A DNA stretch of 44,485 nt from Minisyncoccota bacterium (GTDB lineage Bacteria > Patescibacteriota > Minisyncoccia > Phycocordibacterales > UBA9973), in the NCBI GenBank assembly GCA_041667145.1, contig JBAYFP010000005.1, forward strand, positions 1 through 44,485, given 5' to 3'. The translations under genes were made by a program, and so were the position numbers. Of the stretch, positions 1 to 44,485 are shown piece after piece. The notes beneath the pieces were generated by a model, which was not told where the DNA came from, ran no database searches, and saw nothing but the letters and a program-made list of their open reading frames with translations. Position 1 is the first letter of the stretch; every line of letters begins with the position of its first letter.

Positions 1-367
1 GACTGCAGCCACCCGTAGGTGTATGGTCCGTGTCTCAGTACCATCGGTGGGGGTCAGGCTCTCACCTCCCCTAGACGTCATAGCCTTGGTAGTCCATTAC
101 ACTACCAACTAGCTGATATCGCACAGGCCTTTCCCAAAGCGAAAAATCTTTACTCTTGCGAGACCATCGTGTATTAGTCCGTCTTTCAACGAATTATTCA
201 CGACTTTGGGGGAAGTTCCTATGTATTACTACCTCGTTCGCCACTAACCTCAAACGACCTTTGACTTGATATAATCGCATCTCAGGAAAAATGAGGTCCG
301 TTCGACTTGCATGCCTTATCCACGCCGCCAGCGTTCATCCTGAGCTAGGATCAAACTCTAACTAAAA
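1..367 (-). rRNA. rrs: 16S rRNA, 5' ~365 nt (gene continues past the window start)
   Basis: Reverse complement of 325-359 reads AGAGTTTGATCCTAGCTCAGGATGAACGCTGGCGG and of 1-22 reads ACACCTACGGGTGGCTGCAGTC (conserved 5' and 341-357 blocks of 16S). The 5' boundary is approximate. Confidence 0.93.
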
Positions 368-578
368 GTTATTAGAACGAAACAAAACAAAAAACAGCAC
401 TCAGCCATATTTTTGTTGCTCGTTAGAGTTTAACCATTGCTCTAAAAATTATTTATACTTACTCAAAAAAACAAAACAAACTTGCACTGCCCCGCAGTGG
501 CGGGGCTTGTACTTTTTCTTCACTTGTCAAAGATTAAAACAAAAGCGTCCTATCAAGTTGGTAGAGGCGCTAAAAGCA

Positions 579-607
579 AGTATATATCAAGCAAAATTGG
601 AAGTCAA
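579..607 (-). promoter_or_regulatory. candidate sigma70-type promoter of the rRNA operon
   Basis: Minus strand reads TTGACT-N17-TATACT about 210 nt upstream of the 16S 5' end. Sequence match only. Confidence 0.4.
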
Positions 608-629
608 CCCCGCCAAAGAAGCGGGATAA

Positions 630-668
630 AGCACAAAAAATGCCTATATTTTAGGCATTTTTTGTGCT
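630..668. terminator. 17-bp perfect-stem hairpin, possible bidirectional terminator/insulator upstream of the rRNA promoter
   Basis: AGCACAAAAAATGCCTA (630-646) pairs perfectly with TAGGCATTTTTTGTGCT (652-668) around a 5-nt loop, with T-rich sequence after it on the plus strand. Confidence 0.5.
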
Positions 669-773
669 ATTTTATTTCTTTACCTTTTTTGGTTTCTTTT
701 TCTCTTTTCTATGCCCATCTCCTTTTGCCATAAATTTATTTATTTATTAACCTAATAATACTTAAGTATAACA

Positions 774-850
774 CCCCGTAGTGAGTTTTGGTAATGCACG
801 AAGTGCGTAAATTTTTTAAAAAATTTACCTTACCAAAATCTACTACCGGG
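774..850. repeat. palindromic element, long form, copy A (family CCCYGTAGTRR...YYACTACRGGG)
   Basis: Arms are CCCCGTAGTGAGTTTTGGTAA (774-794) and TTACCAAAATCTACTACCGGG (830-850). The interior holds a small GCAC/GTGC hairpin and a perfect 20-bp AT palindrome (808-827). The arms nearly match copy C at 16404-16482 in the opposite orientation. Confidence 0.7.
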
Positions 851-879
851 TAACACAAAAATATAGTAGAATAACATAT

Positions 880-1521
880 ATGGCAAATAAATTAATCTAT
901 TTTGTGAGACACGGAGAGACAGAAAGTAATGCTAAAGGTATAAGGCAAGGAGCAGAAGGATCCCTTACCGAAAAAGGTAGATCTCAAGCCTTTGCTACAG
1001 CAATAAGATTCCCAAAAAAGAAAGGACGTCCTCAAGTCATCATCGCAAGTCCATTTCAAAGGACAAAAGAAACAGCAGAAATTATTGCAAGAGAATTAAA
1101 AATGCCAGTAGAATATTCTGACCTTTTAAAAGAGAGGAGAAATCCATCTGAAATAATCGGCCACTCAGGAAAAGAAAAATTAGTGGAAGATATTATAAAT
1201 CGTATCGATAAAAGTTATCATCCAGATGATTACCGATATTCTGATGAAGAAAATTTTGTGGATCTAAAAGAAAGGGCGAAAAAATTGTTAGCTTACATTA
1301 CTGAAAGACGCGAAAAAAGAATCGTCATGGTTACTCACGGCATTTTTCTAAAGATGATAATGTCTTATATGCTTTACGGGGATAAACTTACTGCATCTGA
1401 ATACAACAACCTAAGTTATTTTAACCCTGTAGACAATGCTAGTATGGCAATAGTTTCTTATATCCCCCATTGGTTTACAAAAAACGAATGGAAGCTATTG
1501 GTCTGGAATGATTTAGCCTAA
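880..1521 (+). CDS. histidine phosphatase (phosphoglycerate mutase-like) family protein
   Basis: N-terminal FVRHGETESN (RHG catalytic motif) and a later VTHG motif; 213 aa. Confidence 0.8.
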   Translation: MANKLIYFVRHGETESNAKGIRQGAEGSLTEKGRSQAFATAIRFPKKKGRPQVIIASPFQRTKETAEIIARELKMPVEYSDLLKERRNPSEIIGHSGKEKLVEDIINRIDKSYHPDDYRYSDEENFVDLKERAKKLLAYITERREKRIVMVTHGIFLKMIMSYMLYGDKLTASEYNNLSYFNPVDNASMAIVSYIPHWFTKNEWKLLVWNDLA

Positions 1522-4016
1522 TTTTTTAAAGCTGAAAAAGTGTTCACTCCCATTATTCCGTCTGCTGTAAGTTGATGATCGGTTTGAAATGCTTTGAGAG
1601 TTACTAAAGTAGAATAACCAAAGTAAGTCGTTTCTTCACCTTTTGTTATCCCATCGATTTTATAACCTTTCTCAAGAAGCATTTGTTGAAGACATTTAAC
1701 TTCAGGATTATTCATACCCTTACTTAGATTCATAACAAATGACGAACAACTTGAAGTTTGTGAATTTCCTTTATTCTCATTTGTTGCACTATTAAAGGCA
1801 TCTAACGCGTTTGAGTTCTGAGGGATACTTACTGTCGGTGTAGTTATACTAAAATAATCACTAATTATAGCTTGCTGAACACCATCTGGTAATTGAGCAT
1901 ATATACGATAATCTGATCCTGCTACAAGTGTAGCTGGGATAGTCCAAGAATGCGTGAATGCATAATCTTCAACTTCACCTGTTGTGTCAGGATAACCTTC
2001 AATAATGTTTTGCACTGAGACGTTTCCTTTGTAAAGACGCACAGCGACTCTTCTGTTTGCTCCTATCTTAATATTTATAGGCAAAATTGAGCGTGTCATA
2101 AAAGTTTGTCCTTTTGAAGGAGATACAACAGATATAGTCTGACCAACGATTGGAGGGATGGGGGTTGGAGAAGTAATAGTAAATGGTAAATTGTTACTCT
2201 GTCCACTAGATGTCTGTACTGCTACATAATAAGTCCCAGGATTTTTTGAAGGAATAGTAAATTTCATTGAATTATCTGAAGAAATCGCAGATGATATCAA
2301 ATATCCTCCACTACCAGGCTGGTCAAACCATCCTACACCCTTACTACCAATAAAACCTGAGCCACTTACAGTCACTACTGTCCCTACAGGACCAGATTTA
2401 GGAGAAAGAACGGTGATCGAAGGGACAACAACCTTTTTAGCACATGCACCATTTACTGAATATCCACTTGAACATTGATAAACCAAATTTTTTACAAGAT
2501 TATTTTCACAATACCCTTCTGCAACTCCGGTACAACTTGCACCAGAACAAACACTCCCATTAATACCCACCGATTTGTCTGTATAGGAAGTACCAATACC
2601 ATTAACTCTGTCATCTGTTATACCTACAATATCAAGATTTATCCCTCCATCAGAATCAGTACAACTTGCTGTTGGAACAACACTATTTCCAACATTCACA
2701 GTTAAACTTGAAGTATCGGTTCCACTATTGTCTCCAAGACATGGAGCAACATTACACCTAATCATATTTTCACTCTTTACAGTAAAGGTAGGCGTAAATA
2801 CTCCCGCTACACCATATGTATGATTAAATGTCGCTACTTGTTGCATACTTTGAGTGGGTAAACCAGTTGTTGTCCTAAGATTTTCATCCCCCCAAACTAC
2901 AGAATATGAAAGATTCCCTAAAGGAGCAGATGCATTCACCTTCCATGTTCCCATTTGTCCAATATTTAATGTCTGAGGTCCCTCTATTTTAGAGATAGTG
3001 GGTTGGTTAGAAGGAGTAGTTGCAGAAGTGATAGTGAAATAATTATCAGAGGAATCATAAAGCACAACACTAGAATCAGCTGCTTTTCTAGCAACTTTAA
3101 TTTTAAATTGACCACCTCTGTTAATATCAGAATTATTAGTTGGTATTGCCCAAGAATATCTACCTATAGAAGCTGGTGATTCTTCAGTTATTAACTCTGC
3201 CACATCAGTCGCATCTTTTCCTGCTAACCAAATATATACTTTATCTACTCCAATAGAAGTCCATGTAATGTTATAAGTTTTTCCTACCTGCAATGTCTCC
3301 CCTCCATTTGGTGAAAGAACTGTGATCGAAGGAGTAGTTGGAGTCTGAGTAGTAATACTAAAATAGCCACTCAATTTAGATGAACCAGATGCTAACATGT
3401 TATCTGGCAATTGAGCATGAATACGATAATCTGTTCCAATCAATAAAGAAGAAGGGATAGCCCAAGAATATGAAAATATACCATCTGTACTGTTTGAATA
3501 ACCCTCAGTAATAGTTTGTGCAACTTGATTCCCTTTATAAAGACGTAAAATCACTCTCTTGTTCAATTCTCCTGTTGCAACTCTTATAGCAACAACTGAA
3601 GCTGGTCCATAAGATTCTCCTGCTTTGGGAGATAAAATGGAGAAAGTATCAATTGGAGTCGTTCCATCACAAAAAGTTAAATCATGAATAACCTTTCTTG
3701 TTTTAGGACCAACAGATCCATCAGCAGTAAGACCATTTGCTGCCTGAAATTTTTTGACAGCATCTCGCGTAGCTTTACTAAAATACCCAGTTGGATCAGT
3801 ACTTAAATATCCGTTAGTTTGCAAAAAATCTTGAAGTGCTGAAACATCTTGAACATCATTACTTTTTTTATTTCTATTAGCATAAGAAAGACTATGCGTT
3901 ATATCTACACAGTCAGACCCCGTAGTAATTAGATCAGGATCTACTGGATCAGCAAAAGAAAACGAGGGAACTAGAATAAAACCAAATAAAAACAAGCCTA
4001 AAATATATTTCTTCAT
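1518..4016 (-). CDS. secreted multidomain surface protein with peptidoglycan-binding-like domains at both ends and Ig/PKD-like internal repeats
   Basis: Signal peptide. N- and C-terminal segments resemble PG_binding_1 (LQDFLQTNGYL...ADGSVGPKT; LQQMLLEKGY...ADGIMG). Internally duplicated modules include ...RLYKGN...GYS...YRI(H/Y)AQLPD. A PKD-like segment reads VVWGDE. Confidence 0.65.
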   Translation of the reverse strand: MKKYILGLFLFGFILVPSFSFADPVDPDLITTGSDCVDITHSLSYANRNKKSNDVQDVSALQDFLQTNGYLSTDPTGYFSKATRDAVKKFQAANGLTADGSVGPKTRKVIHDLTFCDGTTPIDTFSILSPKAGESYGPASVVAIRVATGELNKRVILRLYKGNQVAQTITEGYSNSTDGIFSYSWAIPSSLLIGTDYRIHAQLPDNMLASGSSKLSGYFSITTQTPTTPSITVLSPNGGETLQVGKTYNITWTSIGVDKVYIWLAGKDATDVAELITEESPASIGRYSWAIPTNNSDINRGGQFKIKVARKAADSSVVLYDSSDNYFTITSATTPSNQPTISKIEGPQTLNIGQMGTWKVNASAPLGNLSYSVVWGDENLRTTTGLPTQSMQQVATFNHTYGVAGVFTPTFTVKSENMIRCNVAPCLGDNSGTDTSSLTVNVGNSVVPTASCTDSDGGINLDIVGITDDRVNGIGTSYTDKSVGINGSVCSGASCTGVAEGYCENNLVKNLVYQCSSGYSVNGACAKKVVVPSITVLSPKSGPVGTVVTVSGSGFIGSKGVGWFDQPGSGGYLISSAISSDNSMKFTIPSKNPGTYYVAVQTSSGQSNNLPFTITSPTPIPPIVGQTISVVSPSKGQTFMTRSILPINIKIGANRRVAVRLYKGNVSVQNIIEGYPDTTGEVEDYAFTHSWTIPATLVAGSDYRIYAQLPDGVQQAIISDYFSITTPTVSIPQNSNALDAFNSATNENKGNSQTSSCSSFVMNLSKGMNNPEVKCLQQMLLEKGYKIDGITKGEETTYFGYSTLVTLKAFQTDHQLTADGIMGVNTFSALKN

Positions 4017-4098
4017 ATTTTTAAATAATCTTCATTAAGTTTTTAATAAACCCATTATACCCCCCCCCTATAGGAATAGCAAAATAGTTATACACAAC

Positions 4099-5094
4099 TT
4101 ATTTTTCAACTATATTATATCTATCTAAAATAGCTTCAAACATGAGTGGAGCCACTATCGTAGCGTCAGATTCTATAACAAACATTGGAGTGTGTTTTGT
4201 GAGTTTATCCCAAGTTATCTTTTCATTTGGAGTAGCACCTGAATATGAACCATAAGAGGTTGTACTATCAGAAATCTGGCAGAAATATCCCCAAGGTCGA
4301 ACCTCTTTTTTCAAATCATATTTTATAGAAGGCACTACACAAATAGGAAAATCTCCAGAGATTCCTCCTCCAATTTGGAAAAATCCTAACCCAGGACCTG
4401 CTTTTGAGAGCTCTGTATATCTGTCATAAAGATACATCATGTATTCCACACCAGTCTTCATGACAGTCGGACTCACTTCTCCCGCTTTACAATATCCAGC
4501 AAAAATATTTCCTAAGGTAGAATCCTCCCAGCCTGGCACAACAATCGGCAAATTTTTCTTCGCAGCTTCAAGGAGCCAACAATGCTCTGGATTTCCTTCG
4601 TATTTACCTTTCAATTCATCTGATAATAAAATCTGGTAAAAATATTCATGAGGAAAATATCTCTCCCCTTTCGCTTGTGCATCTTTCCATCTTTTTAAAA
4701 TAATTGGTTCTACTACACGAAAAGCTTCTTCTTCTGGTATAGATGTATCCGTCACTCTTCTTTCCCCCCTATTTAAAATAGCCTCGTCATCTTCTTTTGT
4801 AAAATATCTATAATCTGGATAATCTTTATAGCTATTGTGTGCTACTAATCTAAAGACAGACTCTTCAAGATTTGCTCCTGTGCAAGAAACAGCATGTATT
4901 TTCCCTTCTTTGATCATGGGAGCGAGAGTGATACCCATCTGAGCGGAAGACATAGCTCCACCCATAGCAAGCAACATTTTACCACCGTCATCTAAGTGTT
5001 TTTTGAAAGCAAGAGTAGCATCTTTAAAAGCACGAGCATTAAAATTATGGAATAAATTTTGAAACAAAGCTAACATTGTAATTTCTTTTTTCAT
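4099..5094 (-). CDS. deoxyhypusine synthase-like (DS family) protein
   Basis: MLLAMGGAMSSAQMGITLAPMIKEGKIHAVSCTGANLEESVFRLV aligns by eye with the NAD-binding core of deoxyhypusine/homospermidine synthases; a later IGGGISGDFP motif is present. Confidence 0.65.
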   Translation of the reverse strand: MKKEITMLALFQNLFHNFNARAFKDATLAFKKHLDDGGKMLLAMGGAMSSAQMGITLAPMIKEGKIHAVSCTGANLEESVFRLVAHNSYKDYPDYRYFTKEDDEAILNRGERRVTDTSIPEEEAFRVVEPIILKRWKDAQAKGERYFPHEYFYQILLSDELKGKYEGNPEHCWLLEAAKKNLPIVVPGWEDSTLGNIFAGYCKAGEVSPTVMKTGVEYMMYLYDRYTELSKAGPGLGFFQIGGGISGDFPICVVPSIKYDLKKEVRPWGYFCQISDSTTSYGSYSGATPNEKITWDKLTKHTPMFVIESDATIVAPLMFEAILDRYNIVEK

Positions 5095-5180
5095 ATTGAT
5101 ATTATAAACTCACAAAAAAAATATGCAAACAAAAAAACATACTTGTTGCCTTTTTGCCCAAATTATGAGATACTAGCTCT

Positions 5181-5423
5181 ATGCAATTAGTAGCTACAAT
5201 ACTTCCATATGCACAAATAGTGCTTTCAGTAGTTTTAGTGACAGCGATATTGCTCCAGCAATCAGGAGCAGGGGTAGGAGGTGCGCTCGGAGGAAGTGAT
5301 GGGGATTCTTTTCATCACACTCGCAGAGGTTTCGAAAGATTTCTTTTTTATTTATCTATTGTTTGTGGGATTCTTTTTACTTTATCTGCTTTTCTCACCA
5401 TCATAATAAAAGCAAAAATCTAA
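5181..5423 (+). CDS. secG: preprotein translocase subunit SecG
   Basis: 80 aa, two TM segments, with the characteristic LLQQSGAGVGGALGG loop. Confidence 0.7.
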   Translation: MQLVATILPYAQIVLSVVLVTAILLQQSGAGVGGALGGSDGDSFHHTRRGFERFLFYLSIVCGILFTLSAFLTIIIKAKI

Positions 5424-5452
5424 AAGAACAACACTCTCATTAAATTTTTCTT

Positions 5453-7204
5453 ATGCAAAAATTTTACATTCGTATACTTAATTTATTGCCGTCAAAAAAC
5501 GAAATAAAGAAAGCTATCTCTCATTTTTCAAAAAAAGAATATATGGTTTTTTTTAGCCTTGTTGTTATTTTTCTTATAAGCACACTAGCAATTCTTCAAA
5601 GTATTAATACATCTTTTATGACCTCTGTAGCCTTAAAAGGAGGGTCTATTTCTGAAGGTATAGTCGGTACTCCACGTTTTATAAATCCTATCATAGCAAC
5701 TTCCCAAGCTGATCAAGATATGGTAGCCCTTATCTATTCTGGGTTAATGAGAAAAAATACAGATGGCACCATTATTCCAGATCTAGCAGAAAAATATGAG
5801 ATGTCAAAAGATGGATTAATATACACTTTTACTTTAAAAGACAAAATCTATTTCCATGACAACAAACCTATAACCACCGATGATATAGTGTTTACTATAG
5901 AAAAAATAAAAGATCCAACGATGAAAAGTCCTAAAAAAGGAGGCTGGGATGGAGTCAGTGTAGAAAAAATTGATGATAAAACAATTAAATTTATATTAAA
6001 ACAACCCTATGCATCTTTTCTAGAAAATACAACATTAGGAATAATGCCTGCATATCTATGGAATACTTCCCCTATCGAACTCAATGATTCAAATACAAAC
6101 CCAATCGGTTCAGGACCATATAAAATAGCAAAAATAAGCAAACAATCTACAGGTCTAATAGATTATTATGATCTAGCTCCATTTAAAAAATTTAATCTCG
6201 GTGAACCATATATAACAAAAATGACATTACATTTTTATCAAAATGAAAACGCTTTAATATCAGCGTTAGAAAAAGGAGAAATAGATCAAATAAGTTCGAT
6301 TACTCCAGCAAATGCCCAAATATTAAAAGAAAAAAATTATCGAATAGAATCTCTGACACTCCCTCGAGTATTTGGACTCTTTTTTAATCAAAATCAAAAT
6401 CAAATTTTTACAGACAAAAACGTCATAAAAGCTATCGATTTAGCCGTTGACAAAGACAGTATTGTGCGTGATGTTTTGCTCGGATATGGTGTAGTCATCA
6501 ATGACCCGATACCACCCAACATGATAAATTACCAAAAACTAAATCAAGAAAACAATACATCTCAAGAAGAAAAAATTAAAAAAGCACAAGACATACTAAC
6601 AAAAGATGGTTGGAAAAAAGGCATAGACGGATTTCTAGAAAAAACTACTGTTGGTAAAAATAAGAAAAAAACTACCACATACATAGAATTTTCTATTTCA
6701 ACAAGTAATGCAGGAGAACTTGCCAAAACTGCTGAACTTATAAGAAAAAATCTAGAAAATATAGGAATGAAGGTCACTGTAAAAACTTTCGAGATAGGCA
6801 ACCTAAACCAAAGTGTCATACGCCCACGTCAATATGACGCTTTACTCTTTGGGCAAATTATCAATAACGAATCAGATCTATTTGCATTTTGGCATTCATC
6901 ACAACGTAAAGACCCCGGGCTCAATGTTGCGATGTATACCAATGCAAAAGTAGACAAAATATTAGAAGATGCCTCCATCACAATCGATGAAAAATCAAGG
7001 ATCAAAAAATATGCCCTGTTTGAGGATGAAATTAAAAAAGATATGCCTGCCATCTTTTTATATAGTCCTGATTTTATATATGTTGTCTCAAAAGACCTAA
7101 AAGGGTTTACTATGGATCATATCACCAATTCAGGAGACAGATTTCTAAATTCATATATGTGGTATACTAAAACAGATAATGTTTGGAAAATATTTTCCAA
7201 ATAA
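5453..7204 (+). CDS. family-5 (peptide/nickel type) ABC substrate-binding protein, N-terminally membrane anchored
   Basis: 583 aa with an N-terminal TM helix and SBP_bac_5-like sequence throughout (e.g. YTFTLKDKIYFHDNKPITTDD, PYKI). No permease or ATPase genes are adjacent. Confidence 0.7.
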   Translation: MQKFYIRILNLLPSKNEIKKAISHFSKKEYMVFFSLVVIFLISTLAILQSINTSFMTSVALKGGSISEGIVGTPRFINPIIATSQADQDMVALIYSGLMRKNTDGTIIPDLAEKYEMSKDGLIYTFTLKDKIYFHDNKPITTDDIVFTIEKIKDPTMKSPKKGGWDGVSVEKIDDKTIKFILKQPYASFLENTTLGIMPAYLWNTSPIELNDSNTNPIGSGPYKIAKISKQSTGLIDYYDLAPFKKFNLGEPYITKMTLHFYQNENALISALEKGEIDQISSITPANAQILKEKNYRIESLTLPRVFGLFFNQNQNQIFTDKNVIKAIDLAVDKDSIVRDVLLGYGVVINDPIPPNMINYQKLNQENNTSQEEKIKKAQDILTKDGWKKGIDGFLEKTTVGKNKKKTTTYIEFSISTSNAGELAKTAELIRKNLENIGMKVTVKTFEIGNLNQSVIRPRQYDALLFGQIINNESDLFAFWHSSQRKDPGLNVAMYTNAKVDKILEDASITIDEKSRIKKYALFEDEIKKDMPAIFLYSPDFIYVVSKDLKGFTMDHITNSGDRFLNSYMWYTKTDNVWKIFSK

Positions 7205-7238
7205 AAACTATTTTTATTAATAAAATAAATAAAAAATA

Positions 7239-9188
7239 ATGAGAAAAACTAGACTGCCTTTTAGCGCTTTAAGTATCGATGAGAAAAAACCTACCAAAAT
7301 AGACGTCCCACGTCTTAATACAAGGGCTCCAGACGTTGGACGTCTGGGAACCAGACGTCCAACGTCTGGAGAAAATAAGAAAAAAAATACAAAAAACTCT
7401 ACTTATCAATATTCCAAGAAAAACTATGGCCAATCCAGAAACAACAATCGTGGCTTTGGAAACAAAAATGGATACAAAAATATAATTGAAAATAAAATCC
7501 CACCACCCGGAGAAGGAGTAATCCGTATCATTCCACTCGGAGGAGTAGAAGAAATAGGGAAAAATATGACAGCGATAGAAATAGATAATGACATAGTCAT
7601 TGTAGATGCAGGTATGCATTTTTCGAACGAAGACACTCCAGGAGTAGATTATGTCATTCCCAACACGACGTATCTTGAAGAACATAAAGATAAAATACGA
7701 GGCTTATTTATAACTCATGGACACTTAGATCATATAGGAGGAGTACCAATAGTTCTTTCACGTATAGGTAATCCTCCTGTATACTCTCGTCAGCTTTCTA
7801 TACTTATGATGAGAAAACGACAAGCCGAATTCCCTCAACTACCTGCCATGAAAGAAAATATCGTTGAAAAAGATGGATCAGTCACTTGTGGAAAAATTAA
7901 AGTGAGATTTTTTGGTGTCACTCATACCATACCTGATTCATTAGGAGTAATCATAGAAACAAAAAACGGATTGATAGTGACCCCAGGAGACTACAAGTTA
8001 GATCAAGTAGACGGAGTAGTATCCAAAGAGGAAGAAAAAGAATATTCGATTTTTGACAAGGCAAAAGTGTTGCTCTTGATGACTGACTCCACAAACATAG
8101 AAAACGAAGGATTTTCCTTACCTGAAATAAAAGTACATCAGGGACTCGAAAATTTAATAAAAAGAATAAATGGAAGAATAATAATCGCTGCTTTCGCTTC
8201 TCATATCACTCGCCTCACTCATATAGTCAAAGTCGCTGAATCTTTAGGAAAAAAAATCGCTATCGATGGACGTTCAATGAAAACAAACATTGATGTCGCC
8301 ATAGAAGCCGGATATTTTAAACCAAAAAAAGATACAATCATACCTATTGAAGAAGCAAACAATTATCCACCAAATAAAGTAGTCATACTCATGACCGGCT
8401 CACAAGGAGAAGAATTTGCAGCCCTCTCAAGAGCCGCTAATAAATCTCATACAAAATTTTCAATCAAAAAAGGAGATACTATCATTCTCTCTTCTTCTAT
8501 CGTACCTGGAAACGAAATAAAAGTTCAACGTATAAAAGACAATCTATCACGTCAAGGAGTAAAAATAATAAGCTATCGTACTACTGGAGAAGATTTCGTT
8601 CATGCTACAGGACATGGAAACAAGGAAGATATAAGATGGCTCCATATAAAAACTCATCCTAAATTCTTTATTCCAATTCACGGCAACCATTACATGTTAG
8701 AACTCCACAAAGAACTCGCCCTCGAAATCGGTATGTCAGAAGAAAATATTATTATTCCAGACAACGGATCTATTATAGAAATTTCTGCTGATGGACAAAA
8801 AATGACATTACGAAAAGAAAAAGCCCCCTCAGCCCCTATGATGGTAGATGGACTCGCAATAAGTGATGTACAAGACGTCGTCATAAGAGATCGTGTCATG
8901 CTTGCCCAAGACGGAATGTTTGTCATTATAGCTCTCGTCGATCAGAAAACTGGAAAATTAAAAAAATCTCCTGACTTAATATCACGCGGATTTGTTTATC
9001 TAAAAGAAAACCAAGAACTTCTACGTCAGGTAAGAATCATCATAAAAAAAGGAGTAGAAGATGGAAATGTGAGAATGCCTATAGATCTCGATCAGATAAA
9101 AGCTAACCTTGGTGAGACAGTTTCAAAATTCCTATATCAAAAAACAGCAAAAAGACCATTAGTCATTCCTGTAGTTTTAAGTATCTAA
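7239..9188 (+). CDS. rnj: ribonuclease J with an ~85-aa basic low-complexity N-terminal extension
   Basis: IRIIPLGGVEEIGKNMTAIE, the HGHLDHIGG metallo-beta-lactamase motif, beta-CASP and a C-terminal domain. The only in-frame ATG upstream of the conserved core is at 7239. Confidence 0.9.
   Translation: MRKTRLPFSALSIDEKKPTKIDVPRLNTRAPDVGRLGTRRPTSGENKKKNTKNSTYQYSKKNYGQSRNNNRGFGNKNGYKNIIENKIPPPGEGVIRIIPLGGVEEIGKNMTAIEIDNDIVIVDAGMHFSNEDTPGVDYVIPNTTYLEEHKDKIRGLFITHGHLDHIGGVPIVLSRIGNPPVYSRQLSILMMRKRQAEFPQLPAMKENIVEKDGSVTCGKIKVRFFGVTHTIPDSLGVIIETKNGLIVTPGDYKLDQVDGVVSKEEEKEYSIFDKAKVLLLMTDSTNIENEGFSLPEIKVHQGLENLIKRINGRIIIAAFASHITRLTHIVKVAESLGKKIAIDGRSMKTNIDVAIEAGYFKPKKDTIIPIEEANNYPPNKVVILMTGSQGEEFAALSRAANKSHTKFSIKKGDTIILSSSIVPGNEIKVQRIKDNLSRQGVKIISYRTTGEDFVHATGHGNKEDIRWLHIKTHPKFFIPIHGNHYMLELHKELALEIGMSEENIIIPDNGSIIEISADGQKMTLRKEKAPSAPMMVDGLAISDVQDVVIRDRVMLAQDGMFVIIALVDQKTGKLKKSPDLISRGFVYLKENQELLRQVRIIIKKGVEDGNVRMPIDLDQIKANLGETVSKFLYQKTAKRPLVIPVVLSI
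7327..7371. repeat. 45-bp GC-rich palindrome embedded in frame in rnj
   Basis: CTCCAGACGTTGGACGTCTGG-GAA-CCAGACGTCCAACGTCTGGAG (21-bp arms, 3-nt loop). The 21-mer CAGACGTTGGACGTCTGGGAA is identical to 15740-15760. Confidence 0.9.
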
Positions 9189-9198
9189 AATAACGATA

Positions 9199-16306: not shown

Positions 16307-16385
16307 CCCGTTAGAAATTTATATTAATTAATAATACCAAACTTTCATATCCCGTTTTCAATATTTACGTTATTTCTAACGGGAT
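16307..16385. repeat. 78-bp inverted-repeat-bounded cassette, copy 1 (portable promoter or MITE-like)
   Basis: CCCGTTAGAAAT...ATTTCTAACCGGG. About 96% identical to 16701-16777 (two substitutions plus a 1-nt indel). The minus strand contains TGGTATTAT (an extended -10) about 25 nt before the ATG. Confidence 0.8.
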
Positions 16386-16403
16386 CCATATTTATATTGT
16401 ATC

Positions 16404-16482
16404 ACCCTGTAGTAGATTTTGGAAAGGCTTTAAGCGCTCAGATAAAATCTGAGCATTTTCAAAACTCACTACGGGGTATCAC
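16404..16482. repeat. palindromic element, long form, copy C (inverted relative to copy A)
   Basis: CACCCTGTAGTAGATTTTGGAAA ... inner perfect hairpin GCTCAGAT-AAA-ATCTGAGC ... TTTTCAAAACTCACTACGGGGTATCAC. It abuts the TGA stop of the DUF167 gene. Confidence 0.7.
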
Positions 16483-16700
16483 AGATCTACTACTAAAAGT
16501 TTAGTTGGGCTACGGTGCCCATTTACAATACGTACTTTCCTTTTTGGTGCTTTAAAATATTCAGAAAAAATCTCAATAATTTTATCATTCGCCAAATTCC
16601 GCTCCGCTTTTTCTTTAACAGAAACCTCAAAATGATCCTCATTTATTTTCTTAAAGATTTCTTTCTTGGCCGAGGGAGAAACTTTGACTCTTATATACAT
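16479..16700 (-). CDS. DUF167 (YggU/UPF0235) family protein
   Basis: 73 aa; V(K/R)V.P.AK......-type N-terminus and a G..S..K...V C-terminus typical of YggU-like proteins. Confidence 0.65.
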   Translation of the reverse strand: MYIRVKVSPSAKKEIFKKINEDHFEVSVKEKAERNLANDKIIEIFSEYFKAPKRKVRIVNGHRSPTKLLVVDL

Positions 16701-16777
16701 CCCGTTAGAAATTTATATTAATTAATAATACCAAATCTTCATATCCCGTTTTCAATATTTACGTTATTTCTAACGGG
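16701..16777. repeat. 78-bp inverted-repeat-bounded cassette, copy 2
   Basis: Starts immediately after (upstream of) the ATG of the DUF167 gene. The terminal inverted repeat is CCCGTTAGAAAT / ATTTCTAACGGG. Confidence 0.8.
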
Positions 16778-16786
16778 ATACATAAA

Positions 16787-17344
16787 TTACAAATCTATAC
16801 TATTTCTTTTCCCATAAAAATACACAACCAGTACAAGTACGATGAGAACAAGAAAACTAGTCAAGGAAAGCATTGGAATAGAAATGTATCCACCAAACTC
16901 TGATACTAAATGTTTATAACAAGAGATACCTGAAGCATCACAAGGAACATTACTACTCTCACCAAAATAATAAACAAGATTCTGATAAATAGAAATAATA
17001 AATCCAACAAACAAAAGTGGCAAGGTGTATTTCATTATCTTTTTATTTTTTTCCCAAAGGGCGGCACCAAAAATAAATACCTGTGGGAATAGAAATACTC
17101 TTTGAAACCAACAAAGCTCGCATGGAGGAAAGTGTATTGTTTCAGAATAAACTAAAGAAAATAAAGTAGCAAAAAAAGAAATTAAAAAACCAATAACTAA
17201 AAAATGCTTTTCAATAAAATCTAAAAAAATGTTCTTCCTGTGTCCCCCAAAAAATACAAATAAAATCAACACAGAAAAAATCTGCAGGGCTATTGCCCCC
17301 AACCCTAATACAACATTAAGATAATGTAAGGTATCTATACTCAT
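16787..17344 (-). CDS. DsbB/BdbC-family disulfide bond formation protein
   Basis: Multi-TM protein with PPCELCWFQRVFLFPQ (CxxC in the first periplasmic loop) and a second Cys pair (CDASGISC). Confidence 0.75.
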   Translation of the reverse strand: MSIDTLHYLNVVLGLGAIALQIFSVLILFVFFGGHRKNIFLDFIEKHFLVIGFLISFFATLFSLVYSETIHFPPCELCWFQRVFLFPQVFIFGAALWEKNKKIMKYTLPLLFVGFIISIYQNLVYYFGESSNVPCDASGISCYKHLVSEFGGYISIPMLSLTSFLVLIVLVLVVYFYGKRNSIDL

Positions 17345-17350
17345 TTTATT

Positions 17351-17737
17351 TTATTGAGGCAATACGCAAGAGGTCTTAGTAGCTAATTGATCAAGGGGTA
17401 CTTCACCATTTAACCTGCTTTCATCAGAAAATTCCCACGTCGGATAACCTTCTATTTTTTTATCTTTACAAATTTGTGTTTGACCTTGTCCGTCAGGAGT
17501 AGAACATTCTACATAGGGTAACAATTTTTCTGAAGTACCAAACAATTTTTTCTCAGCCTGACAATGTGTACACCAAAAAGCTCCATAAAAAACAGCTCCT
17601 TTGTCTTTTAAACATTGAGCAAAAGTATCATACTTACCAGGAACAGACGGTCCACTAGAAGAACGCAACAGAACGGCCCCTATCGTTCCTAAGACTAAAA
17701 TTATTATCACCGAAATAAATATATTTTTATTATTCAT
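17351..17737 (-). CDS. membrane-anchored thioredoxin-like protein (WCxHC; type found fused to or partnered with VKOR/DsbB)
   Basis: N-terminal TM anchor, then YGAFWCTHCQAEKKLFG and GYPTW. Confidence 0.65.
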   Translation of the reverse strand: MNNKNIFISVIIILVLGTIGAVLLRSSSGPSVPGKYDTFAQCLKDKGAVFYGAFWCTHCQAEKKLFGTSEKLLPYVECSTPDGQGQTQICKDKKIEGYPTWEFSDESRLNGEVPLDQLATKTSCVLPQ

Positions 17738-17757
17738 AGGTTATGTATTCTAACATA

Positions 17758-18138
17758 TTAAAAAATTTTTGGTAAAAAGATAATTAAACCAACTATTACT
17801 GCCGTAAATACAGCAAGGAGTACAGCCGCTGCAGCAACATCTTTCGTATCTCGAGCAAAAGGATGATATTCCGGAGAAGTTAAATCTATATCTATCTCTA
17901 TAGCCGTATTAATAGCCTCTGTTATTACTACAAAACCTATAGAAAAGACCAAAGCAATCCATTCAAAGCTAGAAACATTAAAATAAAAACCAAAAAATAT
18001 CACCACCAAGGCTACGGGTATGTGAATATATAAATTCCTAGTAGTTTTACCAAAAACATGTAAACCACGAAAAGCATTCATAAATCGCTCACTTTTTTTA
18101 ACTTCTCGCCAAGCTTTTATTTCCTTTTGTGAATCCAT
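17758..18138 (-). CDS. dgkA: diacylglycerol/undecaprenol kinase (DgkA family)
   Basis: 126 aa, 3 TM, with the EAINTAIE motif. Confidence 0.75.
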   Translation of the reverse strand: MDSQKEIKAWREVKKSERFMNAFRGLHVFGKTTRNLYIHIPVALVVIFFGFYFNVSSFEWIALVFSIGFVVITEAINTAIEIDIDLTSPEYHPFARDTKDVAAAAVLLAVFTAVIVGLIIFLPKIF

Positions 18139-18156
18139 TTTTATATAACTATATTC

Positions 18157-18786
18157 CTAATGTTTTTTTCTAAAAATATCAATGAAAAAGAAAGTATATT
18201 TAGTACTCTTTTCTAGAAGATTAAATAATATTGCAACTGTAAATAGAAAGATCGCTGTGTAGCTACTAAAGAATGAAACGACAATAGCGACGACTCCAGC
18301 CCCAACAGGAAACAAAATATGCATATTGGCATGTTCATTTTGTGTTTTTGTGACAGAAGCATTTTCTATGGTTTTAGAATGAATCACATATTGGCGCATT
18401 CTATACAATGAAAGACCAATCAAAATGATATTCATGGCAAAAAAGATAATAGCCGTTTCTGAATAACTATATTTACCAAGAAGATGAGAAGAAAATGGCA
18501 CAAGCCCAACAAAGAAAAAGAAAATTGCATTTAAATTTGAAAATTGAGTGTCGATATTTTTCGCTAAAATTGATTCAATAAAATGATGTGAACGCCAATA
18601 TGTAAAAAGAAGAGAGAAACTCAAGAGATAACTCAAAAATATCGGAGAAAGTTCTAGTAAAGATTTCCAAAGAGTTTGTTCGCTAACTACCCCAGCATAT
18701 TCAGGAATACGTATCTCAAAAACCAAAATCGTCATGACTATGGCAAAGATACTGTCTGCTAATTGATCCAATCGTGCTTGCTTCAT
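18157..18786 (-). CDS. TMEM175/DUF1211-family membrane protein (putative K+ channel)
   Basis: N-terminal RLDQLADSIFAIVMTILVFEI resembles the R-x3-FSDGVFAI signature; 6 TM. Confidence 0.6.
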   Translation of the reverse strand: MKQARLDQLADSIFAIVMTILVFEIRIPEYAGVVSEQTLWKSLLELSPIFLSYLLSFSLLFTYWRSHHFIESILAKNIDTQFSNLNAIFFFFVGLVPFSSHLLGKYSYSETAIIFFAMNIILIGLSLYRMRQYVIHSKTIENASVTKTQNEHANMHILFPVGAGVVAIVVSFFSSYTAIFLFTVAILFNLLEKSTKYTFFFIDIFRKKH

Positions 18787-18834
18787 AATACTAATATTAC
18801 CATATAGAGCTTAAATACCTCCACAAAATACCCC

Positions 18835-18863
18835 TTGACATTTAAACTTGAATATGCTATACT
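18835..18863 (+). promoter_or_regulatory. strong sigma70-type promoter
   Basis: TTGACA-N17-TATACT. Confidence 0.55.
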
Positions 18864-18945
18864 TCATTTAGTTTTTTAAACCTTTCCTTAACCTTTGTTT
18901 TGGAAAATTCACTGTTCCTTTCATAAATTTAAAAAGGTGATGACT

Positions 18946-19485
18946 ATGAAATTAATAGGCATAATATTTGGTATTTTATTAATCTTATTGACAACAAATG
19001 CCAGTGCTCAGATTGATAGAAATATCCAATATATTTCATCAATCGAAATTCCTATTGAATCAATACCGTTTGTTGCAAAAGAAAAATTTACAAAAAACAA
19101 CGATTCAATAAAAATTGGGAAAATCGGAGAAAGTTTCATGGAATGGTTCGGCAACAAAATCGAAACTCCCACCAGAATTAATCCGGTAATTCTTTATTAC
19201 GGGAAACTGTCAAATTTTTTATGTGACAGTATTATAGTCATGTGGATTGGTGAAGAAAAAATAGAAACCAATTTGCAAGACATCTATTTTCTAATGAGTA
19301 AACAATCTCATGGGAATAAAGGGGTACTCATCACCAATGGAAAATCAAATGTCTTCCATGTAAGAGATAAAAAAAATATCATGCGCACTATTTATCTGTG
19401 CTGGTATACTGGATGGTATATCGACTCTTTCCCAACAGATAATGTATATTGGTATAAAGACACCAGAATTTTTTACAAAAAGTAA
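18946..19485 (+). CDS. secreted hypothetical protein
   Basis: Start chosen at the ATG preceded by AAAGGTGA. The ORF track begins at a TTG at 18895, and an ATG at 18940 is also possible. Signal peptide MKLIGIIFGILLILLTTNASAQ. No homology recognised. Confidence 0.55.
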   Translation: MKLIGIIFGILLILLTTNASAQIDRNIQYISSIEIPIESIPFVAKEKFTKNNDSIKIGKIGESFMEWFGNKIETPTRINPVILYYGKLSNFLCDSIIVMWIGEEKIETNLQDIYFLMSKQSHGNKGVLITNGKSNVFHVRDKKNIMRTIYLCWYTGWYIDSFPTDNVYWYKDTRIFYKK

Positions 19486-19509
19486 AATGAGAATATAAAA
19501 GAGAAAAAG

Positions 19510-19541
19510 CCGCATTTCCACCAAAGGAGATGCGGATTTTT
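19510..19541 (+). terminator. intrinsic terminator
   Basis: CCGCATTTCC-accaaa-GGAGATGCGG (10 bp, one G-U) followed by ATTTTT. Confidence 0.7.
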
Positions 19542-19545
19542 AATT

Positions 19546-19574
19546 TTGACACAAATTATGACTTAATGTATTAT
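19546..19574 (+). promoter_or_regulatory. strong sigma70-type promoter, 9 nt from the ATG
   Basis: TTGACA-N17-TATTAT; the ATG is at 19584. Confidence 0.55.
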
Positions 19575-19583
19575 TAAAATAAT

Positions 19584-20378
19584 ATGATAGAAAAAAATAA
19601 AAATTTACCCCCCCCTCAGGAAAACCCTACTCCTGAAGTAGAAATTAATACATATACAGAACAGGAAAATATAAAATATCCAAATCTATCTAAGATCAAA
19701 GAGGCTCTCTCAAAACAGAAACTGGAATTAGTTGGGGATAGAGAAATTTTAAGTGGTGGAATATTTGGACCCATCTTTCGTCTTAAAGTACGAGATTTCA
19801 ATACTAACAAAGAAAAATTTATTATAGAACGAACATTTACAAAAAATAAAGGAATCAGTAAAAGATTCTCTGTTGTAAAAATTGACGACCCATATGTAAA
19901 AATTGACTCTGAGCCTCGATATAAAAATTCAGACAGCGACAAAACATTAAAAAAAACGGTCATCATCGATTATCTTTACAATGAAGAAACAGCTTTATGT
20001 AAACTACAGGGATTAAATGGTATCCCTAAATTATATGGTGTTGTTGATGAAGAAGATTAAGGTTCAATTTTAGAAGAATTTATCGATGGTTATGATTTTA
20101 GCTCATCACTTATTGAAGAAAATGTTTCTAATTCACCAGAAGAAACAACTAACATAATAGAAAAAATTAAAAAAGTATACACAGAAGCTGCAAAATTAGG
20201 ATATATTCATTGTAATCCTACTGGAATGACAATCATGGTAGATAAAAAAACAAATCAGCCATACCTGACTGATTGGTATTTATATTTTAAGGATTCAATA
20301 AAATCTGATAGGTACCAGGCGGGATTAGAAAATATTGAAAATTTAAAAAATCTTGTACTTTCTCAAACAAATCATTAA
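19584..20378 (+). pseudogene. protein-kinase-like-fold gene interrupted by one in-frame TAA (20058-20060)
   Basis: Upstream part: LSGGIFGPIFRL (Gly-rich-loop-like) ... LYGVVDEED. After the TAA, the same frame continues GSILEEFIDGYDF ... GYIHCNPTGMTIMVD ... LTDWYLY to a TAA at 20376-20378 (264 codons in total). Confidence 0.6.
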
Positions 20379-20752
20379 TTTATTGGTAGTGGACAACCAC
20401 TTATTTCTGATAATTTTTCTAAGCTTTGTCCACCCGAGTATTTCACTCCTTTTTCATCTATCCACGTAGGATAACCTTCTATTCCCTTCGCTAAGCACTC
20501 ATCAGCTTTTTCTGTACATTCTACATATGGCACATATTTAAAAGAATCTCCAAAAAGAGCCTTCTCTGCTTTACAATGAGAGCACCAAACAGCTCCATAC
20601 ATTGTCAGATTTTTTGATGCTAAACATTGAGCGAATACATCGTACTTGGTAGATGGAACAGTAGGGCCACTTCCCGATCTGATTAGTACAGTCGCAATCG
20701 TTCCTAGAATCAGAAGTACAATTACAGAAATGAAAATATTTTTGTTAGTCAT
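20375..20752 (-). CDS. membrane-anchored thioredoxin-like protein (WCxHC), paralog of 17351-17737
   Basis: YGAVWCSHCKAEKALFG and GYPTW. Roughly half of the residues are identical to the other paralog by eye. Confidence 0.65.
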   Translation of the reverse strand: MTNKNIFISVIVLLILGTIATVLIRSGSGPTVPSTKYDVFAQCLASKNLTMYGAVWCSHCKAEKALFGDSFKYVPYVECTEKADECLAKGIEGYPTWIDEKGVKYSGGQSLEKLSEISGCPLPIN

Positions 20753-20764
20753 ATTATTTTAATT

Positions 20765-21271
20765 TTATTCTTTACAACAATCAACGAGCTTCGCCATGAT
20801 ATCATCAAAATTCATTGGCTTTTCTTTTTCCAAAGTACCTTTGACGTCTGCAGTGCTAATTATTTTTAATCTAAGTCCAAAAAATAAATTGTAAGCTTTA
20901 TAGGCAAAACTAAACATTTGTTTCGCTTCATCTGTCTTGCCATCACCTTGCAACTTGGTGCCAACTTCCATGAGTCGCATCGTTGTACCTAGCAAATGCT
21001 TGGAAATACACCAACTCTCTGCTTCTGTCTTGTCTATCATACGAGCCAAAAGAACTTTGCGCATTTCTCGCACATCTCTTAACATCTCATAATATTCATC
21101 TTTACCCGTCTTTGCACCCGAAAAAAAGAAATGCTCTTCAAGACTTATCAAATTCATCACAGCAATACTCAAATCCTCCTCCGTAGACAAATCTACTCCC
21201 CTATTTTCTTTAAGTGAATTAATCTTCTTCTGTAATTCTTCAAAACTCATTAATTTTGGATCAATTGTCAT
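20765..21271 (-). CDS. hypothetical cytoplasmic protein ending in CCKE
   Basis: 168 aa, helical, no TM segment, C-terminal ...LVDCCKE. Sits between the Trx-like and CcdA-like genes. Confidence 0.45.
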   Translation of the reverse strand: MTIDPKLMSFEELQKKINSLKENRGVDLSTEEDLSIAVMNLISLEEHFFFSGAKTGKDEYYEMLRDVREMRKVLLARMIDKTEAESWCISKHLLGTTMRLMEVGTKLQGDGKTDEAKQMFSFAYKAYNLFFGLRLKIISTADVKGTLEKEKPMNFDDIMAKLVDCCKE

Positions 21272-21285
21272 AAATTCCTATTATT

Positions 21286-21984
21286 TTATAATAAAAACAT
21301 CATAATACCGAATGCTATAAGTACAAGAAGTAGTATAACACGAGCTTTTTTCGTTTCCAACCTGCGCAATCTATCTATCTTTTCTGTCATTACTTTATTT
21401 GTAGCAAACAAAAGTATGAGAATGAGAGGTAAAACGAAAACAAAATTGTACATAATCAAATACCAGAAACCTTTCCAGAAATTCATGTAGTCGTGAAGTA
21501 AGGTCAAAACGAAAAGATAAGGGCCTCCAGTACATGGGAATTCAAACATAGCGACTAATCCTCCCAATAAAAAGAAAGCTGGGATAGAACCCATATTTAT
21601 GACTTTCGCTAGAGTCGTATGCGTACTTTCTGGCATTTTTAATTTAATCGGGAAGCTCGGATAAAATTCATTTATCAAACCGATAATACTGTAAATCAAT
21701 AATATAGATGCTCCGACTTTCGCCATGATGTTCGGGACATTAAAAAAACTAAGGGCCTGAAGTGCCCCAAGTCCTATCAATGTATAAACGATAGCAATAG
21801 CTAAAATATAAACACCTCCGGATATTAAAACAAACTTTCTATTTTTCCCAAGACTAAAAAGAAAGGTAATAGTTAAAAATAAAACAGAGATAGCGCAAGG
21901 ATTGATGCTATCTATCAAAGCTGAAGCCATAATGACTGGCAAAAAAAATCCATGCGCACTTGTAGCCAAATAACTTGAAAACAT
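21286..21984 (-). CDS. CcdA/DsbD-family transmembrane thiol-disulfide electron transporter
   Basis: 6 TM, with Cys in TM1 (INPCAISVL) and TM4 (FPCTGGPY). Confidence 0.65.
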   Translation of the reverse strand: MFSSYLATSAHGFFLPVIMASALIDSINPCAISVLFLTITFLFSLGKNRKFVLISGGVYILAIAIVYTLIGLGALQALSFFNVPNIMAKVGASILLIYSIIGLINEFYPSFPIKLKMPESTHTTLAKVINMGSIPAFFLLGGLVAMFEFPCTGGPYLFVLTLLHDYMNFWKGFWYLIMYNFVFVLPLILILLFATNKVMTEKIDRLRRLETKKARVILLLVLIAFGIMMFLL

Positions 21985-22028
21985 CTTTTTATATTATCAT
22001 ATTTAACCCAAAAATTCTAGAGTGAATT

Positions 22029-23240
22029 TTACTGATACTGTATATAGACAGGTTGAGGGGAAAGTTTTAGTAGATCATTTGGAGTCATTAAGGTAGTGCC
22101 TGGAGTGAGGATGTCATTTTTATAAAACAACTTGAAGCCAGTAAATTGAACAGGTTCTTTATAGACAAATTGCCGATAGGTATTTATTTTTTTTGCTGCC
22201 CCTCCCCAACCATCCATATGCATCACTATCTGTACTTCAGGAAGCGGTTTTATTTCTTTGTAATTAGTAAGCATGTTTTGCGTATAGCGATGGACGATAA
22301 GGATTTTTGGTGGAAGATTATTTTCTTTTACAATTTTAGATAAATAATTTGCAGTAAAATTTATGTCTGTCGCATCATAAGTACCGACTACTTTCCCAGG
22401 ACGAATACCATTTTTCATAGAAAACTCTGGATCGACACCTAAATGCACTTGTGGCATTTTAAGATATTTTTCTAACAGAGGAACTTCAGTCTGTAAATTA
22501 CTTAAACCAACTTGAATATCTAAAAAAACAATAGCATTTATTTTTGCTGCAATAGCTAAGACTTTATCTATCTCAGAGTCGGGCATACGGGCCCTATATT
22601 TACCATCTTGTCCAGCACTGCCTTGTGCAACGACAGCTATGTAATGAAGTGCTGGAATGACAGGAGTAGAAGGGTCAGCAATATTCCATTTTTTCACTTC
22701 TGCGTCTAGCCTTTCTAACATTTCTTTCTCTTCATATTGCCCTAAAACTCCCATTCCTTTTGAATAAAGATTTCCATAATAAGCAATAATACGATTAAAC
22801 GGTAATATGGCTCCTGCATTAGGATAAACTGTTTTCACCGGCCAGAGATGTGACACAACTGGCTGGGGATCCATAGGAACCTTAATGATCTTAGTCACTA
22901 CCTTGCCATTCTTACCTGCCCCGTAGGAAGCTTGCTTTCCTTCGGGGTCTTTTTCAATAGTTTTAATACTTTGGTAAACAATCTTATCAGGTGGATTGTT
23001 GGCAATTTCTTCTAATTTTTTATCATAAGCTATAGTATCGAGTGGCGTAACAGGTTTTACTAGTTTTTCTAAAGATTTTGTAACTTCATTTATCTTACTC
23101 TCTCCCTCATTTAATATCCTACTACTTAAAAGTTCTGGAACTAAAAAAAATAAAATAATTAGAAAAAATAAAACAACAAAAAACCAAAAGTATGTACTTT
23201 TAGATGTACTTTTTATTTTAAGTAAAATTTTACTTTTCAT
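22029..23240 (-). CDS. membrane-anchored hypothetical protein, extracytoplasmic domain of unknown function
   Basis: N-terminal TM helix, 403 aa. ATGA overlap with the zwf stop (23237-23240). No family recognised. Confidence 0.5.
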   Translation of the reverse strand: MKSKILLKIKSTSKSTYFWFFVVLFFLIILFFLVPELLSSRILNEGESKINEVTKSLEKLVKPVTPLDTIAYDKKLEEIANNPPDKIVYQSIKTIEKDPEGKQASYGAGKNGKVVTKIIKVPMDPQPVVSHLWPVKTVYPNAGAILPFNRIIAYYGNLYSKGMGVLGQYEEKEMLERLDAEVKKWNIADPSTPVIPALHYIAVVAQGSAGQDGKYRARMPDSEIDKVLAIAAKINAIVFLDIQVGLSNLQTEVPLLEKYLKMPQVHLGVDPEFSMKNGIRPGKVVGTYDATDINFTANYLSKIVKENNLPPKILIVHRYTQNMLTNYKEIKPLPEVQIVMHMDGWGGAAKKINTYRQFVYKEPVQFTGFKLFYKNDILTPGTTLMTPNDLLKLSPQPVYIQYQ

Positions 23241-24286
23241 TTAGAATTCTCAGACTTATTTATAATCTCATCTATAGTACTTCCCTTTTGATAAATTATC
23301 AAATCATCCTTTGAATCTTCCCACGCTCTTTGTATTTTATCTAAAATTCTCCAAGTCTCAAGTATCTCACCACTTGAGATAAATAAATCATGATTCCCTT
23401 CTATGGTAGCCCTGATAACTCTCTCATAAGCATCTGATTCATGTTCAATATTAAAAATCTTCTTATTGCCATCTTTATATTTGATTATTATTTGCGTCAA
23501 CTTTTCTGAAAGAGCTTTCCCAGTAGATAAAACTATCGGCACTCCACGCCAAGCTTTATCGTTTGATACCATATTGATCGAGACAAATGTTTCTACCATA
23601 CTGTTTGGATTACTTACCTCTTCGCGATAGCCCTCATATTGTCCTCTTTTTACACACTCATGTTTTCTGACATCACAAACGATCTCTAGATTCTTTAATG
23701 CTTCATAACGTTTAGTAGTTTCAAAAGATTGAGACAATACTATAGCTGCCATTTCTAGAAGATGACTTTGTACAAAATCTTTCAACGCTCCCGTCTGTTC
23801 ATAAAAATGAACTCTCCCCTCTATGCCTATTTTTTCACTAGCAATTATTTCTATCTCAGAAACTTTGTCTTTTCCCCATTTTTCATTTATCACATTTTGT
23901 ATTGATTGCTTTGCTAAATAATGATCCACTCTATAGATCTGATGTTCTGAAAAATATTGATCGACGTGGGATATCAAACTTTTCGCAGATTCCAAATCTT
24001 TGCCAAAAGGTTTTTCTAGCATTATTTTTACATTATCTTTACCAAAATTATCACTAATCATCTTTACGACATCCGTCACAGCCAGAGGTGGAATAGCTAA
24101 ATGAAAAATTTTTCCTCCTTCGTTTGTAATTAAACTTTTTAAATTTCCATAATCTTTACGGGAGACAGGTACAACCGCACCTACGTAACCCGTATTTTGT
24201 ATATTTTTAAGTGCAGGCAATAAATAACGCTTTGATAAATCGCCGGAAGCACCAAAAATTATGTAAGTTGGTTTATTTTTATCCAT
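23237..24286 (-). CDS. zwf: glucose-6-phosphate dehydrogenase (short form, 349 aa)
   Basis: IFGASGDLSKRYLLPAL, EKPFGKDLESA, RVDHYLAKQ and QSHLLEM motifs. Confidence 0.85.
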   Translation of the reverse strand: MDKNKPTYIIFGASGDLSKRYLLPALKNIQNTGYVGAVVPVSRKDYGNLKSLITNEGGKIFHLAIPPLAVTDVVKMISDNFGKDNVKIMLEKPFGKDLESAKSLISHVDQYFSEHQIYRVDHYLAKQSIQNVINEKWGKDKVSEIEIIASEKIGIEGRVHFYEQTGALKDFVQSHLLEMAAIVLSQSFETTKRYEALKNLEIVCDVRKHECVKRGQYEGYREEVSNPNSMVETFVSINMVSNDKAWRGVPIVLSTGKALSEKLTQIIIKYKDGNKKIFNIEHESDAYERVIRATIEGNHDLFISSGEILETWRILDKIQRAWEDSKDDLIIYQKGSTIDEIINKSENSK

Positions 24287-25184
24287 TATTTATTTTATGT
24301 CCACCAAATGCATTGCGCATAGCGGCTAAAAGTTTCGTAGCAAAATTAACTTTTCCCTTTTGTGATGCGAGCCTCACATCAAAAGCCGACTGAATCGAGG
24401 GCATTTCTATATTTAAACTTTTAGCCGCCTCGAGTGCCCAACGCGCTTCACCTGATTCGACGACTACTCCTTCTATGCCAGCTAATTCAGGATTTTCTTT
24501 TAAAGCGTTTTTAGAAAGATCATTCAACCATGAAGTGATAACACTATGATGTTGCCAAACTTCCCCTGCTTCTGCCAAATTAAGATTTTTATATGGACCT
24601 TCTTTAAGAAGCATATATCCCTCTGCAAGGCTCTCCATCATACCATACTCGATGGCATTGTGAACCATCTTCACATAGTGTCCCGCTCCACTTTCCCCGA
24701 AATAATAGTACGCGCCCTCTGGTTTTGATAATATTTGTAAAATCGTTTCAATAACTTTAAATGATTCTTCATCACCACCTACCATCATTGAAAAACCATT
24801 TTTGTAACCCCAAATGCCTCCACTTGTCCCGACATCTATTAAGGTCGAACCATTTTCCAAAACTTTTTCAGCTCTTTTTTTTGTTAAACGAAAATCAGAA
24901 TTGCCTCCATCAATCAAAATACTTTTTTTCGGTATTATTTTTAACCATTCTTCTAATTCTTGATCGACTACATCTGAGGGTATCATCATCCAGATGACCA
25001 CACGTTCTTCTCCAAACAATTTTACAACTTCTTCTTTTGTATAAGCTGGCGTCATACCTAAAGCTTTCATTTCATCTATAGAGCCCCTGCTTCTATTGAA
25101 AGCAATAACTGTATGCTTCCCCTCATGAAGCTTTCTCGTGACTTGTGTCCCCATTTTGCCCAATCCTGCAACTGCTATCATCAT
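24279..25184 (-). CDS. gnd: 6-phosphogluconate dehydrogenase, short (about 300 aa) form
   Basis: GLGKMG Rossmann motif and GAGHYVKMVHNAIEYGMM. Confidence 0.85.
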   Translation of the reverse strand: MMIAVAGLGKMGTQVTRKLHEGKHTVIAFNRSRGSIDEMKALGMTPAYTKEEVVKLFGEERVVIWMMIPSDVVDQELEEWLKIIPKKSILIDGGNSDFRLTKKRAEKVLENGSTLIDVGTSGGIWGYKNGFSMMVGGDEESFKVIETILQILSKPEGAYYYFGESGAGHYVKMVHNAIEYGMMESLAEGYMLLKEGPYKNLNLAEAGEVWQHHSVITSWLNDLSKNALKENPELAGIEGVVVESGEARWALEAAKSLNIEMPSIQSAFDVRLASQKGKVNFATKLLAAMRNAFGGHKINNG

Positions 25185-25849
25185 ATATTTTTATAGTCTG
25201 TAAATATTGTTAATAATGGAACTTTTTTTAATATTTGCGCTGGCTGTTTTTTAATATCCATATCTTCTTCTATAAGTTTTTTTAATGTCTCCCATTTTTC
25301 TTGACCTCGTGCAAAAACTACTGCCTCGTCTAATTTCTCTATCGCTTTCGGTGTCATGGTGATACGAGAAAAAATAGGCGTGACATAACTACACGCCAAA
25401 TCATTTGAATTTATTGCTACGCTATCTGGTAAAATACCCGCAGTATGCCCATCTGCTCCGACACCAAACAAACCAATCTTATATTCTGCACTATTAAATT
25501 CTTCATTCAAATTAAAGTTAAATTTTTGAGCCGTAGTATCTAAATCATCACCAATTAAAACAGGAATCATTCTAGCTTGCGGTAAACTAAATCCGCTTTT
25601 TATTAATTTGAAATAATTAGAATCTTTATGCCCCACTACACCATACCTTTCATCAGTCAAAGTGACAACAAGATTTTTATGAGGATTTTTCCTAATGACT
25701 TCTGAAATTTTCACACAAACAGGAATAGAAGAACCACCTGTTACAAAAAATAAAACTCGTTTATTCAAGTTTAGTTGTTTTAAAATAGAGGAAGCAACAA
25801 AATTAGCAACTTCCTCAACTTCTGTCGTTGTTTTTACAGTAAAACTCAT
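25181..25849 (-). CDS. pgl: 6-phosphogluconolactonase
   Basis: Glucosamine-6-P isomerase/6PGL family with TGGSS, LTDERYG and GADGHTAG. 4-nt overlap with gnd. Confidence 0.8.
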   Translation of the reverse strand: MSFTVKTTTEVEEVANFVASSILKQLNLNKRVLFFVTGGSSIPVCVKISEVIRKNPHKNLVVTLTDERYGVVGHKDSNYFKLIKSGFSLPQARMIPVLIGDDLDTTAQKFNFNLNEEFNSAEYKIGLFGVGADGHTAGILPDSVAINSNDLACSYVTPIFSRITMTPKAIEKLDEAVVFARGQEKWETLKKLIEEDMDIKKQPAQILKKVPLLTIFTDYKNI

Positions 25850-25891
25850 AGACCCATTATAACAAATTTCAATAATATTAATTAACCTAAA

Positions 25892-27790
25892 TCACACCTT
25901 CTGAAAATTAAGCCTCAATGCATTGATTATAACAATCACGTCAAGAATTTCTTGTGCAAGAGCTCCAAATACAGGAGTAATATATCCAAGTAAAGCAAAA
26001 ACCATCAAAATCATACTCACCCCCATACCAAAGAAAATCCCTTGTTTAGCCAATCGCATAGCACTTTGAGCAATATGTAATGCATCATGCACTCTGTTTA
26101 TATTATTCACCATGATCACTACATCTCCCGTCTCAGACGCAGCTGTAGCTCCATGAGAAGCCATAGCGATGCCGACACTAGCGACAGCTAAAGCAGGAGC
26201 GTCATTGATACCGTCACCCACCATAGCCATCGGTCCATATTGTTCTTGTATTTTTTTTAGCCATTCCACTTTTTGTTCTGGTAATAATTCTGCCTGAAAT
26301 TCTGTGATACCGATACTCTTTGCAATATTTTCTGCTACAGCTTGTTTATCCCCCGTCAACATAATCATTTTTGACACATCATGATCCCTTATTGACTCAA
26401 ACATAGTTTTAGTCTCTGGCCTTATGATATCTGCAAATATAATATAACCCAACAATTCTTTTTCAGTACTCAAATACACCGCTGTATTTCCTTCTTGTTG
26501 AAAAATTTTATGTCTATCTTCGATCTCTTTTTTTATTATTACACCCTGACTAGCAATGTATTTTAATTTCCCAAAAAAATATAATTGATCTTTCAATTTA
26601 CCTTTTACTCCTTGTCCAAAAAATTCCTCAAAACTTTCTGGGTAATCTAACTCCAAAGATTTCTTTTGAGCATGCTGAATGAGAGACCTCGCAAAAACAT
26701 GAGCCGATATCTGATCGACTGATACAGCCACACGCAAAACTTCGTCTTTAGATAATATAGACACTGAAACGATTCCTGCTACTTCTGGAGTTCCTAACGT
26801 TAGAGTTCCTGTTTTATCAAAAACTAGACCTTTCACTTCGCCAAGTTTTTCTAGAGCTGTACTATTTTTTATAACAATCCCCCGACTAGCGGCCTTACTA
26901 ATACCAGAAATCATTGCTATCGGTGTAGCTAAAATCAAAGGACAAGGAGAAGCAACGACGAGTATTGCTAACACTCGAATAGGATCTTCAAATAAAATCC
27001 AAGCAGAAATGGCTACAACAAACGTAATGATGTTAAAAAATAAAGCATACCTATCTGCGAGTCGCACTACAGGAGCCTCTGCGTCTTGGGCTTCTTTGAC
27101 TAATTTAACTATTATTTGATATTTACTATCTATGCTATTTTTGATAGCACGAACTTCTAGAACTCGTTCTTCATTTACAGAACCACTATAAACCATAGAT
27201 CCAATTTTCTTTTCTACAGGCAAAGACTCTCCAGTAATAACAGCTTCATCTAAGTTTGATATGCCACTCGTCACTATCCCATCCACAGGTACGACTTCTC
27301 CAGGCTTAATAACTAAAATGTCACCAATCCTCACTTCTTCGACATCAATATCTTTTATTTTATTATTTTCTTGTTTTATATGAGCTATAGATGGCGCTTT
27401 ATTTAAAAGTTGTGTTAATTCTTTTTTAGCTCTGGCTTGAGCATAAGCTTCTAGCGCCTCTCCTCCTGAGAGCATGAGTAAAATAACCACACCTGCTAAA
27501 TATTGTTCAGCCCAAAAAGAAGCAAAGATAGCAACTATCGCTATGAGGTCAACTCCGATTTTCTTTTGAATTAAAGCTTTAATAAGTCTGAACAAAAAAG
27601 GTAGTGCACCTACCACTAAAGTGACAAACCAAACTTCGTTGTCTAAATTTTTATAATTAAAAAAATGTAATACTCCACCCAAAAGTAGCCCTGTAAAAAT
27701 AAAGATTGGAACTAAAATATCATATTTGAAAAAACTGATTTTCTTTTTCATTGGTCTAATAAAAATACCAGAAAAAGACAAATAATACAA
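25892..27790 (-). CDS. P1B-type heavy-metal-translocating ATPase (SPC motif, no N-terminal metal-binding domain)
   Basis: DKTGTLT, GDGINDAPAL, TM ASPCPL. The true start may be the ATG at 27751 (MKKKISFF...). Confidence 0.85.
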   Translation of the reverse strand: MYYLSFSGIFIRPMKKKISFFKYDILVPIFIFTGLLLGGVLHFFNYKNLDNEVWFVTLVVGALPFLFRLIKALIQKKIGVDLIAIVAIFASFWAEQYLAGVVILLMLSGGEALEAYAQARAKKELTQLLNKAPSIAHIKQENNKIKDIDVEEVRIGDILVIKPGEVVPVDGIVTSGISNLDEAVITGESLPVEKKIGSMVYSGSVNEERVLEVRAIKNSIDSKYQIIVKLVKEAQDAEAPVVRLADRYALFFNIITFVVAISAWILFEDPIRVLAILVVASPCPLILATPIAMISGISKAASRGIVIKNSTALEKLGEVKGLVFDKTGTLTLGTPEVAGIVSVSILSKDEVLRVAVSVDQISAHVFARSLIQHAQKKSLELDYPESFEEFFGQGVKGKLKDQLYFFGKLKYIASQGVIIKKEIEDRHKIFQQEGNTAVYLSTEKELLGYIIFADIIRPETKTMFESIRDHDVSKMIMLTGDKQAVAENIAKSIGITEFQAELLPEQKVEWLKKIQEQYGPMAMVGDGINDAPALAVASVGIAMASHGATAASETGDVVIMVNNINRVHDALHIAQSAMRLAKQGIFFGMGVSMILMVFALLGYITPVFGALAQEILDVIVIINALRLNFQKV

Positions 27791-27794
27791 CCTG

Positions 27795-28337
27795 CTATTC
27801 TTTATTATTCTTCAACCAAATTTGGCTATCATAGCCTATAAATACCCTGTTCTCTTTCGAAATCCCCAGCTTTTTTAAAAAATCAAATAATTCATTTTGA
27901 ACTTTTTCTCCATCTTCATCTGACATCTTTTCTACTTCTATAAAAGATCCGAGTCCTTTTACTTCATCCACACAAATCTCGTAACCTTTATAATCCCCTT
28001 TCATCCTTTTTTTATGCACTTCAATAGTTTTTTCAAATCCTAATAACTCTATAATATCTTTTAATATATTTTCATCACTCACATCAATTTCTTTTTCTAT
28101 ACAATCAAGCTCGCCACTACGATTCTTTTTCACTGTAAAAATAACTCTCTTGCCTTGCTTTCTAATACGTAAAACAGGAGTATTGTGACTATGATCTTTA
28201 AGATTCAAACCTTTTTGATTGTAGATATAATCATCCTGAATAATCGGGGCTGATAAAACACAACCTATCTCTTTAAGTTTAGAAATTAAAACGCCAACAT
28301 CTTTCACCCTCGCTTTTACCTCTATTTCGTGTTTCAT
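27795..28337 (-). CDS. CYTH-domain protein (CyaB-like class IV adenylyl cyclase / triphosphatase family)
   Basis: MKHEIEVKARV (ExExK motif). The start is moved to the internal ATG at 28337 because the upstream 33 codons look non-coding and overlap the divergent gene. Confidence 0.65.
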   Translation of the reverse strand: MKHEIEVKARVKDVGVLISKLKEIGCVLSAPIIQDDYIYNQKGLNLKDHSHNTPVLRIRKQGKRVIFTVKKNRSGELDCIEKEIDVSDENILKDIIELLGFEKTIEVHKKRMKGDYKGYEICVDEVKGLGSFIEVEKMSDEDGEKVQNELFDFLKKLGISKENRVFIGYDSQIWLKNNKE

Positions 28338-28448
28338 ATAGTTAAATGAAAGCCTCTTAACAATATTAAGAATTATATAATTGATGAGATTTTTTATCAA
28401 AAATATATTCATTTTCCTTTCATGTTTCATATGCAATCATATTCACAT

Positions 28449-28904
28449 ATGAAAGATATGTTAAAAATAGAAACACTTGCCCCGAATTTCAAACTTTTAG
28501 ACCAAAATGGAGAAGAACATTCACTTTCAGAATATCGTGGTTTTCACGTTCTTGTTTATTTTTATCCAAAAGATGATACCCCAGGGTGCACGAAAGAGGC
28601 TTGCGTCATAAGAGATATGTATAATGATTTCAAAAGTAATGATGTGAAAGTTTTTGGTATTAGTTCTGACTCTGTAGAAAGTCACAAAAGATTTGAAGAG
28701 AAATACAAACTTCCCTTTACTTTGTTGTCTGACCCAGATAAAGAAGTTATAAAAAAATACAGAGCTGACGGAGCTATATCAACAAAAAGAATTTCTTATC
28801 TAATAGGTCCAGATGGCGTGATAGAAAAAGTCTACCCAAAAGTAGATCCAGCACATCATGGTATCGAAATCTTAAAAGACATTACTGAACTCAAAAATAA
28901 ATAG
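28449..28904 (+). CDS. bcp: thiol peroxidase Bcp (peroxiredoxin)
   Basis: YFYPKDDTPGCTKEAC. Start uncertain (ATGs at 28422, 28431, 28449, 28458). Confidence 0.85.
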   Translation: MKDMLKIETLAPNFKLLDQNGEEHSLSEYRGFHVLVYFYPKDDTPGCTKEACVIRDMYNDFKSNDVKVFGISSDSVESHKRFEEKYKLPFTLLSDPDKEVIKKYRADGAISTKRISYLIGPDGVIEKVYPKVDPAHHGIEILKDITELKNK

Positions 28905-28920
28905 TCTTAATTTATAAGAA

Positions 28921-29541
28921 TTAACTCATTAAAACAATATCCCTCAACTCTTCCAAAGAATTAATTAAAAAATCTGGCTCTAGGGCCTCAAGCCTTTCTT
29001 TTGTACAAAAGCCCCATGTGACTGCTCCTGTTTTTATTCCAACTTTTTTCCCTACTTCTATCTCATGATTAGAGTCTCCAATAAAAATCGTTTCATCTAA
29101 TTTAAAATTATTATCTTCAATTACTCTACGAGTCGTCTCTTCTTTATCATAAGCTCTAAAAATAACTTCATTAAAGACACCATCAAGACCAAAACTCTTC
29201 ATCTCCTGTAAAAGAGTCTCAGGATTATCAGAACTTATAACCACTAAATTTTTACCTTGATTTTTAAATTCCTTTATTAAATCACTAATACCTTTATATT
29301 GTTTAACCTCAGGAATCTCTGAGATAGCCTTTCTATAAACATCAGCTTGTTGTTCAAATGTTATGTCAGGTAAGTACTTGTTGTAATAAAGCATAAATGG
29401 TTGACAATATTCTTCTCTTAATTCTTTTAAGGAAATCTCCTTTGCCCCAAAATGCTTAAAAATCTTGTTAGAAATAGTAAGATAATCTAATACACAATCC
29501 TTTATCACACCAGACCAATCGAAAATAATATTTTTTATCAT
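28921..29541 (-). CDS. HAD-superfamily hydrolase
   Basis: IIFDWSGVI (motif I), VISS, and IGDSNHEIEVGKK (motif IV). Confidence 0.65.
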   Translation of the reverse strand: MIKNIIFDWSGVIKDCVLDYLTISNKIFKHFGAKEISLKELREEYCQPFMLYYNKYLPDITFEQQADVYRKAISEIPEVKQYKGISDLIKEFKNQGKNLVVISSDNPETLLQEMKSFGLDGVFNEVIFRAYDKEETTRRVIEDNNFKLDETIFIGDSNHEIEVGKKVGIKTGAVTWGFCTKERLEALEPDFLINSLEELRDIVLMS

Positions 29542-29544
29542 AAA

Positions 29545-29793
29545 TTACAAAAGCCAGTAATTAATCACACCCAACAAAACAACGACAGTGATCATCAATG
29601 TGGTAATAAATGCACCAATTTGATTTGCATTCTTCCATGATTTATATGAACTATACAACCAAAAAGGTTGCGCCACTAAATTACTAACAAGCCCCCATTC
29701 TGGTAACTTTAGTGCTGTAAGTAAAAAGCCTAATAGTGTAAAAGAAAAAACACAAACCTGAACTAAGCCATTAAAATTAAAATATTTTTCCAT
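29545..29793 (-). CDS. small membrane protein (3 TM), unknown function
   Basis: 82-aa hydrophobic ORF, 3 nt from the HAD gene. Confidence 0.5.
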   Translation of the reverse strand: MEKYFNFNGLVQVCVFSFTLLGFLLTALKLPEWGLVSNLVAQPFWLYSSYKSWKNANQIGAFITTLMITVVVLLGVINYWLL

Positions 29794-29862
29794 AAGTTTA
29801 TTATAGCAAATTAAAACTTATTTGATAAAAAGCTATTTTTGTATTATTGTAAAGATAGCCAT

Positions 29863-29936
29863 TGGGAGATCGTCTAATGGTAGGACACCTCCCTCTGGAG
29901 GAGGTTATCCTGGTTCGAGTCCAGGTCTCCCAGCCA
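29863..29936 (+). tRNA. tRNA-Gln (anticodon CTG), CCA encoded
   Basis: TGGGAGA/TCTCCCA acceptor stem (U1-A72, G73), GTCT/GGAC D stem, CCTCC-CTCTGGA-GGAGG anticodon arm, CCTGG-TTCGAGT-CCAGG T arm. TTGATA-N17-TATTGT lies upstream. Confidence 0.9.
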
Positions 29937-29969
29937 ACACTTTTAACTATGTTTTGATATAATATTATT

Positions 29970-30512
29970 ATGAAAAAAGTTATTGGCATAGTAGGAGGAA
30001 TCAGCAGTGGTAAGGACACCGCCGCAAAATATATTTCAGAAAAATTAAATATTCCTGCATTTGAGATGAGCCAACCTTTAAAAGACATTGCTAGGGAAAG
30101 AAACATTGAACTTACTCGTGAAAATCTTGTCGCGTTAGGCACACCGTTAGCACAGGAATTTGGTGCTGATTATTTTGCAAAAATTTTATTAGGTAAAATC
30201 GATTCAGCAGGTATTTTTGCTGGAATGCGTCAAATCGCACAAATTGAATATCTTAAAAATAATAGCAATTTCATCTTAATCTCAATAGAAGCTGACCCAA
30301 AAATTAGATTCCAGAGAACTTTAGCTCGAGCAAAACTAGGAGAAGCAACAAATCTTGAGGAGTTTATAAGAAACGAAATAAATGAAAATTCTGGTGAAAG
30401 AATACAACGTCTATTTGAAATTATGAAAATGGCTGATATTCATATAGAAAATAATGGGAGTCTAGAAAATTTCTATAATCAAATAGATAACATAATTCTT
30501 AAACTACTCTAA
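29970..30512 (+). CDS. P-loop nucleotide kinase (dephospho-CoA kinase / dNMP kinase-like)
   Basis: IGIVGGISSGKDTAAKY Walker A motif; 180 aa. Confidence 0.5.
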   Translation: MKKVIGIVGGISSGKDTAAKYISEKLNIPAFEMSQPLKDIARERNIELTRENLVALGTPLAQEFGADYFAKILLGKIDSAGIFAGMRQIAQIEYLKNNSNFILISIEADPKIRFQRTLARAKLGEATNLEEFIRNEINENSGERIQRLFEIMKMADIHIENNGSLENFYNQIDNIILKLL

Positions 30513-30531
30513 TTTTTGGTACAATAAAATC

Positions 30532-30819
30532 ATGATTAAACACATTTTGCTTTTTAAATTTAAACAAGGAGTATGTGAAGAAGAAAAAAATAAAGGCATA
30601 GAAATGCTTAGAGCTTTGGAAGAAAAAGTCCCTGAAATTAAGGAATGGGAGATAGGAGTGCAGAGAGAAAAATCAGATAGACTCTATGATTTTGCCCAAG
30701 TGTCTTCTTTTGAAAATATTGAAGATATGAAAAACTTTGGTAAAAACCCTGAGCATGAAAAAATTAAAGCATATCTAAAAGAAAGAGCAGATTGGATAAA
30801 AGTAGATTATGATTTATAA
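30532..30819 (+). CDS. Dabb (stress-responsive alpha/beta barrel) domain protein
   Basis: MIKHILLFKFK start and 95-aa size are typical of Dabb. Confidence 0.65.
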   Translation: MIKHILLFKFKQGVCEEEKNKGIEMLRALEEKVPEIKEWEIGVQREKSDRLYDFAQVSSFENIEDMKNFGKNPEHEKIKAYLKERADWIKVDYDL

Positions 30820-30900
30820 TAATTAACCCTTATTTTCTGTCAAACAGGTTCCCACGTCGTACCAAACACCCAGCTCGTAAAAATTTGCTATAATATAAAC

Positions 30901-31008
30901 ATGAGAATGTTTAAAGATTACGTTGAATATTTGAAGCATAACTCGGAAGGTTATCAGTTCAAAAGAAAGCTTATGGTTTTGGATGGGTACCAATAAAATA
31001 GCAATGGG
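30901..31008 (+). pseudogene. possible decayed remnant of a small membrane-protein gene
   Basis: MRMFKDYVEYLKHNSEGYQFKRKL..., then a shifted frame reads AYGFGWVPIK. This resembles the FKRK-x-YGWGW-P N-terminal motif of small membrane proteins split by a frameshift. Weak. Confidence 0.25.
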
Positions 31009-31033
31009 GTCTTAAAAATAATAATTTTCTATT

Positions 31034-31609
31034 ATGAAAGAAAAAATAAACATAGGTTTAAACCAAGAAGATGAAAAATTACGAAAAGAAAAAGAAGAAC
31101 AAGCACTAAATGATGATGCGTGGTTGGAGGAATATAATAGATTGAATCCAAAACCAACAACTTTAAGAGAAGCTGGACCAGAAATTGCACAATTTGAGAA
31201 CATGGTTATTTCATTCGAATCAACTCATTCTCTTGAAGAATTGCACTCAATTGTGGATATTTCGCCAGATCTTTCAGAATTATTTCTCTTTACACCGATA
31301 CTAGCGGATCCTCTACGCATAGAAAAAGATATACAGACATACGAACACCATAATCCATTATACATACCAATATATAAAGAAAAAATTGCTAGATTACAAG
31401 CTCTTGTTCTTAGTCGTGAAGAAAAAAGAATGTATGAAATAAGAATGGCTGCTCGAAGAGATCTTGATGCTATTATGTCAGTGTTTCAGTCCATAAAAAA
31501 CAATACTAATGTCTCCCTAGAACAGCTAGAAGCATTAACTAAGAAATACAAACATTTATCAAATGCTGTAGGTATTGCAAGAAACAACAAAATAGATCAT
31601 AATCTTTGA
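31034..31609 (+). CDS. hypothetical protein
   Basis: 191-aa ORF, helical and charged. No family recognised. Confidence 0.5.
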   Translation: MKEKINIGLNQEDEKLRKEKEEQALNDDAWLEEYNRLNPKPTTLREAGPEIAQFENMVISFESTHSLEELHSIVDISPDLSELFLFTPILADPLRIEKDIQTYEHHNPLYIPIYKEKIARLQALVLSREEKRMYEIRMAARRDLDAIMSVFQSIKNNTNVSLEQLEALTKKYKHLSNAVGIARNNKIDHNL

Positions 31610-31689
31610 TTTAATTTAATCAAAAAAACGGTTCCAGTATTGTACCCAGACACTTAGCCAACTTTTTAAAAAGATGATATACTAAAATT

Positions 31690-31899
31690 ATGCAAAAAAT
31701 AGCAACACGAATTTTTATTTATTCATCAATTGTTTTTGGAATTATTGGCATTTTGGTTGTCATAACTGGTTCTGGATCAGATGCGCCAGATTCAAATGTA
31801 AGTAAAATACTTATTAGGCTCTTATTCGCAACTGTCTTTATCATATTGCCTTCATTTGCATTGAGTGTCGCAAGTAAATACCTAAGCGACAAATCCTAA
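31690..31899 (+). CDS. small membrane protein (2 TM)
   Basis: 69-aa ORF. TGATATACT (an extended -10) lies 6 nt upstream of the ATG. Confidence 0.5.
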   Translation: MQKIATRIFIYSSIVFGIIGILVVITGSGSDAPDSNVSKILIRLLFATVFIILPSFALSVASKYLSDKS

Positions 31900-31983
31900 T
31901 TTTAAAAATATATTCCAAAACCATATTAGATACCCAATAACTATCCTTGAATTTAATAAAAAATAGTTTATTATATAGAAAAT

Positions 31984-32604
31984 ATGGATAAGTATAAATT
32001 AATCTTATTAATAATTTTTATCCTTGCTTTTGCATGGTCTGGAATAAATCCACCAATCCCCTATTCATATTGGCTACTCGAAACTAGCCCAATACTTCTC
32101 GCAGTTTTCTTGTTTGCAATATTAGGACGTTATATTAAACTTTCAAATACTTCTTATACTCTAATCGTCATATATATGGTTTTTCCTCTCATAGCTTCAC
32201 ACTATGGAGTAACTGGTGTACCTTTCGGGGAGACAATTGGTCATTGGATGGGAATAACAAGAAACATGTACGACAGACTCACTCATTTTGCATTTGGATT
32301 TTTAGGATATTACCCCATATATGAATTCGTAATATCTATTAATAGAAAAGAAAGCAATTGGAATTATTATATTCCTTTTGAGACATTGCTTTCTTTTTCA
32401 GCCATTTATGAAATTTTTGAATGGCTTGTAGCAATAACTGTAAATCCTATCCTGGCTGCTTCGTTTTATGGCGCACAAGGAGATATCTTCGACACACCAG
32501 AAGATATGGCAAATGCTCTCGTAGGAGCTTTGATTGCTATGTTTATTGTTTTTATAGTCAGAAAATATAAAAATAAATCTATTCCTGAAACTTCTTTTTC
32601 TTAA
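31984..32604 (+). CDS. DUF2238 (YjdF-like) membrane protein
   Basis: About 200-aa multi-TM protein with an N-terminal ...WSGINP... segment and DRLTHFAFGF. Confidence 0.55.
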   Translation: MDKYKLILLIIFILAFAWSGINPPIPYSYWLLETSPILLAVFLFAILGRYIKLSNTSYTLIVIYMVFPLIASHYGVTGVPFGETIGHWMGITRNMYDRLTHFAFGFLGYYPIYEFVISINRKESNWNYYIPFETLLSFSAIYEIFEWLVAITVNPILAASFYGAQGDIFDTPEDMANALVGALIAMFIVFIVRKYKNKSIPETSFS

Positions 32605-34293
32605 CTATTTTTTCTTATTAATACAAGCTTTTATAAAAGCTGTAAAAAGAGGATGAGGTGAAAGTGGACGAGCTAAAAACTCTGGATGAAATTGGGTACC
32701 CAAGAAAAATGGATGCTTGCTTTTTGGCAACTCAGCTATCTCCATCAAATGTCCGTCTGGAGAACGCCCTGAAAAGACAAGCCCTTTGGCTTCTAAATCT
32801 GCAACAAATGCAGGGTTCACTTCGTATCGATGACGATGTCTTTCTTTTATTTCCCCGCCTGCAACACGATGCGTAGCATTGCGGGCAGGCTTTTGACCAT
32901 AATAAGCTTGACTTGCAATACTACCATCACGTAATACTGCTTTATATTCTCCAAGACGCATAGACCCTCCATAAGAATTATTTTTTAAAATTTCTTTTTG
33001 AGATTCCATCACATCTATCACAAGATTTTTAGAATTTGGATTTACTTCCCGAGTATTTGCATCTTTCAAACCCAAAACATTTCTAGCATATTCTATGACG
33101 ATCATTTGCATGCCATAACAAAGACCAAAATATGGAATCTTATTCTCACGAGCAAATTTTACTGCGCTTAAATTCCCTTCTACCCCACGTGAACCAAAAC
33201 CTCCAGGTATAATAATCCCATCATATTTTTTAAGCTCTTTTAATTTTGCAGGATTCTTTTCAAAATCTGCTGAATTGAGCCAAGTCATGACGGGCTTTCT
33301 ATTTTGAATATAACTTGAATATTTAATTGCTTCGATAACTGAGAGATAGGAATCAGACAAAATAAAATCTCCCGTCTCAAAATATTTACCGATCATCGCT
33401 ATCTTCACTATCTCCTTGCCATTGTGTGCATGTTTAGCAAATTTCTTCCAACTATTCCAAGCTTTCACATCTGACTTTTTAGAAGTAAGTCCCAACATCT
33501 CGCAAAGTTTTTCTGAAAGCTTTTCTCTTTCAAAATTAAGGGGAATATCATAAATACTGTCTACATCTGGAGCAGATATAACTCTATCGATCGGTATATT
33601 GCAAAAAAGTGAGATCTTCTCTTTTCTTTTATTATCCAGGCTCACATCCGCTCTCGCTATCAATATGTCTGGCTGTATACCTGAAGCATTCAATGTCCTC
33701 ACTGCATGCTGAGTAGGCTTCGTCTTCATCTCACCTATCTTTTGAGGTGTCGGTAAAAATGAAACCATAACAAAAAAAACATCTTTGGGAGAAGAAAGCT
33801 TCATCATTCTGGCAGCTTCTAAAAAAAGCATATTTTGGTATTCCCCTATAGTTCCCCCTATCTCAATGACGACAACATCAGCATTAGCATTTTTACCTGC
33901 TTTTTCAATACGCCCGATAACTTCAAGTGGAATATGCGGAACGACTTCTACACACTTTCCTTTGTATTCTAAATTGCGTTCTTTCTCTATGACTGATTTA
34001 TATACTCGGCCGGTAGTCATATAATTTACACGAGTCAAATTCAGATCAATAAATCTTTCATAATTACCCATGTCTTGATCCGTCTCATCACCATCAGCGA
34101 GCACAAAAACTTCCCCGTGTTCTGTAGGATTCATCGTCCCTGCATCTACATTAATATATGGATCTATCTTTATTGAAGTGACGTTTAATCCACGATTTTT
34201 TAAAATAAGCCCAAGTGAAGATGAAGTAACACCTTTTCCAACTCCAGAAATAACTCCTCCTATCACAAAAATATACTTCGTTTGTTTTGCCAT
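32605..34293 (-). CDS. pyrG: CTP synthase
   Basis: KYIFVIGGVISGVGKG, GLCYGMQ, RHRHRYEVN. Confidence 0.95.
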   Translation of the reverse strand: MAKQTKYIFVIGGVISGVGKGVTSSSLGLILKNRGLNVTSIKIDPYINVDAGTMNPTEHGEVFVLADGDETDQDMGNYERFIDLNLTRVNYMTTGRVYKSVIEKERNLEYKGKCVEVVPHIPLEVIGRIEKAGKNANADVVVIEIGGTIGEYQNMLFLEAARMMKLSSPKDVFFVMVSFLPTPQKIGEMKTKPTQHAVRTLNASGIQPDILIARADVSLDNKRKEKISLFCNIPIDRVISAPDVDSIYDIPLNFEREKLSEKLCEMLGLTSKKSDVKAWNSWKKFAKHAHNGKEIVKIAMIGKYFETGDFILSDSYLSVIEAIKYSSYIQNRKPVMTWLNSADFEKNPAKLKELKKYDGIIIPGGFGSRGVEGNLSAVKFARENKIPYFGLCYGMQMIVIEYARNVLGLKDANTREVNPNSKNLVIDVMESQKEILKNNSYGGSMRLGEYKAVLRDGSIASQAYYGQKPARNATHRVAGGEIKERHRHRYEVNPAFVADLEAKGLVFSGRSPDGHLMEIAELPKSKHPFFLGTQFHPEFLARPLSPHPLFTAFIKACINKKK

Positions 34294-34294
34294 T

Positions 34295-35227
34295 TTACTT
34301 ATTCAAATATTTTCTGATTGCAATCAAGCTAGAAAACATACCTAAAAGGACACCTGATAATAAAATAATCACGGAAATTTGAAATAAATTTGAAATATAA
34401 TAGTCATATAAGTTAAGTCCTAAGAAATTGGTCATATTACTTCCTAAGTATGCTGTGGTAGGCCAAAAAAGAATTAATGTTATTATCGTAGAAATAATTC
34501 CATAAATAGCACCCTCTATCATAAAAGGCCCCCTGACGCGCATCTTGCTTGCCCCTACTAAACGCATCACACCTATCTCTTCTTTAGAAATGAAAATGGC
34601 TAAACGAATAGTGTTAAAAGTTATTATTATAGAAATAATTATAAGAATCAATGTGATAATAAAACCTAATTTCTGTGCACCTGATATTATATTGTTTAAT
34701 CTATCAATGACTATTTTATTTTGAAAATAGTTAACTTTATCTATTATAGAAGAAGAGCCTATGACGAGAGCATTATCTCCTTTCATAAAATTTGCGATAC
34801 TTTCATACTGAGAAACTTCTTTTGCTTTTACATTAAGATATGCTCCTAGAGGATTATCTTTTATCTCGTCTAATGCCTGAATAGTCGGATAATCACTCTC
34901 ATGACGAACCCTAAAAAGTTTCAACGCTTCATCAGCGCTAACATAAGAAACTTTTTGTACTTCTGGCAACTTTTCCAAGGAATCTTTTAAAGATAAAATC
35001 TTATTCTCTGGCGCACCAACAGTAAAATAAATAGTCACATCAACTTTATCCTTTATCTGATTTAAAGAAAAACTAAGTACTGCCTGTAATAATAAAATCG
35101 ATGTAATAACTGAGAGAGTAATGGTGACGACAAGAACAGCAGCCCAAGAAATGGCTCCACTTCTCCAAAAATTAACGAACCCTGCTTTTGTAATCCTTTT
35201 AAAATCAGTCATTATATTAAAAACCAA
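34295..35227 (-). CDS. ftsX: cell-division ABC transporter permease FtsX
   Basis: FtsX topology (TM1, large loop, three C-terminal TMs), downstream of ftsE. Confidence 0.8.
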   Translation of the reverse strand: MVFNIMTDFKRITKAGFVNFWRSGAISWAAVLVVTITLSVITSILLLQAVLSFSLNQIKDKVDVTIYFTVGAPENKILSLKDSLEKLPEVQKVSYVSADEALKLFRVRHESDYPTIQALDEIKDNPLGAYLNVKAKEVSQYESIANFMKGDNALVIGSSSIIDKVNYFQNKIVIDRLNNIISGAQKLGFIITLILIIISIIITFNTIRLAIFISKEEIGVMRLVGASKMRVRGPFMIEGAIYGIISTIITLILFWPTTAYLGSNMTNFLGLNLYDYYISNLFQISVIILLSGVLLGMFSSLIAIRKYLNK

Positions 35228-35231
35228 TTAT

Positions 35232-35270
35232 ACCCTGTAGTGAAACTTTTTCAAAGTTCTACTACGGGGT
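35232..35270. repeat. palindromic element, short form, copy D (between the ftsE stop and the ftsX start)
   Basis: ACCCTGTAGTGAAACTTTTTCAAAGTTCTACTACGGGGT. Confidence 0.7.
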
Positions 35271-35950
35271 TATATAACATATTTGCCATCCTTGTCATCT
35301 CTAATAATTTTTCCTTTTTCCATTGTCACTACCCTCTTCCCGACTGAATCGACAACACCTCTATTGTGCGTAGTCAAAATAACTGTTGTCCCTAGATCAT
35401 TTATTTTTTTTAAAATTTGAACTATTTCGTATGTATTTACAGCATCAAGATTCCCAGTCGGCTCATCTGCGATAATAAGCTCTGGCTGATTTATAATAGC
35501 ACGAGCAATAGCAAGGCGCTGCTGCTCTCCACCTGACATCTGATGTGGAAAATGGTGCATTTTATTACTTAGGTCTACAAGCTCTAATACATGTGGAACA
35601 TCACTTTCTATCTCTTCATTATTTTTACCGACAGCCTCCATGGCAAAAGCGATATTTTCATAAGCGGTTTTATTAGAAAGTAGTTTAAAATCTTGAAATA
35701 CTACTCCTATCCTTCTCCTCAACCTTGTCAAATCTTTATTATTTGCCTTAACTACGTTTATGGATTCAAAAAAAACTGTCCCATTTGATGGAACTTCATC
35801 TGCCAAAATCATTTTAACAAGAGTAGTCTTTCCTGCACCAGAATGACCTACGATAGATACAAACTCACCTGTGGTGATGGTCAAGGTCACGTCATCTAAC
35901 GCAACAGAATCTTTGTTATAAACTTTCGAAACATTATTAAAATAGATCAC
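35270..35950 (-). CDS. ftsE: cell-division ABC transporter ATPase FtsE
   Basis: GHSGAGKTT, LSGGEQQR (as MSGGEQQRLAIARA), IIADEPTGNLD. Confidence 0.9.
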   Translation of the reverse strand: MIYFNNVSKVYNKDSVALDDVTLTITTGEFVSIVGHSGAGKTTLVKMILADEVPSNGTVFFESINVVKANNKDLTRLRRRIGVVFQDFKLLSNKTAYENIAFAMEAVGKNNEEIESDVPHVLELVDLSNKMHHFPHQMSGGEQQRLAIARAIINQPELIIADEPTGNLDAVNTYEIVQILKKINDLGTTVILTTHNRGVVDSVGKRVVTMEKGKIIRDDKDGKYVI

Positions 35951-35962
35951 CTTTTTATCTTA

Positions 35963-36850
35963 TCACAAATCCCTCTCTGTCTCAATAAAAATATCAATAT
36001 CCCCTGCTAAAACTTCATCTACCTTCGAAGTCTCAACATTTGTACGATGATCTTTGACCATTTTATAAGGATGAAGCACATAAGAACGTATCTGACTCCC
36101 CCATTCTATTTCTGTACCTTTACTTGTTTTCATACTTTCTTCCACTGACTTCTTTTCCTCTTCGGCTTTCCTGAAAATCTTCGCTCGAAGAATAGACATT
36201 GCTCGTTCCCTATTTTGTTCTTGACTACGCTCACCTGAAGCATGTACAGCGATACCCGTCGGAATATGGACAAGCCTGACTGCCGTTTCTCTTTTGTTTA
36301 CATTTTGTCCTCCAGGGCCACTAGAACGACTATACTCAATTTTTAAATCATTTTCAGGAATAATAAAATCTTTTTCTTCTAATTTTGAAAATTTAGGCAA
36401 TACTTCTACTAAAGAAAAAGAAGTATGCCTTAACTTTTTTGCGTTAAAGGGTGAAATGCGAACCAGACGATGTACCCCACCTTCGTTTTTTAAAGTCCCG
36501 TAGGCACTTTTGCCTTCCATCTCAAAAGAAACATTTCTATATCCTCCATGATCATTTTTATGTTCATGAATAAAAGAAATTTTAAAATTCTTCCTATCGG
36601 CATATTTCATATACATCTCCAATAGCATTCGTGAAAAATCTTCTGCATCATCTCCTCCTGCACCAGAAATAATTGTGAAAATTGCATTGCCTTTATCATA
36701 TTTTCCTAAACCCTCTTTTTTATCTTTAAGCTCTGTAATTTTTTTTAAAGTAGCCTGTGCTTTATTTTTATCATCCCAAAAACCTATCTGCTGTGTTTCA
36801 GTTTCTAGCTCTTCTATTTCTTTATCTAATTGGTCTTTATTATTTTCCAT
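35963..36850 (-). CDS. prfB: peptide chain release factor 2 (short, 295 aa, no frameshift site seen)
   Basis: SPF tripeptide (RISPFN), GGQ (SGPGGQNVN), EWGSQIRSYVLHPY. Confidence 0.9.
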   Translation of the reverse strand: MENNKDQLDKEIEELETETQQIGFWDDKNKAQATLKKITELKDKKEGLGKYDKGNAIFTIISGAGGDDAEDFSRMLLEMYMKYADRKNFKISFIHEHKNDHGGYRNVSFEMEGKSAYGTLKNEGGVHRLVRISPFNAKKLRHTSFSLVEVLPKFSKLEEKDFIIPENDLKIEYSRSSGPGGQNVNKRETAVRLVHIPTGIAVHASGERSQEQNRERAMSILRAKIFRKAEEEKKSVEESMKTSKGTEIEWGSQIRSYVLHPYKMVKDHRTNVETSKVDEVLAGDIDIFIETERDL

Positions 36851-36857
36851 AATTTCC

Positions 36858-36942
36858 TAAATTCTTGTAAAATGTTCTTTTTCAAATGGTCTGGGCCTCT
36901 GGGTCGAGGACCTGAGAAAAAAAAATATTTTACAAGAATTTA
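36858..36942. repeat. 16-bp AT-rich inverted repeat clamping a GC-rich core upstream of prfB
   Basis: TAAATTCTTGTAAAAT (36858-36873) pairs with ATTTTACAAGAATTTA (36927-36942). The core contains GGTCTGGGCCTCTGGGTCGAGGACC. Confidence 0.75.
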
Positions 36943-36947
36943 ACTCT

Positions 36948-38000
36948 CTAATTTCTAAGAATTTTCTTTTTGATATTTAATACTTTTTCTGGTTTAAAAT
37001 ATTTGTTTGGGAGAACAGAAAAATATTCATCAATATATGGAAACATTGTATCACAAGCTACAAAAGTAATAACAATTTCTCCATTTTTATTTTTATATCT
37101 ATTTAAAGTCTTTTTTTCTTTCATTTCAGCAACCATTTTATCAATCATGGCAAGCTGCATCCCAGTCGAAGGTCCAACCAGTAAACCCAAACGAATAAGC
37201 TCTAAACTTTTCTCATAGGCAAGCTCCTGGCCTATCGACATTGTCTTATTTACTACATCCTTCCAGGGAAATCCCAGCTTAAAAATAGCGTCTTCCCCAC
37301 GAGGACCCGGAATAGAAGAACCACGTTTGATAGACGCGCCTGCAATAAAAATATTTCTATTTTTTTTCTTTAAATAAGAACCAGTGCCATATATAGTACC
37401 AGCAGTCCCAATACTTGAACAAAAAATGCTTATATTACCATCTGTCTGTTCCCAAATTTCTTTACCAATAAAATTCTCAGACGCTACGGGGCTATCTAAG
37501 TTTATATATTGATTCATGTTAAGCCATCCTTTTTTCTTACCTAAAATTTTCGCCTCATAGACACCTCCTTCATCCGCAAAAACATCCGGACTGCGTGGCC
37601 CATCGGAGATCAATAATTCTGCACCGACTAATCTAAGGATTTTCTTCTTTTCTTCAGGTACATCTGGGGTGATAATCGCATGCATATTTCGTATACCAAA
37701 ATGTCTCGATAAAATAGCTAAAGAAAAAACAGTATTACCTGAAGAATATTCTACTAAATGTTCTGTGGCGTTTATCACTTCTTTCGAAATACCAGAAAGC
37801 ATACCCCAAGCAAAAAGAGATTTGATATTCGCTAGGGGTAAAAATTGAGAAAGCTTAATAAAAATTCTAACTTTATCTTTTTTAAAATGATTAACAGATG
37901 AAGGCAGTTCTACAAGAGGAGTCATAGAAAGAGAGTTTGGATTTAAAAAATCAAATACAGCATCCTCTCCCTCAAAAACTTTTTTATTATTTTTAACCAT
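36948..38000 (-). CDS. PLP-dependent enzyme of the cysteine synthase / Trp-synthase-beta (PALP) family
   Basis: MTPLVELP, SGNTVFSLA, and a GTAGT-type glycine-rich loop (SSIGTAGTIYG). The ATG lies 1 nt downstream of the tRNA-Thr 3' end. Confidence 0.6.
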   Translation of the reverse strand: MVKNNKKVFEGEDAVFDFLNPNSLSMTPLVELPSSVNHFKKDKVRIFIKLSQFLPLANIKSLFAWGMLSGISKEVINATEHLVEYSSGNTVFSLAILSRHFGIRNMHAIITPDVPEEKKKILRLVGAELLISDGPRSPDVFADEGGVYEAKILGKKKGWLNMNQYINLDSPVASENFIGKEIWEQTDGNISIFCSSIGTAGTIYGTGSYLKKKNRNIFIAGASIKRGSSIPGPRGEDAIFKLGFPWKDVVNKTMSIGQELAYEKSLELIRLGLLVGPSTGMQLAMIDKMVAEMKEKKTLNRYKNKNGEIVITFVACDTMFPYIDEYFSVLPNKYFKPEKVLNIKKKILRN

Positions 38001-38001
38001 G

Positions 38002-38074
38002 AGCCACCCCCGAGGATCGAACTCGGGACCCCGTCTTTACGAAAGACGTGCTCTACCAACTGAGCTAGGGTGGC
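38002..38074 (-). tRNA. tRNA-Thr (anticodon CGT)
   Basis: Minus strand: GCCACCC-TA-GCTCAGTTGGTAGAGC-A-CGTCT-TTCGTAA-AGACG-GGGTC-CCGAG-TTCGATC-CTCGG-GGGTGGC-T. No CCA encoded. Confidence 0.9.
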
Positions 38075-38081
38075 GCTCTTG

Positions 38082-38153
38082 AGCCGTCGAAGGGGATCGA
38101 ACCCTTGGTCTCGTCATTACCAATGACGTGCTTTACCGCTAAGCTACGACGGC
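38082..38153 (-). tRNA. tRNA-Thr (anticodon GGT)
   Basis: Minus strand: GCCGTCG-TA-GCTTAGCGGTAAAGC-A-CGTCA-TTGGTAA-TGACG-AGACC-AAGGG-TTCGATC-CCCTT-CGACGGC-T. TTGCAA-N17-TAAACT lies upstream on the minus strand. Confidence 0.9.
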
Positions 38154-38242
38154 ATGTTAGCAGTTTAGTTTATTTTGATTTATTTTGCAAAAGATAAAAA
38201 TAGTATTTACAAATTTAGTTTGCTATAATTGTTATTAACAAA

Positions 38243-38317
38243 ATGGCTTTTTTAACTGACTCAAAAATAAAAGAACTCAAAATAAAAGCAAATGACCCCA
38301 GTACTACAAAAAATTAA
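38243..38317 (+). pseudogene. 24-codon relic/uORF homologous to the transketolase N-terminus
   Basis: MAFLTDSKIKELKIKAND... versus the tkt start MTYLTDNKILELKKTANL (11 of 18 identical). Preceded by TGCTATAAT (38221-38229). Runs into palindromic element E and stops. Confidence 0.5.
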
Positions 38318-38346
38318 TCCAATGCACAAATTTTTGAGTACGGGGC
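38295..38346. repeat. palindromic element, variant form, copy E
   Basis: ACCCCAGTACTACAAAAAATT...AAATTTTTGAGTACGGGGC. Confidence 0.6.
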
Positions 38347-38369
38347 GAGAAATGGTTTATTAAAATAAT

Positions 38370-39218
38370 ATGACATATCTAACAGATAATAAAATTTTAG
38401 AGTTAAAAAAAACAGCGAATCTTATACGTCAAAGTATTATCGAAATGCTTGTCGAAGCAAAAAGCGGACACACAGCAGGAGCCCTTGGCATGGCTGATAT
38501 TTTTACGCTTTTTTATTTTCATATTTTAAAACATAACCCTAAAGATCCACTTTGGGAGGATCGTGATAGATTGATTCTCTCAAACGGCCACATCTGCCCC
38601 GTACTTTATGCATCTATGGCACATAGCGGTTACTTCCCTATTGAAGAATTAAAAACACTTCGCAAATTAGGTTCCCGTCTCCAAGGACATCCACATCGAG
38701 AATATTTACCATTTGTTGAAAATTCTTCAGGACCATTGGGAGCAGGACTTTCTCAAGCAGTGGGTATGGCACTTGCTGATAAAATAAATGAAAAAAAAGA
38801 TAGATATATTTATTGTTTTATGTCTGACGGAGAATTAAATGAAGGAAATTCTTGGGAAGCGATAATGCTAGCGGGTAAAAATAAATTAAAAAATTTAATT
38901 GCCATTGTTGATAGAAACAATATTCAGATAGATGGATACACAGAAAAAGTAATGCCACTCGAACCATTGGCAGATAAATGGCGAGCCTTCAATTGGCATG
39001 TGATAGAGACAGGTGGACACAATTTTAAAGAATTAAATGATGCTGTTCTAGAGGCACAAAAAATAAAAGATAAACCGATAGTCATCATCGCTCATACTAC
39101 TCCTAGCAAAGGAATAAAAGAATGGGAAAATGATTATAAGTGGCACGGTATACCACCTAATAAAGAACAAGGTGAAATGGCATTAAAAGAACTAAGAGAA
39201 TTAGGTTCTAGGTTCTAG
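38370..39218 (+). CDS. tkt: transketolase, N-terminal (TPP-binding) subunit
   Basis: SGHTAGALGMADIF, DGELNEGNSWEA, and split-gene architecture. Confidence 0.9.
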   Translation: MTYLTDNKILELKKTANLIRQSIIEMLVEAKSGHTAGALGMADIFTLFYFHILKHNPKDPLWEDRDRLILSNGHICPVLYASMAHSGYFPIEELKTLRKLGSRLQGHPHREYLPFVENSSGPLGAGLSQAVGMALADKINEKKDRYIYCFMSDGELNEGNSWEAIMLAGKNKLKNLIAIVDRNNIQIDGYTEKVMPLEPLADKWRAFNWHVIETGGHNFKELNDAVLEAQKIKDKPIVIIAHTTPSKGIKEWENDYKWHGIPPNKEQGEMALKELRELGSRF

Positions 39219-39252
39219 TGACTAGCATGCTAGAAACTAAAAACTAACTTAT

Positions 39253-40251
39253 ATGTTAAATCCACAATTAAAACTTAATCCAAAAATATTCAACGAAGAT
39301 GTCGAGCAAGCACCGATAAGAAAAGGCTTCGGACAAGGATTATTAAAAGCAGGAGAAATTGATGAAAATGTCGTTGCTCTTTGTGCTGATTTAACTGAAT
39401 CAACTCAAATGCATTTATTTGCTGAGAAATTTCCAAAAAGATTTATAGAAATGGGAGTAGCTGAACAAAATCTAGTGACGGTCGCTTCTGGAATGAGTGC
39501 AATGGGTAAAATTCCTTTTTGTTCTTCTTACGCAATGTTTTCTCCAGGAAGAAATTGGGAACAAATAAGGACGACCATCGCATACAACGACAGAAAAGTG
39601 ATAATCGTCGGAAATCATGCTGGAATCTCTGTTGGCCCCGATGGAGGAACACATCAAGCACTTGAAGATATCGCTTTAATGCGAGTAATACCAAATATGG
39701 ATGTCATCTCTCCTTGTGATGCAATAGAAGCAAAAAAGGCAACGCTCTCCTTAGCTAAAACTAAAAAGCCAGCATATCTGCGCCTTGCTCGTGACAAAAC
39801 ACCTATCATAACCACAGAAGAAACTCCTTTTGAAATCGGCAAGGCACAAATATATTGGATGCCTGATGTAGGACTCGCACAAGTAGGTATCATCGTCACA
39901 GGAAGCCTCACTCATCGTGCAATACTTGCTGCAAAAAAATTAGAAGAAAAAGGGATAAAAACAAAAGTCATGAATTTATCTTCTATTATTCCTATTGATA
40001 AAGATGCGATAATTACTCTCGCTAAAGAAACAAAAGCAATAGTGACAGTTGAAGAACATCAGATAGCTGGAGGGCTCGGTGGAGCTGTCGCAGAAATTTT
40101 GGCACAAAATTATCCTACCCCAATAGAATTCATCGGAGTTCAAAATACTTTTGGACAATCAGGTACCCCTGATGAATTAATAAAACATTACAAAATGGAT
40201 GTACCAGATATTATTCTGGCAGTGGAGAAAGTTTTAAAAAGAAAAATTTAA
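39253..40251 (+). CDS. tkt: transketolase, C-terminal (pyrimidine-binding) subunit
   Basis: FIEMGVAEQNLV, GPDGGTHQALEDIA. Confidence 0.9.
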   Translation: MLNPQLKLNPKIFNEDVEQAPIRKGFGQGLLKAGEIDENVVALCADLTESTQMHLFAEKFPKRFIEMGVAEQNLVTVASGMSAMGKIPFCSSYAMFSPGRNWEQIRTTIAYNDRKVIIVGNHAGISVGPDGGTHQALEDIALMRVIPNMDVISPCDAIEAKKATLSLAKTKKPAYLRLARDKTPIITTEETPFEIGKAQIYWMPDVGLAQVGIIVTGSLTHRAILAAKKLEEKGIKTKVMNLSSIIPIDKDAIITLAKETKAIVTVEEHQIAGGLGGAVAEILAQNYPTPIEFIGVQNTFGQSGTPDELIKHYKMDVPDIILAVEKVLKRKI

Positions 40252-40540
40252 TTAGTATCTTCTTTTACTTCCTTTTTTACCAAATCTATTAATGATAATA
40301 TATGATTTTCTAAAACATCCATTATGTCCCTTGTCTGAGAGATATTATTAAAAATTTTTATTATTTCCCTCGAACTACGAGCATAATCTTCTGGTTCTGA
40401 GTTATTAATCTCAAAATTTTGTAATTCTTCTTTGAAGTTTTGTATTCAGCGCGAAACTTTTCTAATTCTCTCATTAATTTAATAAACCCTTTTTCTTGAT
40501 CTTTTTCTATTTTTATATGTAACGAATATTTTTCTACCAT
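40248..40540 (-). pseudogene. small coiled-coil ORF (~97 aa) split by a -1 frameshift at an A-run
   Basis: Frame A: MVEKYSLHIKIEKDQEKGFIKLMRELEKFRAEYK.... After GAATACAAAAC the coding-looking frame continues as FKEELQNFEINNSEPEDYARSSREIIKIFNNISQTRDIMDVLENHILSLIDLVKKEVKEDTN*. One extra A would join the two. Confidence 0.4.
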
Positions 40541-40544
40541 ATAA

Positions 40545-41555
40545 TTAATTTATTTTATTAACCTTGTAACTCTCTGGTGCATTTTTTAAATATTCTTCAA
40601 GTTTTTTTCGATCGAGAAGCCCCTCTTGTGCACCAATTTTTTGTACCACAGACATTGCATTTACTGGCCCCCAAGAAAACGCCTCAAGAGGAGTTTTTCC
40701 TAATGCTAAAGCAGCGGTAAACGTAGAAGAAAAAGCATCTCCAGCGCCTGTACGTTCAAGCGGAGGATTGATATCTGGATAAATAGGGTTGTGCCATAAC
40801 TCTCCATTCAAATATAAATAAGCACCATTTGGACCGTCACTTATAACAACTATCTTGGGACCTAAAGCTTCTATCCCTTTTGATAAAAATAAAACATCTT
40901 TATTTTCTACCCCTAAAATTCTTTCAGCTTCTTCTAAATTACAGAAAAAAACTTCCGTGCGTTTATAAATATCTTTTAAAGCCTCTACACCAAATTTCAT
41001 CTGAAAAGTTCCAGGTTGAAAGGCAAGCTTTACTTCCTCATGTCTTTTTAGGTAGTTTGATATTTCAGTATGAAATGCTAAAGAATCTCCACCCAAAGAA
41101 CTCAAATAAATCCAATCAGGTTTAGAAATTTCACTTGCCTCTTTAGTGTCTACCCATCCACGTTCATATTCTTGATGCTTCACTAAGATAGTACGATCAA
41201 CATCATACCAGAGTACATAATGATAATTTGTGGTTTTATTTTTTTCTATTTTAACAAAAGTCGTATCAATTTTTTCTTTTTCTAAAACAGCTAAGCAGTC
41301 CTTACCATTTTGATCATCACCAATATTCGTCATAAGAGCGGTACTTAACCCAAGTCGAGCAGCAGCTACAGCAGCATTTGGACTATTGCCAACTGCTGGA
41401 ATAACGTGTAAGGATTCATAAGGAACTTTATCTCCAAAACTTAAACAAAGCTCACAAACCTCCGTGTCCAACTTGCAATGTACATGCGCATCTTTAATTT
41501 TTATAAAAGCATCTATGACTATATCACCTATCGCAAGGAAATCTATTTTTTTCAT
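40545..41555 (-). CDS. PfkB-family carbohydrate/nucleoside kinase
   Basis: GAGDAFSSTF anion-hole motif, N-terminal IGDIVID, 336 aa. Confidence 0.8.
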   Translation of the reverse strand: MKKIDFLAIGDIVIDAFIKIKDAHVHCKLDTEVCELCLSFGDKVPYESLHVIPAVGNSPNAAVAAARLGLSTALMTNIGDDQNGKDCLAVLEKEKIDTTFVKIEKNKTTNYHYVLWYDVDRTILVKHQEYERGWVDTKEASEISKPDWIYLSSLGGDSLAFHTEISNYLKRHEEVKLAFQPGTFQMKFGVEALKDIYKRTEVFFCNLEEAERILGVENKDVLFLSKGIEALGPKIVVISDGPNGAYLYLNGELWHNPIYPDINPPLERTGAGDAFSSTFTAALALGKTPLEAFSWGPVNAMSVVQKIGAQEGLLDRKKLEEYLKNAPESYKVNKIN

Positions 41556-41596
41556 GTTATAATCATAACATAATTATTAAATAATAAAAATAAATC

Positions 41597-43093
41597 ATGT
41601 TAAAAAAGATAATCCTTGTTTTGGCAGGAATTTTTTTGTTTTTTGGAGGTAATTTAGCACAAGCGAATGTAGTTATTAATGAAGTAAAGCTGTATCCTAC
41701 AGAAGAAAGATTCATAGAACTCTATAATACTGACAATAAGGAAGTCGATTTAACAAATTGGTATATACAAAGAAAAACATTGACCGGAAATAGCTTCGGA
41801 TCTTTAGTATCAAAAACTTATTTAGAAAATAAAAAAATTAATGCTAATGGTTACTTTTTGATTTCTCGTAATTCGATGACAAATTCTGATGTTGTATTAA
41901 GTAGTTTAACCCTTACAGAATCGAATACAATTCAAATAAAAAATTCTAGTGGAGAAGTTGTTGGCACAATTTGTTGGGGAGAAATAAATGATTGTGGTAC
42001 ATCAATAGCATCTAATCCTGTAGAAGGCCAAAGCATACAAAGAGACCAAAATAATTTATTAATTCTTGGAAATCCTACACCAGGAACACAAAATTATGCT
42101 ACTTCTGAGATTATTTCTGACGATACAGATTCTAATACAAATGACTCAGATAACTCTACAAATAATTCTGTAGTACAAACACAAAATGTTACTGAAATAA
42201 AACCAAAAATAACGGAAATTCCCAAAATTAAAACAAAAATCACAGCAAAAACTTTAGCTTTTAGAGGAATCCCAATTGAGTTAAAAGCAAATACTACAGT
42301 ATCTTCTAACGAAATACTTTTATCTGGAAAATATTTCTGGAATTTTGGTGATGGAGATTCAAGAGAAATGAAAGCAAACGACACGACAAAATTAATGCAC
42401 GCCTTTTCTTATGTAGGTGACTATACTATCGCTCTTGAATATTATGAAAATTATTTTTCTGAAAATCCTGATGCATCGGATAAAATATTTATAAAAGTGA
42501 TACCAACCGATATTTCAATATCCAAAACCGGAGATGAAAAAGACTTTTTTATTGAAATTTCAAATAATACCAGCTATGATGCAGATCTTTCAAAGTGGAT
42601 ACTCGTAAGTGAAACAAAAAGTTTTATTTTACCTAAAAATACGATTATCCCACTAAAAAAGAAAATCATTTTATCTCCCAAAATCACTAATTTTTCGATT
42701 TTAGATAAAAATACTTTAAAATTAGCAAACCCATCAGGAGAAATAATATTTAATTACCTATATCCCATCACCGAACCAACTAAGGCTATACCAAAAAATA
42801 CCACACCGGAGATTTCAAAAAAAATATCTACAACATCTCTAACGAAATCTGCAGAAATTATTCAAAACAAAGTAACACCAGAAAAAAACTCAGAAAAACA
42901 AATGCCCGCCCTAAACTTAAATGCAAATGCAATAGAAAGTGATACAGAAAAAGCAATTAATTTTAAATACGGGATGTTTGGATTATTTATCTTTCTTGCA
43001 CTCAGTGGAGGTACAGCCTATTTTATTCGTAGTTATCATAGAAAACCAAAAATAAAAATAACCGGTGATGATTTTGAAATCATAGATGAATAA
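41597..43093 (+). CDS. secreted lamin-tail-domain (LTD) protein with PKD-like middle domain and C-terminal TM anchor
   Basis: Signal peptide. VINEVKLYPTEERFIELYNT...DLTNWYI (LTD signature), with a second LTD-like segment (DLSKWILV). WNFGDGD (PKD-like). A C-terminal hydrophobic helix is followed by basic residues. Confidence 0.6.
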   Translation: MLKKIILVLAGIFLFFGGNLAQANVVINEVKLYPTEERFIELYNTDNKEVDLTNWYIQRKTLTGNSFGSLVSKTYLENKKINANGYFLISRNSMTNSDVVLSSLTLTESNTIQIKNSSGEVVGTICWGEINDCGTSIASNPVEGQSIQRDQNNLLILGNPTPGTQNYATSEIISDDTDSNTNDSDNSTNNSVVQTQNVTEIKPKITEIPKIKTKITAKTLAFRGIPIELKANTTVSSNEILLSGKYFWNFGDGDSREMKANDTTKLMHAFSYVGDYTIALEYYENYFSENPDASDKIFIKVIPTDISISKTGDEKDFFIEISNNTSYDADLSKWILVSETKSFILPKNTIIPLKKKIILSPKITNFSILDKNTLKLANPSGEIIFNYLYPITEPTKAIPKNTTPEISKKISTTSLTKSAEIIQNKVTPEKNSEKQMPALNLNANAIESDTEKAINFKYGMFGLFIFLALSGGTAYFIRSYHRKPKIKITGDDFEIIDE

Positions 43094-43107
43094 GGTAATA
43101 TATTTGT

Positions 43108-43323
43108 ATGTTCAAAAACTTTTTAGTTAAAAAAATGCTTCAAAAACAAGGAATACCTGAAGCTCAAATAGATATGTTTATAAAAATGATGGAGAAAAAT
43201 CCAGAACTTTTTCAAACTATCGCCAAAGAAGTAGAAGAAAAAGTAAAAAGCGGCATGGATCAAATAGAGGCGGGTATGGTAGTGATGAAAAAACACGAAG
43301 AAGAACTCAAAAAACTCGTTTAA
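43108..43323 (+). CDS. small helical hypothetical protein
   Basis: 71-aa charged ORF, 14 nt after the LTD gene. Confidence 0.45.
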   Translation: MFKNFLVKKMLQKQGIPEAQIDMFIKMMEKNPELFQTIAKEVEEKVKSGMDQIEAGMVVMKKHEEELKKLV

Positions 43324-43397
43324 AAACATAGATTTTATTCAATTTTTTATATTTTTGTAAAATAAGTGATTCTCCACAAAATATCGCTTATTTTTCA

Positions 43398-43426
43398 TTG
43401 CTTGCATTACATTTTTAACCTATAAT
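43398..43426 (+). promoter_or_regulatory. candidate promoter of the terminal surface-protein gene
   Basis: TTGCTT-N17-TATAAT. Confidence 0.45.
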
Positions 43427-43462
43427 ATATAAGTGGTGGGTAGTGTACCTACTCGTCATAAA

Positions 43463-44485
43463 ATGAATTTATTCATAAGAAAATCTTGTTCCCGAAAAAA
43501 CATCAAATTTTTAACGTTGATGGTTTTATTCTTTTCTATTTTCTCTTTTAGTACAGTTTTTTCTGCTACGGGTGTGCCTTCTCTCCTACACCACCAAGGA
43601 AGACTATTAGACTCATCTGGAAATCTTTTAGGAGGATCCTCTGGCACAAATTATTGCTTCAAATTTTCTTTTTATGATAATGGAGCGGTAGGAGCTGGAA
43701 CTAAATTATGGCCTTCAAGTTCTCCTTCTACAATGACAGTCAATGTCAAGAACGGAATTTTAAATACTGACATCGGAGACACGACGATAGGTGGGGACAC
43801 TCTCAATTTTGATTTCAGTAGCACTGATGAAGTTTATCTAAACGTCGAAGTTGCAAATTCTTCTGGCGGATCTTGTGCCGGCGTTTCTTCTTTTGAAAAT
43901 CTTAATCCTCGTCAAAGAATAGCTTCAGTTGGCTACGCTATCAATTCTAAAACTGTAGGTGGATTTACTCCTTCTCAAACTCCAGTTGCTAGTCAAATTC
44001 CTGTATTAGATTCTTTAGGAGCATTAAATATCACAGGAACAATGTCTTCTGGTGGGCTTGCTTTAACACTCGGTTCTGATGCTACTGGTGATATTTTTTA
44101 TAGAAACAGTAGCGGTAATTTTTCTCGACTTGGTATCGGAGTTGATGGCAAGGCACTTATCGTCTCTGGCGGCCTTCCTTCGTGGCAATCTTTACCTGGA
44201 GGTGGTGATGCATTAGTAGGAAGCCCCTTATCTCAATTTGCTGCAACTACTTCTCTTCAACTTGCAGGAGTTATCTCAGATGAAACAGGAACAGGTGCTT
44301 TAGTATTTTCTGATTCACCAGTATTTACAACTCCAAATATTGGAAATGCTACCGGCAGTGTGACCGGTTCCGCAGGAAGTGTCACTGGACTTTCTGTCAC
44401 TTCAGGAAAAAGTTTGACCGTCAACAATATTTTAACTTTGAGTGGAACTGATAACTCAACATTAAACATTGGTACCGGTGGAACA
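43463..44485 (+). CDS. large secreted surface protein, 5' part (runs off the window end)
   Basis: Not in the ORF track because it is open-ended. The ATG at 43463 opens 341 stop-free codons. Signal peptide (...FSFSTVFSA), then [22 protein letters not shown]...FKFSFYDN...LW and Gly/Ser/Thr-rich repeats, typical of giant fibre-like surface proteins. Confidence 0.7.

Follow-up and report, generated by a model that had tools for sequence, protein, structure and literature searches.

REPINs are doublets of inverted REP sequences, with a spacer between the two REPs, that form a long hairpin, and REP singlets also occur (PMC3337134, PMC3116915). Rickettsia palindromic elements (RPEs), as summarized in a paper that cites Ogata et al. 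(PMC10969869), are ~100–150 bp long and add 30–50 residues to proteins. We describe here a palindromic repeat that has features of both systems and that is found in and between the genes of ultra-small CPR bacteria. AT-rich fungal mitochondrial genomes likewise contain mobile GC clusters and double-hairpin elements, between genes and in coding regions, some of the GC clusters being bypassed or removed instead of translated; these clusters are organellar, and their sequences differ from that of the CPR repeat.

The window, that is, the whole stretch of 44,485 nt that was analyzed, is from a Nomurabacteria-like Paceibacterium (CPR) and contains two full copies of the repeat, palindromes A and B, and one solo half unit. 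The features at the first site are:

7239..9188, + strand: rnj (RNase J, 649 aa; Pfam PF22505, PF17770 and PF00753)
7301..7315, no strand assigned: mini-palindrome AGACGT-CCC-ACGTCT, the solo half unit, read as (I)DVPRL
7327..7371, no strand assigned: palindrome A, a full doublet copy with 21-bp arms and a GAA loop, in frame in rnj

Direct reading of the sequence places the arms of palindrome A, CTCCAGACGTTGGACGTCTGG and CCAGACGTCCAACGTCTGGAG, at 7327–7347 and 7351–7371, on either side of the GAA loop at 7348–7350, and shows that the 45-bp palindrome described in the initial annotation is perfect, with 21/21 pairing. Palindrome A lies in frame in the ORF at 7239–9188 (+) and, as had been claimed, is translated within rnj, where it encodes residues A30–E45 of RNase J (APDVGRLGTRRPTSGE), within IDVPRLNTRAPDVGRLGTRRPTSGE. 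A covariance model of the family scores palindrome A at 66.5 bits (E = 2e-17); as single-stranded DNA it folds at −27.4 kcal/mol (z = −10.9); and its GC content is 59%, compared with 29–39% for the window. All three AGACGT-NNN-ACGTCT units that had been annotated are real, the first being at 7301–7315 and not at 7304–7318. This first unit, the solo half unit, gives a weak covariance-model match (7294–7322, E = 2) and a DNA fold with z = −5.6, and in the L173 orthologue DIPRL, the equivalent of its peptide, comes before the full copy. With filters off, the covariance model detects A and B as the only full copies in the 44 kb, together with the weak match at 7294–7322; the 18-mer has 6 matches at no more than 3 mismatches, compared with 0.00 in shuffles, and the 6-3-6 unit has 5 matches, compared with 0.04.

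The features at the second site are:

15679..15707, − strand: promoter-like TTTATA-17-TATAAT, a consensus match downstream of the box, given as context with no function implied
15715..15723, + strand: second TGTGGATAA(CTC), with 14 nt between it and the base of palindrome B
15738..15792, no strand assigned: palindrome B, a full doublet copy with 22-bp arms and an 11-nt loop, intergenic
15761..15769, + strand: DnaA-box-like TGTGGATAA in the loop of palindrome B, a sequence match
15809..16063, − strand: small conserved gene, 84 aa, with a 67% identical homologue in L006

The arms of palindrome B are at 15738–15759 and 15771–15792 and enclose the 11-nt loop ATGTGGATAAC at 15760–15770; the covariance-model score is 58 bits (E = 6e-15), and the DNA fold is −27.2 kcal/mol (z = −11.2). 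The 21-mer CAGACGTTGGACGTCTGGGAA is common to both sites (7330–7350 and 15740–15760). The recurrence, the 11-nt loop and the box had been recognized in the initial annotation, but the extent had been given as 15739–15791, with 1 nt missing at either end of the 22-nt arms. Palindrome B lies 16 nt beyond the stop codon that ends the minus-strand ORF 15809–16063, the 84-aa product of which has no match in a Pfam scan; on the minus (transcribed) strand the stop codon comes first, then the palindrome and then GTTATCCACA. Site B falls in a stretch that is missing from syntenic relatives, and copy B is most likely a 3′-of-gene copy within a lineage-specific intergenic stretch.

A search of 185,579 species genomes with the pattern GACGTTGGACGT-N(0–30)-ACGTCCAACGTC yields 87 stretches, where ~0.13 would be expected by chance, and ~75 of the 87 are in ~30 related CPR MAGs. 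With the covariance model, ~18 more copies, diverged or variant, are detected in these loci. Matches in high-GC Planctomycetia, Verrucomicrobia, Gemmatimonadota and Bacteroidota were set aside as long hairpins of tandem GACGTTG-like heptamers, and the 'Saccharibacteria' labels of several MAGs are doubtful, the AtpD, GuaA and TopA proteins being 84–93% identical to those of Paceibacterota-labelled MAGs. Within 1.05 Mb of rnj-centred loci of diverse CPR, copies occur only in rnj of close relatives; that this sequence is nearly copy-free indicates that the family is patchy. Like REPs and REPINs, the family comprises short GC-rich palindromes in many copies, here up to 13–14 perfect-core copies per MAG (14 in CAZKWN01, 13 in JARLIG01, 9 in CAWHSF01 and 4 in DATDVS01); unlike REPs, which number hundreds per genome, the CPR copies number tens or fewer, and the host is a CPR bacterium. 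The motif is thus multi-copy in related genomes, within and outside genes, as the initial annotation had anticipated. We conclude that palindromes A and B are members of one dispersed GC-rich repeat family, confined to a Nomurabacteria-like Paceibacteria (CPR) clade.

In a full copy, the mini-palindromes CAGACGT-TGG-ACGTCTG and CAGACGT-CCA-ACGTCTG stand in inverted orientation on the two sides of a loop that varies, and together they form a 17–22-bp hairpin; the core-to-core match length is 26–53 nt, most often 35 or 38. Solo half units are found at L100 1453, L170 7878, L169 4168 and, in the window, 7294–7322, so that the family resembles REPs and REPINs both in its doublets of inverted mini-palindromes around a loop and in its singlets. 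Outside the ascertained core the stem covaries: at pair 8:56, 45 copies have AU and 27 have GC, and pair 6:58 is CG in 27, UA in 18, AU in 11 and GC in 5. Paired cells make up 92.5%, compared with 30–42% when partner columns are slid, and the alignment shows copy flanks that are variable yet complementary. The DnaA-box-like GTGGATAAC accompanies 12/81 family copies, compared with ~0.8 expected, at a fixed distance of 6 nt from the core; it forms the tail of one subfamily, whereas the 5′ GTAG of REPs is absent from the CPR repeat. The subfamilies seen include TCGG/CCGA and GACGTTGGACACCTGC..., genome-specific sequence populations being a further likeness to REPs and REPINs, and one genome carries a composite copy twice (L120 7164–7246 and L122 1747–1828).

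The same data bear on the possibility that the AGACGT-N3-ACGTCT 15-bp dyads are operators of a dimeric DNA-binding protein, possibly acting with DnaA, and that the palindrome is a pair of adjacent operators. Each arm is itself a 6-3-6 dyad, dyads occur as solo half units, the DnaA-box-like tail keeps its spacing, and a promoter-like site lies beyond the box at site B; but independent operators need no complementary TGG/CCA centres, covarying flanks or inner stems, the core match lengths of 26–53 nt put the centres of the two dyads at distances that differ by tens of nt between copies, which means that helical phasing is not kept, and more than half of the copies are buried in the coding sequences of unrelated genes. 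The window, moreover, has just three perfect DnaA boxes and neither a dnaA gene nor a GC-skew switch, and we consider operators improbable. An origin of replication was rejected on similar grounds, matches to the box with at most one mismatch numbering 17, compared with 14 expected, and cumulative GC skew falling steadily with no sustained reversal.

Each palindrome copy contains GACGTC twice and ACGT four times, and the initial annotation had offered a protein- or nuclease-recognition site (with GACGTC) as an alternative, to be checked against restriction-modification genes. A Pfam scan of ~50 window ORFs, including all but one of the 43 ORFs of at least 100 aa, found no restriction-modification gene, and a 6-bp site can account neither for the 21-bp arms of palindrome A nor, across the family, for 17–22-bp arms with covarying flanks. 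An assembly artefact is contradicted by the presence of copies in many independent assemblies, from different studies, with long frames kept open. We regard a restriction-modification or nuclease site, or an artefact, as extremely improbable.

Intergenic copies number 30, and the 26 that have genes called on both sides are in tandem (20), convergent (5) or divergent (1) settings. Most lie 3–23 nt past a stop codon, and the transcribed-strand order is stop codon, palindrome, GTTATCCAC in 7/8 informative cases. Extragenic REPs and REPINs similarly occur at gene 3′ ends and avoid divergent promoters. An intrinsic terminator was rejected, since neither palindrome has a T-run after it, whichever strand is read, and a terminator scan of 15250–16120 misses B; in L169, canonical terminators adjoin copies and none is within them. 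An integron attC site was also rejected: GTTGGAC fits GTTRRRY, but the order of GTTGGAC and GTCCAAC is opposite (GTTRRRY first), copies are in housekeeping genes, and the window contains no integrase. An Rfam scan of the window gave only a 16S fragment and three tRNAs at gathering scores.

Unlike REPs and REPINs, which are extragenic, the CPR repeat has more than half of its copies within coding sequence, translated: 49/83 perfect-core copies (~60%) fall within open frames 250 aa or longer. A Pfam match runs across the insert in 10 hosts (GuaA, GatB, PurH, AtpD, AtpG, class-V aminotransferase, TopA, PyrF, DnaG and MurE). All frames of the repeat sequence are free of stop codons. Arm 1 is read as DVGR in 38 of the 49 in-gene copies, as xTLDV in 9 and as xRWTS in 2; the DVGR...RPTS frame is used in 32/49, and the usual reading is DVGR-x-(R/G)RPTS. 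Copies occupy different positions in GuaA (L112 vs. L087/L140) and in TopA (L110 vs. L094/L150), and in TopA the insert accounts for 12 residues that the L110 orthologue, empty at this site, does not have. Orthologues with flanks just 66–82% identical share the copy site and an identical core.

To the extent that RPEs are described in the source cited above, the likeness drawn from those descriptions is that both are palindromic repeats in reduced, AT-rich, gene-dense genomes, both are in frame in many unrelated housekeeping genes and are translated as a conserved extra peptide, and both have one preferred frame and insertion sites that the folded host protein can accommodate. By the same descriptions the CPR element, at 35–60 bp and 12–19 added residues, is 3–4 times smaller, has near-perfect hairpins and a doublet build, has many copies immediately 3′ of genes, and belongs to a host lineage unrelated to that of RPEs.

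Both units in rnj are within residues 1–84 of RNase J, a lineage-specific N-terminal extension that is predicted to be disordered (AlphaFold2 pLDDT 28–34 across these residues). The extension is present in all RNase J orthologues at 76–86% identity, and residues ~30–45 are its hypervariable part, in which the motif is present, decayed or absent depending on the orthologue; presence of the palindrome is patchy on the orthologue tree, in line with the expectation that an alignment of RNase J orthologues would set this segment apart. Among 12 rnj orthologue DNAs, stems of at least 13 bp are intact in 7 and decayed in 5. Compensated arm changes are seen in L174, in which GTT/ACG has become ATT/ATG (V to I plus T to M), and in L173 and L179, in which TTGG/CCAA has become TCGG/CCGA. 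In L178 hairpin pairing is gone and the peptide DAGRQDSRRPTS is retained, via mostly synonymous changes. When codons for the same amino acid are compared across the rnj orthologue set, which is protein-ascertained, the palindrome gives identical codons in 72% of comparisons and control codons from the same gene give them in 54%; for the 7 intact copies the values are 82.5% and 54.5%. Sense-strand mismatches in the decayed copies, counted by hand and too few to inform, comprise 5 G-U and 9 A-C. We conclude that the rnj copy is most likely an in-frame insertion, inherited in one orthologue clade and decaying in some members; the conserved synonymous sites imply that nucleic-acid-level function or gene conversion may apply.

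The dominance of the DVGR...RPTS frame, and the retention of the peptide in L178 after pairing was lost, could mean that the peptide DVGR..RRPTS is selected in RNase J and other proteins and that the DNA palindrome is incidental. However, intergenic copies exist, 11/49 in-gene copies use other frames, the paired V-to-I and T-to-M changes preserve pairing and not the peptide, the host proteins are unrelated, and the rnj segment is predicted to be disordered. Selection on the peptide is thus, in our assessment, highly improbable.

A further explanation, unlikely but one that we take seriously, is that the palindrome is a selected nucleic-acid signal, held in place by function, and not selfish DNA. 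Such a signal may be an RNA hairpin, for example one that stabilizes 3′ ends or acts as a terminator after genes, or one that serves within mRNAs for pausing or for processing linked to RNase III or RNase J. At the level of DNA, it may be a cruciform or hairpin that works together with the DnaA-box-like tail. The higher synonymous identity inside the rnj palindrome, the compensated arm changes, including the non-synonymous pair in L174, the retention of the same site and an identical core despite divergent flanks, the position of most intergenic copies shortly past a stop codon and away from divergent promoter regions, and the order of stop codon, palindrome and tail in 7/8 informative cases all argue for it. 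Against it, pairing has decayed in 5/12 rnj orthologues, with the hairpin lost and the peptide kept in L178; G-U mismatches are not enriched over A-C mismatches in the decayed sense strands, by hand counts; the hairpin has neither a U-tract after it nor an Rfam match; the element is missing from most related CPR genomes; and the duplicated composite copy and genome-specific subfamilies resemble the replication of a parasite. That the family would as a whole be a selected signal embedded in essential genes and after stop codons, its core constant at synonymous sites while the proteins diverge, we regard as doubtful.

The combination of subfamilies, solo halves and a duplicated composite copy points to a REP/REPIN- or RPE-like mobile repeat, and it is from this family structure that we infer probable mobility; an actual insertion event was not seen. 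We estimate a probability of about 0.7 that the family is non-autonomous selfish palindromic DNA, REP/REPIN-like, located in frame in genes or 3′ of genes. The family, orthologue and synteny checks agree with the initial annotation in so far as it proposed an RPE-like mobile palindromic element present also in an open reading frame; they do not show that the element was 'domesticated', if that word means that it gained a function. The source groundwater metagenome has a depth of 128–265 over the palindrome, compared with ~17–20 alongside, and several contigs with unrelated flanks, and groundwater reads and contigs over the palindrome include loop variants from other loci. Reads and Logan contigs (from which rare variants are dropped) of two groundwater runs holding the window contain no joint from which A or B is cleanly missing, and relatives' loci and groundwater reads yielded no nucleotide-resolution empty site or target-site duplication. 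By MITE criteria, the whole CPR element is an inverted repeat, so that a target-site duplication is indistinguishable from an extension of the stem, and no parent IS was seen.

Comparison of the window ORFs with Pfam gave no transposase, RAYT or other candidate mobilizing gene, and phmmer with a single E. coli RayT query, at E up to 10, gave none in 9,170 ORFs from 1.78 Mb of loci (as opposed to whole genomes) that include ~8 kb around every copy. In REPIN-RAYT systems, which occur in Enterobacteria and Pseudomonas, a cognate RAYT (Y1/HUH transposase) gene is usually flanked by the repeats; in the DNA searched here, this single-query comparison showed no RAYT gene near any copy. Viral contigs scanned with the pattern gave 0 matches and hence no sign of a phage vehicle.

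According to the selfish-DNA reading, copies would be multiplied and homogenized within genomes as non-autonomous selfish DNA, most likely via a single-stranded hairpin and an enzyme supplied in trans, both of which are postulated. Given the gene density of these genomes, copies would survive only where the harm is small: either a few nucleotides past a stop codon, or in frame in tolerant loops or disordered protein tails. Same-site retention, synonymous conservation and compensated arms are more than neutral junk would show, and these three features call for one of the following: gene conversion, correction of quasi-palindromes by template switching, or genuine selection acting on the hairpin.

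CPR (Patescibacteria) genomes are viewed as streamlined and repeat-poor. A full-text literature search found no paper with the repeat sequence and none linking REPINs/RAYTs or RPEs to CPR, and this family of hairpin-forming repeats is apparently undescribed so far. The synonymous-site conservation of the core makes the choice between selfish DNA and a functional hairpin directly testable with existing groundwater metagenomes and metatranscriptomes, and the repeat is a ready marker for strain typing. If the palindrome is a selected signal, it might mark RNAs for processing or for stability, or might act as a DNA hairpin linked to replication or to DnaA, in genes for ATP synthase, primase, topoisomerase I, RNase J and others. 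The 12–19 extra residues in conserved domains of core enzymes would constitute a second, independent case of the RPE type, and the repeat family would supply lineage-specific protein insertions of the kind seen in CPR organisms.

Direct reading of the sequence bears out the related palindromes described in the initial annotation, one inside the RNase J gene, rnj (palindrome A), and one between genes (palindrome B, at site B), with one coordinate corrected (the third unit had been placed at 7304-7318):

7327-7347 and 7351-7371: palindrome A, perfect arms of 21 nt each, GAA loop
15738-15759 and 15771-15792: palindrome B, arms of 22 nt each, loop ATGTGGATAAC with TGTGGATAA inside
7301-7315: third AGACGT-N3-ACGTCT unit

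These matches are unexpected by chance (shuffled sequence yields the 18-mer 0.00 times and the 6-3-6 unit 0.04 times). Folded as single-stranded DNA, palindromes A and B reach about -27 kcal/mol (z-scores close to -11), and beyond these two, a covariance-model search of the 44 kb without filters yields no full copy. Palindrome A is read in frame within ORF 7239-9188, identified as RNase J by Pfam, and encodes A30-E45. Site B starts 16 nt past the stop codon of a conserved 84-aa gene (15809-16063), in a stretch missing from the syntenic relatives L003 and L173, as well as from a related genome of the same sample, in which the joint skips 15287-16870.

The window also carries other repeats and features:

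773-858, 11719-11753, 16405-16477 and 35231-35268: second hairpin family, intergenic
16301-16390 and 16695-16784: 90-nt direct repeat, 96% identical, on both sides of DUF167 gene 16479-16700
15707-15679, minus strand: promoter-like site
15338-15318, minus strand: terminator-like hairpin with T-run
14613-14694: AT-rich inverted repeat between convergent genes
36858-36942: AT-rich inverted repeat between same-strand genes
1-366, minus strand: 5' part of 16S rRNA gene, running off the window start (Rfam, 268 bits)

The second hairpin family, unrelated in sequence to the AGACGT palindrome, numbers four or five copies, whose stems ACCCYGTAGTRR...YYACTACRGGGT are conserved and whose loops are variable and sometimes nested; in each copy of the 90-nt repeat, CCCGTTAGAAAT pairs with ATTTCTAACGGG across ~55 nt. 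The ~340 nt between the promoter-like site and the terminator-like hairpin (15318-15707, minus strand) hold just an unsupported 80-aa TTG ORF (15412-15654, no Pfam hit); this stretch, downstream of palindrome B, could correspond to a small transcript. The long AT-rich inverted repeats (25-nt arms, 92% complementary, GC-rich centres) probably act as terminators, in both directions where the genes converge.

A scan of 185,579 species, one genome each, for the pattern GACGTTGGACGT-N(0-30)-ACGTCCAACGTC yields 87 matching stretches, against ~0.13 expected with uniform composition. Twelve of these, from high-GC genomes of other phyla, are long hairpins of tandem GACGTTG-like heptamers, which we set apart as a different class although they share the GACGTTGGACGT word. 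These hairpins are GC-rich, and their arms are tandem heptamers of GACGTTG / GTTNGAC type, up to about 6 units each, with several hairpins per genome (Planctomycetia MAG, L099, L121, L124, L129 and L146; Verrucomicrobiota, L133 and L167; Gemmatimonadota, L142 and L163; Bacteroidota, L089, L116 and L161), and they look like a separate repeat class. The other ~75 stretches come from ~30 low-GC CPR MAGs of independent studies, with 14 copies in CAZKWN01, 13 in JARLIG01, 9 in CAWHSF01, 4 in DATDVS01 and 1-3 in each remaining MAG. Several copy-carrying MAGs are labelled Candidatus Saccharibacteria, and their AtpD, GuaA and TopA are 84-93% identical to those of MAGs labelled Paceibacterota/Nomurabacteria. 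Judged by these identities, the Saccharibacteria labels are probably wrong (suspects are L086-L166, from MAGs CAZKWN01, CAYHGI01, CAYHBT01 and others), and the family appears confined to one fairly narrow clade. The distribution is patchy: beyond the rnj copies of close relatives, there are none in 1.05 Mb of rnj-centred loci from diverse CPR. In the source groundwater metagenome, depth is 128-265 over the palindrome vs 17-20 alongside, and several contigs continue into unrelated flanks; there are therefore many more copies in the community. At L169 838-5927 (CAWHSF010000003.1, 96-104 kb) six copies stand within 8 kb among small genes, several adjoining canonical terminators, and every perfect copy on that 430-kb contig lies within 96-200 kb, a clustered distribution.

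In an alignment of 78 copies, in which the 13-nt core of each arm is fixed through ascertainment, the stem beyond the core carries differing, covarying sequences. At pair 8:56, 45 copies have A-U and 27 have G-C; pair 6:58 shows four Watson-Crick types, and 92.5% of cells are paired, vs 30-42% after sliding partner columns. Both arms are themselves mini-palindromes (AGACGT-TGG-ACGTCT and AGACGT-CCA-ACGTCT), and half units also stand alone, flanked by stems of their own (L100 1453, L170 7878, L169 4168 and window 7294-7322). Two inverted singlets thus make up a full copy, a doublet with the architecture of REP/REPIN elements (PMC3337134). The family has subfamilies: TCGG/CCGA marks one and GACGTTGGACACCTGC...GCAGGTGTCCAACGTC another. 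A composite, apparently nested copy is present at two loci of one genome (L120 7164-7246 and L122 1747-1828), a duplication hard to explain without copying of the unit. The motif GTGGATAAC, one mismatch allowed, stands beside the palindrome in 12 of 81 copies (~0.8 expected by chance), always oriented towards it and usually 6 nt from the core; site B carries it twice. Of the 8 informative cases with the box, 7 have the stop codon first on the transcribed strand, then the palindrome, then GTTATCCAC.

Counting copies inside and outside genes, as the initial annotation had proposed, gives 49 perfect-core copies inside open frames of at least 250 aa and 30 intergenic copies. Ten hosts are confirmed by Pfam, with the domain match continuous through the insertion: GMP synthase, GatB, PurH, ATP synthase beta, ATP synthase gamma, class-V aminotransferase, topoisomerase I, OMP decarboxylase, primase DnaG and Mur ligase. 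The frames used are strongly skewed: 38 copies have DVGR in arm 1, against 9 with xTLDV and 2 with xRWTS, and 37 have RPTS in arm 2. These statistics are inflated by orthologous copies, yet the bias is seen in many independent hosts. GuaA carries the element at different positions in L112 vs L087/L140, and TopA at residue 204 (L110) vs 422 (L094/L150); insertion therefore occurred more than once. The filled TopA site is 12 residues longer than the empty one. Most intergenic copies start 3-23 nt past a stop codon; where genes are called on both sides (26 cases), 20 copies lie between tandem genes, 5 between convergent genes and 1 between divergent genes.

The closest RNase J relatives are labelled Candidatus Nomurabacteria or Paceibacterota, that is, CPR. 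An N-terminal extension of ~85-90 residues is present in every orthologue at 76-86% identity, with conserved ends, M(K/R)K(T/N)RL(S/P)FS and KSSTYQYSKKNYGQ, and a hypervariable middle that contains palindrome A. On a neighbour-joining tree of 86 orthologues, 15 have the full motif and 9 a partial one, in several separate clades, and 62 lack it. AlphaFold2, run with the 86 aligned orthologues, gives residues 1-84 a pLDDT of 28-34, essentially without secondary structure, which places the extra peptide in a predicted disordered tail. At the same hypervariable spot, orthologues without the AGACGT palindrome carry different short hairpins, also GC-rich (L006 ~10080-10105, L007 ~4665-4685, L003 ~6650-6675; for example ATTCTCC-GGCCA-GTGGAGAAT and GGGCC-GTA-GGCCC), and the rnj tail may be a place where palindromes land in general.

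Among rnj DNA from 12 orthologues, picked by protein rather than DNA pattern, stems of at least 13 bp are intact in seven (window, L003, L173, L174, L176, L177 and L179) and decayed in five (L175, L001, L178, L180 and L172); L178 retains the peptide DAGRQDSRRPTS and has lost pairing. Intact copies show compensated arm changes: in L174, GTT/ACG becomes ATT/ATG, so that both residues change (V to I, T to M) and pairing is kept, and in L173 and L179, TTGG/CCAA becomes TCGG/CCGA. When the frame is DVGR/RPTS, the third codon positions of the two arms pair with one another. Pairwise among 11 orthologues (L172 being too decayed to align), same-amino-acid codons are identical in 72% of cases in the palindrome vs 54% at 63 control codons of rnj, and in 82.5% vs 54.5% for the seven intact copies only, an excess that is indicative only, the compared pairs not being independent. 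In ten other hosts, the copy is kept at the same site in orthologues with flanks just 66-82% identical; cores are identical, and inner and outer stems have diverged yet still pair. The extra synonymous-site conservation of the core and the compensated arm changes exceed what neutral decay would give. Template-switch correction of quasi-palindromes is a known mutational route, and both features could stem from it, from gene conversion among copies or from selection on an RNA or DNA hairpin. We consider it unlikely that the hairpin is a selected nucleic-acid signal. Decay in five of 12 orthologues and the lack of the element in most relatives speak against an essential role.

The evidence fits best with the rnj palindrome and site B belonging to a non-autonomous palindromic repeat of the REP/REPIN and RPE (Rickettsia palindromic element) kind, because of the multi-copy, patchy distribution, genome-specific subfamilies, singlets and doublets, the duplicated composite copy, different sites within one protein and intergenic copies at 3' ends. 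The initial annotation's Rickettsia-like mobile palindrome agrees with such a family, with its in-gene and 3'-of-gene copies; its restriction-site alternative fails a specific test, as does each of the operator, peptide-motif, terminator, oriC and attC readings. Neither Pfam scans of about 50 window ORFs nor a phmmer search of 1.78 Mb of related loci with E. coli RayT turned up a transposase or RAYT, and a pattern scan of viral contigs gave no copies; neither an empty site nor a target duplication was definable, and reads showed no excision joint. Where the genome is AT-rich and densely packed with genes, copies of this GC-rich unit, which has no stop codon in any frame, would survive within genes if in frame in a tolerant loop or tail, as RPEs likewise survive in Rickettsia (PMC10969869). 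We accordingly file the rnj palindrome as an in-frame copy of a putatively mobile REP/RPE-like element and site B as a 3'-of-gene copy. Full-text literature searches (core sequence, Patescibacteria palindromic elements, REPIN/RAYT or RPE with CPR) returned no description of the family. The kind of element is already known; what appears to be new is the combination of features, in that a doublet hairpin, very short and almost perfect, occurs in a CPR host, with most copies inside genes and translated and with a DnaA-box-like tail that is optional.
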